Assembly: GCA_963422735.1 (NCBI GenBank)
Contig: OY730476.1
Location: forward strand, 480,001-544,000
Direction of reading: 5' to 3'
DNA from: Candidatus Latescibacterota bacterium
GTDB lineage: Bacteria > Latescibacterota > UBA2968 > UBA8231
Length of the DNA: 64,000 bases
Shown piece by piece: positions 1 through 64,000 of this stretch. Positions within the stretch are counted from its first letter, which is position 1. Every line of letters begins with the position of its first letter. The notes beneath the pieces are model-generated. The model saw only the letters and a list, made by a program, of their open reading frames with translations, had not been told where the DNA came from and ran no database searches. A program made the position numbers and the translations under genes.

Positions 1-4
1 GCTG

Positions 5-1717
5 TTGGCCGGCGATCATCTCGGCTATCAGCAGTTACTCGACTCGCTGAAGACGGCCGACGTCGCCGTCCGCATCGCCGTCCTCGACGCCTGCAACTCC
101 GGGAGCATAACCCGCATCAAGGGAGGCAAGCCACAGCCGCCCTTTTTAGTCGATGAGTCCTTTGACATGCGGGGCTACGCCTTTCTCACGTCGAGTTCAG
201 CCGATGAGGCGGCGCAGGAATCGGACCTGATCGAAGCGTCTTTTTTTACTCACTATCTAATTTCCGGAATGCGCGGCGCGGCGGACGTTACTGGCGATGG
301 TCGGGTGACTCTCCACGAGGCGTACCAGTTCGCATTCGACGAGACGCGGGCGCGAACTATTGGGACTGCGGGAGGCACTCAGCACCCAGCCTATGAGGGC
401 CAGATGCGCGGCACCGGCGGCGTGGTGATGACTCAGGTGCGTCGCAATGCAGCGGGCCTGTTACTAGACGAGGCCCTCGCCGGCCGGATATCTATCCGCA
501 ATGAGCAGCAGCGCCTAGTCGCCGAACTGAACAAATCCCCGGGTCGGGTGGTCGAGCTGGGATTGATGCCGGGGGCCTATACGCTGTTTTTGGAAACGTG
601 GGACGCGGACTGGCACTTGGCCGAATTGGTTCTGGCCGAAGGGGGGTTCACCAACGTGAGTACCGGCGACTTTCGCGTCCTGACCCCAGAGGACACTAAG
701 CTGCGCGGCGGCTCGGGGAGGAGGATTACCTTGGCCTTGGGGCGCCAAATCGAGGTCGCCACCAGCGAGGGCTACACCTTGTCGCTGGGGCTGTTGACCA
801 ATACGCAGGGCGAGGCGTTCCGCGGCGTCCAGTTCGCTTGGCTGGTCAACCAAGCGCGCGGTCGGACGGGTAGTCAGATCGGCGGGTTGGGCAACTTGGC
901 ACTCAAAGAGGTTGATGGCTGGCAGGCGGCTGTCGTGGGCCCCAACTGGGCAATGGGGCCTTTGCAAGGTGGACAGGTGGGCTTGATCAACATCGCCTCT
1001 CAGGTGCGTGGCTGGCAAGTGGCGCAAACGACCAACGTTGTCGGCAAAATTCGCGGTTGGCAACTGGCCGGGGTTACCAATTTCGTCGGCGAGGTCAAGG
1101 GCGGTCAGATCGGATTATTGAACGTGGCGAGCGAGGTCAAAGGCTGGCAGGTGGGCTTGGTCAACCTTTCCGGCCACATCGAGGGCGGCCTGCCCATCGG
1201 GTTGATCAACTACTCGCACAGTGGGCTTTTCAGCCTCAGCACTTGGCGCGACGAAGTCGGCTTTACCATGTTCACCCTCGCCTCGGGCAGCCGCTCGTTT
1301 TACACTGCTTTTACTACTGGCTTTGCCGTCCAAGACGGCCAGCGGCGCTGGGCGCTGGGCGTGGGAGGTGGAGTGCAAAAGCGCGGGCGGCGGTTTTGCC
1401 TCGGCCTCGACGTACATAGCTATCGGATCAGTCGCGCCCTCGATGACGATTACAAAGCGGGCATTGGGTTTTGGCCACCCTCAGTGGACTTTGGCCTAGA
1501 CCGATTGGCCCGAGACAACTACTTGGCGCGGATCAAACTTGAGACGGGGGTCTTTTTGCACAGCCGGCTGTCGCTGTTTGGCGGCGTCTCCCTGAACCAA
1601 TTGTGGACCGATGGCCATCTGCGGCTGATCGAGTCGGGTAGCCGCTACGAGAAGGAGTGGAAAGATGGGCTTTTCGCGTGGCCGGGTTTTTTCTTTGGCC
1701 TGCGCTACGGGCGTTAG
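5..1717 (+). CDS. Caspase-family (peptidase C14) protein with C-terminal GxQxG (LA_2272-like) repeats and a beta-rich tail; 5' truncated by window edge
   Basis: VLDACNSG catalytic Cys motif, SSSADEAAQES and SFFTHYLISGMRGAADVTGDGRVTLHEAY; repeats GGQVGLIN/GWQVGLVN; aromatic C-terminus FGLRYGR. Confidence 0.8.
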   Translation: MAGDHLGYQQLLDSLKTADVAVRIAVLDACNSGSITRIKGGKPQPPFLVDESFDMRGYAFLTSSSADEAAQESDLIEASFFTHYLISGMRGAADVTGDGRVTLHEAYQFAFDETRARTIGTAGGTQHPAYEGQMRGTGGVVMTQVRRNAAGLLLDEALAGRISIRNEQQRLVAELNKSPGRVVELGLMPGAYTLFLETWDADWHLAELVLAEGGFTNVSTGDFRVLTPEDTKLRGGSGRRITLALGRQIEVATSEGYTLSLGLLTNTQGEAFRGVQFAWLVNQARGRTGSQIGGLGNLALKEVDGWQAAVVGPNWAMGPLQGGQVGLINIASQVRGWQVAQTTNVVGKIRGWQLAGVTNFVGEVKGGQIGLLNVASEVKGWQVGLVNLSGHIEGGLPIGLINYSHSGLFSLSTWRDEVGFTMFTLASGSRSFYTAFTTGFAVQDGQRRWALGVGGGVQKRGRRFCLGLDVHSYRISRALDDDYKAGIGFWPPSVDFGLDRLARDNYLARIKLETGVFLHSRLSLFGGVSLNQLWTDGHLRLIESGSRYEKEWKDGLFAWPGFFFGLRYGR

Positions 1718-1996
1718 ACGGGCCTAAGTGTACTGATTTTCGCAATCGCCAGTTCAGGTCCGCAACGTGGCCATCTCCCCTGAGGCAAGCTTCCAAGCCT
1801 CGCTCAATCATACGACGCATCCGACATAGCCTACCGATAACAAGCTGTATTCGACTGGTTACTTCTTGTAACCTTTTGTCGCAGCAAAAAATCACTGCAC
1901 AGGTAACATCACGTCCCGCCGCAGGTGTTTAAGTAGTACACCGCCAAGCAATACTTGGTTGCACTTATAGTAGTATTCCGGTGAGGAGGTGAGAAA

Positions 1997-2134
1997 ATGG
2001 CGAAATCAAGTGGTAGTCGCGGTGGCGGTAGAGGCGGAAGCCGTGGAAGTGCCGTCTGGCCCGAAAACAAGCCCAGCACAACGGGCAACCCCTCTGGTAA
2101 AGGCCGAACTAGTGCCCCTCAAAGAAGCAAATGA
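1997..2134 (+). CDS. 45-aa Gly/Ser/Arg-rich small protein (MAKSSGSRGGGRGGSRGSAVWPENKPSTTGNPSGKGRTSAPQRSK)
   Basis: Read by hand, below the ORF-track cutoff; strong RBS GAGGAGGTGA upstream of ATG; hairpin directly after stop. Confidence 0.6.
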   Translation: MAKSSGSRGGGRGGSRGSAVWPENKPSTTGNPSGKGRTSAPQRSK

Positions 2135-2136
2135 TT

Positions 2137-2179
2137 GGTAGGTGCTGATTGCGGTATTTTTTTGCGGTCAGCACCTACC
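2137..2179. terminator. Stem-loop between convergent small genes
   Basis: GGTAGGTGCTGA...TCAGCACCTACC perfect 12-bp inverted repeat, extended by G-U pairs. Confidence 0.6.
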
Positions 2180-2199
2180 CCAACAAATGGCTTCATTTG

Positions 2200-2406
2200 T
2201 TACGACGTCACCGAGTCTAACGTCTGACGCTCGTCAAATTCAGACACGGCCTCGACCCATCGGAGCGCGTCGGCTTCCTGAGATCGGTTTAAGCGGGCGA
2301 CTGAGTCGGCTACCCGCCTCCGCACTTTTTCCGACCGAGGATTTGGCAAGGTCATGCGAACCTGACGCTTGCCGGGGATAGCTGCTTTCGCTTGCGATAC
2401 TGGCAT
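2200..2406 (-). CDS. MazE-like antitoxin (DUF3018-like), no intact toxin
   Basis: RQVRMTLPNPRSEKVRRRVADSVARL...EADALRWVEAVSEFDE resembles the DUF3018 pattern. Confidence 0.55.
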   Translation of the reverse strand: MPVSQAKAAIPGKRQVRMTLPNPRSEKVRRRVADSVARLNRSQEADALRWVEAVSEFDERQTLDSVTS

Positions 2407-2420
2407 GGTGGTTCCGACAT

Positions 2421-2690
2421 TCAGCCCGGTAAGCGGGACAAGATGAGCGTACCGAGCGCGATGAGGCTGGCGATTTGGATGCCGATAAGCCAGCGGGTGA
2501 GCGCGTCGATGCGGGCGTTGGTCGCGTCAATGCGGGCGTTGGTCGCGTCAATGCGGCGGCCCATATCGGCAAAGCCGGTCGATTGGCCTTGTTTTATGTC
2601 GTCCAATTGGCGGTCTAACTGCTCGGCGATGCCTTCCAAGCGACCTAGGCGGCGGTCATGGTCTTGGGCTTGCGTAATCGGTTCGCTCAT
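2421..2690 (-). CDS. Small coiled-coil protein with C-terminal transmembrane helix (DUF1640-like)
   Basis: Heptad repeats RIDATNA followed by hydrophobic WLIGIQIASLIALGTLIL; RBS AGGAG. Confidence 0.7.
   Translation of the reverse strand: MSEPITQAQDHDRRLGRLEGIAEQLDRQLDDIKQGQSTGFADMGRRIDATNARIDATNARIDALTRWLIGIQIASLIALGTLILSRLPG
2502..2556. repeat. 21-bp in-frame tandem repeat (about 2.6 copies) encoding RIDATNA heptads
   Basis: CGCGTC(G/A)ATGCGGGCGTTGGT repeated. Confidence 0.9.
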
Positions 2691-2857
2691 GTCTGCGTCT
2701 CCTAGTATGCGCCGCGGCGTCGTGGGCTATTCGGCGTTGCGCAAAACACGCTCTCGCCCCTCGCGTTCCAAGCATCAGTGCTTCCTACAGCTTCTTTAGG
2801 TAATACAACAGATAGACAAAATTTTTACAAGGGACAGCGACTTCCTCCTCCGCGTCG

Positions 2858-4408
2858 TCAGTTCTTATAGAGGATGACCAACTCGACGTCAGTCAGCAGC
2901 AAGTCGCAGGCAAGTTGGGGATGGCGTTGCAAGAGAACGACGTCTAAGCGATGGAGGCCACAGGCGGCTTGGTCGGCCGTGAGCGCAAAGCGGTGCCAGG
3001 CAGCGGCGCTGACATCGGCAATGGGTTGGGGGTCGCCGCCGTGGCAATAGCTAATATCCGGGTCGGACAAGACTTGGCCGTCCCAGCAGCAGCGGAACTG
3101 GTCGCCAGCGACCCAATCTCGCAGACGCAGACGCAAGGTAATGGTCGCCGGCGGATCCGCGCTCAAGTCGTCGGCAAGGTCGAGGTCGAAGTGGGGGCCG
3201 GTTTCCCGCATGGTCGGGTAGAGGGGGACGGGTAGGGTGCCGCGCAGCCGGTCGTGCTGGTACGCGCCGCGCCAAGCCCCTGTATGCTGGCGGAAGCGGT
3301 GGGTCGCGCTGTAGAGCTTGTCTTGGCGGCGCAGGGTCTGAACCGCGCCCACTTGGGTTAGCAACTCGCGCTTTGAATCGCGGTTGGCGTGCCAGTTGAA
3401 CGCGTATATACCGGTCGCGCCTTGGCGGTGATACTGCATGGCCGTGGCTTTGGTGCGCATGTTGTGGCGGACCGATTCGTCTTCGGGGCCGGCGGCCGGG
3501 CCGGGGACGCCGCCGTCGAACCCTGGATAGAGGGCGATGTCGCTGTCGGCGCACAGGGCGCGGAAGGCACTGACCTCAATGGCTGGATCGGTAGCGGCGG
3601 CACCGGCTGGGATCAGGATATCGACGAGGTTTTCCCCTACCCAAGTTTCCACGTCGTAGCCAATGCGGTGACAGCCCTCGATGGAGCCGGCGACGCGGGC
3701 CGCTAGGTAGAAAGGCCGGCCGCGCTGTTGGGCGAGTTCGTCGGTCAGTTGCCGCGCCGCCCGCATGAAATCGGTGAGGACGTAGCGCAGGCGATAGGCA
3801 TGGTCGGCGGGGAAGTGGAAGGGGTGGCGTTGCCAGTCGAGTTCGACGCCGTCCCAGGGGTAGTTTTGGCAGACTTCTCGCAAGTGCTGGAAGCGATTTT
3901 CGCGCACTTGGGGGATGGCCATATTCCACGACAGGGCGAACCACTCCTCGGTATCCGCGCCGAGCAGCCATTCGGGGTGGTCCTTGCGCAGTTGAGTCAG
4001 CTCGGTGTGGTGCAGGGTCTGGAGGTCGGCTAGCTGAGCGCCGTTGAAGTGATTGTCGTTCATGCGCAGCGAGGCATACACGTGCAGGCCGAGTTGGTGG
4101 CCGCGGTCGATGATGGCCTCTTGGGGGTCTTCGCCTCGCTCCAGCATGCGGCGAATGTTTTCGGTGTGCGCGTAGCTAGCAGCATTCTCGTAGCGGCGTT
4201 GGTGAGTGTCGCCGAGCAGTTCGAGCGCGTCGCTTGGCCAGCGCGTGGCGTGTTCGCCCACGCACCAAAATAGGGCACCGACCTGGGTGTCTTCGAGGGG
4301 GGCGTACGCCTTGTCGAGAAAGGCGTCCATGGACTGGGGAACGGGCGAGTAGCCGTGGGGTGCGCCGTCCCAGTTATAGATGATGCCGTAGTCAGCGGGA
4401 TGGGGCAT
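2858..4408 (-). CDS. Glycoside hydrolase-like family 10 (GHL10/DUF187-type) TIM-barrel protein
   Basis: IIYNWDG, YASLRMNDNH, HPEWLLG, YPWDGVELDWQRHP, GATGIYAFN motifs. Confidence 0.75.
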   Translation of the reverse strand: MPHPADYGIIYNWDGAPHGYSPVPQSMDAFLDKAYAPLEDTQVGALFWCVGEHATRWPSDALELLGDTHQRRYENAASYAHTENIRRMLERGEDPQEAIIDRGHQLGLHVYASLRMNDNHFNGAQLADLQTLHHTELTQLRKDHPEWLLGADTEEWFALSWNMAIPQVRENRFQHLREVCQNYPWDGVELDWQRHPFHFPADHAYRLRYVLTDFMRAARQLTDELAQQRGRPFYLAARVAGSIEGCHRIGYDVETWVGENLVDILIPAGAAATDPAIEVSAFRALCADSDIALYPGFDGGVPGPAAGPEDESVRHNMRTKATAMQYHRQGATGIYAFNWHANRDSKRELLTQVGAVQTLRRQDKLYSATHRFRQHTGAWRGAYQHDRLRGTLPVPLYPTMRETGPHFDLDLADDLSADPPATITLRLRLRDWVAGDQFRCCWDGQVLSDPDISYCHGGDPQPIADVSAAAWHRFALTADQAACGLHRLDVVLLQRHPQLACDLLLTDVELVILYKN

Positions 4409-4475
4409 AGGTCAACTCCTTTGCAGATTGGGGCCAAAGTACGGAGATTGTCAGAGGCGGGCAATGGAGGTAATT

Positions 4476-4691
4476 ATGGCGACAAAGTGGATGCTCTGCA
4501 TGGCGTTGGTCGGTTGCGGCCTGAGCGATCCCCAAGGCCCGGCCGATTTGCCCAAGGATCCGTGGGAGCGAACCGAGCAGCAGCGGCTGGAAGATATTGA
4601 GGAACAATGTAGCGGCCAGCCTTGGGAGCGCGGGCTGCTCTGTCCGCGCAGTGTGGCCGATGCCGATACAACTAAATCTCAAGGCAGATAA
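4476..4691 (+). CDS. Small putative lipoprotein
   Basis: RBS GGAGG, signal peptide with LVGC lipobox. Confidence 0.55.
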   Translation: MATKWMLCMALVGCGLSDPQGPADLPKDPWERTEQQRLEDIEEQCSGQPWERGLLCPRSVADADTTKSQGR

Positions 4692-4703
4692 AGGAGTCTT
4701 AGG

Positions 4704-5858
4704 ATGGAAGACAACCTACTAGAGGCCGTCGATCCGCAGCGCCTGATCGATACGGCCAAGGAGCTGATTGCGGTGCCCAGCCCAACGCTGGACGCCGGCG
4801 CAGCGGCGGATGCGTTGGCGTCGATATTGGCTGCGGAGGGGTTTGCTGTGGAGCGGCCCCAAGCCGATTGGCCGCAAGCACCAGCCGTGGTCGCTCGTCT
4901 CGACAGCGGCCGGCCCGGGCGAGTGTTGCAATTCGACGGGCACCTAGACACGGTGCATCTGCCCTTTGTGCCACCCAAGGTGGCCGATGGCCAGCTCTAT
5001 GGGTCGGGGGCGTCCGACATGAAGGGAGGAATCGCCGCCTTTGTCGAGGCACTCAGGGCGTTAAAGGATGCGGGCGCACTGACCAAGGGGGCGGTCTTAC
5101 TTACGGCCCACGATCACCACGAAGCGCCGTGGGGCGACCGCCGCCAGCTTTTGGCCTTGATCCGCGAAGACTTCGTCGGCGACGGGGTGCTGTTGCCGGA
5201 GTATCTAGGCGACATGCTGCCGGTCGCCGGTCGCGGGTTAGCCGTGTTTAGCGTGGAGATCAAGCGCGACGGCTCGCCGGTACACGAGGTGCTGCGGCCC
5301 GCCGGGCTACCGGACGTGGTCTCGGCGGGGGCCGAGGTCGTTTTGCGGCTGAACGCACTAAACGAGCATCTGCACACGCAAACCGCGCCCTATGTCGGTA
5401 GCGACACGCTGTTTATCGGCCGGATTGAAGGCGGCCAGCTCTACAACCAAGTGCCAGTCCAATGCCGGGTTGAAGGGACTCGCCGCTGGGTGGCGGCTGG
5501 CGCAGGGCCGGCGGCGCACCGCGAAATCGAGGACCTGCTCGCCGATGTGGCTACAGCCAGCGGTACCCGCATCCGGCTCGCGGATTGGAACATGCCTGGC
5601 GACGCCTTTGCGGTGGATCAAGGCAGCCCGCTGGTAGCTGCGTTCCAGTCCGCGCACGATCGGGTAACGGGGGCACCGCTACCCTTGGGTGGCAAGCCCT
5701 TTATCGATGACGGCAATGTCTTTATGGCTGCCGGGATTGAGGCCCTAACCCACGGTCCTTGCGCCGTGGGGGCGCATACGACCGACGAGGAGGTGTCGGT
5801 GGCCGAGTTGGTACGGGTGGCGAAGGTTTATGCGCTGACGGCGCAGGCGTTTTGCTAA
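4704..5858 (+). CDS. M20 family metallopeptidase/deacetylase (ArgE/DapE-like)
   Basis: FDGHLDTV, LYGSGASDMKGG, GAHTTDE metal-binding motifs. Confidence 0.85.
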   Translation: MEDNLLEAVDPQRLIDTAKELIAVPSPTLDAGAAADALASILAAEGFAVERPQADWPQAPAVVARLDSGRPGRVLQFDGHLDTVHLPFVPPKVADGQLYGSGASDMKGGIAAFVEALRALKDAGALTKGAVLLTAHDHHEAPWGDRRQLLALIREDFVGDGVLLPEYLGDMLPVAGRGLAVFSVEIKRDGSPVHEVLRPAGLPDVVSAGAEVVLRLNALNEHLHTQTAPYVGSDTLFIGRIEGGQLYNQVPVQCRVEGTRRWVAAGAGPAAHREIEDLLADVATASGTRIRLADWNMPGDAFAVDQGSPLVAAFQSAHDRVTGAPLPLGGKPFIDDGNVFMAAGIEALTHGPCAVGAHTTDEEVSVAELVRVAKVYALTAQAFC

Positions 5859-7135
5859 GCGGTCTCAATGGCGCGCGCCGCAGCCGTGCCTTGCTCCTCA
5901 TCGACGAAGTAGAGGCAGGCCCCGCCCGCGACGAAGAGGACGACGATCGACAAAATCCCCACGCGCGGGCTGCCGGTCAGTACGCCAATCCAGCCCACGA
6001 GTACTGGGCCGATGACCGCGGCGAACTTGCCCAGCATGTTGTAAAAGCCAAAAAACTCCGCCGACCGGTTGCGGGGAATGAGCCTTGAGTAGAGCGAGCG
6101 GCTCAGGGCTTGGACCCCGCCTTGGACTAGGCCGATGGCGACGGCCAAAGCGTAAAATTCCCAGACTGCATTCAGAAAGTAGCCCCAGACCGTTGCCGCA
6201 ATATAGACGGCTAGGCCGATGAAAATTCCCTTGCGGGTGCCGATCCGCTCGCCGAGCAAGCCAAAGGCAATCGCCGCGGGAAAGCCCACGAACTGGGTAA
6301 TGCCCAAGGCGAGTAGCAGATCGTCGGTGGCAAGGCCCAGCGACAGGCCGTAGTCAATGGCCATGCGGATGATGGTATCGACGCCGTCGATGTACAGCCA
6401 ATAGCCGATGAGGAAGACAAAGGTGGTGCGTAGCTGCCGAATGTCGCGGCCGGTGGAGATGAGCTGCCGATAGCCGGCTGAAATTGCGCTCCAGCCGCGA
6501 TGAGCGCGCCTAGGCGGCGATTCCTCGACCCACAAAAAGAGCGGTAGCGAAAAGCCGGCCCACCAGACGGCGACCAGCAAAAAGCACACGCGCACTGCCT
6601 CGCTGGCATCGGCCAACCCAAAGATCGCAGGATGGAGGACCATCGCCACATTGACCGCAAACAGCAAGCCGCCGCCCAGATAGCCGAGGCTGTATCCGAG
6701 TGCCGAGACCGAGTCCGACTTGTCGCGCCCGGCCACCTCCACGAGGAGCGCATCGTAAAAGGTATTGCCCCCGGAGAAGCCGATGGCGGCCAAGACATAG
6801 ACCACAACCGCCAGCTCCCACGCGCCTTCGGCGACTATGTAGAGGCAACCCGTGGCGAGGACGCCGAGGAAGGCGAAGGCAAAAAGGAACTTGCGCCGAG
6901 TGCCGCCTTGATCGGCAATAGCCCCCAAGAAGGGGGCTAGCAGCACGACGACTAGGCTGCTGAGCGAGTTGGCTAGCCCCAGTTGGAAGGTGCTCTCGGT
7001 GACGTCGCTGCCGGTGCTCCAGTAGGACTTAAAGAATACCGGGAAGAAGGCGGCGATGACCGTGGTGGCAAAGGCCGAATTGGCCCAGTCGTACAAGGCC
7101 CAAGCGATGATTGGTTTCTTGGCGTTAATAGACAT
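5855..7135 (-). CDS. MFS transporter, UMF1/Atg22-like family
   Basis: WALYDWANSAFATT, GGVQALSRSLYSRLIP, AEFFGFYNMLGKFA; multiple TM helices; start placed at MSINAKK. Confidence 0.9.
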   Translation of the reverse strand: MSINAKKPIIAWALYDWANSAFATTVIAAFFPVFFKSYWSTGSDVTESTFQLGLANSLSSLVVVLLAPFLGAIADQGGTRRKFLFAFAFLGVLATGCLYIVAEGAWELAVVVYVLAAIGFSGGNTFYDALLVEVAGRDKSDSVSALGYSLGYLGGGLLFAVNVAMVLHPAIFGLADASEAVRVCFLLVAVWWAGFSLPLFLWVEESPPRRAHRGWSAISAGYRQLISTGRDIRQLRTTFVFLIGYWLYIDGVDTIIRMAIDYGLSLGLATDDLLLALGITQFVGFPAAIAFGLLGERIGTRKGIFIGLAVYIAATVWGYFLNAVWEFYALAVAIGLVQGGVQALSRSLYSRLIPRNRSAEFFGFYNMLGKFAAVIGPVLVGWIGVLTGSPRVGILSIVVLFVAGGACLYFVDEEQGTAAARAIETA

Positions 7136-7157
7136 AGAGGATTGAACATTGTGAAAC

Positions 7158-7183
7158 GTAGGGACACTCCTTGTGGGTGCCCT
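7158..7183 (+). repeat. GTAG-family REP-like palindrome
   Basis: GTAG followed by imperfect palindrome GGACACTCCTTGTGGGTGCCCT; single copy in window. Confidence 0.45.
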
Positions 7184-7312
7184 CGGTTGGGGACCGGGTC
7201 CCGCATAGCAGTATAAGGCAAAATAAGGCAAAAGGAGATGTGGTTGCCGCTGATATCTTTATTAGATAGCGTAGAGACAACCGAGCGTCTGTGCTCCCCA
7301 AAAGAATTTCTT

Positions 7313-8362
7313 ATGAACGACGCAACGCTTCTCTCGCCGCCTTCAGGCGGTGCATGGCTGCGTTTTGACGCGGCGACTAATCCTTACGGGCCGTCGCCCA
7401 AGGTCCGGGAAGCGATGGCCGCCTTTGCCCGCACCGGCGACTTTAGTCGCTACAACGACGAGGAGCGCGCCGAGTCATTGCGCGGGGATCTGGCGGCGCA
7501 TTGGGGGCTTTCGCCCGATCACTTCATAGTGTACAACGGGTCTGGAGAAGCCGTGGTCTGGCTTTTTTTGGCGCGATTGCTGTTAGAGCGAGAGCGCCTG
7601 CTCATTCCGTTTCCGTCGTACGAGCGCTTTGTCGCGTTGGGGCAGCGATGTGCGGCCAAAGTGATCCCGGTGCCGCTGCACGAGGAGGACTTTGCACTGG
7701 TGCCGGAGCACTTTATCGAGGCGGGTCGGCGGTCGGGTGCGCGGGTATTGCTGCTGAGCAGCCCCAACAATCCTACGGGCAACCTCCTTTGCGGCGAGCG
7801 GGAGATGGCGCGTTTGCTCGACGAGTTGCCCGACTGCTTGTGCATCGTCGATGAGGCGTATGCAGAGTATGCCGGCCACAGCTACGTGCCTTGGGTGCAA
7901 GAGCGGAAAAACTTGGTAGTGCTGCGGACCTTTTCCAAAGCATACGGCATGGCCGGTTTGCGGATCGGCTACGCGGTTGGTGCTCCGCCGATGGTGGCCG
8001 CCCTGAGTCAGATGCAGGTTCCTTGGGCAGTTAATGCACTGTCGCTGGTAGCGGCGCGGGCCGCGCTGGCCGACCAAGGTTATTTGCACCAGATCGTCAC
8101 CCAGATCCGCGGCGATTGTCGGGCGCTCTACGAAGGGCTGAACGAGCGACCGTGGTTGCGGGCCTATCCGAGCGCGGCGAATTTCTTTTGGGTACACTGC
8201 GAGGGGATCGGCCCACAGCGGCTGCGGGTGGGTTTAGAAAAGCGGCGGATCCGCGCCCGCTGGCGCCAAGACGCGCCCGGCTTTGTGCGGCTTACGTCGC
8301 TGCGCCCCCAAGACAACGAGTATTTGTTAGCGGCACTCGATGAGATCGGGCACGCAGACTAA
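7313..8362 (+). CDS. Class I/II PLP aminotransferase, HisC-like
   Basis: NPYGPSP, SPNNPTG, VDEAY, LRTFSKAYGMAGLRIGY. Confidence 0.85.
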   Translation: MNDATLLSPPSGGAWLRFDAATNPYGPSPKVREAMAAFARTGDFSRYNDEERAESLRGDLAAHWGLSPDHFIVYNGSGEAVVWLFLARLLLERERLLIPFPSYERFVALGQRCAAKVIPVPLHEEDFALVPEHFIEAGRRSGARVLLLSSPNNPTGNLLCGEREMARLLDELPDCLCIVDEAYAEYAGHSYVPWVQERKNLVVLRTFSKAYGMAGLRIGYAVGAPPMVAALSQMQVPWAVNALSLVAARAALADQGYLHQIVTQIRGDCRALYEGLNERPWLRAYPSAANFFWVHCEGIGPQRLRVGLEKRRIRARWRQDAPGFVRLTSLRPQDNEYLLAALDEIGHAD

Positions 8363-8377
8363 CACAAGAGGAGCGTT

Positions 8378-9357
8378 ATGGAATATCGCAATTTGGGCAC
8401 GGCCGGCGTCAAGGTGTCCAAGGTGTGCTTGGGCACGGCTTTTCGCGGCCAAGAGGATGAGGGGGTTTGCATTGAGGTGGTGCGGCGGGCCTTGGACTTG
8501 GGCTGCAATTTCATCGATACGGCGCTATATGGTAGGGGACGTTCCGAACAGGTGGTGGGCAAGGCGATCAAGGGGCGGCGCGAGGAGGTGGTGCTGACGA
8601 CCAAAATTTTTGGCACCTTGGGCAATAGCCCCAATCACGTGGGGCTGTCGCGGGTCAATCTGCTGCGGGGCATTGAGGTGTCGCTACAGCGGCTACAGAC
8701 TGATTACGTCGATCTGTACTTGTTGCACAGTTTTGATCCGGTCACACCGCTGGAGGAGACCTTGAGTGCTCTCGACGACATTGTGCGGCAGGGCAAGGCG
8801 CGCTACGTGGGGTGCTCTAACTTCCCGCCGTGGAAGATCGTTGAGGCCCTGTGGATTTCGCAGCGCGAGCGCTTGGCATCCTTTGCCTGCATCCAGAATC
8901 AGTACAATCTGCTCAATCGCTGGGAGATGGAGCCGGAGCTGATGCCCATCTGCCGTCAGTTCGGTTTGGGCATTATGACCTACAGCCCGCTAGCTATCGG
9001 CCTGCTCTCCGGCCGTTTCCGCCGCGGGCAAGTGCCGCCGCCGGGGACGCCGTGGAGTACGGACGAGCTGCGTGGCATGAGTCCGGGTAAATACAATTTT
9101 GCCGAGGCCATGACCGAGCGGGTCGATACCATCGTCCAGACGCTAATCGATATTGGGGCGCGGCACGGCAAGACTCCAGCGCAGGTAGCCATTGCTTGGA
9201 TTTTAGACCACGACGAGATCAGCGCCCCATCTTGGGGGCCGACGAGCCGGCGCATGTCGAGGAAGTTTTCGCGGGCTTGGACTGGTGGTTGGCACCACAA
9301 GAGCGGGCTTTGTTGGACGAGGTATCCAAGGTGAAGGGGCGGCAGAAATACGCCTGA
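8378..9357 (+). CDS. Aldo/keto reductase with a 1-nt deletion frameshift at the C run near 9225 (pseudogene or sequencing error)
   Basis: IDTALYG, SLQRLQTDYVDLY, GKARYVGCSN, YSPLAIGLLSG; the expected tail PILGADEPAHVEE...LLDEVS lies in another frame ending at 9357. Confidence 0.85.
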
Positions 9358-9370
9358 AGGAGGTGTGCCT

Positions 9371-10918
9371 ATGAACAGACGCAGACTGCCCATTGGCATT
9401 CAGACCTTCCACAAAATTCGGGAGCAGAACTGCTACTACGTCGATAAGACGGCCTACATCCGGCGGCTGCTCGACGAGGGTACACACTACTTCCTGTCGC
9501 GTCCACGGCGCTTCGGCAAGAGCCTGTTTCTGGACACGCTCAAGGAAGTATTCGAGGGCAACGAGCCGCTGTTTGAGGGACTGTACATCCACGACCGCTG
9601 GGACTGGTCGGTTCGCCATCCCGTCCTGCGACTCAGCTTTGGCAGCGGCAACTTTAAGGAGCCCGGCTACGTGGAGGCCTCTCTCATGGAGCAACTCGCC
9701 GCGGCCGAACGCCGGTCAGAGGTCGTCTCCGAGTACGCCACGGCACCCGGACGTTTTTCCTCTCTGCTGGAGGCACTCCACGACCGAGCCGGGCAGCCGG
9801 TGGTGGTGCTGATCGACGAATACGACAAGCCGATGCTCGATGCGCTAGAGGTGCCGGAGATCGCCCGCGCCAACCGCGACTTTTTGCGCGGCCTCTACGC
9901 GGTCATCAAGGACAGCGACGCGCACGTCCGCTTCACGTTCATTACCGGGGTGAGCAAGTTTTCTAAGGTGAGGCTGTTTTCCGGCCTCAACAATCTCACC
10001 GACATCACCTTAGACCCGCGCTACTCGGCCCTCTGCGGCTACACCGATGCGGACTTGGATACCGTGTTCGCACCGGAGCTTCCCGGCTTGGACCGGAACC
10101 AGATCCGCGACTGGTACAACGGCTACCGTTGGCGGGGCGAAGAGAAGGTGTACAACCCCTTCGATATTCTGCTCCTGTTCGACAAGCGCACCTTCGGGGC
10201 CTACTGGTTTGAGACCGGTACGCCGACATTTCTGGTTGAAACGCTGTGCCAGCGTCGCGTCCGTTCCCTCGAACTCGACTCTATGATCGGCAGCGATGAG
10301 TTGCTCTCGACCTTTGACGTGGATGATATAGCGACCGAGGCGCTGCTGTTCCAGACAGGCTATCTGACGATAACAGCGGAAGAAGATCTCGGCGGTGCAC
10401 GGGTCTACCGCCTCGGCTATCCCAACCGGGAGGTGCGACAAAGCCTCAACGAGAGTTTGCTGCGCTACCTCGTGCGGGATTCGACGCGGCAGATGGCCAA
10501 CAGTGTGCGGCTGTATCGGCTGTTGGAGGCCAATGATTTCGCCGGGCTGGAGACGCTCTTCCACGCTTTCTTCGCCAGTATTCCCTACGAGTGGTACACC
10601 AACAACGACATCGCCGATTACGAGGGTTACTACGCGAGCGTGTTCTACTCCTATTTCGCCGGGCTGGGGCTGGACATCACAGTAGAGGATAGCAGCAGCC
10701 ACGGCCGGCTGGACATGGCGGTTCTGTTCGACGGCCGCGTCTATCTGTTCGAGTTCAAGGTGGTCGAGATGGCGTCTGCGGGTGCAGCTATGAAGCAGTT
10801 GCAGGAGCGGCGGTATGCAGATAAGTACCGCGCTTTGGACCAGCCGATATACCTAATTGGCGTGGAGTTCAGCAAGGGTGAGCGCAATGTCGCGGCGTTT
10901 GACGTGGAGCGCGCCTGA
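9371..10918 (+). CDS. AAA-ATPase-like domain plus PD-(D/E)XK nuclease (PDDEXK_9) protein
   Basis: LPIGIQTF, YVDKT, SRPRRFGKS Walker A, LIDEYDKP Walker B, C-terminal GRLDM...YLFEFK; RBS AGGAGG. Confidence 0.92.
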   Translation: MNRRRLPIGIQTFHKIREQNCYYVDKTAYIRRLLDEGTHYFLSRPRRFGKSLFLDTLKEVFEGNEPLFEGLYIHDRWDWSVRHPVLRLSFGSGNFKEPGYVEASLMEQLAAAERRSEVVSEYATAPGRFSSLLEALHDRAGQPVVVLIDEYDKPMLDALEVPEIARANRDFLRGLYAVIKDSDAHVRFTFITGVSKFSKVRLFSGLNNLTDITLDPRYSALCGYTDADLDTVFAPELPGLDRNQIRDWYNGYRWRGEEKVYNPFDILLLFDKRTFGAYWFETGTPTFLVETLCQRRVRSLELDSMIGSDELLSTFDVDDIATEALLFQTGYLTITAEEDLGGARVYRLGYPNREVRQSLNESLLRYLVRDSTRQMANSVRLYRLLEANDFAGLETLFHAFFASIPYEWYTNNDIADYEGYYASVFYSYFAGLGLDITVEDSSSHGRLDMAVLFDGRVYLFEFKVVEMASAGAAMKQLQERRYADKYRALDQPIYLIGVEFSKGERNVAAFDVERA

Positions 10919-10932
10919 CAGACGAGGTAGAT

Positions 10933-11058
10933 GTGCTAGACGAACTGTGCAAAGTACGCTATGCCCGCTTCCGCTTGGAGATGGCGGCGGTCGGCCGGCT
11001 GAAGCTACCTCCCTACAAGGGATCAACCTTTAGGGGAGCCTTTGGCCATACCTTCAAA
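10933..11058 (+). pseudogene. cas6: N-terminal fragment of CRISPR-associated Cas6 (RAMP)
   Basis: LKLPPYKGSTFRGAFGHTFK matches the Cas6 N-terminal signature; similarity stops abruptly. Confidence 0.65.
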
Positions 11059-11071
11059 CTCGCGAGGTGGC

Positions 11072-11510
11072 TTCGCCCAAGTGGAATCCGCCTGCCAAGC
11101 GGCAAATCCCGACTTGCTCTATGCCGACCTCCTAACAGCTACCCACCGCACGCTAGCCCGGAACTGGGACGTCGAACCCGACGATGCAGAGAGCGTCCGC
11201 TTCGGCCAGTAGGTCGGAGACTGGTCGGCCTTTGCCGACGCGACCGAAGTGCTCGCCTATCTGAAGCACCACTACCGGCTAATCACCCTCACCAATTGCG
11301 ACCGCGCTAGCTACCGGGGCAGTGCAGCCCACCTCGGCAATCCCTGGGACGCGATCCTTACCGCCGAGGAGATCGGCACGTACAAGCCGTCGCTGGCCAA
11401 CTTTGAATTCTTGGTCGCTCGGGTAGCCGCGGACTTCGGCGGTGATGCCTGACTTCCGTTTCAAAAACATGGCCGAACTAGTCGCCCAGCATCGCACCGA
11501 ACGGGCCTGA
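11072..11510 (+). pseudogene. Haloacid dehalogenase type II (HAD) remnant
   Basis: FAQVESACQAANPDLLYADLL...FGQ*VGDWSAFAD...TAEEIGTYKPS; N-terminus missing, TAG at 11210, internal deletion before PDFRFKNMAELV. Confidence 0.75.
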
Positions 11511-11595
11511 ATCCGCCCCGTCGGCGTGTGGACGACAACGGAATGCGCCGCTAATTTCTAGGAATTGCACCCTTTTTGTCGGAGATCGAAATCCC

Positions 11596-12357
11596 ATGAG
11601 CACACCCCTCCACGGTCGCATCGCCTTAGTAACCGGCGCGGCTGGCGGTATCGGCCAAGCGATATGCCGCGCCTTGGCCGCTGAAGGTGCGATGGTCGCC
11701 TTGCATTACCTCACGCAGAAGGACGCTGCCCACGAGCTCGCCGCTGAGCTGGGCGGGGCTGCTTTTGAGGCCGATATAGCCCAAGCGGACGCCGCGCAGT
11801 TGCTGGTCGAGCGCGTGGTTGGGGAACTGGGCGGGTTGGATATTTTGGTCAACAACGCCGGCATCACCATCGGCGGGCAGTTCGTGGCCGATATGTCGCT
11901 GGCGGACTGGCATCAGGTACTCGATGTCAACCTCAATAGTGTCCTCTACATGTGCAAGGCCGCCCTGCCGCTGATGCGGGCGCGAGGCGGCGGCGCGGTC
12001 GTCAACATCGCCTCGAATGTGGTCAATACCCTGCCAGGCGGGGCCGCGGCGTATGCGACCACCAAGGCGGGGGTTGTGGCCTTGACGAAGGTACTGTCCA
12101 AAGAGGAAGCCGAGTACGGCATCCGCGTCAATGTGGTGTCGCCAGGGATCATCGACGCGGGGATGGGGCGCGGGGCGCTGGCGCGGCGGACGCCGGAGGT
12201 GCGGGCGCAGTTTCTCAGCACTATTCCCATGCGCCGGGCCGGTGGCCCCGAAGAGGTGGCTGCGGCCGTGGCCTTTCTGGTGTCTCCGGCGGCTAGCTAC
12301 GTGACCGGACAGCACCTAAGCGTCAACGGCGGCGACCGCACCGAGTCCTATCAGTAG
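11596..12357 (+). CDS. Short-chain dehydrogenase/reductase (FabG-like)
   Basis: TGAAGGIG, NNAG, YATTK. Confidence 0.9.
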   Translation: MSTPLHGRIALVTGAAGGIGQAICRALAAEGAMVALHYLTQKDAAHELAAELGGAAFEADIAQADAAQLLVERVVGELGGLDILVNNAGITIGGQFVADMSLADWHQVLDVNLNSVLYMCKAALPLMRARGGGAVVNIASNVVNTLPGGAAAYATTKAGVVALTKVLSKEEAEYGIRVNVVSPGIIDAGMGRGALARRTPEVRAQFLSTIPMRRAGGPEEVAAAVAFLVSPAASYVTGQHLSVNGGDRTESYQ

Positions 12358-12389
12358 GTTGCCCAAGCAAAGCCGCCCCTAGTTTGTGA

Positions 12390-12418
12390 TAGACACTTCA
12401 ACTAACAGTAACTATAAT
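12390..12418 (+). promoter_or_regulatory. Sigma70-type promoter for the murG-HEAT/mraY operon
   Basis: TAGACA (12390-95), 17-bp spacer, TATAAT (12413-18) in an AT-rich stretch. Confidence 0.7.
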
Positions 12419-12500
12419 AGATTATTAATGTTTATGAACTCGCCCCTCGCTGCGAAGAAGGCGGCGAAGCGCGTCCAATTGCCGAGACGACCTTACAAAA

Positions 12501-14513
12501 ATGAAATATTTGCTCACCGGCGGCGGCACGGGTGGCCACGTGTACCCGGCCTTGGCCATTGCCAACGAAATTCGGCAGACGCGGGCAGACGCCGAATTCC
12601 TCTACGTGGGCCATCGAGACAAACTGGATGCTTGGGTCGTGCCCGAGCAGGGGTACCCCATCCGCTTTGTGCGCGCCCGTCCCTTCCCTCGCACGCGTTC
12701 CCTTATTTCCCTGTTGCTATTCGCCTGTGCGCTCGCGGTCGGGGTTGTCCAAGGGGTGCTCATCCTCTTGCGCTACCGGCCCCAAATTATCATCAGCACG
12801 GGCGGCTTCGTCAGTGCGCCGATCCTCTTCGCGCATGGTGCGCTGGCCAAGGTCGGCCTTTCTCGTGCTCGCGTCTTTATCTACGAGCCGAATGCCCACC
12901 CTGGGCTTTTAAACCAAATTACCGGGCGGCTGGCGCAGCGAATTGGCGTGGCGTTTGAGCAGGCGGGCCGCTGGTTCGACATGAAGCGGGTGGCTGTAGT
13001 CGGCTATCCGGTGCGTCGCTCTTTTTTAAACCTCGATCGGCCGACCGCGCGGGAAAAGTTGGGCATTGCCCCAGGCCGCAAGGTCGTTCTCGCCTTTGGC
13101 GGGTCGGGTGGTGCCAAGGCCATCAACGAGGCCGTGCTCGAAGCCTTGCCCCTCTGGTGTGCGGCCGGGCTGGTGATCATCCACGTCACCGGCCGCTACA
13201 AGGGGCCGGATTACGACGCCGTGGCTGAGGCTGAGGCCGCTCTGGCCGCGATGGGGATGGAGGACGAATCCGACTGGTACCGCCGCCTCGATTACGCGGA
13301 TCAGATCGCCGATCTGATCGCAGCAGCCGATCTGGTCATTTGCCGGGCGGGCGCAGGTACCCTGACCGAGATGGCGGTCAGCAGGACGCCTACGCTGATT
13401 GTGCCGCTGCCGACATCGGCTGAAGACCACCAGGTGCTGAACGCTCGGGAGATGGAGCAGATAGGGGCCGCTCAGGTGCTCTATCAGGAGGCGTTTTGGG
13501 ACAACGCCTGCATCTTTAGCGGACTGGACGGCAAAAAACTGGCTCAGCAGGTGCTCGCGTTGTGCGCCGACGAGGAGCGCTTGCAGGCCATGGGCGAGGC
13601 CGCCAAGACCATGCCCAAGGCCAACAGCCTCGAACTGATCACGGCTGAGCTGGACAGCCTCATCGCCGGGCAGCGCCCGCCGGCACTGCGCTTGGAGTTG
13701 CCTCCGGCCAAAAGCGGTCTGCCGACCGCCCCCAACGCCCTGTTGCGCTGGGTGCAAGCGCGGGTCGCAGAGTTGGGGGGCGTGGAGGCGATGGAGCGCG
13801 GCGAGTTAGCCTATCTGCGCTATCAAGCCGATCGCCTGCTCGTGTCCGAGGGTTGGTGCGAAATCCCGCTAGGGCGGCGCAATGTGGGCATCAAGCTCGT
13901 TGCGGTCTTAAACTACCAAGAGCGGCTGCCATTGCTGCTACACATCCTCACCGACCGCACCCCGACCGGGTGGGTACGCCGTTTTTGCGGCGGGGACTTC
14001 CACCACGGAGGCATTGTGCGTCGCAATGTGGTCGAATACGGCCTGCGCGGCTTGGGGGCGACCGACGCGCAAACCCGGGCCGCGCTGCTGAACGCGCTAG
14101 AAGCGGACCCCTACTTCGAGGTACGAGCATGGTCGGCGCAGGCCCTCGGCGAGATGTTTGCAGCCGATGGCGAGATCGAAAGTGCGCTCTGCGCGGCCCT
14201 CGACGATAGCGCGCCGGAAGTGGTCGTCCAAGCCCTGAGTGCCCTTGGGAAAATAAGCCACAATCCCGACCTGCTAGCGCGGCTACGTCGCTTCTACTTG
14301 CACCCGAACTGGCAGTTCCGCGAGCAGGTCGTGCTAGTGCTGATCGAATTTTTGCAGCGCGGCGTCTTGGAGCCGGCGCAATTGGAGCGCGATCTCGACC
14401 AAGTCTTGATCTCAATGCCTTATTTTAAGCCGGAGTTCACCCTCGGCGCGCACCTGCGCGAATTGGCCGAGCACGTGCGCGCCGGCTTGCCACTGGCGGC
14501 CTCGCAGCGATGA
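12501..14513 (+). CDS. murG: MurG-like GT28 glycosyltransferase fused to a C-terminal HEAT-repeat domain (670 aa)
   Basis: GGGTGGHVYPALA, GGSGGA..IN, ICRAGAGTLTE, EDHQVLNA; about 280 extra residues with DPYFEVRAWSAQALG and LDDSAPEVVVQALSALG. Confidence 0.85.
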   Translation: MKYLLTGGGTGGHVYPALAIANEIRQTRADAEFLYVGHRDKLDAWVVPEQGYPIRFVRARPFPRTRSLISLLLFACALAVGVVQGVLILLRYRPQIIISTGGFVSAPILFAHGALAKVGLSRARVFIYEPNAHPGLLNQITGRLAQRIGVAFEQAGRWFDMKRVAVVGYPVRRSFLNLDRPTAREKLGIAPGRKVVLAFGGSGGAKAINEAVLEALPLWCAAGLVIIHVTGRYKGPDYDAVAEAEAALAAMGMEDESDWYRRLDYADQIADLIAAADLVICRAGAGTLTEMAVSRTPTLIVPLPTSAEDHQVLNAREMEQIGAAQVLYQEAFWDNACIFSGLDGKKLAQQVLALCADEERLQAMGEAAKTMPKANSLELITAELDSLIAGQRPPALRLELPPAKSGLPTAPNALLRWVQARVAELGGVEAMERGELAYLRYQADRLLVSEGWCEIPLGRRNVGIKLVAVLNYQERLPLLLHILTDRTPTGWVRRFCGGDFHHGGIVRRNVVEYGLRGLGATDAQTRAALLNALEADPYFEVRAWSAQALGEMFAADGEIESALCAALDDSAPEVVVQALSALGKISHNPDLLARLRRFYLHPNWQFREQVVLVLIEFLQRGVLEPAQLERDLDQVLISMPYFKPEFTLGAHLRELAEHVRAGLPLAASQR

Positions 14514-15616
14514 TCTACTACCTCGGAATTTACCTGCAAGATGCGGTCGAGGCTCTGTCGTTTTTGCGCTTGGTTGATTCGATCAGCTTTCGCGCCATCT
14601 GCGGCGCGATCACTTCGTTGATCCTTACCATTCTCTGCGGCGGGCGGGTCATCCTCTATTTCTACGGTCGGGGCCACCGCGACATGCCCCGCGACTATCT
14701 CAGCTCCGAGGCCGTCAGCAACCAAGCCAAAACCTATGGCGGCGGCCTAGTAGTCGCTGCGATCTTGATCAGCATCGGCCTGTGGTGCAAGCTGCACAGC
14801 CTCTTCGTCCTATTCTGCGCGGGGGCGATTGTCTGGTTTGCCGCGCTCGGCTGGATCGACGACTTCCTCAAGGTGCGCTATCGCTCTAGCGATCGCGGGT
14901 TGTCCGAGACGGCCAAATTGGCACTGCAAATAGCCTTTGGAATGGGGTTTGGTGCTGCGTACGTCACCCAAGTGTTCCCGGCGGAGTCGGCTGGCTTGGC
15001 GACCCAGCTCTATCTGCCCTTTTTCAAAAATCCGGTTCTCGACCTTTCGTGGGGCTATGTGCCTTTTATAGCCTTTACCGTGACGGCCATCTCCAACTCG
15101 GTCAATTTCGCCGACGGGATCGACGGCTTGGCTATTGTGCCGACTTCTTTTGTCGTGGCCGTCTTCGGGGTGTTCGCCTATGTGTCCAGCCACGCCGAGA
15201 TCTCGGCGTTCCTCATTTTTCCCTTTATGCCGGGCGTGGGGGAGGTCGCCGTGATCTGCTCTATCGTCTTTGGGGCCTGCCTCGGCTTTTTGTGGTTCAA
15301 TTCCTATCCGGCCAACGTCATCATGGGCGATACCGGGTCCATGGCATTGGGCGGCTTGTTGGGCACGGTCGCCGTCTTGGTCAAACAGGAGTTCCTCTTC
15401 CTGATCGTCGGGGGGATCTTCGTCGGCGAGACCCTGTCGGTGGTGATCCAAGAAAAGATCGGCATCCGGTGGCTGGGGCGGCGTTTTTTCACCCGCTCGC
15501 CGATTCACCACCACTTCCAACAGCGCGGCTTGGCCGACACGAAGATCGTCATTCGCTTCTGGATCGTGGCTGGCATTTTGGCGTTGTGCGGCTTGGCGAC
15601 GCTCAAGATCCGCTAG
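14510..15616 (+). CDS. mraY: Phospho-N-acetylmuramoyl-pentapeptide transferase, divergent
   Basis: GWIDDFLK, NSVNFADGIDGLA, FNSYPANVIMGDTGS, PIHHHFQ, LATLKIR; ATGA overlap with murG. Confidence 0.88.
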   Translation: MIYYLGIYLQDAVEALSFLRLVDSISFRAICGAITSLILTILCGGRVILYFYGRGHRDMPRDYLSSEAVSNQAKTYGGGLVVAAILISIGLWCKLHSLFVLFCAGAIVWFAALGWIDDFLKVRYRSSDRGLSETAKLALQIAFGMGFGAAYVTQVFPAESAGLATQLYLPFFKNPVLDLSWGYVPFIAFTVTAISNSVNFADGIDGLAIVPTSFVVAVFGVFAYVSSHAEISAFLIFPFMPGVGEVAVICSIVFGACLGFLWFNSYPANVIMGDTGSMALGGLLGTVAVLVKQEFLFLIVGGIFVGETLSVVIQEKIGIRWLGRRFFTRSPIHHHFQQRGLADTKIVIRFWIVAGILALCGLATLKIR

Positions 15617-15625
15617 TAGTGTAGT

Positions 15626-15765
15626 AGTGGTTAGTGGCCAGTGATTAGTGGTTAGCCCCCTAGAGGGCGTTGCGGGGCTGCACTAGCCACACTAGCCGCT
15701 GGCCACTGGCCACTGGCCACTAACCACTAACCACTAACCACTAACCACTAACCACTAACCACTAA
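15626..15765. repeat. Heptamer tandem repeats (CACTAAC and CACTGGC units) with an inverted arm (GTGGTTA/GTGGCCA)
   Basis: About 7 CACTAAC and 3 CACTGGC units at roughly 15697-15765; complementary units at 15626-15655. Confidence 0.9.
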
Positions 15766-16227
15766 GAGGCCATAGGCGCAGAGGAGGACGATGGCCGCGC
15801 CTAGCAGGAGGGCCGCGGATGCAGGAAGCGGCGCAGGCCAGCCGTTGACTTCCCGCTGATAGCGGCTGTACTCAGCCGCCAAGAGGCTGTAGCCGGAAAC
15901 AAGGGCGGCGATGAGGCCCGCGATGAAGCAGGTGATGACCGTGGCGTCGGCTGAGAAGGCGCGGGCGATGCTCGCAGTATATGCGCCGATGTTGATCAGC
16001 AGGCCGTACCTCTCCGTCAGCAGGCCGTAGAGGACGAGCCCCACGCAGAACGAGCCGACGACCAGCGCCGCAAAGATCGACAGCCAGTCGCGTGCAGCAG
16101 AGAGTGCTAAGAGGCACGTGCCAATGAACAAGTGGAGCCACATCGCGACATAAGCGTAGAAGAAGGGCGGGCGTTTAAACGGCGCGTGCCCCATTAGATA
16201 GTGGGAAAAAGTAGTGGACTTGGGCAT
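15748..16227 (-). CDS. Hypothetical membrane protein
   Basis: 159-aa ORF with about 5 hydrophobic segments. Confidence 0.6.
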   Translation of the reverse strand: MPKSTTFSHYLMGHAPFKRPPFFYAYVAMWLHLFIGTCLLALSAARDWLSIFAALVVGSFCVGLVLYGLLTERYGLLINIGAYTASIARAFSADATVITCFIAGLIAALVSGYSLLAAEYSRYQREVNGWPAPLPASAALLLGAAIVLLCAYGLLVVSG

Positions 16228-16283
16228 GATAATATGCGGCCAAAGATAGGCTGCGGCCCGGGTGCGTCAACGCATGGCCAACC

Positions 16284-18287
16284 ATGGAAATCCTGTCCAT
16301 CCCCATTGAAAAAGTCAAAGGCGTAGGAGCCAAACGCTCGTCCGCGCTCAAAGATGTAGAGATTCTGACGCTGGGCGATTTGTTGTATTATCTGCCGCGC
16401 CGCTACCTCGATCGCACGCAGATTTTGCCCATGGCCCGGGCGCCAATCGGCCAAGAGGTGACTCTCATCGGCCAGGTGCGCCAGACGCGCTTCATGCCCG
16501 GGCCGCGTCCGCGCTTCGTGATGGTGGTCGCCGACGAGACCGACGATATCACCTGTACCTTTTTTCAGGGGGGGCGCTACTTGCAGCGCAACTTTGCCGT
16601 TGGCGACGAGCTGGCCATAAGCGGCAAGATCGATCTCTTCCAAGGACGGCGGCAGATGGTCCATCCCGAGTACGAATTCATCCACGGGGAGGAGCGGCTC
16701 CACACGGGCGTCGTCGTTCCACTTTATACGACTAGTGCCGATCTGAAGGAGCGCGGCCTGCGCAGCCGGGGATTCCGCCGCTTGGTAAGCGGAGCGCTGG
16801 ACGCCTTTGACGAGCGAATTGAAGACGACCTGCCCACGGCCTTGCGGCAGCGCTTGGGCCTTGAAAAGCTGGGCGCTAGTCTGCGCCAGGTGCATTTTCC
16901 CGTCAGCCTCGCCGAAGCGGCGCGCGCGCGTCAGCGCTTAGCTTTTGGCGAGCTTTTTGCCTTTCAACTGCGTTTGGCGCAGCGGCGCAAAAAAAACCGC
17001 GAGCAGGCCGACGGCATCGCCTTCGCGCCTAGCGAAAAACTGGTGCCGGCCCTATGGGATTCTCTGCCGTTTGCCCCGACGTACGCCCAGCGCCGGGTCG
17101 TCGCCGAGATCGCCGCGCAGATGCAGCGCCCCCAAGCTATGAATCGCCTCGTCCAAGGCGATGTCGGCTCGGGCAAGACCTTGGTGGGCCTGAGCGCGAT
17201 GCTGATGGCCGTGGAGAACGGTTACCAAGCGGCGATGATGGCCCCGACCGAGATCCTCGCCGAGCAGCACTTTTTCAACATCCAAGCACTCGTCGCTCCC
17301 CTCGGCCTGACTGCGGTCTTCCTCAGGGGTGCCCAGCGCAAGGCACTCCGGCAAGAGCTATTGACGGCCATTGAAAGCGGCGCGGCTCACATTGCGGTGG
17401 GCACCCACGCGCTGATTCAGGAGCAGGTGCAATTTGCCCGCTTGGGGCTAGCCGTCATCGACGAACAGCACCGCTTTGGAGTCGTGCAGCGCGGTGCGCT
17501 CTACAAAAAGGGCGCAAAGCCCGATTTGCTCGTGATGACAGCCACGCCCATCCCGCGCACCTTGGCCCTGACCCTGTACGGCGAGCTCGACGTGTCGGTT
17601 ATCGACGAGTTGCCCCCCGGGCGCAGGCCGATCCGCACGGCTCTGCGCGGCAGCGAGCGCCGCGAGGCGATCTTTGAGTTTGCCGGCGATCAGGTGCGCC
17701 AAGGGCGGCAAGTGTACGTGGTCTATCCGCTGATCGAAGAGTCGGAAAAGGCCGATTACAAATCCGCGGTCGAAGCCTACGACGAGTTGCGCCACGGCCC
17801 ATTGGCCGAATTCGCAGTGGCCTTGCTACACGGGCGCATGGCGGCCGAAGAAAAGGCCGCGGTCATGGAGGATTTTAAGCAAAACCGGATCCAAGTCTTA
17901 GTCTGTACCACGGTCGTCGAGGTCGGCGTGGATGTGCCCAACGCCACGGTGATGATCATCGAACACGCCGAGCGCTTCGGCTTGGCGCAATTGCACCAGT
18001 TGCGCGGTCGCGTGGGGCGCGGTGGGGAGCAGTCGTTTTGCATCCTCATCAGCTACGCACGCGCCGGGGCCGAGCTGGCGGATTCGCGCGAGAGGCTCCA
18101 GACCATGGAGCGCACTCAAGACGGATTTGAGATCGCGGAAAAGGATTTGCAACTGCGCGGTCCGGGCGAATTCTTCGGCGTGCGCCAAGCCGGGATGCCC
18201 GCATTTAAGGTGGCGAATTTGGTCACCGACGGGGACTTGCTGCAAAGCGCGCGCGAAGAAGCCATGCGGATTGTAACCAGCGAATAG
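16284..18287 (+). CDS. recG: ATP-dependent DNA helicase RecG
   Basis: QGDVGSGKT, DEQHRFGV, MTATPIPRT, QLHQLRGRVGRG, DLQLRGPGE. Confidence 0.97.
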   Translation: MEILSIPIEKVKGVGAKRSSALKDVEILTLGDLLYYLPRRYLDRTQILPMARAPIGQEVTLIGQVRQTRFMPGPRPRFVMVVADETDDITCTFFQGGRYLQRNFAVGDELAISGKIDLFQGRRQMVHPEYEFIHGEERLHTGVVVPLYTTSADLKERGLRSRGFRRLVSGALDAFDERIEDDLPTALRQRLGLEKLGASLRQVHFPVSLAEAARARQRLAFGELFAFQLRLAQRRKKNREQADGIAFAPSEKLVPALWDSLPFAPTYAQRRVVAEIAAQMQRPQAMNRLVQGDVGSGKTLVGLSAMLMAVENGYQAAMMAPTEILAEQHFFNIQALVAPLGLTAVFLRGAQRKALRQELLTAIESGAAHIAVGTHALIQEQVQFARLGLAVIDEQHRFGVVQRGALYKKGAKPDLLVMTATPIPRTLALTLYGELDVSVIDELPPGRRPIRTALRGSERREAIFEFAGDQVRQGRQVYVVYPLIEESEKADYKSAVEAYDELRHGPLAEFAVALLHGRMAAEEKAAVMEDFKQNRIQVLVCTTVVEVGVDVPNATVMIIEHAERFGLAQLHQLRGRVGRGGEQSFCILISYARAGAELADSRERLQTMERTQDGFEIAEKDLQLRGPGEFFGVRQAGMPAFKVANLVTDGDLLQSAREEAMRIVTSE

Positions 18288-18295
18288 GACGTGCC

Positions 18296-19426
18296 ATGAA
18301 AAACAAAAGCCTCATTCCGTCCGTGGATTTCGTCGGGCTCGACGCGGTAACCCATCTCTGCACCGGGGGCGAAGCTCCTTGGCTAAAAGGGCAGAGCACG
18401 GTGTACGCGGAATTCGCACAGTGCAAAAGCAGCGGCGACCGCGGTCGCCGTGCCATCTACGCTCGCGGCGCGCGCTGCCGCCAGCGCATGGGGCAGTTGT
18501 GGGGCGTTCCGGCCGAGCGGATCGCCTTTATGCCGTCGGCGGCCGAGGGCATGGCTTGGTTGGCGCGGGGTTTAGACTGGCGGCCGGGCGATAATGTGGT
18601 CACCACCAACTTGGAATTTCCCTCGGTGGCGTACAATTGGCGCAACGTGCGTCAGCAAGGGGTCGAGTTGCGGCTGGTGCCGCATCGCGACTGGTTGGTG
18701 CGGGAGGACGATCTGTTGGCGTCAGTCGATGAGCGCACTCGAGTCTTGGCCGTAAGCCAAGTCAGCTTCTACACCGGGCAAAACCTCGATGTCGAGCAGC
18801 TTGCGGTCGGGCTTGCCGGACGCGATGCGCTCTTGGCGGTTGATGCGACCCATGCCGCGGGCGCGGTCGCTGTGCCGGCGGCGTGTACCGACGTATGCGT
18901 CAGTTCGTGCTACAAGTGGCTTTTGGCGACCCACGGGGTTGCGCCGTGTTATCTGAGCGAGCGGGCCGAGGCGCAAGTGCGCTCTACGGCCTTTGGCTGG
19001 CGCAATTTGGCGGTGTGGCCGGCCCAAGGAGCTGAGCGCGCGCCGGATGCTGACGAAAAGCCGATGCCCGATAAAATGGAGCCGGGCAATCCGGCCATGG
19101 TGGCAGTGCTCTACCTCGACTACGCCTTGGGGCGGCTGTTGGACGTGGGAATAGAGCGGATAGCGGAGCACAATCGCGACTTGTCCGAACAAATCAGTGC
19201 CGGGCTAGAGCACCTTGGGCGGCAGGTCATTTCGCCGAGTGCGCGGCCGCAGCGCTCGGGCAATACCTGTTTTGCGGACGACGACGCGCACCGGCTGTGC
19301 GAGGCCCTCGCCGATCAGGGGGTGTTGGTGTGGGGGGAATACGGGCGGGTGCGGGTCTCGGGGCATTTGTACAACAATAGTGACGATGTCGAGCGTTTTT
19401 TGGCGATCTTGGGCGAGTTGGTGTAG
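18296..19426 (+). CDS. Class V PLP aminotransferase / cysteine desulfurase-like protein
   Basis: LEFPSV, VDATHAAG, SCYKWLL, RVSGHLYN. Confidence 0.85.
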   Translation: MKNKSLIPSVDFVGLDAVTHLCTGGEAPWLKGQSTVYAEFAQCKSSGDRGRRAIYARGARCRQRMGQLWGVPAERIAFMPSAAEGMAWLARGLDWRPGDNVVTTNLEFPSVAYNWRNVRQQGVELRLVPHRDWLVREDDLLASVDERTRVLAVSQVSFYTGQNLDVEQLAVGLAGRDALLAVDATHAAGAVAVPAACTDVCVSSCYKWLLATHGVAPCYLSERAEAQVRSTAFGWRNLAVWPAQGAERAPDADEKPMPDKMEPGNPAMVAVLYLDYALGRLLDVGIERIAEHNRDLSEQISAGLEHLGRQVISPSARPQRSGNTCFADDDAHRLCEALADQGVLVWGEYGRVRVSGHLYNNSDDVERFLAILGELV

Positions 19427-19453
19427 GGAGGTGAGGCATAGGATGAGGAGAAC

Positions 19454-19531
19454 ATGATTTGCAAAGAACTCATTGAAGTCGCTCTGCTGCTCGGTATTAA
19501 CTCGGTGGTGTGGGCATCAAAAGCAAGGTAG
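19454..19531 (+). pseudogene. 5' remnant resembling the DUF1156 DNA methylase N-terminus
   Basis: MICKELIEVALLLGIN versus family start KKLIEVALPLxAIN; RBS GAGGAG; very short match. Confidence 0.4.
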
Positions 19532-19545
19532 AGGAGTAAACCGAG

Positions 19546-20964
19546 ATGGATGGAGTGAGTATTGCACTGGTGATTGTCGCCTTCTTGGTGCTAATCGCGC
19601 TATTGATCGCCGTTAGCGCGTTGCGATCGAACGCGACAGCTAATCGAGAAAAGGTAGAACTTGCCGCAGTCAACGCTCGACTGGAGAGCGACCTGAAAAA
19701 CTTAGAGGCGCAAGCCGAAGCCGCACGGCAAGAAGCTGGCGAGGTTGACCAACTGCGAATCGCCAACGCGCAGTTGTCCCAGCGTCTGGAGACCGAGTCG
19801 GAATTGCTGACGAAGACGACGCGGGCCAAAGAAGCCGTTGATCAGCAGCTAACGGAATTGCAGGATCAGTTCCAATCGTTGAATGCTGAAAAGGCTGGGC
19901 TAGAAAGTGATCTGAAGAATGCACGCGCGAAGGCGGAGGAACAGGCCGAGTGGGTGAAACGCTCAACAGCCGAGTTTAAGGCAATGTCGTCAGAGGTCTT
20001 GGCCGAGCAGCGGAAGTCATTTATGGACACGGCGAAAGAGACGCTTGAAGAGCGTGAAAAGGCAGTAGAGCAAATGGTAAAGCCATTGGCGGAAAAGATC
20101 GACACTTTGGACAAGTCGCGAGTGGAAAGTATGGCTTCCCTGAAGGAACAGATCGAGTTGCTAGTACGGTCTAACGGCCAAGTGGCGAACGAGGCGCGTA
20201 GTCTATCGTCGGCACTATCGAAGCCACAGGTGCGTGGGGCATGGGGAGAAATGCAAGTCGAGCGCGTACTCGAACTCGCCGGGCTGCAGAAAGGCATCCA
20301 CTACACGACGCAGGATGGCGACCAAAAAGGTGGTCGTACGGACTTCATCGTACATCTGCCGCACGACCGGGACATCATCCTCGACTCAAAGGTCGTGCTG
20401 TCGGCATTGCAAGAAGCAGGTGAAGCGAACGCAGACGATGTGCATGAGGAGAAACTGAAGCGTCACGCCGTACAGATGCGGTCGTATGCGGAGAATCTGG
20501 GATCCAAGGAGTATTGGAGCAATCTGCCTAAGACGGCCGACTTCGTGGTAATGGTCGTGCCGGAGTTCGCACTGGCACCAGCAGTCGAGCGCGAACCGGC
20601 ACTGATCGAACGAGCCCTTGAGAGGAAGGTCGTGATAGCGACGTACTCGACATTGGTGGCGTTGCTGAAGTGCGTAGCGATGGGGTGGCAGGAGCGGAAT
20701 ATCACGGAAAAGGCGCATGAAATCGGATAGCTGGGTAAGGACCTACACAATCGTTTGGCGACATTTGCCAAGCACCTCGCATCAGTTGGACAGGCACTGG
20801 ACGCGGCAGTATCTCGTTACAATGACAGCGTAGGTTCGTTCGATGGGCGGCTGTTGCCTCAGGCGCGTCGGTTCTTGGAACTCGACGTCGGCACGACACG
20901 TGAGATTCCTACCTTGAATCAGATTGACCAGAACTCGCGGCGTTTGCAAAGTGCCGAAGCTTGA
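19546..20964 (+). pseudogene. rmuC: DNA recombination protein RmuC interrupted by an in-frame TAG at 20728-20730
   Basis: RGAWGEMQVERVLELAGL, DFIVHLP..IILDSK; the same frame continues LGKDLHNRL...YNDSVGSFDGRLLPQARRF to 20964. Confidence 0.85.
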
Positions 20965-21146
20965 TGAGCGGTAGCTGGCTAGCTAGCTATGGCCCATTAT
21001 CAATTAAAAGCGCGTATAGGGGCTTGGGCTCTTCATCCGGTGGAGGTGAGTACCGGTGATGACGAGGCCGCCCACTACGATGGTTATGGCCTAATCCGGC
21101 CCGCAATTACCCGTCAAGGTGTATTACCTAAGTAAGGTTTACCTTA

Positions 21147-21580
21147 ATGAGTACATTTTGGAATTGGCCCGGCTCCCGTTGGTGGCGTGCGGCAGTGGAA
21201 GCCAGCGAAAACAAATTCCGGAAAGTATCCTCCCAGCTTGTCGAAGAAGGCATTTCCGATCCGAACGAGTACGGAGACCTATTGGAACAAGCGGCTAAGC
21301 TCGAGCAAGAAATCGAAACTCTAAAAAAAGAGCAAGAGCGGACGAAGAAACTGGAAGACGAGGCCACCAAAACTCTCGCCGAATACCGCGAGCTACGCAG
21401 TGAGTTGAGTGACAAACGCCGAAGTTTCGCGGAGAAGGCGTCAGACGAGAGCATCCGCGTTGAAATAGACGAACACGCAAACTGCAAGAATCTCGCGGAA
21501 GATTTGACCGGGATTCTTGGCCTTGAGCGCTTTGAGGGTGACCGTCAGGAACTCGCCCGGAGAATTCAGCCTAAACAGGC
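21147..21580 (+). pseudogene. Deleted TrlF/Ppl-like PHP-AAA ATPase: N-terminal 14 aa joined to an internal coiled coil
   Basis: WNWPGSRWWR matches the family start (GSRWWKFDFHTH) but the PHP motif is absent; coiled-coil segment follows. Confidence 0.55.
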
Positions 21581-22666
21581 TCACCGCACCTAAGCGCGAC
21601 GAATTTGCCGACGAGTTGGCCAGCATGGCTAATGGTCGGGGAGGGACGGTTTTGCTGGGGGTTGAAGGCGAGAGCCGCGAAATCCTGGGCATCCCAGTTG
21701 ATCGGTTAGACGCGGTCGGAGCGTGGGTGAGGGAAATCTGCAACGACTCTGTGGATCCTCCACTCGACGCGGAGATCCGAAAGATCGAACTTTCTAGCGC
21801 AGACGGCAGTCTCGTTGCCGTAATTTGCGTCGAAACCGTCCGCAGTCTGTTTGTCCACAAGAGTCCAAGCGGCTATTTCCGCAGGATCGGCAGTTCAAAG
21901 CGCGAGATGTCGCCTGAGTTGCTCGCCCGGCTGTTCCAAGAGCGCAGCCAGAGCCGCGTAATTCGGTTCGACGAGTCGCCGGTGCCTGGGACCTCACCGG
22001 AAAATCTGGATGATGGATTGACTCGCCGATTCTTACGGGAGGATGGTGTTTTGACCGAGGACGATCTGCGTAAACTTAGGATCGTCGCCAACGACGAAGA
22101 CGACATCGCACGGATCACAGTCGCCGGTATGCTGTTATGTACTCGCGATCCGGGACAGTGGATGCCACATGCACAGATTCAGGCGGTGAGCTATGTGGGC
22201 GAGCGACAGGACATCAATTATCAAAGCGATGCTCGCGACTTTGGTGGGCCGCTTGATGATCAGGTTATTGAGGCGTTGCACTTCGTGCGCAGGAATATGC
22301 GTGCGGTTTTTGAGGCACTCGTCAACGCGGTCGCCCACAGAGATTACTCAATGGTGGGGGCGAGGATACGTCTGCACATGTTCGGGAACCGTCTCGAATT
22401 CTATGTACCAGGAGCACTGGCGAATACGCTCACACCAGACAGTATGGATTTGCGGCAATACAGCCGAAACGAGTTGATCGTTTCGCTGCTGGCGCGTTGC
22501 CCTGTTTGGGAGAGCGAGGAATTGGGGCGGACGCGTATATATGGATCGAAGAGGGGATGGAGTGCCGATCATTCTAAACGAGAGCCGTGCATTCTCGGGC
22601 CGTCTCCCCGAGTACAGCCTGATTGGCGACAGCGAGTTGCGGTTGGTGATTTGGGCGGCGTCATAG
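21581..22666 (+). pseudogene. AlbA_2 (Schlafen-like) plus HATPase_c_4 ATP-binding protein, degraded
   Basis: DELASMANGRGGTVLLGV, YFRRIGSSKR, AVFEALVNAVAHRDYS; no start, probable internal deletion after NMR, frameshift near 22538 before MDRRGDGVPII. Confidence 0.75.
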
Positions 22667-22671
22667 CCCAA

Positions 22672-24024
22672 TCAATCGCCAAAAAACTCTCCGTAGAGCG
22701 AGCGCACGGCCGCGGGAATGTCTCCGGCCTTGATGCCGAACATCATGCTGACCTCGCTCGACCCCTGATTGATCATCTCTAGGTTGACGCGGGCGCGGGC
22801 AAAGGCACTGCAGGCGCGGCCTGCCAAGCCAATGGTGTGGTGCATGCCCTCGCCGACGATCATTGCCAAGGCGAGGCCGCGGGCGACCGACAGTTCATCT
22901 ACTTCTAGCTCGGTGCGAATCCGGCGTAGGACCCGCTCTTCGGCCGCGCGGTTGAAATACGACTCGCGCACGATCACCGACATGTTGTCAATGCCCGAAG
23001 GAGTGTGCTCAAAGGGGATTCCCTCGTCCTCAAAAATGGCCAGCAAGCGGCGGCCAAAGCCCACTTCTCGGTTCATCAGGTACTTACTGATGTACACGCT
23101 GCAAAACCCGTCGGTGGCGGCGATGCCGACGACTGGGTGATCGCCGACCGTGCGCTGGGGGACGATGCGGGTGCCGGGTGCCTGAGGGTTATTGGTGTTT
23201 TTGACGACGACCGGAATCCCAGCGTGGAACACGGGTTCGAGGGCTTCGTCGTGAAATACGGAAAACCCCGCGTAGGACAGCTCGCGCATCTCTCGGTAGG
23301 TAATCTCGGAGACAGCGACCGGGTCGGCCACGAGCGCGGGATTGGCCGCAAAGACCGAGTCCACGTCCGTGAAGTTTTCGTACACGGTCGCATCGACGGC
23401 CGCGGCGAGGATCGCGCCGGTTATGTCCGAGCCACCGCGCGAGAAGGTAACGACGCGGCCCGCGGACGAATAGCCGAAAAAACCGGGGAAAATGGTGAGG
23501 CCCGGGCGGTCCTTTAGCTGGCGCAGCTTGCCGTAGGACGCCTGCAAGACGCGGGCGTTGCCCGGCTCTTCCGAGAGGATGAGGCCGCCCGCGCCCGGGT
23601 CGAGATAGTGGGCTTCGGCTCCGCTATGGCGCAGGTATTCGGCAACTAGGCGGGCGCAGTTGTCCTCGCCGCCGGCCTTCATAGCGTCCGCGTAGAGCGC
23701 TTCGTCGCTCGTGCTCATGGCCAGCCGCCGCTCAAAGTCGGCGACAATGGGCGCGAGTGCGGTGTTCGGCAAACCAAGGTCGCCAACGATAGCGGCATAG
23801 CGATCGATGACGCGCGCGAGTGCGATGCACCCGTCTTGGTTGGTTAGCTGGGCGCGGACCACCTCGATGAGGAGATCGGTGACCTTGGTGTCCTCCCGGT
23901 TGCGCTTTCCCGGGGCCGAGACCACGACGAGCCGGCGTTCTGGATCGGCGGTGACAATGGCGCATATTTTCTCTATTTGCTCGGCTGACGCGAGGGACGA
24001 GCCGCCGAATTTAGCTACTTTCAT
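22672..24024 (-). CDS. lysC: Aspartate kinase
   Basis: KVAKFGGSSLA, VVVSAPG, TFSRGGSDITG, C-terminal ACT domains. Confidence 0.95.
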   Translation of the reverse strand: MKVAKFGGSSLASAEQIEKICAIVTADPERRLVVVSAPGKRNREDTKVTDLLIEVVRAQLTNQDGCIALARVIDRYAAIVGDLGLPNTALAPIVADFERRLAMSTSDEALYADAMKAGGEDNCARLVAEYLRHSGAEAHYLDPGAGGLILSEEPGNARVLQASYGKLRQLKDRPGLTIFPGFFGYSSAGRVVTFSRGGSDITGAILAAAVDATVYENFTDVDSVFAANPALVADPVAVSEITYREMRELSYAGFSVFHDEALEPVFHAGIPVVVKNTNNPQAPGTRIVPQRTVGDHPVVGIAATDGFCSVYISKYLMNREVGFGRRLLAIFEDEGIPFEHTPSGIDNMSVIVRESYFNRAAEERVLRRIRTELEVDELSVARGLALAMIVGEGMHHTIGLAGRACSAFARARVNLEMINQGSSEVSMMFGIKAGDIPAAVRSLYGEFFGD

Positions 24025-24193
24025 TGCGTTCCTTTGCGAATACAGGTTCGCCTCACAAAAAATGCATGGATTGCCGTTTTTACAAATTTGTCTTGAGGGA
24101 GCTTTATGATTATCTTAATAAGTTTATCACGGGACTGAATGATTTTTAAGATTCCGCCGCGCCAGCGGCCCCTATCCCACGCGAAGGTCCACA

Positions 24194-25165
24194 ATGAAAG
24201 CAGTGCGTTTCCACCAGTGCGGAGGTCCTGAGGTCCTCACCTATGAGGACGTACCCGCGCCCACTCCTAAGCCGGGCGAGGCCGTAGTCGAAATTAAAGC
24301 TATCGGTTTAAATTATATCGACACCTATCACCGCGAAGGGCTGTACCCAGTCGAGCTGCCTTGCATCCCCGGCATGGAAGCCGCCGGAATCGTCGCTCGC
24401 GTCGGCGAGGGCGTGGAGGGTGTGCAAGTGGGCGATCGCGTGGCCTATGCCGGGTCGATGGGGTCGTATGCCGCAGAAGCTGCCGTGCCCGCCGATCGCT
24501 TGGTCCCTTTGCCTGCCGCAGCGTCCTATCAAGTGGGGGCCGCTGCTTTGCTACAAGGCATGACGGCGCATTACCTAGCCCATGGGTCTTATCGGCTGGG
24601 CCGCGAAGACACCGCTTTGATCCACGCCGGGGCCGGCGGCGTGGGCCTGCTCTTGATTCAGATGGCCAAGCGGTGCGGTGCGCGGGTGTTTTGCACGGTC
24701 TCGACCGATGAAAAGGAACAATTGGCGCGGGGGGCTGGGGCCGATGAGGTCATCCGCTATACCGAGCGAGACTTTGAACAAGACGTCATGGCACTCACCG
24801 AAGGGCGCGGGGTCAATGTAGTGTACGATTCCGTGGGTAAGGCGACCTTTGACAAGAGCTTAAACGCGCTCAGGCCCTTGGGCTACTTGGTGTTGTTTGG
24901 TCAGTCGAGCGGCCCGGTCCCGCCCTTTGACCCCGGCATCCTCAGCACCAGGGGTTCGCTCTTTTTAACTCGGCCGACCATGCTGCACTACATCCAGACC
25001 CGCGAGGACCTATTAGAACGCGCCGGTGCGGTGCTGGAATGGATCGCCAGCGGCGAGTTGGCGCTACGCATCAGTGCTCAGGTCGCCTTGTCGGACGCGG
25101 CTGAAGCCCACCGCGCCTTGCAGGGGCGCAAGACGACTGGCAAGGTCGTCCTCATACCGAATTGA
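24194..25165 (+). CDS. qor: NADPH:quinone oxidoreductase
   Basis: GLNYID, LLQGMTAHYL, HAGAGGVG, YDSVGK, GSLFLTRP. Confidence 0.93.
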   Translation: MKAVRFHQCGGPEVLTYEDVPAPTPKPGEAVVEIKAIGLNYIDTYHREGLYPVELPCIPGMEAAGIVARVGEGVEGVQVGDRVAYAGSMGSYAAEAAVPADRLVPLPAAASYQVGAAALLQGMTAHYLAHGSYRLGREDTALIHAGAGGVGLLLIQMAKRCGARVFCTVSTDEKEQLARGAGADEVIRYTERDFEQDVMALTEGRGVNVVYDSVGKATFDKSLNALRPLGYLVLFGQSSGPVPPFDPGILSTRGSLFLTRPTMLHYIQTREDLLERAGAVLEWIASGELALRISAQVALSDAAEAHRALQGRKTTGKVVLIPN

Positions 25166-25185
25166 AGTAGCCAAAGAGGTAGGCG

Positions 25186-26430
25186 ATGGCAGAGGCAGAT
25201 TCAAAGGACGAACTAACCCCGGCCCCCGACTCCGATGCACAAGGCGCGGATTTTGCCCAGATGCTCGACTCCAAAGGGGCACCACCGGCTCCGACCACCA
25301 ATGCGGTCGCAGTCGGCGACGAGGTCAGCGGCGTGATCGCCAAGGTCGAAGACGAGAACAGCTTTGTGGAGTACGGCAGTCGGGATGAGGCCATAATCCG
25401 CACCAGCGAGCTCAAAGGCCCCGATGGGGAAATGCGCTATAAGGTCGGCGACCCAATCGCGGCGTTTGTCGTGGCTGTTGGGGACGAGGTCCAGATCAGT
25501 CGCGGGTTGAGTCGCCAAGACACCCAAGCCGACTTGCTCTACCAAGCGTACAAGGCCGGGCTGCCGGTCGAGGGCCGGGTTGATGCGGTCAACAAGGGGG
25601 GATTGGGCGTGACCATCGAGGGCGATGTGCGCGGTTTTTGCCCGATTTCGCACGTTGATACCCAGTACGTGGAAAACGCCGAAGAGTACCGCGGCCAGAC
25701 CTTGACCTTTAAGATTATAGAGTTCCGCCACCAGGGCCGCGTTATCGTCCTGTCGCGCCGGGCCTTGCTCGAAGCTAAGCAAGACAAGGCCGCCGGCTTG
25801 GTGCGCAGCCAGCTAAAGAAGGGAGCACAACTAGCGGGTAAGGTGACGCGGCTGGAGTCTTTTGGGGCGTTCGTCGATTTAGGTTCCGGGGTGGAGGGCT
25901 TGGTCCACGTCTCGGAAATCAGCCATCGGCGCGTCGGCCATCCCAAGGAGGTCCTCGCGGCGGGACAGCAAGTCCAAGTCGAGGTCTTGCGCACCAAGGA
26001 CTTGGGCAAGCGGCGTAAGGAGCGGATATCGCTTTCGATCAAAGTGCTGGAAAAAGATCCTTGGGAAGAGATAAAAGAGCAGCTTGCAGTCGGCACGGTC
26101 GTCGCGGGTAAGGTCGATGGGCTGGAGGATTTTGGCGCATTCGTCGAGCTGGCCGGAGGCGTACGCGGGCTGGTGCATGTCTCTGAGATCGCCGACCGCC
26201 GCATCAGCCACCCGCGCGAGGTCCTCTCGCCCGGGGAAGAGGTTAAGGTGGTGGTGCTCGAAGTGGATGTCCGCCGTCAGCGCTTGCGCCTGTCGATCAA
26301 CCAAGTCGATACCCTCGAATCCAAGGCCCATCTCGCCGAGTTCCGCCAGCGGCAGCAGCAGGAGCAAGAAGCGGAGCAGGGCAGCAGCACCATGCTCGAT
26401 GCGCTCCGGCGCGCCAATCTTACCGATTGA
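25186..26430 (+). CDS. S1 RNA-binding domain protein (4 S1 repeats; RpsA-like)
   Basis: FGAFVDLGSGVEGLVHVSEIS and FGAFVELAGGVRGLVHVSEIA repeats. Confidence 0.88.
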   Translation: MAEADSKDELTPAPDSDAQGADFAQMLDSKGAPPAPTTNAVAVGDEVSGVIAKVEDENSFVEYGSRDEAIIRTSELKGPDGEMRYKVGDPIAAFVVAVGDEVQISRGLSRQDTQADLLYQAYKAGLPVEGRVDAVNKGGLGVTIEGDVRGFCPISHVDTQYVENAEEYRGQTLTFKIIEFRHQGRVIVLSRRALLEAKQDKAAGLVRSQLKKGAQLAGKVTRLESFGAFVDLGSGVEGLVHVSEISHRRVGHPKEVLAAGQQVQVEVLRTKDLGKRRKERISLSIKVLEKDPWEEIKEQLAVGTVVAGKVDGLEDFGAFVELAGGVRGLVHVSEIADRRISHPREVLSPGEEVKVVVLEVDVRRQRLRLSINQVDTLESKAHLAEFRQRQQQEQEAEQGSSTMLDALRRANLTD

Positions 26431-26431
26431 G

Positions 26432-27682
26432 ATGGGGCTGGCCGACGCCATTTTTAACCACCCGCGCACCGGGTACTACGGCGAGTACGGTGGGGCCTTT
26501 ATCCCCGAAATTCTGCGCACTACCCTCGACGAATTGACCCAAGTTTTTGAGGACGTGCGTCGCGACCCCTCCTTTTGGGCGGAGTTCGAGCAGGTGATGC
26601 GGACCTATTCCTGCCGGCCGACCCCGATTACCTTTCTCGAAAACCTCTCCCGCAAGGTCGGCGGGGCACAGCTTTTTCTCAAGCGCGAGGATCTCAACCA
26701 CACGGGTGCCCATAAGGTCAACAACGTCATGGGCCAAGGCTTGTTGGTGCGCCGCATGGGCAAAAGCCGAGTCATCGCCGAGACCGGTGCCGGCCAGCAC
26801 GGCGTGGCCACGGCGACGATGGCCGCCCGCTTGGGGTTGGAATGCACCATCTACATGGGGGCTGTCGATGTCGAGCGCCAGCGGCCCAACGTGTTCTGGA
26901 TGGAGCAATTAGGTGCCGAGGTGGTGCCCGTGACCGATGGCTCGGCCACGCTCAAGGACGCCATCAACGAGAGCTTGCGCGATTGGGCCTATTCTATGGC
27001 CGACACGCACTATGTGCTCGGCACGGCTTGCGGCCCGCATCCCTTCCCACAAATCGTCGCCTATTTCCAGCGGATCATCGGTGAGGAGAGCCGCCAGCAG
27101 ATGCTGGACTCAGTGGGGAGCCTACCCGATAGGGTGTACGCCTGCGTCGGCGGCGGTTCCAACGCCACAGGCCTGTTCTTGGGCTTCCTCGACGACGCAG
27201 CCGTCGAGTTGGTCGGGGTCGAGGCTGGAGGCCGGGGGCTGGAGACCGGCGCGCATGCGTCCCGCTTGGCCGGCCTCGTCGGCACGCCCGGGGTCGCCCA
27301 GGGTTACAAGACCTTCTTTTTCCAAGATGCCGAAGGCCAAATGCGGCACACTCACTCGGTGGCGGCGGGGTTAGACTACATCGGCGTCAGTCCGATTCTC
27401 GCCCACTTGGCCGAGGTGGGCCGGGTGCGCATTGAAGCAGCGACAGACCAAGAAGTGATCGAAGCTCTCAAGCGGATGATGCGCAGCGAGGGGATCATCG
27501 GTGCGCTCGAAAGTGTCCACGCCTTGGCCGGTGCCCTGCGCGAAGTGGGCGAGATGACACCCGACCAAGGTGTGCTGATTGGCCTGTCGGGCCGCGGCGA
27601 CAAGGATATTTTCACCATCGCCGACGCGCTTGAGGACAAAAACTGGCAGTGCTTCCTCGCGGACAAGGCCGCCCGGTCGTGA
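26432..27682 (+). CDS. trpB: Tryptophan synthase beta chain
   Basis: KREDLNHTGAHKVNN, AETGAGQHG, CVGGGSNA, LSGRGDKD. Confidence 0.97.
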   Translation: MGLADAIFNHPRTGYYGEYGGAFIPEILRTTLDELTQVFEDVRRDPSFWAEFEQVMRTYSCRPTPITFLENLSRKVGGAQLFLKREDLNHTGAHKVNNVMGQGLLVRRMGKSRVIAETGAGQHGVATATMAARLGLECTIYMGAVDVERQRPNVFWMEQLGAEVVPVTDGSATLKDAINESLRDWAYSMADTHYVLGTACGPHPFPQIVAYFQRIIGEESRQQMLDSVGSLPDRVYACVGGGSNATGLFLGFLDDAAVELVGVEAGGRGLETGAHASRLAGLVGTPGVAQGYKTFFFQDAEGQMRHTHSVAAGLDYIGVSPILAHLAEVGRVRIEAATDQEVIEALKRMMRSEGIIGALESVHALAGALREVGEMTPDQGVLIGLSGRGDKDIFTIADALEDKNWQCFLADKAARS

Positions 27683-28455
27683 ATCTGCAAGCCTATATCG
27701 AAGAGCGGCTCACCGAGCGCAAGGTTTTGCTGATGACGCATCTGATCGCTGGTTTCCCCTCGCTGGAGGCCAACTGGCGAATGCTGGAGGTCATGGCCGA
27801 GGTCGAGGTCGATTTGGTCGAATTGCAGATGCCCTTTAGCGAGCCCATCGCCGACGGGCCGACCTTTGCGCGAGCCAACCAGCAGGCCCTAGAAAGGGGC
27901 CTTACTCTCGATCAGTACTTTGACTTAATGCAGCGCGCGACCGCGGCTTTTTCCTTTCCGCATTTGATGATGGGCTACTACAACACGGCGTTTCGCTTAG
28001 GGCACGGCCCGTTCTGCCGCCGCTTGGCAGCAAGCGGGGCCTGCGGCTTCATTCTGCCGGACTTGCCCGTCGAAGAGTACGGCGACCTATGGGCAGCAAG
28101 CGCGGAGTGCGAGCAAACGCCAATTTTGCTGATGACCCCAACCAATACCGACCAGCGGCTGCATCAGATCGGTGCCCAAGCCAAAGGGTTTGTCTATGCA
28201 GTGGCGCGCAAGGGCGTAACCGGCCGCCAGACCAACTTAGACGATGGACTCTATCGGTTTATCACGCGCTGCCGCGCGACGACAGCCCTGCCACTGGGAG
28301 TCGGCTTTGGCCTGCGCAGCGGGGAAGATGTGCGCCAGCTACAGGGCCAAGCCGAAGTCGGCATCGTCGGATCGGTGCTTTTGGAGGTCTGGGAACGAGA
28401 AGGGGAGACGGGCTACGCCGCTGTACTGCGCGACTTGGCTGCTGGGCGCGACTGA
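27679..28455 (+). CDS. trpA: Tryptophan synthase alpha chain
   Basis: VELQMPFSEPIADGP, ILPDLP, ARKGVTG, VGFG; GTGA overlap with trpB. Confidence 0.95.
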   Translation: MNLQAYIEERLTERKVLLMTHLIAGFPSLEANWRMLEVMAEVEVDLVELQMPFSEPIADGPTFARANQQALERGLTLDQYFDLMQRATAAFSFPHLMMGYYNTAFRLGHGPFCRRLAASGACGFILPDLPVEEYGDLWAASAECEQTPILLMTPTNTDQRLHQIGAQAKGFVYAVARKGVTGRQTNLDDGLYRFITRCRATTALPLGVGFGLRSGEDVRQLQGQAEVGIVGSVLLEVWEREGETGYAAVLRDLAAGRD

Positions 28456-28466
28456 GGCTGCTGGCC

Positions 28467-29198
28467 TCAATCCATGTACAACCCCCCGTTGACGTCGATG
28501 GTCTCGCCGGTGATGTGCCGCGCGTCGTCCGAAGCCAGAAAGAGTGCGCAACTGGCTACGTCTTCGGGCTGGCCGGAGCGGCCGAGGGGGATGGAGGCCT
28601 TGAGCTGATCGTGTTCGGGGGCGGAGGTCATGGTGGTGTCGATGACACCGGGAGCGATGGCGTTGACGCGGATTTGGTCGGGGGCTAGAGCGCGCGCTAG
28701 GCCAATGGTTAAGGTGAGGACTCCGGCTTTGGCCGCTGCGTAGGGAGGACCAGCGGCTAGCCCGCCGGTCTTGGCGGCGAGGGAGGTCATGTTGATGATG
28801 ACCCCTTGGCGGCGCGCCTTCATATGGGGGATGACCGCTTGGGCGCAGAGGAAGGGCCCCTTCATGTTGATATCGACCATGCGGTCCCAGTTCTCTTCGC
28901 TGCACGATTCAAAGGTCGTATAGACCAAATAGCCGGCGTTGTTGACAAGGATGTCGAGTTGGCCGAACTCGTCGAGAACGCGGCTCGTGCCGGCGAGGAC
29001 TGAGGCTTTGGACGACACGTCCATAGCTAAGCCTAGGGCACCTGACCCGATTGAGGCGGCCGTGGTGCTGGAGTCGGGGTCAATATCGGCAACGGCCACT
29101 CGTGCTCCCTCGCGGGCAAAGCACTCGGCGATGGCCCGACCGATGCCCCGGCCGGCACCGGTGATCAACGCAGTCTTATGCTGTAATTTTCCCGTCAT
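28467..29198 (-). CDS. Short-chain dehydrogenase/reductase
   Basis: TGAGRGIG, NNAG, YAAAK. Confidence 0.9.
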   Translation of the reverse strand: MTGKLQHKTALITGAGRGIGRAIAECFAREGARVAVADIDPDSSTTAASIGSGALGLAMDVSSKASVLAGTSRVLDEFGQLDILVNNAGYLVYTTFESCSEENWDRMVDINMKGPFLCAQAVIPHMKARRQGVIINMTSLAAKTGGLAAGPPYAAAKAGVLTLTIGLARALAPDQIRVNAIAPGVIDTTMTSAPEHDQLKASIPLGRSGQPEDVASCALFLASDDARHITGETIDVNGGLYMD

Positions 29199-29358
29199 TG
29201 CGCGTTTCCCCATTCGCTGTTGATCAGTAGGTTAGACCTGAACATATACTATTTTGCGCGGCGGTCCAATGTGCATCAGGAGGATCGTGCTTGCTAAGTG
29301 CTAAGTATAAGGCCGCTTAGAGGGATCTGACTAAAACATCAATGCGGAGGATGCTCGG

Positions 29359-30329
29359 ATGGAAGATAGCCTAACCTCGACCGAATTGGAATTCGAGCCG
29401 ATAAGGTCCGAAGACGAAGATCGCGAAAGCGTCCGTGCAGGCTACGAGGTCGCAACGTATCCAGCGGATTACACTTTGGAAGTGCTACATCAAAAGTGGA
29501 AGGCAGACGAGATCGTGATTCCCAAATTCCAGCGGCAATTCGTCTGGAAGCAGAGCCAAGCCAGTCGGCTGATAGAATCCTTTTTGGTAGGGCTACCGGT
29601 CCCCGCCGTATTCTTCTACAGCGAGCGCGAAAGCCAGAAGTATCTCGTAATCGACGGGCAGCAACGCTTAAAGAGCGTATTCTATTACTTTGAAGAGTAT
29701 TTCGGCCCTGAAGAACAGGGGAAGCGCAAGGTATTCGGTTTACGAGGTCTCCATCAGGAAAGCCCATTTTATAAAAAGAAATTTGAAGATCTGCGGGAAG
29801 AAGACCAACGGCGGCTGAAGAATGCCGTGTTACGTGCTTTTATCGTCCAGCAACTGGCCCCCGCTGACGATACAAGCATGTACCATATCTTTGAAAGGCT
29901 CAATACCGGGGGAACTTTACTGGCGAGTCAGGAAATCCGCAACTGCATCTATCACGGTCGCTTTATCGAATTCCTCGAAAAGATCAACAAATTGTCATGC
30001 TGGAGAAAAATACTCGGTAAAACAGAACCCGACAGCCGGCAAAGAGACATTGAGCTATTGGTGCGTTTTTTTACAATGCGGGATAAATCTGCATACAAGA
30101 AGCCAATGAAGGACTTCTTGTCGAGGTACACGCAAAAGAACAGGAATGCATCTGAAGAAACCCTACAAAACAGCCGGCAGGTGTTCGAGAAAACCTGCGA
30201 TGCCGTCATTAAATCGCTCGGGGCTGAATGCCGCCATATTGCAACCTAAATACTAGGCAGAGAACGACAGATGTCGAGAGGGTACACGAGCGTTTTCGCC
30301 AAGCTGAACAGGTGCTTTTCGGCAGGTAA
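29359..30329 (+). pseudogene. DUF262 (ParB/GmrS-like) protein with disrupted C-terminus
   Basis: PKFQRQFVW, IDGQQRL, IFERLNTGG; ORF stops at 30249, plausible tail RTTDVERVHERF in another frame; low GC. Confidence 0.8.
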
Positions 30330-30342
30330 ACCGACTGCCGAC

Positions 30343-30817
30343 ATGCGCATTCTGCGGATTGACGAAGCCTTGAAAAATGCAAAGCGCATTTGTCTTTAGG
30401 AGAAGCAGTTGAAGCTGAAGTACAGAGCTTGCTAGCCCAGTCCTTGCTGATTCTCATTTATGCGGAGTTTGAGCGAAAAGTTCGCGCATTGATTCGCCAG
30501 AGATGCCAATGCGCAGCGGATGACTCGGTAAGAGGATTTCTCGATTCTTGTGCGGAAAGCGTATTTCGCGGTTGAAAATTGGGGAAATTGCAGGGCTACT
30601 CAATCGCTTTGGTGCGTCTCACAAGGAAGTATTTAACCAGCATCTCAAGAAAAATCAAAGAGCCCGAAACATGTACGACAGCATCTTGAACAATCGACAT
30701 AAAATCGCGCACGGCGAAGGGAGTGCCGTTACCTTCGGCGATGTAAAACAGTACTACGAACACGGGCATTGCGTACTGGGCTACTTACGCGATGCGTTGT
30801 TTCAAGACGAGTCGTAG
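30343..30817 (+). pseudogene. HEPN-domain RNase (RiboL-PSP/MAE_28990-like) with two frameshifts
   Basis: Three frames join as MRILRIDEAL / HLSLGEAVEAEV...VFRG / LKIGEIAGLL...NRHKIAHG (RxxxxH). Confidence 0.7.
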
Positions 30818-30830
30818 ATAGGAGATCTCT

Positions 30831-32090
30831 ATGAGGAACGTCATTGGAGTCATCCTTGGAGGCGGGCAGGGTACGCGGCTCTTCCCGCTGACTCAGCTGC
30901 GGTCCAAGCCGGCCGTGCCGATTGGCGGCAAATACCGCTTAATCGACATTCCCATCAGCAATTGTCTGCATTCTGGGATCAACCGCATCTTCGCCCTGAC
31001 CCAATTCAATTCCGCTTCGCTTCACCGCCACATCAGCACGACGTACCGCTTTGATTCTTTTTCCGATGGCTTCGTCGAGATCTTGGCTGCCGAGCAGACC
31101 CAAGACAGCGTCGCTTGGTACCAAGGCACGGCCGATGCAGTGCGCCAACAGCTCAGGCACTTGCTCTCGCGCCGGGCCGACCAAGTGCTAATCCTGTCGG
31201 GCGACCACCTCTATCGCATGGACTACCGGGCCTTTGTCGAGGAGCACCGAGCGCGGGGCGCAGATGTGTCGATTGCGGTCAAGCCGGTGACGCGTCAAGC
31301 CGCGCCCGCGTTGGGGATCGTGCAGGCAAATGATCGGGGGCGGATCGTGGATTTTCGCGAGAAGCCGCAAGACAAAGCCGAGCTAGAGGCCCTGCGGCTG
31401 CCGGCGGCTGCCGACCCAGAGGCGTGCTATCTGGCCTCCATGGGCATCTACGTGTTTGAACCCCAGGTCTTGGTCAGCCTATTGATGGGCAGCGACCAAG
31501 ACGACTTCGGCAAGCACATCATCCCGGGTGCGATTCACAAGGTCGGCGTTTTTGCCCATACCTTTGAAGGCTATTGGGAAGACATCGGGACCATTCGCTC
31601 TTTTTACGAGGCCAACTTGGCGCTGACAGATCAGGCACCGCCTTTTGACTTTTACCAGGCGGACGCACCGATCTACACCCACGCGCGCTTTCTTGCTGGC
31701 ACGCGGCTGGAGAATTGCCACATTGAGCGCGGGATCATCTGCGAAGGCTCTTCCATTCAGTCGGCCCGGATCGAGCACTCGGTGATTGGGATCCGCTCGG
31801 TGATTGGCGCGAATTGCCAGATTGTCAATACCATCGTCATGGGTGCGGACTCGGAAGAGTCGCCGACCGATCGAGCGCGCAATGCCGCCCAAGGCATTCC
31901 GAATATTGGGATTGGTGCGAACAGCACTATCACTGGGGCGATCATCGACAAAAACGCGCGCATCGGCGAGCGGGTTTGCATCATCAACAAGGACGGAGGC
32001 GTCGAGGCCGATGAGACCAATTACTACATCCGCGACGGGATCGTGGTGGTACCTAAGGACGCGGTGATCCCTTCGGGCACTGTGGTATAA
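30831..32090 (+). CDS. glgC: Glucose-1-phosphate adenylyltransferase
   Basis: GGGQGTRLFPLT, RSKPAVPIGGKYRLIDI, WYQGTADAVRQ, LSGDHLY. Confidence 0.97.
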   Translation: MRNVIGVILGGGQGTRLFPLTQLRSKPAVPIGGKYRLIDIPISNCLHSGINRIFALTQFNSASLHRHISTTYRFDSFSDGFVEILAAEQTQDSVAWYQGTADAVRQQLRHLLSRRADQVLILSGDHLYRMDYRAFVEEHRARGADVSIAVKPVTRQAAPALGIVQANDRGRIVDFREKPQDKAELEALRLPAAADPEACYLASMGIYVFEPQVLVSLLMGSDQDDFGKHIIPGAIHKVGVFAHTFEGYWEDIGTIRSFYEANLALTDQAPPFDFYQADAPIYTHARFLAGTRLENCHIERGIICEGSSIQSARIEHSVIGIRSVIGANCQIVNTIVMGADSEESPTDRARNAAQGIPNIGIGANSTITGAIIDKNARIGERVCIINKDGGVEADETNYYIRDGIVVVPKDAVIPSGTVV

Positions 32091-32108
32091 AGAAGCGAGC
32101 GGGCGTAC

Positions 32109-32150
32109 AAAAAGAGGGACGGGCGTAAAACCCGTCCCTCTTTTCTTTTA
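32109..32150. terminator. Bidirectional rho-independent terminator
   Basis: AAAAGAGGGACGGG-loop-CCCGTCCCTCTTTT. Confidence 0.9.
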
Positions 32151-32165
32151 TTCTGCGAAAAAGCC

Positions 32166-32536
32166 CTATTTGAGCAAGGTCATTTTGCGGTTCAGGACTT
32201 TGTCGCCAGTGCGGAGTCGATAGAAGTACGCGCCGGCGCTGAGATCTGACGCATCGACGGCGACCGAGTAGGAGCCGAAGCGTATTATTAGCCCGACCTT
32301 TTCGGCTGCAAAAAAGGTATTGGGCTGGCCGTCGTAGCCAATGTCGTCTTGGTCAAATTCGTAGTGCCGCTCGCGGAAGGTGCGCGCTTTGTCCAGAGCC
32401 AAGAAGCCGGTTCTGAAGTTCCTGTTGATGCCTTGCCATTGCTTGAAGGGCAAGGTCAGGTTGAGCTGGAATTCGCGGTTGCTATAGTGCCAGTCTGAGC
32501 GAGGGCGAAGACGACGATGGACAAGCAGTGCTTCAT
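32166..32536 (-). pseudogene. Collapsed mosaic: signal peptide, TonB-receptor-like internal piece and T9SS/FlgD-type C-terminal tail
   Basis: MKHCLSIVVFALA; LTLPFKQWQG...RTFRERHYEF; DASDLSAGAYFYRLRTGDKVLNRKMTLLK. Confidence 0.55.
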
Positions 32537-32599
32537 GGCTGTAAAACCTTCCTTAGAAAGATGTAAGCAAAAAGGATAGAGAGGCTGTGTTGAGAAGCG

Positions 32600-32626
32600 G
32601 TTACTCTGAAATCACAATCCGGTGAC
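32600..32626 (-). promoter_or_regulatory. Pho-box-like repeats facing the divergent remnant
   Basis: Minus strand GTCAC-N6-GTGAT-N6-GTAAC, 11-bp period. Confidence 0.55.
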
Positions 32627-32660
32627 AAGAGGTCTTGCTATCGTAGGATAAAGGAGAAAA

Positions 32661-32703
32661 ACGTCACCATTTCGTAACAATACTGTAATGATAGCGTCAT
32701 ATT
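32661..32703 (+). promoter_or_regulatory. Tandem Pho boxes upstream of the porin
   Basis: GTCAC/GTAAC/GTAAT/GTCAT at 32663, 32674, 32685 and 32696 (exact 11-bp period). Confidence 0.8.
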
Positions 32704-32749
32704 GCGAGAATTTATTTACTTGGGACAAAAAAGACACAAAGCGAGGGAG

Positions 32750-33717
32750 ATGAAAAAACGATGCTAATCGCAGTGTTGCTTTTCTGCTTAGCCTCCGCAG
32801 TTCAAGCGCAGGAGGGCAAGATCAAGGGCCTTATGTTTGGCGACTACTACTATGTATTGGCCGCCGACAAGGCCGACACTAAGGACTCCCCCAAGCGCAA
32901 TGCTTTCCGGTTTCGCCGTCTGTACCTCACATACCAGAAGGATATCGCTACCGACTTTGCGATTCGCTTTCGCCTCGAAGCCAAGGACGCGGGGTTTGCC
33001 CAAGGTGCGAAGATGAGACCTTTCGTCAAGCACTCTTACTTACAGTGGAAGAGGGTGCTGGGCGATGCGGAGCTATACTTGGGGCTTTCGGGGACGCCGA
33101 CTTGGGCGGTTGCCGAAAAGGTCTGGGGCTACCGCTCGGTAGCCAAGACCGCGCTCGATTGGAATGCAATCGGCTCTTCGGCCGACTTGGGCGCGGCCCT
33201 CAAGGGCGGAGCGGGCCGGCTGAGCTACCACCTGATGGTCGGCAATGGTACCGGACAGGGGCCGGAGGACGACCACGGCAAGAAATTCTATGGTTCGTTG
33301 AGTTTCAAGGCTGCGGACCGATTGATATTGGAAGGCTATGCGGACTTTAATGCGAGGCCAGCCGGTCGCAACGAGCGGACCTTCAAAGGCTTCGTCGGCT
33401 GGCAGGGAGCGAGGGGTAGTGCGGGGTTAGAGGTATTCTCGCGTACCAACGAGTTGGCTGGCAATGGCGGTGAGGACCATGTTATCGCCGGGATCTCGGC
33501 CTTCGGCTCACTGCCGCTCGCTGCCGCGTTCAAGGGCTTTGGCCGGTTCGATGTAATGGCCCACGACGCCGAGGATACCACCGATTTGCTCTTCATCACC
33601 GGCCTCGACTACTCCGCGGCTACAGCCGTCCACTTGATGCCCAATGTGCTCATCGAGTCGCCCGCCGGCCGCGATGCCAATGTCCAAGGACGGCTGACCT
33701 TTTTCTACAAATTTTAG
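32750..33717 (+). CDS. Outer-membrane porin, probably phosphate-selective
   Basis: Signal peptide AVQA, FRFRRLYLTY, terminal Phe (FFYKF); the RBS-linked ATG at 32750 is 1 nt out of frame across an A6 run, in-frame ATG at 32761. Confidence 0.75.
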
Positions 33718-33722
33718 TAGTA

Positions 33723-33775
33723 CTGTAACGTATTGTAACACAGGTTTTATCCCTCAGACACGCGGATGTAACACA
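33723..33775 (+). promoter_or_regulatory. Pho boxes upstream of pstS
   Basis: GTAAC/TTTAT/GACAC/GTAAC at 33735, 33746, 33757 and 33768 (11-bp period), plus CTGTAAC at 33723. Confidence 0.65.
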
Positions 33776-33817
33776 AATCCTGCAATCTTTATAAAATCTA
33801 ACCTAGGGAATGCAAAG

Positions 33818-34789
33818 ATGAAGAAAAAATGGATCGGAGTGGTGCTGATGTGTTGGGTGTTCACCACTGGCGTCCAGGCGCAGACAATCGCCATAGATGA
33901 GCGGATCGCACCCTACGAGAAGGTGCGCGGTCTGTCCGGCAATGCCAGCAGCATTGGCTCGGACACTATGAACAACATGATGGCACTCTGGCTGGAGGCT
34001 TTTCGCAAGTACTATCCCAACGTCAAGATCCAGATCGAGGGCAAGGGGTCGAGTACCGCGCCGCCGGCCCTGATCGAGGGCACAGCCCAGTTCGGGCCGA
34101 TGTCGCGGCCGATGAAGTCGAGCGAGGAGGACAAGTTCGATCGCGCCTTTGGCTATAAGCCAACGCCCTTGCGGGCTGCGCTGGACGCGCTGGCGGTCTT
34201 TGTCAACAAGGACAACCCCATCGAGGGCCTGACCCTGCCACAGGTCGATGCGATTTTCTCCAAGACCCGGCGCGGCGAGTTCCCCAATGACATGACCACT
34301 TGGGGGCAGTTAGGGCTTAGCGACGATTGGGCCAAGGCCCGGATTAGCCTCTACGGTCGCAACTCGGCTTCGGGCACCTATGGCTTTTTCAAGAAGCAGG
34401 CTCTGTTCAAAGGCGACTATAAAGACGAAGTCAAAGAGCAGCCCGGGTCGGCGTCTGTCGTGCAGGGGATTACCGAGGACCGCTTCGCCATAGGCTACAG
34501 CGGCATTGGCTATCTGACCTCGGGCGTGCGCGTCGTGCCCTTGGCCAAGGCCGCGGGACAGGAGTTTAGGCAAGGCTCCATGGAAAACGTACTGAACGGC
34601 TCCTATCCCCTCGGTCGCTTCCTATACATTTATATAAACAAAGCCCCCGGCCAAGCCATGGACCCGCTAATAAGGGAGTTCTGCGCGTTCATTTTCTCCA
34701 AAGAAGGTCAAGAAATCGTCGTCAAAGATGGCTATATGCCCGTGCCGTTTGAAGCAGTACAAGCCGAATTGGCCAAATTGGATATCTAA
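33818..34789 (+). CDS. pstS: Phosphate ABC transporter substrate-binding protein
   Basis: SIGSDT, EGKGSST, GRNSASGTY. Confidence 0.95.
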   Translation: MKKKWIGVVLMCWVFTTGVQAQTIAIDERIAPYEKVRGLSGNASSIGSDTMNNMMALWLEAFRKYYPNVKIQIEGKGSSTAPPALIEGTAQFGPMSRPMKSSEEDKFDRAFGYKPTPLRAALDALAVFVNKDNPIEGLTLPQVDAIFSKTRRGEFPNDMTTWGQLGLSDDWAKARISLYGRNSASGTYGFFKKQALFKGDYKDEVKEQPGSASVVQGITEDRFAIGYSGIGYLTSGVRVVPLAKAAGQEFRQGSMENVLNGSYPLGRFLYIYINKAPGQAMDPLIREFCAFIFSKEGQEIVVKDGYMPVPFEAVQAELAKLDI

Positions 34790-34801
34790 AGGAGTGGGTA
34801 C

Positions 34802-37006
34802 GTGACTCCCAAGCCATATAAGCGCGGAATCACGCCGCGAGCGCAAACCCTCGACTGGCTGGCTGGGCGCCTCATCTCCTTTGGCGGCATCGGCATTGTC
34901 GCAGCCGTCTTGGGGATATTCTTCTTCGTCCTCGCCGAGGCTTGGCCCCTATTTCGCGCCCCAGAGCTAAAAGCAGAAAAGGCGCACCTAGTGGCCGGCT
35001 CATTCGCCATTGGGCTCGACCCCTATTACCAGACCACTTATGAGGTTGGCCCCCAAGGGGTGGATTTGTTGCGGCTGGACGATGGCCAAGTAATCAGCCG
35101 CGAGCGGCCAGCCGAGTTGGCAGGCCGCAAGGTAACGGCCGCACAGCGCGTACCAAACGACGTTTTGGCACTGGGAACGGACGACGGCCACCTGCTGTTG
35201 GCGCAGGTCCGCTTCCAGCTCGATTACAGCAGTGGCCAACGGCAGGTGATGCCGCAATTTGCGGCCGAGCGCCTCGTCGCGGTCGATCCGGCAGGCGAGC
35301 CGCTGGTGCAGGTGGCCTTTCGGGAAGGGGAGGACGGCCGCTCGGCCGCGGCGGCGATTACGGCGAGCGGCCGCTTGATGGTGATGGTGGCCGAGCAGCA
35401 GCAGGGCCTCCTGGGGCCGAGCGAGCGCAAATCAAGGCAGTACGAGCTAACAACCGACCTCGACGGCAAGGCCACACAGGTGCTGATTGACGGCCGCATT
35501 CGCCAAGTGCTCGTGGGTACGGATCGGGGGCAGGTGTGCGAGTGGCGGCTGGGCGCAGTGGAGCAAGCGCCGGCGTTTGCAGGGCACATCGCGGTCTCGG
35601 AGGTCGCGGTCTCGGCGCTAGCGTACGCGCTAGGCGATATTTCGCTGGTCGTCGGCGACGCGGCCGGCCATGTCAGCACGTGGTTTAAGGTCGAGGAGGC
35701 CGGGCAGCGGTCGTATCGCAAAATCCACGCCTTTGCCCCCCATACAGCAGCCGTTACCCACATTGCCGCCTCTGCGCGCGACAAGCAGTTTCTCACGGCC
35801 GACGCTGAGGGGGCCATAGCCCTACACCACCTAACCTCTGAGCAGACAGCCTTCCAATGGCCGGGCGACTCCCCGGTAGTCGCGTTGGTCTTCGCACCCA
35901 AGGCCGACGGATTTTTGGCCCTCGGCCAAGACGGGAGATTGCGGCGTTTTGCCCTCAACCATCCCCATCCTGAAATCAGCGCGGCCGTACTATTCGCCCC
36001 CATCTGGTACGAGGACTACCGGGGCCGCGAGTACGTGTGGCAGTCCACTGGCGGCACGGACGAGTTCGAGCCTAAGCTCAGCTTGGTGCCACTGATTTTG
36101 GGCACGGCCAAAGGCACGCTCTACGCCCTGCTCTTCGCTTTGCCCCTGGCGATTTTAGCGGCGATTTACACGGCCGAATTTGCCTCGCCGCGCGTGCAGG
36201 GCTTGGTCAAGCCATCCGTGGAGGTCATGGCCTCGTTGCCGAGCGTCATCTTGGGCTTTCTCGCCGGCTTGTGGCTGGCCCCTTTGCTCGAATCGCACTT
36301 GTTGGGGACCTTGCTGCTGCTGCCGGCGGTGCCGGCTGTGGTAATGGCCGCGGCTTGGGTCTGGCAATACGCCCCGGAGGCTTGGGTACGCCAAGTGGTG
36401 CGGGTGGGGGAGATACACTTGCTCGGTGCGGTAACTTTGCTGGTCGCTTGGTTGGCGTACGCGTTGGGGCCGATCTTTGAGGAACTGGCTTTTGACGGGC
36501 ACTTCCTACGCTGGCTGCGGCAAGACGCGGGCGTTGGATACGACCAGCGCAATTGCTTGGTAGTGGGGTTTGCCATGGGCTTTGCAGTCGTTCCGCTGGT
36601 CTTCACCATCTGCGAGGACGCACTCTCCAGTGTGCCCAGTCACTTGCGCGCCGGATCGCTGGCCTTGGGAGCCACGCCTTGGCAGACGGCAATCAAGGTG
36701 GTGTTGCCCATGGCCCTGCCGGGCATTTTCTCGGCGGGCATGATCGGCCTCGGCCGCGCGGTCGGGGAAACCATGATCGTGCTGATGGCCACGGGCAATA
36801 CCCCGATCATGGATTGGAACATTTTCAACGGCATGCGCACCATCTCGGCCAATATCGCCGTGGAGCTACCCGAAGCGCCGCATCAAGGCACACTCTATCG
36901 GGTGCTTTTCCTCAGTGGCTTGCTGCTGTTTATAGCCACCTTCTGCATCAACTCGCTGGCCGAGGTTGTGCGCCAGCGCTTGCGGGATAAATACAATCGA
37001 CTGTGA
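34802..37006 (+). CDS. pstC: Phosphate ABC permease, long form with beta-propeller-like insertion
   Basis: WQSTGGTDEFEPKLSLVPL, ASLPSVILG, GRAVGETMIVLMATGN. Confidence 0.92.
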   Translation: MTPKPYKRGITPRAQTLDWLAGRLISFGGIGIVAAVLGIFFFVLAEAWPLFRAPELKAEKAHLVAGSFAIGLDPYYQTTYEVGPQGVDLLRLDDGQVISRERPAELAGRKVTAAQRVPNDVLALGTDDGHLLLAQVRFQLDYSSGQRQVMPQFAAERLVAVDPAGEPLVQVAFREGEDGRSAAAAITASGRLMVMVAEQQQGLLGPSERKSRQYELTTDLDGKATQVLIDGRIRQVLVGTDRGQVCEWRLGAVEQAPAFAGHIAVSEVAVSALAYALGDISLVVGDAAGHVSTWFKVEEAGQRSYRKIHAFAPHTAAVTHIAASARDKQFLTADAEGAIALHHLTSEQTAFQWPGDSPVVALVFAPKADGFLALGQDGRLRRFALNHPHPEISAAVLFAPIWYEDYRGREYVWQSTGGTDEFEPKLSLVPLILGTAKGTLYALLFALPLAILAAIYTAEFASPRVQGLVKPSVEVMASLPSVILGFLAGLWLAPLLESHLLGTLLLLPAVPAVVMAAAWVWQYAPEAWVRQVVRVGEIHLLGAVTLLVAWLAYALGPIFEELAFDGHFLRWLRQDAGVGYDQRNCLVVGFAMGFAVVPLVFTICEDALSSVPSHLRAGSLALGATPWQTAIKVVLPMALPGIFSAGMIGLGRAVGETMIVLMATGNTPIMDWNIFNGMRTISANIAVELPEAPHQGTLYRVLFLSGLLLFIATFCINSLAEVVRQRLRDKYNRL

Positions 37007-38598
37007 TGAAATTCTGGCGTCGGGGCGACCCTTTTATCTGGCTTACGGGCGGGGCGTTGGTCCTGTGCCTGGCGATGATCGCCGGCTTGGTAGGGATCAT
37101 TGTCTATCACGGCGCGGGCGTGTTTTGGCCGCAGGATTTGACTCTGTTGCACCTCAAAGACAGCCAGCCGATCATGGGCAAGCTGGTGGATCGCCAGCCC
37201 ATTCCCGGAACCGTTGGGCGCTATCGAGTGCAGCTAAAGGTCGGCAACCGCGATGTGTATGGCCAAGACTTTCGCTGGGTGGATGAAGACGCGATTGCCG
37301 AGCGCGAAACGCCAGCCGAGGCCGTGGTCTTTGAACGGGTCGAGTGGGGCGATATGCATGGTTTTATCGCGGCCTTGTACGAGGAGGAGCGGCTGCTGGT
37401 AAAAGGGGAGGGGGTCTGGGAGGCCCTGCAGGATCTGATGGACCAGGCCGGCGAGCTGGGCGAGCGCATCCACGCCTTGGAGCGCGGAGAAATCGGCAAG
37501 CTCAACCGCGCAATAGATGACCTGCGCCTGCAAGAGCGGCGCTTGCAACGCGAGAAAAACGACGCGCAACTCATTGCAAACAAGGTGCGTCGTCAAGCCC
37601 TGTGGGACGAGTACGAAGCCCTGTCGGGGCGCTTGGACGAGCTACGGGCACAGCACGAGTGCTGGGAGGTGGAGGTTGCGCTGGCCGGGGGAGAGCCGCG
37701 CCGCGTCGCCGTGGCGGCCATCGTCCGCGCCTATCGCCCCAATTTGATGAGCACCAAGGCCAAGGTACAGACCTATCTGTCCAAGGGCTGGGAATTCGTG
37801 GCGGGCGAGCCGCGCGAATCCAACACCGAAGGCGGAATATTCCCCGCGCTCTTTGGCACGGTGATGATGGTGGTGCTGATGAGCTTGGCGGCCGTGCCCT
37901 TCGGGATTCTTGCGGCGCTCTACCTGCGCGAGTACGCCCGGCAGGGTTTTTTGGTGCGCCTTGTGCGGATAGCGGTCAACAACTTGGCGGGCGTGCCTTC
38001 CATTGTCTTCGGCATGTTTGGGTTGGGCTTCTTCGTGTACGGCATCGGCGGCAGCATTGACCAGCTCTTGTACGCGGATGCTCTGCCGACGCCCACCTAT
38101 GGCACCGGCGGCATTCTCTGGGCCTCGCTGACCCTCGCCCTGCTGACGGTTCCGGTCGTCATCGTTGCCACGGAGGAGGGCTTGGCGGCCGTGCCGCGGG
38201 AGCAGCGCGAAGGCGCGCTGGCTTTGGGGGCGACCAAATTTCAGATGATTTGGAGCGTGGTGCTGCCCAGTGCTCTGCCGGGCATTCTCACCGGGGTCAT
38301 CTTGGCTACGGCGCGCGGGGCTGGGGAGGTCGCTCCGCTGATGATCACTGGCGTCGTCAAGCTGGCACCGGATCTGCCGCTCGATGCGTTCGCGCCGTTT
38401 TTTCACCTAGAGCGCAAGTTTATGCACCTAGGCTTCCACATCTACGACGTGGGCTTCCAGTCGCCCAACGTGGAGGCGGCCCGGCCCATGGTGTACACCA
38501 CGGCCCTGCTGCTGTTGGCCATTGTATTGCTCCTGAACTTGACGGCGATTGTCGTCCGCAACAAATTGCGCAGGAAATACGCCACAGCGGCCTTTTAG
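37006..38598 (+). CDS. pstA: Phosphate ABC permease PstA
   Basis: [38 protein letters not shown]. Confidence 0.93.
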
Positions 38599-38606
38599 GA
38601 GATGCC

Positions 38607-39389
38607 ATGAGCAAGACCTTAGCCCCGGACGATGCAAATCCCATTGTCGAGGTGGAAAACCTGAGCATGTTCTACGGCGACACTCAGGCCCTGCACGACA
38701 TCGACCTAAGCATTCCCGCACGAGAGGTGACTGCGTTTATCGGGCCTTCGGGTTGCGGCAAATCGACGCTCTTGCGCTGCCTCAATCGCCTCAACGACCT
38801 GATCGAATCCGCCCGCATTGAAGGCGAGGTGTGGGTCAGTGGCCGCGACATTTACGCGCCCGATTGCGATGTGATCGACTTGCGGCGGCGGGTGGGCATG
38901 GTGTTCCAAAAGTCCAATCCCTTCCCCAAATCTATCTACGAGAACGTGGCCTATGGCCTGCGGATTGCCGGGGAAAACCGCCGCTGGGTGCTCGACGAGA
39001 CCGTGGAGAAAAGCCTGAAGGCCGCCGCGCTGTGGGACGAGGTCAAGGACCGGCTCAAAGACAACGCGCTGGGCTTGTCCGGCGGTCAGCAGCAGCGGCT
39101 GTGCATCGCTCGCACTCTCGCCGTCGAGCCGGAGGTGGTGCTGATGGACGAGCCTTGCTCGGCGCTAGACCCGATTGCCACCGCGCGAGTCGAGGAGACG
39201 ATCACCGAGCTGAAGTCCGATTATACCATCATTGTCGTCACGCACAATCTGCAACAGGCGGCGCGAATTTCGACCTATACGGCCTTCTACTATCTAGGCT
39301 CCTTGGTCGAATTCAGCCAGACCGAAGACATGTTCACCAATCCCCGCAGGAAACAGACCGAAGACTACGTAACCGGCCGCTTCGGCTGA
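38607..39389 (+). CDS. pstB: Phosphate ABC ATPase
   Basis: [39 protein letters not shown]. Confidence 0.96.
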
Positions 39390-39403
39390 GGCAGAAGGGT
39401 GCC

Positions 39404-40093
39404 ATGGAACGAAAATTCGACCACCAATTAGACGAACTAAAACAGAACTTATTAAAAATGGGCGGGGCCGTTGAGGAGTCCATTGGGCAGGCCGTGCGCG
39501 CCCTCGTGGATCGCGACGACGAGCTAGTGCAGGCCGTGATTGAGGGTGGGAAGAGAATCGACGATTGGGAAATCGGCATTGAGGAGACCTGCTTGAAAAT
39601 GTTTGCGACCCAAGGGCCGATGGCCAGCGACCTGCGGCTGTTGGCCTGCGTCCTGAAAATCAACGAAGACCTAGAGCGGATCAACGACCAAGCCGTCAAC
39701 ATCGCCCAGCGCGCCGAGGTGCTCAACAAGCTGCCGCTCCTCAAGCCACTAATCGACATCCCGCGAATGTCCGAATTGGCGCAGAGCATGGTCAAGGACG
39801 CCCTCGATGCGTTCGTGCGCCGCGATGTGGAGCAAGCCCGCGCCGTCGGTCAGCGCGACGAGGAACTCGACCTGTTGCGCGACCAGATTTTTCGCGAGCT
39901 GCTGACGTACATGCACGCGCCGTCGATTGGGCCGGACACCATTGACCGCGGCATCTACCTGATCTTGGTGTCGCGACACCTCGAAAGAATCGGCGATCAC
40001 GCCTCCAACATCGCCGAGAACGTGGTGTTCCTCGTCGAAGGGCGCATCGTGCGACACGAAAAGGAAAGCTGGTGGGAAGAAAAAGACTCATGA
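39404..40093 (+). CDS. phoU: Phosphate signalling complex protein PhoU
   Basis: PMASDLR, DLERINDQAVNIA, LERIGDHASNIAE. Confidence 0.95.
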   Translation: MERKFDHQLDELKQNLLKMGGAVEESIGQAVRALVDRDDELVQAVIEGGKRIDDWEIGIEETCLKMFATQGPMASDLRLLACVLKINEDLERINDQAVNIAQRAEVLNKLPLLKPLIDIPRMSELAQSMVKDALDAFVRRDVEQARAVGQRDEELDLLRDQIFRELLTYMHAPSIGPDTIDRGIYLILVSRHLERIGDHASNIAENVVFLVEGRIVRHEKESWWEEKDS

Positions 40094-40782
40094 ACGACAA
40101 AATTCTAGTCGTCGAGGACGAGCCCGACATTCTCGCCTTGGTCTCGTACCATCTAGAACAATCCGGTTTTTCGGTCGTGCCAGCCGAGGACGAAGAGCAG
40201 GCCCTAAGCGCGATTGAGCAAAATCTGGTCTGCCTCGTAGTCTTGGATCTGATGCTGCCGGGCATTGGCGGCTTAGAGGTCTGCCGCTTCCTCAAGCAAA
40301 ACCCCCGCACTAAGGACATACCGGTCTTGATGCTGACAGCACGTGCCGGAGAAATCGACCGCATCGTCGGCTTGGAATTGGGTGCAGACGATTACTTGGT
40401 CAAGCCCTTTTCCCCGCGCGAGCTCGTTTTGCGCATCCGCGCCATCTTGCGCCGCGTCGAGGGTCGCGGCGAAGCGGAAGCCGCGCAGATCGTGGCTGGC
40501 CCCTTGGCCATTGATCCGGTGGGATGTCAGGTGCAACTCGACAGCGACCCCATCGAGTTGACGGCGACTGAGTTCAAGCTCTTGACGACCCTTGCGCAGC
40601 GGCGCGGGCGAGTGCAGTCGCGGGAGGAGTTGCTCAAGGTGGTGTGGGGCTACGAGTACATTGGCTATCACCGCACGGTTGATGCGCACATCCGCCGCCT
40701 GCGCGAAAAGCTCGGGGCGGCAGCCGAAATGGTCGAAACCGTGCGCGGCATGGGCTATCGCTTTCGCCGGGAGGGTCGCTAG
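40090..40782 (+). CDS. phoB: OmpR-family response regulator PhoB
   Basis: VVEDE, LDLMLP, GADDYLVKPF, RTVDAHIRRLR. Confidence 0.92.
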   Translation: MNDKILVVEDEPDILALVSYHLEQSGFSVVPAEDEEQALSAIEQNLVCLVVLDLMLPGIGGLEVCRFLKQNPRTKDIPVLMLTARAGEIDRIVGLELGADDYLVKPFSPRELVLRIRAILRRVEGRGEAEAAQIVAGPLAIDPVGCQVQLDSDPIELTATEFKLLTTLAQRRGRVQSREELLKVVWGYEYIGYHRTVDAHIRRLREKLGAAAEMVETVRGMGYRFRREGR

Positions 40783-42102
40783 GTGCGCCTCGGATGGATC
40801 TTGCTCCTGAGCAACGCGCTTCTGGCCGCGCTCGTCTGGTGGAGTGCTAACATCGCACTCGCGCTCGTGTTGGCCGCGCTCTGGGCTGGCGGCCAAATCT
40901 GGTTCTGGAGCCGCACTGCCCGCCGGCAGGGAGAGCGGCTGCGCCAGCTCGACGAAGTGGCCCTTGACGACCCGGCCCCGGCTTGGGTAGAGGCGTTCCA
41001 TCCCGAGCTTGTGCGCGCCCTAGAGGACCTCGCCGAGCGCATTCAACAGCACGTCGATCAACTAGAGAGCGAAAAGAACCGCTTAGAGGTCATCCTCGAA
41101 AGCATTACCGAGGCCATCTTGGTCATCGACCGCGATGGCCGGGTGGTGCTGGCCAACAAAGCGCTGGCCAACCTGTTTGGCTTAGACCCGCCGCTAGAGG
41201 GGCTATTGACCGCTGAGGTCGTGCGTTACGCGGCCATCCAGGACGCGCTGGCCGGGTGTTTGGCCGAAGGTCGAAGCCGAGAAATGGAAGTGGAACTGAC
41301 CGGTGCCCCGGAGTGCCATTTGGACATGCAGGTCGCGCCCGTCCTCGAAGGGAACAAGTGCATCGGCGCAGTGGCGGTCCTCTACGATATTACGCGCCTG
41401 CGCCAGCTAGAGCGGATGCGCCGCGACTTTGTCGCCAACGTGTCCCACGAGCTGTGTACCCCATTGACAGCCATCAAGGGCTATGCCGAAATTTTGTCCG
41501 ACGGTGCGCTCGACGACCGGGCGACGGCACGCCGCTTCACCGGCATCATCGAGAATCACGCCGACCGCCTGACGCACTTGCTCGGCGACTTGCTCGACTT
41601 GTCGCGGCTGGAGTCAGATCAACTGGAGGTCGAGCTGGTCCCTTGCGAGTTAAAGCCCTTGGTCGATACGTCCGTTGGTTCGGTCAGCCAAGCGGCCACG
41701 CAAAAGCAAGTCGCCATTCATTGCGACATTTCGCCATCTGTCAAGGTGATCTGCGACCCCAAGTTGATCGAACAAGCCCTCATAAACTTGCTCGACAACG
41801 CCGTCAAGTACACGCCCGCCGGCGGGAAAGTCCGCATTGGTACGCGGTCTGTAGAGGGCGCTGATCGCCTGGCGATTTACGTCGAAGATACCGGCATTGG
41901 CATCCCCTCCGAGGACTTGGGCCGGATTTTCGAGCGCTTCTACCGGGTTGACAAGGGGCGCTCGCGCGCCCTCGGCGGCACTGGACTCGGGTTAGCCATC
42001 GTGCGCCACATCGCCGAGGTCCACGGCGAGCAAGTGACCGTGCAGAGCAAGTTAGGGGCGGGGACGATCTTCAGCTTTGAGTTGCAGGGCCGTGGTGCCT
42101 AA
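40783..42102 (+). CDS. phoR: Sensor histidine kinase PhoR
   Basis: PAS domain, FVANVSHELCTP, NLLDNAVKY, FYRVDKGRSR, GGTGLGLAI. Confidence 0.92.
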   Translation: MRLGWILLLSNALLAALVWWSANIALALVLAALWAGGQIWFWSRTARRQGERLRQLDEVALDDPAPAWVEAFHPELVRALEDLAERIQQHVDQLESEKNRLEVILESITEAILVIDRDGRVVLANKALANLFGLDPPLEGLLTAEVVRYAAIQDALAGCLAEGRSREMEVELTGAPECHLDMQVAPVLEGNKCIGAVAVLYDITRLRQLERMRRDFVANVSHELCTPLTAIKGYAEILSDGALDDRATARRFTGIIENHADRLTHLLGDLLDLSRLESDQLEVELVPCELKPLVDTSVGSVSQAATQKQVAIHCDISPSVKVICDPKLIEQALINLLDNAVKYTPAGGKVRIGTRSVEGADRLAIYVEDTGIGIPSEDLGRIFERFYRVDKGRSRALGGTGLGLAIVRHIAEVHGEQVTVQSKLGAGTIFSFELQGRGA

Positions 42103-42457
42103 AGTTGCGATATTGCGCTGGGCATTGGCTGCTTTAGCGGCTGGCTGCGCTGGCGAGAGCGACGACGGCGCGGTGGGCAAGGCCCTCTTTACCCGCAATG
42201 GGTGCGCGGTGTGCCACGGCCCGGAAGGTCGCGGCGATGGCCAGATAGCAGCGACGCTCCAGCCGCCCCCCCGCGATTTCCGCGATCCCGCAGCCTACAA
42301 AAACGGCCACAGCAAGGCAGCCATCGCCCGAACGATTCAGAAGGGAATGCCCGCTACTGCCATGCCGGGCTATCCACATCTCTCGGCGGAGGAACGCGAG
42401 CGGATTGCCGCTTATATCCGCTCTTTGCTAAAGAAGAAAAATGAAGACACGCCTTAG
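42095..42457 (+). CDS. Monoheme cytochrome c lipoprotein
   Basis: AAGC lipobox, CAVCH, TAMP distal Met. Confidence 0.8.
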   Translation: MPKVAILRWALAALAAGCAGESDDGAVGKALFTRNGCAVCHGPEGRGDGQIAATLQPPPRDFRDPAAYKNGHSKAAIARTIQKGMPATAMPGYPHLSAEERERIAAYIRSLLKKKNEDTP

Positions 42458-43535
42458 CTTTTCGCTCACATTCGCACTCGTTCTGTTGTCTTTTGCCACC
42501 CCCAGTCCAGTTCTCGCCCACAAGCTCAACACCAGTTACACGAATTTGATCGCGGAAGAAGCTGCGCTCAAAGTGCGCGTGCGCATGGACGATTTCGACC
42601 TCCTGAAAGTTGGCATCGATCAAAACGGGGACAGCCTGCTGTTCTACGAAGAGATGGTGGCCGGCCTCGACGACATGTTTGCCTTTGTCGAAGGGCAGAT
42701 GCGCCTGCGGGCCAACGGCCAGCCGCTCACCCTCGTGCGCGACAGGGGGGACATTACCCCGGACAACAAGGACAATATGTTTGCCAACTTGTACTTCAGC
42801 GCCGAGTTGGAGGATCCAGTTGGCGAGCTGGAGGTCTGGATCGGCTGGCCGGCGCACTTTGGGGACGCGCACAAAAACTTGGCCAGAATCACGTTGCCCG
42901 GTCAGCCGCTCGTCCAAGCCGTGTTTTCGGCGGAATCGCCTCAGCAGACCTTTGCCGGGCAAAAGTCGCTGTGGGAGCATATATACGAGTTCACGGTCCT
43001 CGGGGTGGAGCACATTTTTCTCGGCTACGACCACGTCATGTTTCTGCTGGCACTGATCGTGGTGGGCGGTCGGCTACTCAGTTTGGTCAAGGTCGTCACC
43101 GCCTTCACTGTTGCCCACAGCATCACCCTCTGCTTGGCGGCCCTTGAAGTCGTCCGCCTGCCGAGCGAGTGGATCGAGGCTGGCATCGCCTCGAGCATCG
43201 TGTACGTCGCGGTGGAAAATTTCTGGCTCAAGCGCACGGATTACCGCTGGATGATCACCTTTGCCTTTGGGCTGGTCCACGGGTTTGGCTTTGCCAGTGT
43301 ACTGCGCGAGTTGGGGCTGCCCACGCGAGGGCTAGTCACTTCGCTGTTTGCGTTCAACGCCGGCGTGGAAATCGGCCAAGTAGCCATTGTCGCGCTCGTC
43401 TTTCCGTTGGTTGCTTGGCTCAGCCGGCAGCCCTATCAGCGCAAGGTAGTTTTGGGGGTGTCGGCCGTTATTGGGCTTTTCGGATTGGGCTGGTTTATAG
43501 AGCGGGTTTTTGAACTGGAATACATGCCGCTGTAA
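42441..43535 (+). CDS. HupE/UreJ family protein with periplasmic N-terminal domain
   Basis: LGVEHIFLGYDH, TAFTVAHSITL, FGLVHGFGFA, FNAGVEIGQ. Confidence 0.88.
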   Translation: MKTRLSFSLTFALVLLSFATPSPVLAHKLNTSYTNLIAEEAALKVRVRMDDFDLLKVGIDQNGDSLLFYEEMVAGLDDMFAFVEGQMRLRANGQPLTLVRDRGDITPDNKDNMFANLYFSAELEDPVGELEVWIGWPAHFGDAHKNLARITLPGQPLVQAVFSAESPQQTFAGQKSLWEHIYEFTVLGVEHIFLGYDHVMFLLALIVVGGRLLSLVKVVTAFTVAHSITLCLAALEVVRLPSEWIEAGIASSIVYVAVENFWLKRTDYRWMITFAFGLVHGFGFASVLRELGLPTRGLVTSLFAFNAGVEIGQVAIVALVFPLVAWLSRQPYQRKVVLGVSAVIGLFGLGWFIERVFELEYMPL

Positions 43536-43890
43536 GGCTTGTTACTCGGTCGATTATCACCAGCAAGAAGCAGAAATCATTAAACAAGGGCAGGAGCCAT
43601 AAAGCACAGAAGGAAAGCGGATCGCGGCATGGTCCCTTGGCTAAACGACGAGCAAGAGTCGCTGTTATTGGAGTATAAGCGGAGTATTGAGCGGCGGGAA
43701 GAACAGCGAAGGGCAGAGCAAGAGCGGCTCAGGTTCTCTAATCTTTTTGAACTGTCTAGGAAGGCTATGAATACCGAGCTAAGTGTATGTTTCCCGCTTC
43801 CGAAACTGAATGAGGACGACATATAGCTTGTCGAAAAATGGTACCCTTCGGGGAAAACTGGACTACATGCCGCAGTGAGCGTCGGCGGCG

Positions 43891-44077
43891 AAAAATCGGC
43901 GAATGAGCCGTCCTCGGGGTGGCGATGCATCGTCCGCTGCCGCTAGGGATTGTGGTGGTTGGCCGCCTTTAGGCTCGCTGGGTTGATCTCCACGTCCAGC
44001 CTCGGCCCTCGGACAGTCCCACAAATCCATCCTTCATTTGCAAGAGGGCTATGATGAAGTTGGGGTTCCGGCAGCGA
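43891..44077 (-). pseudogene. Diverged duplicate of the 3' end of the dehydratase gene at 44808-45938
   Basis: Aligns with about 44811-45035 (shared CACAAATCCATCCTTCATTTGCAA and GCATCGTCCGCTGCCG); contains a nonsense codon and deletions. Confidence 0.9.
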
Positions 44078-44079
44078 AC

Positions 44080-44397
44080 TCAACTGGCTGTTTTTTGCAG
44101 GGGTTCAAAAGAGACTTGAACCTGTTTGTTCAAGGCGGCGGCGATTCGCCGAAGCATGGCAAGTGGGTCCCCTTCGTAGTCTGCGTTTTCAAGTTTACAT
44201 ATCGCAGATGTTGATGTACCGCTCTTTTTTGCCAATGCCCGTTGGGATAGGCCAAGTTGAGTTCTGAGTTGATAGAGTTCAGCAGCGACTTCGGCGCCTA
44301 TCCGTTCTTTCTTGACTAGGACTTCCATTTCCGAATCGCCCTCAATATAGTGCTTGTGAAGAATATCCACGGCATCTGTGGTCTTTTTGGCGTCCAT
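44080..44397 (-). CDS. XRE-family HTH antitoxin (HigA-like)
   Basis: LRTQLGLSQRALAKKSGTSTSAICKLENADYEG. Confidence 0.85.
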   Translation of the reverse strand: MDAKKTTDAVDILHKHYIEGDSEMEVLVKKERIGAEVAAELYQLRTQLGLSQRALAKKSGTSTSAICKLENADYEGDPLAMLRRIAAALNKQVQVSFEPLQKTAS

Positions 44398-44771
44398 TAT
44401 CCATTCTCCTCCGAATAGGTGTGTTGCTCGGGGTTATGCTCGAAGGTTCTTTTTCTTTGCATAGCGAGGTCGATTTCTGCGGGAGGTATGCGCTGGCCTT
44501 TAACAATTCTGTGTGAGATCACAGCGGTATTTCGCCGATAAAAAAAGTAGAGAAGCCGATACTGAACGCTGCGGTACGCAATGCGAAGCTCGTAAATATC
44601 GTCTCTCAAATAGTCGGCTTCAGGTCTCCTAAGTTCATGCCCTAATTCTCTAAGTCGCTCGATTTTCACGATACATTTGGCTCTGATCTTAGGGAATAGA
44701 TCGTCGAGCCAAGTCAGGACCGGAATGGTTCCGTTCGCATCTTGATAGAATATAACTTGGATTTGCGGCAT
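44397..44771 (-). CDS. RelE/ParE (Gp49/HigB-like) toxin
   Basis: LRRPEADYLRDDIYELR, YRLLYFF; toxin-first order with 1-nt overlap. Confidence 0.88.
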   Translation of the reverse strand: MPQIQVIFYQDANGTIPVLTWLDDLFPKIRAKCIVKIERLRELGHELRRPEADYLRDDIYELRIAYRSVQYRLLYFFYRRNTAVISHRIVKGQRIPPAEIDLAMQRKRTFEHNPEQHTYSEENG

Positions 44772-44807
44772 TGAGTATTGCGGTTTTTCTAACTCTAATC
44801 TCCAATT

Positions 44808-45938
44808 CTAAAAATCCGCGAATGAACCGTCTTCTGGGTGGCGGCGCATCGTCCGCTGCCGCCAAGGCCCGCGGTGGGTAGCCGCCTCTAACCCTTCTGG
44901 GTCAATCTCCACACCCAGCCCCGGTCCTCGGGGCAATTCCACAAATCCATCCTTCATTTGCAAAGGGTTGGTAAAAAATCCTTCGCCGCCACCGCCACCG
45001 TATTCCATGATGAGGAAGTTGGGCGTACCGGCCATCGCGTGTACGGAGGCGACGATGCCGAGGGGGTCGGCGGCGTTGTGAGGCGCGACGGCGATCTCGT
45101 GGACTTCGGCTAAGGCGGCAATCTTCTTCATTTCGAGTAGGCCGCCGCAGTGGCGGATATCGGGTTGGATGATGGCTGCGGCCTTGCGCTCGCACAATTC
45201 GCGGAAGCCCCAGCGGGTGGCGCAGCGCTCGCCGGTGGCGATGGGGATGGAAGTCGAGTGCGTCAGTTCTAGCAGGGGGCCGATATGGTCGGTGGAACGG
45301 GTTGGTTCCTCAACGAAGAGTGGCTTTAGGGACTCGAGTTCGCGCAGGAGTACTTTGGCCAACGCCGGGCTGGTGGCGCGGTGGAAGTCGATGGCGATGT
45401 CGATATCGGGGCCGACGGCTTCGCGCATGGCCGCGATCAGGGACGCGACCCGCTCGATTCCCGCTGGGGTCTCGATGGGGCGCACAGGGTCGGGGAAGGG
45501 GGTGGTCTTGAGTGCTGTAAAGCCTTCTTCGACGCGCTGGCGGGCGGCTTGGGCGGCTTGCTCTGGGGTGGGGCCTCCGGCCGCTCCATAGACTCGGATT
45601 CTCTCGCGCACCGATCCGCCCAATAGCTGCCACACGGGTAGGCCAACGGTTTTGCCCAGCAAGTCTAGGCAGGCCATTTCTATGCCGCTGAGAGCCGCCA
45701 ACAGGATCGGCATTTGGCGGGAATAGCTGGAACGGTAGAGAGTCTGCCAGTGGTCTTCGATTTGCAGCGGATCGCGGCCGATCAGGTAATCGCCCATGTC
45801 GAGGATAGCCCGCTCCACCGTGCGGCCGTGCTCGTAGTTCATGGGCGCGCCCAAGCCCGTGAGACTGGCGTCGGTTTCGACTTGGAGCAAGAGGCCGCGA
45901 TTGTTGAGCGGCGTAACGTTGAAGCGGGTTATTTTCAT
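44808..45938 (-). CDS. Mandelate racemase/enolase-superfamily dehydratase (DgoD-like)
   Basis: IAIDFH, FVEEP, ATGER, QPDIRHCGG, APHN, PGLGVE. Confidence 0.9.
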   Translation of the reverse strand: MKITRFNVTPLNNRGLLLQVETDASLTGLGAPMNYEHGRTVERAILDMGDYLIGRDPLQIEDHWQTLYRSSYSRQMPILLAALSGIEMACLDLLGKTVGLPVWQLLGGSVRERIRVYGAAGGPTPEQAAQAARQRVEEGFTALKTTPFPDPVRPIETPAGIERVASLIAAMREAVGPDIDIAIDFHRATSPALAKVLLRELESLKPLFVEEPTRSTDHIGPLLELTHSTSIPIATGERCATRWGFRELCERKAAAIIQPDIRHCGGLLEMKKIAALAEVHEIAVAPHNAADPLGIVASVHAMAGTPNFLIMEYGGGGGEGFFTNPLQMKDGFVELPRGPGLGVEIDPEGLEAATHRGPWRQRTMRRHPEDGSFADF

Positions 45939-46918
45939 TGCAGCCAGCCCTTGACTCGTGGATGGTCGAGGACTTCCGGGTTGAGGATGTGTTCGGGCTG
46001 GCGACCGGCGATGGCTGCTTCTACTTGCTCGATGCTCTTCGCGTCGAGGCGCATGGTGGATTCGACTGTAATGCCGGCGTTGTGGTTGGTGCAGATGATG
46101 CGGGGGTGATCCTTGTGGATGGCGCGGGTGTCGTTGACCGGATCGTCAACTACGTAGTAATAGAGTTTTTCCTCCTCGATGGCGCGGAGGACGTCCTCGT
46201 CGTTGACGAGATTGCCCCGCGAGGGATTGATCAGCGAGGCATGGGACTGCATCAGGCTGAGCAGGTCGTAGTGGACGATGGTATCGTCGCCCGAGACGTG
46301 GAGCGAGACCGTGTCGCACTCGCTGAACAGCGCTTGGGGTGAGTCGGCGACTTCGGCCCCGTATTGGGCGGCGATGTCGGCGATGTCGGGGCGGGTGTCA
46401 TAGACGAGCAGGCGACCGCCCGCGTCCAAGAGCGGCACGGCGCGCTTGGCCACCTCTTGGCCGATGCGACCGCAGCCGTACAGGCCGAGGGTGGTGTGTT
46501 GGGCCTCATAGGTGCGGATGATGGAGAAATTGCCCCGGTGGGAGAGGTGATTGAGGGTATAGACCCGCTTGAGGGTGGCCATCCACTGGGCGATGGCGTA
46601 TTCGGCGACGGCGTCCATGTGGACCGGCGTCACGGTGATAATTACGCCGTGGCGCGTGGCTTCTGGGACATTGACCTTGTCAAAGCCGACGCCCCAGCGG
46701 GCGACGATGCGCAAATCCTCGGCGGCTGCGTAAAATTCATCCGTATAGGCCGATGAACTGGCGATAGAGGCGATCAGGTCCGGGGCGTCGAAGGCGGTGA
46801 GGACGGCTGGCTCCGGGATGAGGGTGCCTAGGGAGCGGAGGTGTGCGAGGCCCTGTTCGCGCTCGCTGGAAGCGAATTCGGCGTTTTGGAACTGGGCGGT
46901 GAGCATGATGTTCGGCAT
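45935..46918 (-). CDS. D-isomer-specific 2-hydroxyacid dehydrogenase
   Basis: RWGVGFD, GCGRIG, INPSRG, TNHNAG. Confidence 0.85.
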   Translation of the reverse strand: MPNIMLTAQFQNAEFASSEREQGLAHLRSLGTLIPEPAVLTAFDAPDLIASIASSSAYTDEFYAAAEDLRIVARWGVGFDKVNVPEATRHGVIITVTPVHMDAVAEYAIAQWMATLKRVYTLNHLSHRGNFSIIRTYEAQHTTLGLYGCGRIGQEVAKRAVPLLDAGGRLLVYDTRPDIADIAAQYGAEVADSPQALFSECDTVSLHVSGDDTIVHYDLLSLMQSHASLINPSRGNLVNDEDVLRAIEEEKLYYYVVDDPVNDTRAIHKDHPRIICTNHNAGITVESTMRLDAKSIEQVEAAIAGRQPEHILNPEVLDHPRVKGWLQ

Positions 46919-46939
46919 GGATATTCCCTTGAAGTTGCA

Positions 46940-47170
46940 GCGATACTTTTAAGTGCTCGTGCAGCCAACCGACCGCCGCGTCCCAATTGGCTTTATCAGA
47001 AACGTCGATAGACAAACTTTTTTCTGCAATCCACCCGTTCTCCTTGTTGATTTCAACCCACTTTTCGTCTAGCCTAACGCTAACTTCCTTTGCTTTTGAG
47101 ACGGCCAAATTCAGCGGTCATCTTTTCGCTTTCTAACGACAGGTGAATGAGTTGCCTTCGCACATATAAA
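46940..47170 (-). pseudogene. Low-GC gene fragment, possibly DUF4268-like
   Basis: SIDVSDKANWDAAVGWLHEHL resembles DUF4268 C-termini; weak match. Confidence 0.3.
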
Positions 47171-47178
47171 CCGGAAAA

Positions 47179-48051
47179 CTACTCCAGCTCATCTGCGGCT
47201 GGAATTGAATCCATAGCTCCCGGGCGGGTGACGGATAAGGCCGCGGCCTGCACGGCGCGGGTCATGGACTCTCGCGCCGTCATGTCGGCGATCAGGCCCT
47301 GAAGAAAATAGCCGATGAAGGTGTCTCCCGCCCCCGTCGTATCTATTGCTTCGATATGCGGTGCTAGAAGGTGGAATTCCTCGCGGTGGGTGCGGTATTG
47401 GACGCCGGCTGCGCCGAGGGTGAGGACGATTGCGGCGTATGGATAGGCAGCGGCAAGAGCGGCGAGAGCCTGCTCAGGGGTTTCTGCATCGACAAGGCTT
47501 TGGGCCTCAGTTTGATTGACCACGAGCCAATTAATGAGTTCGAGCGGGTAATCACGTACCTCTGGGCCGCAGGGCGCGGGATTTAAGCAGATGCGTAGCT
47601 CCCGTTTAGCGGCTGCGGCGATGATATACGGGATGTCATTTATCTCGTTCTGCAAAAGGAGTATATCCCTACGACCAAAATGGGATAGTGCAGCGTCTAT
47701 GGCCCCTTTGTCTATTTGGGCATTGGCCCCGGCGAAGAGGACGATGCTGTTTTGGCCTTGGCGATCAACTTGGATAATGGCGTGGCCGGTAGGTACATCG
47801 CCGACGCGGATGTGCTGCACATCCACGCCCAGCCCAGCCAATTTATCGACCAGCCATTGCCCGTCTGGCCCGACTTGGCCGGCGTGAAAGACGCTCGCGC
47901 CAGCGCGAGCAAGAGCCGCTGATTGATTGGCCCCCTTGCCGCCGGCAAAGACTTGGTGCGCCGAGCTGGCGATAGTCTCGCCCGGGCGGGCGATGTGCTC
48001 GACGCGATAGACGAGGTCGATGTTGAGCGAGCCGAAGTTGAGGATGGTCAT
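47179..48051 (-). CDS. rbsK: Ribokinase (PfkB family)
   Basis: FGSLNIDLV, GGKGANQ, LQNE, DTTGAGDTF. Confidence 0.9.
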   Translation of the reverse strand: MTILNFGSLNIDLVYRVEHIARPGETIASSAHQVFAGGKGANQSAALARAGASVFHAGQVGPDGQWLVDKLAGLGVDVQHIRVGDVPTGHAIIQVDRQGQNSIVLFAGANAQIDKGAIDAALSHFGRRDILLLQNEINDIPYIIAAAAKRELRICLNPAPCGPEVRDYPLELINWLVVNQTEAQSLVDAETPEQALAALAAAYPYAAIVLTLGAAGVQYRTHREEFHLLAPHIEAIDTTGAGDTFIGYFLQGLIADMTARESMTRAVQAAALSVTRPGAMDSIPAADELE

Positions 48052-48084
48052 TGGGTTTGATAAAACGCCTCTAAGTCCCGTAGC

Positions 48085-48205
48085 ATCTTTAACGCTATCA
48101 GGCGATTTGCTGAATATCTCATACGCTTCTATCCCAAAGTCAAAACTGCTTGAAATATCCAGCGTAACGTGAGCTTTTCGATGTCCTCGATTTCATTCGA
48201 GGATG
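48085..48205 (-). pseudogene. N-terminal remnant of an SfiI-family restriction endonuclease
   Basis: IEDIEKLTLRWIFQAV / DFGIEAYEIFSKSPDSVKD (frameshifted), recalled as similar to SfiI-family N-termini. Confidence 0.4.
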
Positions 48206-48208
48206 ATG

Positions 48209-48952
48209 TTATTTGGCTGTCGCCTCTCGGTAGGCAGCCTGCGCCGTGGCTTCCAAAAATCGCATATCGTTGCTGAGATCAATAAACTGGAAGCCCTCGG
48301 CGACGCGCTGTTTGACTTCGCTGGAGTCCTTGACCGGGATGCCGCTGGGCTTACCGGCTTGGGCGCAGCCGACGCGGAAAGCCTGTAAGGCGGCCTCGTG
48401 GTCGGGGTGGCCGGCGGCGACGCCCATGGACATGGCCAAGTCGCCCGGCCCGAGAAAGCCGATATCGACGCCTTTAACGCGGGCGATGGCCTCGGCATTT
48501 TCAATACCCTCCATGTCCTCGATCTGCGGGATGCAGAGGACGGCGTCGTCAAAGTGCTGGCGATAATCCGGGGCCAACGTGACGCAGCGGCCGGTGCCCA
48601 CCGACCGGTTGCCGCGCGGTGGGTAGCGCACGGCTTGGGCTAGCTTTTCGGCCTGTTCCGGGGTGCTGACGTGCGGAAAGACTAAGCCCCAAGCCCCGGC
48701 GTCGAGCAGGCGGGCGGCCGTGGTCGGGTCGTGGTCCCAGGCGCGGGCCAAGGGCAGGGCACCACGCGCTTCGATGGCGCGGAAGGTGTGGGCGATGTAG
48801 CCGAGGTCAAAGGCCGAGTGCTCGGCATCGACTACCAGCCATTTGAAGCCAGCCGCTGCCAAGACTTCGGCTGCCAACGGAGAGGTTAGGTTGAGCCAAG
48901 AGCCGATGGAAGGGTGCCCGGCGGCAAGTTGTTCTTTGATGGGATTTTGCAT
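48209..48952 (-). CDS. HpcH/HpaI aldolase family protein
   Basis: VVDAEHS, LLDAGAWG, RYPPRGNRS, QIED, LGPGDL. Confidence 0.9.
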   Translation of the reverse strand: MQNPIKEQLAAGHPSIGSWLNLTSPLAAEVLAAAGFKWLVVDAEHSAFDLGYIAHTFRAIEARGALPLARAWDHDPTTAARLLDAGAWGLVFPHVSTPEQAEKLAQAVRYPPRGNRSVGTGRCVTLAPDYRQHFDDAVLCIPQIEDMEGIENAEAIARVKGVDIGFLGPGDLAMSMGVAAGHPDHEAALQAFRVGCAQAGKPSGIPVKDSSEVKQRVAEGFQFIDLSNDMRFLEATAQAAYREATAK

Positions 48953-49011
48953 GGAATACCTCGCCTGTGGATGCAATTGCGTTTGAGGTCTGAAGGCCGG
49001 CAGCGAGTGTC

Positions 49012-49270
49012 TCATCTCCGAACTTCTAACCACTGCTTCAAGGACTCTTGGCTCTCCCAGAGGGCCTACCCGCTAACAAGCCCTCCACGCTGATATCCTC
49101 GTCTGGTCGGGCCAGTGGATTCCTTGACCTACACCGATAAGCCGCCGGTTGCGTCTTTCTGCAGGTGTCGCATTCACTAGCCTCGGATACCAAGCCAACG
49201 GAACGGAGATGGTCCGCCCGTCGGAGAGATCCGCCATCAGGGTATCGTCGGTAACTTCCAAGTACTCAGC
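49012..49270 (-). pseudogene. DUF2442 protein, frameshifted and 5' truncated
   Basis: LSDGRTISVPLAWYPRL...GIHWPD / EDISVEGLLAGRPSGES. Confidence 0.75.
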
Positions 49271-49308
49271 TTCCGGTAACTTCCCGCCTTTCGCTCATTT
49301 GTGTACGC

Positions 49309-49515
49309 TTACACCTCGACTAGGGCGACGGAAGTTTGCGGTTCAGGTACTGGGTCGCCGTGCTCCCGAAGTGATTCCAAGTGCATGATGATCGCTTCGC
49401 GGATCAATTCCTCCACTTCGACCTGCGAATCTCTGGCGGCGATGCAGCCCGGCAAATCGGACATATAAGCCGAGTAGCCGTTGCCAGTCTTTTCGATGAC
49501 GACACTGTATTGCAT
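49309..49515 (-). CDS. hicB: HicB family antitoxin
   Basis: YSVVIEK..GYSAY.SDLPGCIA, EAIIMHLESL. Confidence 0.85.
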   Translation of the reverse strand: MQYSVVIEKTGNGYSAYMSDLPGCIAARDSQVEVEELIREAIIMHLESLREHGDPVPEPQTSVALVEV

Positions 49516-49517
49516 GG

Positions 49518-49700
49518 TTATTCTCCTCTGCCGAGTCCAGCCTGTTGCAGAATACTGTTCCAAGTTTTAGGTGCCAAATCCTTGCTTATCCTCAGTCCCC
49601 GATTTCTCAGGGTGCCGATATTGCCGATGGCTTCCACGAGTACGGTCCAACCTCCAGCCATCTCGCTCTACGATCCGTCTCGCATCTCTAACTTTGGCAT
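49518..49700 (-). pseudogene. hicA: HicA toxin, internally deleted and frameshifted
   Basis: DGWRLDRTRGSHRQYRHP / DLAPKTWNSILQQAGL in different frames. Confidence 0.8.
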
Positions 49701-49804
49701 ACCTCAGCTCCGTCAGCCGCTCGCCATCTTCGCTACTGTGTCGCCGCGCCGCCTCCCGAAGCTGCGACAGGCCCCATCTAGAAGATGCTAGCGCGGTAAG
49801 ATGC

Positions 49805-50941
49805 CTAGCCGGGGGCAATCAGCTCGTCAACTTGCTCTTTGAGCACGTCGAGGACCACGTCGTACGGGAACTGGCCGATGAGCTGGGGGCCGCGCTTGAG
49901 GTTGACGAAGTTGGGCGCGCACCACAGCCCTAGGTCGGCGTCGTCGGTCTCGCCCGGGCCGTTGACCCGGCAGCCCATGACGGCGATGGTAATCTGGTGA
50001 TCGCGGGCGTACTCGGTTAGCTCGCGCACTTGGTGCGCTAGGTCGATGAAGGCTTCGTTTTCCACCCGCGAACAGGAAGGGCAGGAGATAATGTTCAGAC
50101 CGGCCGGGAGCGACTTGGGGACCGAGCGGAAGCGGCCCGAGTAAATGTCGTCGAGAATCTGCCGCCCGACTTTGATTTCCTCGCCCTTGTCGTCAAAAGG
50201 CAAGGTCAGCGAGACGCGAATGGTGTCGCCAATGCCGGCACTGATGAGCTGTTCAAAGGCAATGCGGGTCTTGATTACGCCTTCGGGGGGCATCCCGGCC
50301 TCGGTGACGCCGAGGTGCAGCGGCACATCGGGCCGCTCTTGGGCAAAGCGGGTGTTGGCGGCAATGACCTTGGCAGGATCGGAGTCTTTGAGCGAGACGC
50401 AGTAGCGGTGAAAGCCCAATGCGTCGAGCAGTTCGCAGTGCTCTAAGGCCGAGGCGATCATGGGCGCGATAGAGTCCTCAGCCGGAAAGCGCTCGGCTTG
50501 GGCCGGATCGACCGAGCCGCAGTTTATCCCCACGCGCAGGGCGCAGTCGTGCTTGGCCCCCTCATCCGCGATGAAGGCGACCTTGTCGGCGACCGGCTTG
50601 TCCTTTTCGTGGTGATAGAGGTGCCCGGGGTTGTAGCGTATTTTCTCCACGTGCGGTGCCACGCTGCGGACCAACCGGTAGTTTTCTTGCAGATCCACGG
50701 ACAGAGGCACGTCAACAGTCGGCGCGATTTGTGCGAGGGCCTCCACGTCTTTTTTGCTATCTACAGCAACGCGGATGACGTCCGCCCCGGCCTCGGCTAA
50801 GAGCCGGAGTTGGCGGATGGTGGCCTCGGTGTCTTGAGTGCGGGTAGCGGCCATGCTTTGCACGGCAATGGGATGGCCACCGCCGATGGTCGTACGGCCG
50901 ATTTGAACCTCGCGGGTGGGATTTCTCGTCGTTGGGTTCAT
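49805..50941 (-). CDS. ispG: (E)-4-hydroxy-3-methylbut-2-enyl-diphosphate synthase
   Basis: [56 protein letters not shown]. Confidence 0.95.
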
Positions 50942-50994
50942 GGCCCAAAAGTTAAACGCGAGGTCTTGTTTGTCAAAGGAAGAAACACAGCGGG

Positions 50995-51351
50995 GTGCTT
51001 GGTGGTGGATGGATTGGCGGAGCAGCCCCATGCGGGCTGGACCTACGCCGATATCACCGCGCGGCCCATGCGCCGGCAGGTCTTGACCATGCAGTGCATT
51101 GGCAACTGGATCGGAGGGCCGTTGGTGGGCAATGCCGAGTGGGGCGGTCGCTGTCCGAGGTGCTCAACATGGCCGAGATCAAGAGCGAGGCGATCCGGGT
51201 CGGCTATACTAAGTTGATTCCACATAGAGCGCACGCTCCGCGACCAGGTACTCCTCGCTTGGGAAATGAACGGCGAGCCGCTGCCATCGAAGCACGGGTT
51301 TCCCCTGCGCTTTATAAACCCCGGGCATTACGGCCAAAAGATGCCCCCTAG
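50995..51351 (+). pseudogene. Molybdopterin oxidoreductase (sulfite oxidase/MsrP-like) remnant
   Basis: [22 protein letters not shown] and LLAWEMNGEPLPSKHGFPLRFINPGHYGQKMP in different frames. Confidence 0.75.
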
Positions 51352-51381
51352 CTGGGAGGGCGGGATTGGCCGTCCGGCAGG

Positions 51382-51669
51382 CTAGTTTTCCGGGAACCAA
51401 GTTTGGATTTTGGCGCATATCGCGCGCGCTTGGGCGGAGCTTGACACCTCAAACTTGCTGCGCTGCAGAAAGGTGCCGTCGCGCTTCTGGTAGCGGCGAA
51501 TGGATATTTTGCGCGGGCCGTACTCACCGGTTTTGCGGTCGAGGTCTTGGTAGAGGTACATAACCGTCGCCCAAGCCCCCTTGCTGAGCACTTCCTTGGC
51601 CACTTCTTTGCGCAAGACTTTGCCGTCTTCCTCGTAGTGGATGGTGAGTTCGTCAATCGTTTCGGCCAT
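51382..51669 (-). CDS. Conserved hypothetical protein, possibly PC4-like nucleic-acid-binding fold
   Basis: KEVLSKGAWATVMYLYQ, ISIRRYQK; host-like codon usage. Confidence 0.7.
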   Translation of the reverse strand: MAETIDELTIHYEEDGKVLRKEVAKEVLSKGAWATVMYLYQDLDRKTGEYGPRKISIRRYQKRDGTFLQRSKFEVSSSAQARAICAKIQTWFPEN

Positions 51670-51719
51670 TGTTAAACTCTACGTTGTGGATTGAAGGTTG
51701 GCATGCGTCTGCAGTGCTG

Positions 51720-52580
51720 TTATCTATTATGATAGAACATAGGACGAGGGACAAGAGCTACGGGAGGACAAGCTCCAGATGCCTCGTACAGAGTCATCAC
51801 GTCAAACGCTGGAACACCTTCGGGCGCGAAGTACCACTTTGCAATGAGACGCTCGTCCTCCACGCCCTTAAGGTCAAAGATCGTCTCTTGGTTGGGGTAT
51901 TGGCACACAAAGTAATCGCGCACCTGTTTCAGATTCACTGAGAAGGCCGGGCCTTGCTTGGACACGGTGATTTTGGCATGCGCGAAAAGCAGCGGTTTTT
52001 GACCAAAGGTCTCTAGCCCGTGTGCTGGCGCGAGGATGTCGAGATAGTTTTTCATGCGCTATTGCATTGCGATGCGGCAGCAGTTGGCAAAAAGGCGCTT
52101 TGGCATAGGTGTAGAGGTATGGTTGGCTCTCGAAGAGAAGGGGGAGTTGGAGTTTTTGCCTCAACAACTCCACCTTGCGCTCAAATTGCCGGGGGACCGT
52201 TTTGCATTCTTTTCTATCGCGTTCATCTCCGCACAAAATCTTCTCGATCTCCCTTTCGACAATCTCACCGCCATATAACGTTCAATGCGGTTCATCGTTT
52301 CTTATAAGATGTCTAGCCTCTCGTGAAGGGCGTGGACTTTGTTCGCGATGTACGCAGAAATCGCCAGATTCAAAAACGAGAGCGAGCCAATGAGATTAAG
52401 CCCGCTCAAGCCAACAGATAGCCCCGATGCCCCGATAAAAGAATGGGCTAGCTCGGGGCTGTCTGGCGGCAAATAGCGAATATTCCTCGGGTTAAAAATT
52501 GGCCCATCCTGCCCGAGCACTTGATAAGCGAGCCTGCCGGACGGTCCCGGCCCCAATTAGTCAAAAGGTACTGTATTCAT
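51720..52580 (-). pseudogene. Low-GC fragmented gene of unknown family
   Basis: Three short consecutive minus-strand ORFs separated by stops or frameshifts. Confidence 0.35.
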
Positions 52581-52671
52581 TAGCTTTTCTCTTGATTAAA
52601 TTAATGCGGATCGACAATCAAAAAGCTACGCAAACGGAGCCAAAAAACAACGCCAAGAGCTAGTGCCTCTT

Positions 52672-55600
52672 ATGAAGCTGGACATTCAGGACAAATTTCT
52701 ACAGCGCGATGGCCGGGTCTTTCTCACGGGCATGGAGGCGATTGTGCGCCTTGTGCGCGAAAAACAGGAGCGCGACCAAGCCACCGGCCACGTCAACCAG
52801 ACCTATTTCACCGGCTACGAGGGGTCGCCGCTGGGTGGGCTGGACCTGAAGCTAGTCGCCCAACTCGAAATGCTCAACGAGCTAGGGCGCACAGTGCATC
52901 AGTTCGGCATCAACGAGAAAACCGCGGCCTCCGCCGTGTTGGGCAGCCAATTTGCGGCGAGTGGGGACGTGGATGCCTTTTGGTATGGCAAGGCGCACGG
53001 CACGATGTGGATTCCCGACGAGGTGTGGTTGGCCAACCTCAGCGGCACTGGGGCACGCGGCGCGATGGTCCTGCTGTCGGGAGAAGATCACCGCTCCAAA
53101 AGCTCGGTCTCGCCCGGGGCCAGCGATTGGGTGTTGCGCAGCAGCATGGTGCCGATTTTCTATCCGGCCAGCATCGAGGACGTCATCCGATTGGGGCTGC
53201 ACGCGGTTGCTCTGTCGCGCCACGCCGGCGTGGTAACCGCGCTCAAGCTAACAACGCCGGTGTGCGATGGCGCGGGCACGGTTGACTTGGCCAGTGTGCG
53301 GCCAGACATCGCATTGCCCGAGCGCGCCTTTGCCAAGCGATTCAACCAGATCGTCATGGCTACGGGCGCGTTGCCCATGCAGCAGCAACTCGTGGAAGAA
53401 AAGTGGCCGCTGGTGGAAGCATATATCCGTGCCAACGACCTCAACCGCATCGTGGATGCGGACGCGGGTGGTGGAGTCGGCATCGTGGCCGTGGGCAAGA
53501 GCTACGCGGACGTGCGGCAGGCCCTCTCCTACTTGGGGCTGCGAGTCCCGGTGTTGCACCTTGCGGTAAGCTATCCGCTCGACTGCGAAATCGTGCGTGC
53601 ATTTGCCCAAGGTCTGCGGCACCTCTACGTGATCGAAGAACCAGGTCCTTTTGTCGAAGATGGCGTCAAAGCCGCGCTGTGGGGAGCGGATGTGGAGGCC
53701 GTGCACGGCCAGTTTGCCGAGGACGGGCAGCCGCTGATTCCGGCACACGGAGAAGTCGATCCCGAGGAATTGGCACTCAAGCTCGGGCCGCGCCTGGGGG
53801 CGGCCCCCGAGCGCCTCGCCGCGCTACAGCACGTACTCGAGCGCACCTATCCGGCCATGCCTCGCGTCACGCCTATGTCCTGCGGCGGCTGTCCGTACAA
53901 CAGCTTCCGAGATTTGCGCGAAAAGCCTGGGGGGGCGATTGGCTGCTCCTCCATTCGGGCGATTGAAGCCTATGACTCCGGCGTTCTCTACATCCCCACG
54001 ATGGGGGCCGGCGGCGCTATTTACAGCGGTTGGGCACCCTTCAACGGCAACCAGCACATCTATCAATACTTAGGCGATGGGAGCTATTTCCACAGTGGCC
54101 GCGGCGCGATCCAAAGCTGCATCCAAGGCGAGGTGAACATCACCTTCTTGTTGCTTTTCAACGGGGCCGTCGCGCTCACCGGCGGGCAGACGCCCGGGGG
54201 GCAGCGGCCGGTGTCGGATGTGGTACAGGAGCTTTTGGGGCTGGGGGTCGTGAAGGTGGGAATAGTCAGCGAGGATCCGGTGCGCTACCGCCACTTGGGA
54301 GGGGAGCGGATCGAGGTGTTCGGCTTGGAGCACCACGCCGAAGCCCTCGCGCAGTTTAAGGAGATTGCCGGGACGACCGTGCTCATCCTCGACAAGGAAT
54401 GTGCCACCGAGAAAGGCCGCCGTCGCCGCCGCCAGGGTTTGACGCCCGACGAATACGTGCTCATCGACGAGGCCATTTGCGAAGGCTGCGGCGACTGTTA
54501 TGCCCAGTCCGAAGGTTGCGCCGCGCTCTACAGCGTGGCGACCGAGTTTGGCGACAAGACGCAGGTGCGGCAGGCCCAGTGCGCCCAAGACGGGCTGTGC
54601 ATCGACGGCGAGTGCCCATCTTTTGCCGTGGTCAAGCCGGCCAAAGGTACGCGCTTGCGCCGCCGCCGCCCAGAGCCTTTGGACGAGATCCCAGAGCCTC
54701 CAGCGTGCCCGCTGGACCGGCCGTACGCGATCTTCGCTATGGGACGGGGCGGGACGGGTGTGGTGACGATTTCTCATCTCATTGCGTACGCGGCCATGAT
54801 GGAGGGCAAATACGTGTATTTGTCTAACAACACCGGCTTGGCGCAAAAGGGTGGGCCGGTAGAAGCACCGATTGTGATAAGCACCGCCGAGCAGCCCGTG
54901 TTCAATCGGCTCTTCCCCGGGGAGGTCGATCTGTACTTGGGGTTTGACCTTTTACGGGCGGCCGAGCCGGACAACCTCAAATACGCCGCGCCCCAGCGCA
55001 CCCGCGCCCTCGTCAGCACCGCTGAAATCGCCAATGCGGCCATGAATCGCAACCCGCGCACACAGCCCTTTCCCGATGCGGCCCGGCTGCGCGCTCTGAT
55101 CGATCGCTGCACGAGCAAGGACAACATCTACCTCGATACCTACTGGCTGGCCGAGCGGCTCTTCGCAGATACAATTTTCGCTAACATGCTCTTGTTGGGG
55201 GCTGCGTATCAGGCCGGGGTGCTGCCCTTACAAGTAGCCTCCATTGAGCAGGCCATCGCCCTCAACGCGCAGGCCGTGGAAAACAATGTGCAGGCTTTCC
55301 GATGGGGGCGTTTGGCCGTGGCCGACCCGGCGCGGGTGGAGCGGGCGTTGGGGACTCAGCAAGTGTCCGCCGTCCAAACGTTGGCCGAGGTGCGGGAGCG
55401 GCTGGCGGACGACGTGGCGGCGCGGGTGCTTTTCGACGAGGGTTTGGCTGCATTGGCGGGTTTGAATGTAGAGGGGCAGAAGGAGTTGGGGGTGCGGCTG
55501 GCCGAGCTGTGCGCGTATCAGGACATTGCGTATGCCCGGCGCTACTTGGGATTTATGCGCCAAGTGTGGGAAGCTGATCGGGGCTTGTCGCACGGCTTGC

Positions 55601-56097
55601 AGCTTACGCGGGCCGTGGTGCGGGGCCTGTTCAAGCTGATGGCGTACAAAGACGAATACGAGGTCGCGCGGTTGGCGACGCGCAACGGCAGCGAGGAGCG
55701 GATGCGCACCTTGTTCGACGGGGAGGTGAAAATCGTCCGGCAGTTGCATCCGCCCACGCTGCGGCGTTTGCTCAAGGGCAAGATCGGCTTCGGCAAGGGC
55801 CTGCGTCCGGTGCTGGTGCTTTTGAGCCGGCTGAAGGGGTTGCGCGGTACGCGCTTGGACCCGTTTGGGTACACGGCAGCGCGCCGCTTAGAACGCGAAC
55901 TGATGGATTGGTACTGCGGGTTGATCGAAGAGGTCTTGCCAGCACTGGGAGACAAAAGCTATGGGCTAGCCGTAGAAATCGCCGAATTGCCGGACGGCAT
56001 TCGCGGGTACGAGCAGGTAAAAGAGGCGTCGGCTGCCCAGGCCAAACAGCGGGCTGAGCGCTTGTTAGCGGAGTTTCGCGCCCAGTGCTCGGCTTAG
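52672..56097 (+). CDS. Fused indolepyruvate:ferredoxin oxidoreductase family protein
   Basis: TGYEGSPLGGLD, GINEKTAA, GDGSYFHSG, CEGCGDC, GTGVVTI, GLAQKGG, KLMAYKDEYEVARL. Confidence 0.92.
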   Translation: MKLDIQDKFLQRDGRVFLTGMEAIVRLVREKQERDQATGHVNQTYFTGYEGSPLGGLDLKLVAQLEMLNELGRTVHQFGINEKTAASAVLGSQFAASGDVDAFWYGKAHGTMWIPDEVWLANLSGTGARGAMVLLSGEDHRSKSSVSPGASDWVLRSSMVPIFYPASIEDVIRLGLHAVALSRHAGVVTALKLTTPVCDGAGTVDLASVRPDIALPERAFAKRFNQIVMATGALPMQQQLVEEKWPLVEAYIRANDLNRIVDADAGGGVGIVAVGKSYADVRQALSYLGLRVPVLHLAVSYPLDCEIVRAFAQGLRHLYVIEEPGPFVEDGVKAALWGADVEAVHGQFAEDGQPLIPAHGEVDPEELALKLGPRLGAAPERLAALQHVLERTYPAMPRVTPMSCGGCPYNSFRDLREKPGGAIGCSSIRAIEAYDSGVLYIPTMGAGGAIYSGWAPFNGNQHIYQYLGDGSYFHSGRGAIQSCIQGEVNITFLLLFNGAVALTGGQTPGGQRPVSDVVQELLGLGVVKVGIVSEDPVRYRHLGGERIEVFGLEHHAEALAQFKEIAGTTVLILDKECATEKGRRRRRQGLTPDEYVLIDEAICEGCGDCYAQSEGCAALYSVATEFGDKTQVRQAQCAQDGLCIDGECPSFAVVKPAKGTRLRRRRPEPLDEIPEPPACPLDRPYAIFAMGRGGTGVVTISHLIAYAAMMEGKYVYLSNNTGLAQKGGPVEAPIVISTAEQPVFNRLFPGEVDLYLGFDLLRAAEPDNLKYAAPQRTRALVSTAEIANAAMNRNPRTQPFPDAARLRALIDRCTSKDNIYLDTYWLAERLFADTIFANMLLLGAAYQAGVLPLQVASIEQAIALNAQAVENNVQAFRWGRLAVADPARVERALGTQQVSAVQTLAEVRERLADDVAARVLFDEGLAALAGLNVEGQKELGVRLAELCAYQDIAYARRYLGFMRQVWEADRGLSHGLQLTRAVVRGLFKLMAYKDEYEVARLATRNGSEERMRTLFDGEVKIVRQLHPPTLRRLLKGKIGFGKGLRPVLVLLSRLKGLRGTRLDPFGYTAARRLERELMDWYCGLIEEVLPALGDKSYGLAVEIAELPDGIRGYEQVKEASAAQAKQRAERLLAEFRAQCSA

Positions 56098-56930
56098 AAA
56101 TTGACCAAAACCGGCTGGCGCGTCCTCAGTGCCCGCCGCAGGCCGCTGAGCAGGGCTTGGCCACTGACGCCTGAGTATTCACTCGGCGGATTCTTTTTTT
56201 CCCAAAAATCGCGCAACCACGCCAGTTCGGCCGGAGGGGCTATCGCCTCGGGTGCGACGTGGGCTCCCTTGGCGCTGGCTAGGGCGATCCCGCTATGCGC
56301 GGCACTGGCCGAGATTACGCCGCCCCGGCCCAGCAAGGTCAGTTCGGCGAGTGCCGGCTGGGGAGCGACGACTAGTTGGAGTGCTGCGCCGCTCGGAGCG
56401 GTGGCGGTTAGCACGACTTGGTAGGCGCGGACGTGGCGGTTGGCGCAAAGATGTCCTTCGACAAGGGTCTCGCCCAACAGATCGCTGGCAAAGGCTAGCT
56501 GGCGACAAGCAGCCCACCACGCCGGCAGCAATCCCGGCTCTCGGACGCCGGACACGAGCCGCAAATAGACCGGCTCGGCAAACGAGGGGTCGCGTCGCTG
56601 CTGGAGTGCCTTGGCAAATAGGGGCGATCCGCGATGGACGCCGCCGCTGGCGATGGGCGGGTCGGCCTTGGGCACCGGCCCGGCGCAAAGGACGGCGACG
56701 CCGGTTTGGAGGCAGATGCGGACGTCGTCGTGAAGGGCTGCATAAGGTGAGAGGAAGGCGCAGACGCGGGGGCTGGTTGCTTGGAGCATGGCCTGCAAGT
56801 CGCTAAAAAAAGGCAGAGTAGTGCCGGAGTGCCGACGCACCGGATAGTACAGGCCCTTAATCGGCAGGGCAGCGGCGAGTTGGCCAACGAGCGGGCCGAG
56901 GGCGGGATGGGCGCTGAGGACGATAGTCAT
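56094..56930 (-). CDS. Hypothetical protein, possibly a degenerate Gfo/Idh/MocA-like fold
   Basis: 4-nt overlap with upstream oxidoreductase; CLQTGVAVLCAGP echoes AL.AGKHVLCEKP. Confidence 0.55.
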   Translation of the reverse strand: MTIVLSAHPALGPLVGQLAAALPIKGLYYPVRRHSGTTLPFFSDLQAMLQATSPRVCAFLSPYAALHDDVRICLQTGVAVLCAGPVPKADPPIASGGVHRGSPLFAKALQQRRDPSFAEPVYLRLVSGVREPGLLPAWWAACRQLAFASDLLGETLVEGHLCANRHVRAYQVVLTATAPSGAALQLVVAPQPALAELTLLGRGGVISASAAHSGIALASAKGAHVAPEAIAPPAELAWLRDFWEKKNPPSEYSGVSGQALLSGLRRALRTRQPVLVNF

Positions 56931-58063
56931 AGCTTTTGCTCCAGCGGCAGGGCAATGGCCGCGTTGCACTCGACGGCGCGGTAGCCAGCGAGGATAATTT
57001 CCATCAAATTTCGCGCTTGGCGCACGCCATAGCGGGGCGGTCGGTCGTCGTCGATGGCGGCGATCAAATCGTCGAGCCCGGCTGCCAAGCCAGCTCCATC
57101 CTCGGATAGGGCGGCGGTTGGGACCGGCGGCCCTCCGTGCCACTGCATGGGGTCCTCGGGGTCGGGCCGATAGTCGTAGCCGGTGCTATAGTCGCGCAGA
57201 TAGGCGTCCAGCGCCGGTCTTTTGCCATCGATGGTGGCACTCTGGCGAGTGCCGATTAGGTACGCCCGCGATGGTCCGCCTTGGGGATGGGAGGCTGCGC
57301 CAATGCGACCGCCGCACAAGGTCGCCACGCGGCCATCGGCATCGGTCATAGTCAGAGTGCCAAAATCTTCGCAGCCGTGGGCTGCGTGTTCGGGGAAGAA
57401 GAAGGCCCCGGCGTGGCCGACGACGTGGCGGATGGGGCCGAGGCATTCTTGGATCAGGCCGACCGCATAAGCGCCCACCGTCAGCAACTCTCTTTTGATA
57501 TCGGGGTATTTCCACCGGCCGTTGGGTTCGACAAAGGCGTGGCGTTGGGTTATGGGTCGCGGCCAACCCTTGCCGAACATCACATCGACGTGAACGCCAA
57601 GGAGGGTGCCCAAGTCGCCGCTGGCGAGGACTTGGCGGGTATGCTGGGCGAGGGTGCCGTAGGCGTAGCCGGGGATGATTGCCCGGACACCGGTGCGCTC
57701 GACTGCTACCGCGGATGCCTCGGATTCGGCGAGGGTGGCTCCGGGAAACTTGTCGATCCACAGGTGCTTGCCGGCCTCGGCAGCGCGGACGATGAGCGTG
57801 GACCGTCGTTCGATCTCGCAGCCGACGCTGACCATATCGACGGCCGGGTCGTCGATGGACTCGTCGAGGTCCTCTGAGTAGGGTACGCCGAGTTGGCTAG
57901 CCCATTGCTGATTGTAGCGGCGCAAATCCGGGTCAATGTCCGGGTAGTCGGCTACGCCGATGATGCGCAGGCGGGGATGGGCTTGGTACAGGGGGATGAA
58001 GTGCTGCTGGTGGCTGTGTTTGCTGAAGCTGACCAGCAGAATACCGTAGGTCTCAGCGGACAT
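56927..58063 (-). CDS. Gfo/Idh/MocA family oxidoreductase
   Basis: DDPAVDMVSV, AAEAGKHLWIDK. Confidence 0.8.
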   Translation of the reverse strand: MSAETYGILLVSFSKHSHQQHFIPLYQAHPRLRIIGVADYPDIDPDLRRYNQQWASQLGVPYSEDLDESIDDPAVDMVSVGCEIERRSTLIVRAAEAGKHLWIDKFPGATLAESEASAVAVERTGVRAIIPGYAYGTLAQHTRQVLASGDLGTLLGVHVDVMFGKGWPRPITQRHAFVEPNGRWKYPDIKRELLTVGAYAVGLIQECLGPIRHVVGHAGAFFFPEHAAHGCEDFGTLTMTDADGRVATLCGGRIGAASHPQGGPSRAYLIGTRQSATIDGKRPALDAYLRDYSTGYDYRPDPEDPMQWHGGPPVPTAALSEDGAGLAAGLDDLIAAIDDDRPPRYGVRQARNLMEIILAGYRAVECNAAIALPLEQKL

Positions 58064-58296
58064 GGAATGGTTCCTCGTTGGCGTCTAGGAGACGCACCGG
58101 CAGCTTGTCCGGTACGCGAAATAGTATAACAGCCCTGAGGATGAACGCCAAAAGGGCGACTTAGCGGTTGGTGGGGGTTGGGCGGGTGAGTTCTCTTCTT
58201 ATTTAAAAAAGTGCTATCCTGTGACAGTATTTCCATGCACGGCGGCTACCGGATAGTGCTTGGCGCAGTCTTGGTCGGTTTGGCGGTATTAAAGCG

Positions 58297-58599
58297 GTGC
58301 TTCAGGTGCATCGCTTGCGCGAGGTGCTAGCGCTCGTCGGCTTCACGCGCTTTGAGGCGGTTATGCCGGATATCCACGGCGAATACGAAACCGATGTGGA
58401 GCTTGCGCAGATCGCCCAAGAGCCTTCGTGGTTTCCCGCCGTTGAGAACCGTGGCGAAGGAGTATTCCTACAACTCTGCGCGGATGCTGTACGCACTTGG
58501 CTCAGTAAGCAAAGCGTAACAAAAAGGCTCAACGATCTGGCCGAGGGCCATGGGAAATGGGTTCAGCAGCGCGATAGCCAGCGCCAATTCCCTGGCGGT
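58297..58599 (+). pseudogene. Internal fragment of DUF1998 / DISARM DrmB
   Basis: VHRLREVLALVGFTRFEA...WFPAVENRGEGVFLQL. Confidence 0.75.
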
Positions 58600-58720
58600 C
58601 GGCGCAGCCTCAACAGACGATCTAGTGGAGGGGAGACGCAAGACGTATTCAGCAAGGGACGCTCCCATTTGTGTAGCTTCCGTTGTCAATTCACGTTCTA
58701 ATTTTTTGGGTAGGTCGAGC
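58600..58720 (-). pseudogene. Ribbon-helix-helix antitoxin-like fragment
   Basis: LDLPKKLERELTTEATQMGASLAEYVLRL. Confidence 0.4.
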
Positions 58721-58816
58721 CGGTCTCCTTGGCGTTCTCTACTTCTGCTATCGCTGAGTTGGGTAAGGACGATGGTGCCTCTGATATACGGCAAATCGCC
58801 TTGGGCCGCAATTAGC

Positions 58817-58846
58817 TTGACAGCAGTCGGACACCGAGCCTATTCT
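58817..58846 (+). promoter_or_regulatory. Putative sigma70 promoter
   Basis: TTGACA, 18-bp spacer, TATTCT upstream of RBS AGGAGG. Confidence 0.45.
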
Positions 58847-58871
58847 AGCGATTCCACACAAGGAGGAAATA

Positions 58872-59882
58872 ATGGTCAATATCGGCATTGTTGGCATCGG
58901 CTTTATGGGCATGACCCATTACAAGGCTATGGCCCAAGTCAAAGGGGGCCAAGTCGCGGCCATCGTCTCCGGCGACCCCAAAAAGCGCACGGGGGATTGG
59001 CGCGACATTCAGGGCAATTTTGGCGACAGTGGCGGGGTGCAGGACTTGTCGGAAATACGGTGCTACGAAACGTTGGACGAGCTGTGCGCCGATCCAGAGA
59101 TCGACTTGGTGGATATCTGCCTGCCGACGACGATGCATGTCGAGACTAGCATCCGCGCGCTAGCCGCGGGCAAGCACGTGCTATTGGAAAAGCCCATTGC
59201 CGTCGCCTTAGACGCCGCCGATCAGGTTGTAGCAGCGGCCCGAAAGCACCAGCGGCAGTTTATGGTTGCCCACGTCTTGCGGTATTTCCCAGAGTTCCGG
59301 CTGATCAAACAGCTCGTTGCCGATGGGGAGCACGGCCCAGTGCTCGCCGCTCACTTCAAGCGCATTATCTCGCGCCCGGCGTGGTGGGCCCCAGAAGATT
59401 TGCAGCGCACCGGCGGACCAGCAATCGACCTGCACATCCACGACGCGGACTTCGTGCAGTTTTTGTTTGGGATGCCCACAGCGGTCAGCGCACAAGGGTA
59501 CCTTGGCCGGGGCGAGACGGTCGAGTACATCAACACCCACTACCAGTACAACGGCCCCATGGCCATCAGCGCCGAAGGTGGCTGGTTGGCGCAACAGGGC
59601 TGTCCCTTTGAGCACGGTTATGACGTGTACTTTGAGGAAGCCACGCTCAAGTACAACTCCTCTTGGGGCCAGCCACCGCAGCTATTGACCAAGGACGGCG
59701 AGGTCTGTACGCCATCTCTGCCGGGTGAGGATGGCTTCGTCGGCGAGTTGCAGGAAGCCGTGGAGGCGATCGCGCACGGCAGGGCGTCGCCGGAACTGGG
59801 CGGTCAGAGTGCGCGGAACTCGCTGCTATTGTGTTTGAAGGAAATTGAGTCGGTGAAGAAGGGGGAGAAGGTGGTGCTATAA
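58872..59882 (+). CDS. Gfo/Idh/MocA family oxidoreductase
   Basis: GIVGIGFMG, AGKHVLLEKP, DLHIHD. Confidence 0.92.
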   Translation: MVNIGIVGIGFMGMTHYKAMAQVKGGQVAAIVSGDPKKRTGDWRDIQGNFGDSGGVQDLSEIRCYETLDELCADPEIDLVDICLPTTMHVETSIRALAAGKHVLLEKPIAVALDAADQVVAAARKHQRQFMVAHVLRYFPEFRLIKQLVADGEHGPVLAAHFKRIISRPAWWAPEDLQRTGGPAIDLHIHDADFVQFLFGMPTAVSAQGYLGRGETVEYINTHYQYNGPMAISAEGGWLAQQGCPFEHGYDVYFEEATLKYNSSWGQPPQLLTKDGEVCTPSLPGEDGFVGELQEAVEAIAHGRASPELGGQSARNSLLLCLKEIESVKKGEKVVL

Positions 59883-59934
59883 CTCCCGACCGTCGCCGGG
59901 CTAATGCCCTTCCACCCCATGGATGGCGCTGGAT

Positions 59935-60741
59935 TCAACACAGTGCATAGGCGAGACCGATTCCCACGAGGAGGGATGCGATGAGCTTGCCGCGATCGTG
60001 GTTGTGGAAATGGATCTCCGGCAGCAGGTCGCTCAAGGCAATGCACAGGAACGCACCCGCCGCAAAGGACAGCACATAGCCGACTATGGCCCCTTCTTTC
60101 GGGCCAAGCAATTCCACCCCCCCAAAGCTCGCTAGTGCCACCAAAGGGCACAGCATGGCAAATCCGACATTGGCCGCTGTCCGGGCGCGCTGGCTGTGCC
60201 CGGCGGACCTCATCATGCCGATAATGGAGTACGCATCGAGCGGCTTGTGCAGCAGAATGGCGAGGAATACCCCTAGGCCTGCCAATGCGACTTCGTCTTC
60301 ATGCGGCGGCCCCAACTTCATGCTAGTGCCCAGAGCGATCCCTTCGGTCGCGGTATGTACCCCTAGGCCGAGAGCAACGCCGAACAAACTCCGAGAATGG
60401 ACGCCACCGCGGCCGTGGTGATCGTACAGATCGCTCGTCTCGCTGCTGAAGTCATGCTGGTGAAAGTGAAAGATACGCAGCAAGAAAATCATCAGGACCA
60501 TGCCGAAGGCCATCCATCCCACGGTTTTTTTTACCATGTCAGGTCCGGAAATGCGCTCGAGACTGTGGGGTAGAAGGTGAAACATGGCGGTGCCGAGGAT
60601 GAAGCCGGCCACAAGACTCATCACGATCTGAGTACGCACGTGTGTCATGGTACCTAAGGCCGCCAGCTTCCCGCCGAGAAGAGAAGCGACAAAGATAGCG
60701 GCTGAGTACGCCGACAAGACCAGTAGAGCGTTTGAATCCAC
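59935..60741 (-). CDS. ZIP family metal (Zn) transporter
   Basis: FHLLPHS, His-rich loop, GVHTATEG, LLHKPLD, SDLLPEIHFHNH. Confidence 0.9.
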   Translation of the reverse strand: MDSNALLVLSAYSAAIFVASLLGGKLAALGTMTHVRTQIVMSLVAGFILGTAMFHLLPHSLERISGPDMVKKTVGWMAFGMVLMIFLLRIFHFHQHDFSSETSDLYDHHGRGGVHSRSLFGVALGLGVHTATEGIALGTSMKLGPPHEDEVALAGLGVFLAILLHKPLDAYSIIGMMRSAGHSQRARTAANVGFAMLCPLVALASFGGVELLGPKEGAIVGYVLSFAAGAFLCIALSDLLPEIHFHNHDRGKLIASLLVGIGLAYALC

Positions 60742-60797
60742 GATGGCTAGAAGCAGTCTTTGAAACCCTCAGTGCCCTGGCGAGAAACGACTGAGGA

Positions 60798-62090
60798 TTA
60801 GGTATCCCCACACCGGTCGCCAGTGCTGGACCGGAAACGGGTATTGAGCAACAGATCCTCGTAGCCGCGGCGCAGGGCACCGGCCCGGAAGCGCCAGACG
60901 ATCAGGGCGATGAGGAGCAAAGCACTTCCCCATTGCAGGAGTCGAATGGCCGGCGAATGGGAGGCGTCGAGGTTCACGGAGATCGTCAGACCAGCGGTCA
61001 GAAGCAGCGCGTCGATGGCAAGGCCGAGGACGACCGTAACCGCGATGACCGCGGCGACGTAGATGGATGCGAAGCGGGTGCCGAACTGGCTGACGATGAT
61101 CGCTATTGTGCCCGTATTGGTGGCCGGTCCGGTCATGAGAAAAATCAGCACCGCGCCGGGGCTGACTCCCTTGGCAACCAGTGCGGCGGCGATCGGGGTA
61201 CTGGCGGATGCGCAGATATAGAGGGGAATGCCGACCAGCACCATGACCGGATAGGACAGCCAGCGGGCATATTCGTGCGACATCAGGTCGCTCGGAATCG
61301 CCAGAAAGAGCATCCCTCCTAGGGTGACCCCCACCAGCAGCGCAAAGAGAATATCGTCCGCTATCTCAACGAAGCCGTAGCGAAAGATGTGCTTGACCAG
61401 TTTCTTGAAGTCCAAACCGTCGCCCGAAGGAGGATCGCCGGCGGAGGGTCTGCCAGCAAAATCCGGTTTTACCCAAGGACCTAATCGCCACCTGCTGGCT
61501 GCTTGGGCAATCTCCTGCAACCAGTTGACCAGTAATACCTTGAGTTGAGAGGGGCTGACGTAGCAATCATCCCTGTCGGCTACGAGGGATTGGTGCGATC
61601 CATGATCGTGGTCACAGTCGTGGCAATGATCGCGATTGCTCTCCTTAGCTTCGTTGCGGCCGTCTCTTATGAGGCCGATGCAAAAGATCCCGGCGACGAC
61701 TGCGGTAATGAAGCTGATGACGGGCCGAACGATGGCCGCGACGGAGCCGAAGAAGGCATTGGTGACCAAAATCGAGTCCGCACCTGTCTCCGGCGCGGTT
61801 ATCAGGAAGGACATGCAGGATGAACGGGACGCCCCCTTCCGGCGCATCTCAGCGACTACCGGCACGACCGAACAACTGCACAGCGGCACGGGTACGCCGA
61901 TGGCCGAACTCGTGGTTACGGATTTCAGGCTGTCGTCGCGGAGCCAGCGGAGTATGGCCTGACGGGAGATGAACACATGGATCAGGCCGGAGAGGAACAG
62001 CCCCAGCAACAGCATGGGTGCTAGCAGCAGGAAGGAGGACCAGAGGAAGTCGAAAAAACGGGTCAATATCCCCAGAAATTCAAAGGTCAT
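60798..62090 (-). CDS. SO_0444/ArsP-like (DUF318) heavy-metal permease
   Basis: GVPVPLCSCSVVP, DHCHDCDHDHGSH, PLYICASASTPIA, LMTGPATN. Confidence 0.88.
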   Translation of the reverse strand: MTFEFLGILTRFFDFLWSSFLLLAPMLLLGLFLSGLIHVFISRQAILRWLRDDSLKSVTTSSAIGVPVPLCSCSVVPVVAEMRRKGASRSSCMSFLITAPETGADSILVTNAFFGSVAAIVRPVISFITAVVAGIFCIGLIRDGRNEAKESNRDHCHDCDHDHGSHQSLVADRDDCYVSPSQLKVLLVNWLQEIAQAASRWRLGPWVKPDFAGRPSAGDPPSGDGLDFKKLVKHIFRYGFVEIADDILFALLVGVTLGGMLFLAIPSDLMSHEYARWLSYPVMVLVGIPLYICASASTPIAAALVAKGVSPGAVLIFLMTGPATNTGTIAIIVSQFGTRFASIYVAAVIAVTVVLGLAIDALLLTAGLTISVNLDASHSPAIRLLQWGSALLLIALIVWRFRAGALRRGYEDLLLNTRFRSSTGDRCGDT

Positions 62091-62297
62091 TCAACAGCCT
62101 CTTGGGCATTGCATTGGAATAAGGCAACGAGACTCTATAGCGGGATGTTCCTCAAAGCCTAGCAGACGATGTTGGACTGCTTATGATAAGAAAGTAGGCC
62201 TTGCCTAGAAAGAGTAAGCCCTCAATGGGGTATCACCCAAGCACCTCTAGGGGTTGAAGTTGCGTTTTTTCTTCTAGACCACTAAAATAAAAAGGTC

Positions 62298-62612
62298 ATG
62301 CTAACGCGCAAAACGGACATCCCGACGCGCTCGGCGCCTTCGCTGGTTCTGCTGGTGCTGCTGGTGCTGTTGGCGGCTATAATCGGCGGCCTACCCTTCA
62401 GCCACCAGCTTTTCCACGAGAGCCTCATCGAGCCTGAGCACTGTTCGGCCTGCCTGTTACAGAGCGTCCTATCGCTCCTTTTGGGGGCCTTGGCACTCGT
62501 GCTCGTGGCGCTGAATGCCTCTGAGCCAAGCCCGTCCGTTCTGCACGCAGTGCCCCTGTTCCTTTTTAACCCTCGCTTTACCCATCTCAACCGAGGCCCG
62601 CCCCGGTGCTAA
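62298..62612 (+). CDS. DUF2946-like leader protein (CxxC and C-terminal RGPP)
   Basis: TM helix, HQLFH...HCSAC, terminal NRGPP; upstream of lipoprotein and TonB receptor. Confidence 0.7.
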   Translation: MLTRKTDIPTRSAPSLVLLVLLVLLAAIIGGLPFSHQLFHESLIEPEHCSACLLQSVLSLLLGALALVLVALNASEPSPSVLHAVPLFLFNPRFTHLNRGPPRC

Positions 62613-62761
62613 TACATCCACGCTTGTAAACCGCTCGAATCGAGTGCGTGGGTGCCCCTCTCCATATCCATTATCCATTTCGCATACCATTGAATTCCCG
62701 TCCTGCGCTCAACCTCCCAGGAGAGTGCGCGTGGACGGCCAAACCCTTGGAGACTAGCACC

Positions 62762-63232
62762 ATGCTTAAAAGCATATCCGCGTTGAGCATCTTTGCCCTT
62801 GCCCTCTTTATTGCTGGCTGCGGCGACGACGACAACCCCGTCGATACGCACGAAGAAGAACACGCCGAGGCCGTCGGCTTAATCGTGCTCGATAGCGGCA
62901 GCGAAATTGTCCGCGTTGAAAGTGATCAGGTGACCGGCGAGATCGAGGTCGGCCACGGCAGGGAAACCGCCCTGCTATCTGTGCGCTTTATTGCCGAAGA
63001 TGGCGACCTCTTCACCCCGGACGAAGGCGATGGCTTTGCCCTCGATTGGGAAATTGCCGATGAGGGCATCGCCGAAGTCGAGCATCACGCCGAGGACGGT
63101 GCTTGGGCTTTTCACATCATCGGCTTGGAGGAAGGCCAGACCACCATCCGCATCAAAATAAACCATGGAGGCCACGCCGATTTCGTCTCGCCAGAGATCG
63201 AGATCCACGTCGAGGAGGAGTCGAGCGGTTGA
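62762..63232 (+). CDS. Acidic His-containing lipoprotein, putative metal-binding
   Basis: IAGC lipobox, THEEEHAE, NHGGHADF. Confidence 0.75.
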   Translation: MLKSISALSIFALALFIAGCGDDDNPVDTHEEEHAEAVGLIVLDSGSEIVRVESDQVTGEIEVGHGRETALLSVRFIAEDGDLFTPDEGDGFALDWEIADEGIAEVEHHAEDGAWAFHIIGLEEGQTTIRIKINHGGHADFVSPEIEIHVEEESSG

Positions 63233-64000
63233 CATCGTGCTGCACTGAATGTACTGCTACTGAGCTGCAGCCACGCTCCCAAGGGCCGAGCGGTTTGATT
63301 CTCTGCTCAGCCTGCCTCTTCCTCCTCGGCCTCGGCTTGGCAGCAGGTCCCGCTTGGGGCAGCCAAACCGGTGCTTTGGCCGGCCACGTGATCGACGCCA
63401 AAAGCGGCCAACCCGTCGGCTGGACTACCATCGTGATCAAAGGGCTCGAACGGGCGCGGATTAGCGACGCCGGGGGGTACTTCTTCTTTGCCAACGTACC
63501 CCCCGGTGCGCACGTTTTGCAAAGCTTACACGTCGGCTACCACGAGGCTCGCTTTGAGGTCGAGGTCGTCGCCGGGGATACCACCCATATCGATCTGGCT
63601 ATCGGCCACGAGGCTCTGCACGTAGAGACCATCGTGGTCGAAGGCGAGACGGAGTCAGCACTAGCACCGCTACAGGAGCCTGAAGTCGTCTTCAGCGGTA
63701 GCAAGTTGCGCCAAAATTTGAGCCGCACCATCGCCGAGACTATTGACCACGAGCCGGGCATTGCCCAGCGCTCGATGGGGCCAGCACCCGCGCGTCCGGT
63801 GCTGCGCGGGCTGGGCGGCGACCGCTTGCTGATGCTCGAAGACGGCGAGCGCACCGGCGATTTGTCCGGCACCTCCTCGGATCACGCAGTGGCCATTGAG
63901 CCGATGACCACCGAGCGCATTGAGGTCGTGCGCGGCCCCCGCACCTTGATCTACGGCTCCAATGCCTTGGCCGGGGTCGTCAATGTGGTGCGCGGGTCTG
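63229..64000 (+). CDS. TonB-dependent receptor with carboxypeptidase-regulatory-like N-domain (ZnuD-like); 3' truncated by window edge
   Basis: Open frame from TTG overlapping the lipoprotein stop; ARPVLRGLGGDR, SSDHAVAIEP, IEVVRGPRTLIYGSNALAGVVNV plug motifs. Confidence 0.88.
   Translation, partial: MTSCCTECTATELQPRSQGPSGLILCSACLFLLGLGLAAGPAWGSQTGALAGHVIDAKSGQPVGWTTIVIKGLERARISDAGGYFFFANVPPGAHVLQSLHVGYHEARFEVEVVAGDTTHIDLAIGHEALHVETIVVEGETESALAPLQEPEVVFSGSKLRQNLSRTIAETIDHEPGIAQRSMGPAPARPVLRGLGGDRLLMLEDGERTGDLSGTSSDHAVAIEPMTTERIEVVRGPRTLIYGSNALAGVVNVVRGS

Follow-up and report, generated by a model that had tools for sequence, protein, structure and literature searches.

Results

In the window, that is, the whole stretch of 64,000 nucleotides that was analyzed, two genes for peptidoglycan precursor synthesis stand side by side; positions are those of the window, and all features lie on its plus strand except for a repeat block to which no strand was assigned. 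The first gene, murG-HEAT (12501 to 14513), encodes a 670-amino-acid (aa) protein with Pfam matches to GT28 N, GT28 C, and HEAT_2, and the second, mraY (14510 to 15616), encodes a 368-aa phospho-MurNAc-pentapeptide transferase recognized by TIGR00445 and by its match to a solved MraY. The murG stop and the mraY start share an ATGA overlap, an arrangement confined to close relatives, the two genes being separated by gaps of 18 to 106 nt in more distant homologs. About 80 nt 5' of the murG start lies a candidate promoter, a sigma-70-like TAGACA-17-TATAAT element (12390 to 12418) that agrees with the consensus at 11 of 12 positions; this promoter-like call is a consensus match only, in a 5-kb region that had 5 such sites versus 1.4 ± 1.3 in shuffles. 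The pair is flanked by an SDR reductase gene upstream and recG downstream, and no other mur or fts gene was found among the 17 open reading frames scanned between positions 5 and 24024. The window likewise holds no Mur ligase, all six PF08245 matches of the genome lying elsewhere. In these respects, the first-pass annotation described the locus correctly, having noted a coupled murG and mraY, in that order, behind a near-consensus promoter and without murC, murD, murE, murF, or ftsW nearby.

RNA-library contigs of close relatives span the whole fused gene and the murG/mraY junction, which we regard as no more than a weak hint; such contigs have no power to show a transcription start or to prove transcription. 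Upstream of 12500, the contigs of relatives part from the window sequence. Directly 3' of mraY, the window contains a block of heptamer repeats (15614 to 15765), made up of TAGTGGT-type copies followed by seven copies of CCACTAA. Since the relatives' contigs skip the repeats, running from 15617 directly into the sequence that lies after them in the window, we conclude that the block was inserted in this genome. The repeats indicate where the operon ends on its 3' side and have no part in operon function.

The glycosyltransferase (GT28) domain of the fusion protein comprises aa 1 to 384 of 670 (12501 to 13652), with Pfam GT28 N (PF03033) at aa 4 to 148 (E = 5.3e-22), GT28 C (PF04101) at aa 195 to 376 (E = 7.3e-30), and the Escherichia coli MurG structure 1f0k aligning to aa 4 to 344 (E = 7.7e-30). 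The GGTGGH loop, E290, Q311, and N314 (including G7 to G9, G12, and H13) are invariant in 47 fused homologs, and the loop aligns with 1f0k together with the donor-site E and Q of the C domain; presumably, the roles known from the E. coli structure literature apply here as well, with a glycine-rich loop and with E and Q binding the donor. The TIGR01133 score of 226.6 to 230.3 bits falls under the equivalog cutoff of 250.25. Across the phylum, all fused homologs score 176 to 244 bits and the dcw-type copies mostly 250 to 325, with about 20 dcw-type copies of genus g2 at 238 to 250; the shortfall is modest and common to the whole fused clade. A proline-rich linker (aa 385 to 410; 13653 to 13730) follows the enzymatic domain; it is not conserved in alignment A1, and its block has a pLDDT of 64 to 69 inside an otherwise confident model.

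The C-terminal part of the protein, aa 411 to 670 (about 260 aa; 13731 to 14510), is a HEAT/ARM alpha-solenoid. HEAT_2 (PF13646) matches aa 528 to 614 with 41 bits against a gathering score of 27.7, and in the AF2 models (pLDDT 89.8 to 90.3; pTM 0.87 at full length) the domain is all-helical, with a pLDDT of 89.8. Its residues R507, R508, D536, Y538, and E540 are invariant in the 47 fused homologs. A fold search retrieved generic HEAT/ARM solenoids with Z scores up to 16.7 and no specific functional relative; because values of 14 to 16.7 are usual for helical repeats, they indicate the fold only. E. coli YibA (1oyz; Z = 14.2) and a designed alphaRep (7p0h; Z = 16.7) have the same alpha-solenoid fold, but the sequence relationship is limited to the repeat, and none of these proteins is linked to MurG, MurJ, or MraY. 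YibA itself we take to be a bacterial HEAT-repeat protein of unknown role. A protein-atlas look-up of the domain gave generic HEAT clusters only, with recognition under the usual level. HEAT/ARM solenoids are generic protein binders.

For MraY, TIGR00445 gave 277.7 bits (277.9 in the genome search) against an equivalog cutoff of 192.05, and the solved MraY 9zno matches end to end over aa 1 to 368 (E = 5.8e-73). The translation holds IDDFLK, NSVNFADGIDGL, and PIHHHF, which correspond to the DD, NxxNxxDGxDGL, and HHH motifs and presumably fulfill the roles usually ascribed to them; 18 relatives retain D117, D118, N196, N199, D202, D205, and H333 without exception. Higher scores (383 to 408 bits) are reached by dcw-type MraYs from three other families of the phylum. 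HEAT-linked MraYs carry the clade-specific changes D58, V218, F297, G318, R324, and T344, and in them the canonical DGPESH motif of the TM1-TM2 loop is replaced. On the topology that we assume for MraY, D58, the DGPESH motif, and residues 318 to 344 are cytoplasmic-loop sites.

Family searches of the complete 4.95-Mb genome returned one MurG and one MraY match, both in the murG-mraY operon. In the canonical dcw cluster, the gene order is mraY-murD-ftsW-murG, and MurG is about 360 aa long. The dcw cluster of this genome, at about 1.007 to 1.020 Mb of the contig and thus about 0.5 Mb from the operon at 0.492 Mb, reads mraZ-rsmH-ftsI-murE-murF-ftsW-murC-ftsA-ftsZ and is without mraY, murD, and murG; murD is present as a single copy elsewhere. 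Among 151 genomes sampled from the phylum, 145 gave a MurG match and 143 an MraY match, at one copy per genome save for a few cases in which a gene was divided between two contigs, and neither gene occurred twice in full in any of them. In each of five genomes from other lineages that carry the module, the module's own MraY is the only one above the cutoff. As the genome also encodes murC, murD, murE, murF, ftsW, and ftsI, the sole MurG is the likely lipid II synthase. We infer that it transfers GlcNAc to lipid I, the exact substrate being assumed from its sole-copy status because the TIGR01133 score is under the cutoff. A search of this genome for a canonical MurJ with PF03023 gave only a weak match (40 bits), a 554-aa MOP-family protein that scores 34 bits with TIGR01695 against a cutoff of 235. 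Compared with the fused MurJ, this protein gave an E value of 0.005, and a MurJ-HEAT query matched through its HEAT part only.

In the MurG tree, all 55 fused MurGs form one group (SH-aLRT 91) apart from the 32 dcw-type MurGs of the phylum, and in the MraY tree, the 25 HEAT-linked MraYs form one group (SH-aLRT 87) apart from the dcw-type MraYs. Both trees are quick searches rooted with a single E. coli sequence, with SH-aLRT values of 87 to 91 at the key nodes. A long-branch MurG of family f2 and long-branch MraYs of families f2 and f4 attach beside the HEAT-linked clades. The first-pass annotation had viewed the pair as a self-contained module outside the dcw cluster and had suggested testing whether MurG-HEAT always accompanies one MraY clade; both the location and the co-occurrence with a distinct MraY clade are borne out. 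The canonical dcw mraY and murG that it would have sought in the rest of the genome are absent. It had also named two observations that would count against a paralogous pair: the genes are indeed the only copies, but, instead of branching with the dcw-type orthologs of the phylum, they fall into separate HEAT-linked clades. Its description of MraY as divergent holds with respect to the higher-scoring dcw-type proteins, but not with respect to the equivalog cutoff, which this MraY exceeds, or to the full-length match to a solved MraY.

Searching the whole library with the HEAT domain yielded proteins of about 650 to 780, about 1300, and about 280 to 335 aa. Pfam analysis of 24 HEAT homologs identified the architectures MurG-HEAT, MurG-MurJ-HEAT (five proteins), MurJ-MurG-HEAT (one), MurJ-HEAT (one), and HEAT alone, the combined MurG, MurJ, and HEAT fusions of about 1300 aa occurring in Planctomycetota-labelled metagenome-assembled genomes (MAGs). 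The MurJ-HEAT protein (P0181; 771 aa) falls into the cluster of a 1305-aa protein and may be a truncated triple fusion. Several of the roughly 300-aa matches carry the end of MurG at their N terminus and are likely to be fragments. The same probably applies to the 301-aa stand-alone HEAT protein P0154, as its relatives at three of four loci prove to be complete MurG-HEAT fusions.

At every one of the 54 loci whose sequence continues past the HEAT-coding end, the next gene downstream is mraY (39 of 42, the other three contigs ending there, plus 5 of 5, 6 of 6, and 4 of 4), the loci not being independent, with about half from one genus. This conserved adjacency could reflect coexpression only. 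At three loci of family f3, on which the case for a stand-alone HEAT gene rests, the HEAT domain is encoded as a separate gene beside mraY while murG resides in the dcw cluster. The gene upstream of the f3 HEAT gene was considered as a degenerate MurG and ruled out by an hhalign probability of 0.15.

A complex prediction for MraY and the HEAT domain, covering MraY as the one partner, gave a median ipSAE of 0.42 (runs at 0.43, 0.42, and 0.16), with 0.00 for the best of three controls, a contact agreement of at least 71%, and a partner pLDDT of at least 77. In the benchmark, 58 of 80 solved complexes passed the mark, as did 2 of 110 mismatched pairs, but scores of up to 0.60 account for only 7 of the 80 solved complexes and for both mismatches. 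The prediction thus lends weak backing to binding.

Discussion

We interpret the operon as the housekeeping lipid I/lipid II module of its genome in a derived form, in which the HEAT domain couples MurG, and MurJ where it is fused, to MraY, and we assign this reading a probability of about 0.7. The operon represents the housekeeping membrane stage because its MraY and MurG are the sole lipid I synthase and the sole lipid II synthase, respectively, of the genome. According to our model, the sole enzymes for lipid I and lipid II were relocated out of the dcw cluster, and the HEAT solenoid would be a dedicated accessory of the membrane steps of peptidoglycan synthesis. The cytoplasmic solenoid would dock on the remodeled cytoplasmic loops of MraY, an interaction to which we give roughly even odds, and docking would keep MurG, and MurJ where fused, beside MraY. 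We infer substrate channeling from this arrangement, in which MurG would receive lipid I straight from MraY and the flippase would take over lipid II. More tentatively, and at somewhat less than an even chance, the solenoid would be the dedicated adaptor of a physical MraY-MurG(-MurJ) "lipid II factory," and the module, made up of MurG-HEAT or MurG-MurJ-HEAT and a coevolved MraY, a distinct, probably old alternative to the dcw enzymes, which it displaced in lineages labelled Latescibacterota, Planctomycetota, Syntrophobacteraceae, and Bacteroidia.

The HEAT domain might instead act as a scaffold for some protein besides MraY, for example a cytoplasmic Mur ligase, MreB, FtsA, FtsZ, or the flippase, in which case the neighboring mraY would simply be coexpressed. 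The fold is that of a generic protein- or peptide-binding solenoid, MurG has been described as a scaffold for Mur ligases (PMC6420597), and the score of the MraY-HEAT prediction is weak. Furthermore, since HEAT is fused to MurJ in the Planctomycetota-labelled MAGs, it is connected to the flippase no less directly than to MraY. However, in f3 it is mraY that HEAT stays beside, with murG in the dcw cluster; the HEAT-linked MraY clade has changes of its own, including in two loops that we take to be cytoplasmic; and the controls of the complex prediction scored nothing. Considering these data, we regard a different partner as unlikely.

A second possibility is that HEAT is a regulatory or sensing module, for example one that autoinhibits MurG or binds a ligand, be it lipid-linked or a nucleotide sugar. 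A ligand site could be formed by the invariant charged cluster of R507-R508-N509 with D536-Y538-E540, and the pTM of the full-length model suggests a fixed arrangement of glycosyltransferase and HEAT domains. Yet the same domain also exists as a protein of its own, encoded next to mraY, in cases in which MurG is unfused and its gene lies at another site, and neither Pfam nor the fold search matched a known ligand-binding family, which leaves this possibility with a small share of the probability. A paralogous second lipid I/lipid II-type pathway beside canonical dcw genes, which the first-pass annotation favored as a source of an alternative precursor, for recycling, or as a stress bypass, would fit the location outside the dcw cluster, the sub-cutoff MurG score, the clade distinct from the dcw-type copies, and the precedent of a substitute lipid II synthase encoded outside that cluster (PMC8092295), but it is hardly tenable in a complete genome without any other MurG or MraY, whose dcw cluster has gaps exactly where both would be, and with no second full copy in the 151 phylum genomes or the five module-bearing genomes of other lineages.

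The housekeeping reading, with HEAT as a coupling domain, bears on the question of whether MraY, MurG, and the flippase MurJ operate as a single complex in which lipid I and lipid II are channeled. These enzymes are antibiotic targets. MurG-HEAT, MurG-MurJ-HEAT, and the stand-alone HEAT beside mraY are natural constructs for addressing this question, and the fusions could serve as ready-made assemblies to be purified for structural work. If the more tentative adaptor reading is true, the occurrence of a natural triple fusion would count as direct genetic evidence for coupled lipid II synthesis and flipping.

In comparison with the canonical dcw MraY and MurG of E. coli, the two enzyme families are the same, presumably with unchanged reactions, lipid I being formed first and lipid II next, the genes are likewise single essential-type copies, and the solved structures match by sequence. 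Here, however, they lie outside the dcw cluster in the order murG and then mraY instead of mraY-murD-ftsW-murG, MurG is a 670-aa protein with a HEAT domain, MraY has lost the DGPESH loop motif, and each of the two proteins groups separately from the phylum's dcw-type copies. Natural chimeras among peptidoglycan precursor enzymes have been reported as MurE-MurF, MurC-Ddl, MurC-MurB, MurG-MurC, MurD-FtsW, and MraY-MurG fusions and were taken as evidence that these enzymes work as a complex (PMC10214165). The present fusions are similar in kind but join MurG to a nonenzymatic HEAT domain and, in Planctomycetota-labelled MAGs, additionally to the flippase MurJ; neither MurG-HEAT nor MurG-MurJ is among the types just named, although the supplements of PMC10214165 may list more. 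Our literature search likewise found no description of a MurG-HEAT or MurG-MurJ-HEAT architecture, in line with the first-pass annotation, which knew of no described system combining MurG-HEAT with MraY; the papers matched by MurG with HEAT repeats dealt with eukaryotic HEAT proteins, ATR/ATM kinases among them, and look unrelated to bacterial MurG.

Actinomycete MurG2, an alternative lipid II synthase that can substitute for the dcw-encoded MurG, is likewise a member of the MurG family whose gene lies outside the dcw cluster (PMC8092295), but the MurG described here is the sole copy and carries an extra domain. The present operon shows that a mur gene located away from the dcw cluster is not necessarily a spare, the relocated, fused version being in this case the only one. 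Among ten deep-branching fused proteins, two bear the JGI product name MurG.

Results

The murG-HEAT gene (window positions 12501-14513, + strand) encodes a 670-aa protein in which Pfam recognizes two GT28 (MurG) domains (aa 4-148 and 195-376) and a C-terminal HEAT_2 match (aa 528-614), and its stop codon overlaps the start of mraY (14510-15616, + strand, 368 aa) in a shared ATGA. A promoter, TAGACA-17-TATAAT (12390-12418), is predicted by consensus match only (11/12 positions), in a 5-kb region with 5 promoter-like sites compared with 1.4 ± 1.3 in shuffled sequences. The operon had therefore been correctly observed in the first-pass annotation. Upstream lies an SDR reductase gene; the downstream neighbours are a small ORF on the minus strand, with no family match, and then recG.

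MraY scores 277.7 bits against TIGR00445 (cut-off, 192) and aligns end to end with a solved MraY (E = 5.8e-73). MurG can be aligned with 1f0k, the E. coli enzyme (E = 7.7e-30), and in 47 homologues its glycine loop is invariant, as are residues E, Q, and N of the C domain. The MurG score lies slightly under the TIGR01133 equivalog cut-off (226.6-230.3 versus 250.25), which is common to the whole HEAT-fused clade. Relatives of both genes, 90-95% identical, are present in contigs from four metatranscriptomic libraries (three studies), a presence that neither establishes transcription nor locates its start; one contig covers 12500-14440, nearly all of the fused gene, and another the murG/mraY junction (14364-14693).

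Directly 3' of mraY, positions 15614-15765 hold heptamer repeats, TAGTGGT-type copies followed by CCACTAA x7, partly inverted relative to one another. Across the genome, the 21-mer CCACTAA x3 is found in 153 registers, spread over several dozen sites (reversed control, 0). As the block is absent at the matching site in the relatives' RNA-library contigs, it is an insertion in the window genome; it resembles the short heptamer repeats found in tandem in cyanobacteria. Elsewhere in the window, a 570-aa ORF (5-1717, + strand) matches NF047832, the EACC1-associated type of caspase-like domain (E = 3e-12, under its cut-off), and for three long ORFs NCBIfam gave no match at E <= 1e-5 (2858-4408, - strand, 516 aa; 9365-10918, + strand, 517 aa; 21517-22782, + strand, 421 aa).

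The operon had been proposed to be a second lipid I/lipid II pathway, a reading that does not hold. In the single-contig genome (4.95 Mb), whole-genome family searches returned a single MurG (TIGR01133) and a single MraY (TIGR00445), encoded together in the operon, the sole other GT4 match being weak (30.8 bits to the MraY model). The dcw cluster, about 0.5 Mb away, has the order mraZ, rsmH, ftsI, murE, murF, ftsW, murC, an unassigned ORF, ftsA, and ftsZ; mraY, murD, and murG are exactly the genes absent from it, and the suggested search for canonical mraY and murG elsewhere in the genome returned none. The single-copy murD is also outside the cluster, at a third locus (contig positions 206438-207748). 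Across 151 sampled genomes of the phylum, MurG was matched in 145 and MraY in 143, each in one copy per matching genome save for a few genes whose parts lie on two contigs. These single copies identify the operon genes as encoding the housekeeping synthases of lipid I and lipid II, and the operon as the organism's only such machinery. Five genomes of other lineages that carry the module were counted for MraY only, and in each the module's MraY is the only one above cut-off; wherever checked, the module thus provides the sole such MraY, not a second one.

The HEAT-coding end is directly followed by mraY in 54/54 loci with downstream sequence, although these loci are not independent and about half come from one genus. 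They comprise 39 of 42 loci of relatives (the other three contigs end there), 2/2 from two more phylum families with the fusion, 3/3 from family f3, 6/6 labelled Bacteroidia or Planctomycetota, and 4/4 of Syntrophobacteraceae type. The most informative family is f3: its murG is of normal length and in the dcw cluster, and mraY is directly preceded by a separate HEAT gene (296-311 aa). The constant companion of the HEAT domain is therefore MraY, not MurG. These two f3 genes stand behind two YkuD-type L,D-transpeptidase genes and a 239-296-aa gene without Pfam matches (L074:9807-12598 and L077:5852-8607), which together make up a small cluster related to peptidoglycan, separate from the dcw cluster.

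In AlphaFold models, both the full protein (pLDDT 90.3, pTM 0.87) and the isolated aa 385-670 segment (pLDDT 89.8, pTM 0.87) show an all-helical solenoid after a low-confidence linker (aa 385-410). In fold searches, every protein returned was a generic HEAT/ARM repeat protein (alphaRep, importins, the PP2A A subunit, E. coli YibA); Z reached 16.7, a level common among helical repeats. The domain has conserved motifs of its own, including RN.GVKL, GF/I-RRN, and DPYFEVR, and R507, R508, D536, Y538, and E540 are invariant. Used as a profile-free query against 1.84 billion representative proteins, it gave 139 matches at E <= 1e-10, and a Pfam scan of 24 of these revealed five architectures: MurG-HEAT (650-780 aa), MurG-MurJ-HEAT (~1300 aa, 5 proteins), MurJ-MurG-HEAT (1 protein), MurJ-HEAT (1 protein, probably a truncated form of the triple fusion), and HEAT alone. 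MurG-MurJ-HEAT occurs in four separate assemblies labelled Planctomycetota. Close relatives of MurG-HEAT (84-91% identical) are from MAGs labelled Candidatus Latescibacterota and some Gemmatimonadota, and the fusion also occurs in MAGs labelled Bacteroidia, Syntrophobacteraceae, or Deltaproteobacteria.

Discussion

Our data indicate that the operon is a known system in a new architecture, in which a HEAT adaptor is linked to MraY and forms part of the MurG protein; in other lineages it is fused to MurJ as well. Natural Mur chimeras covered by a published survey include MurE-MurF, MurC-Ddl, MurC-MurB, MurG-MurC, MurD-FtsW, and MraY-MurG (PMC10214165), and MurG2 is described as an alternative MurG outside the dcw cluster, able to replace the dcw-encoded one (PMC8092295). 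In full-text literature searches, we found no link of MurG, MurJ, or MraY to a HEAT-repeat domain and no description of a MurG-MurJ fusion. The operon is of moderate interest, since naturally occurring constructs of this kind could be used to test whether the enzymes of the membrane stage of peptidoglycan synthesis act as a single complex.

We propose that the solenoid docks on MraY. Docking would tether MurG, and MurJ where fused, to MraY, such that lipid I and lipid II could pass between neighbouring active sites. The MurJ termini are cytoplasmic, which places the solenoid of MurG-MurJ-HEAT in the cytoplasm, like MurG. Compared with five canonical MraYs, HEAT-linked MraYs (those encoded next to the HEAT-coding end) differ at a few positions conserved only within their clade: in the TM1-TM2 loop the canonical DGPESH motif is lost, with a conserved R-D in its place, and G318, R324, and T344 are located close to the HHH motif. 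From MraY topology, we assume these positions to be in cytoplasmic loops. Complex prediction for MraY and the HEAT domain weakly supported the pairing, with a median ipSAE of 0.42 (runs 0.43, 0.42, and 0.16; best of three controls, 0.00), contact agreement of at least 71%, and partner pLDDT of at least 77; the mark for such predictions is reached by 58/80 solved complexes and 2/110 mismatched pairs, but at scores <= 0.60 by only 7 of the 80 together with both mismatches. Overall, we put the probability that the HEAT domain binds MraY directly at about one-half.

Alternatively, its partner may be a Mur ligase, a cytoskeletal protein, or the flippase, or the domain may have a regulatory role. 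No canonical MurJ was found in the window genome. The sole candidate, a 554-aa MOP-family protein encoded about 16 kb before the window (contig positions 462671-464335; L073:703-2367 in the locus set), matches MurJ models weakly (PF03023, 40 bits; TIGR01695, 34 bits versus a cut-off of 235).

With respect to origin, trees of both genes, as suggested in the first-pass annotation, set the module apart; both are quick searches with a single outgroup and key nodes not starred. In the maximum-likelihood GT-domain tree (89 rows, rooted on E. coli), the 55 HEAT-fused MurGs all fall into a single group (SH-aLRT 91). Outside it are 32 unfused dcw-type MurGs of the phylum, among them the f3 and f4 sequences, from families of the same class as the window's. 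In the MraY tree (32 rows), 25 HEAT-linked MraYs group together (SH-aLRT 87), apart from three dcw-type phylum MraYs, one deltaproteobacterial MraY, and that of E. coli. A long-branch f2 MurG and the f2/f4 MraYs attach near the HEAT-linked clades. Within the phylum sample, the HEAT domain was found in four families (f1, 62/63 genomes; f3, 2/2; f8, 4/5; f14, 1/1) and not in the others (f2, 0/30; f4, 0/19; f10, 0/13; f9, 0/6; six smaller families, 0/11). The pattern does not follow taxonomy; an old paralogous module with differential loss would fit it, as would lateral spread in which the module displaced the dcw copies.

In one f2 and one f4 genome of the same class (G025 and G085; loci L085 and L086), the sole gene resembling mraY shows extreme divergence (115-120 bits to TIGR00445, below cut-off; identity to the window MraY, 26-31%; tree branch length, 5.4). 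Its position is outside the dcw cluster, and no HEAT gene was detectable. No other dcw gene was seen in the 19 kb surrounding murG in G025, and in G085 murG stays in the dcw cluster.
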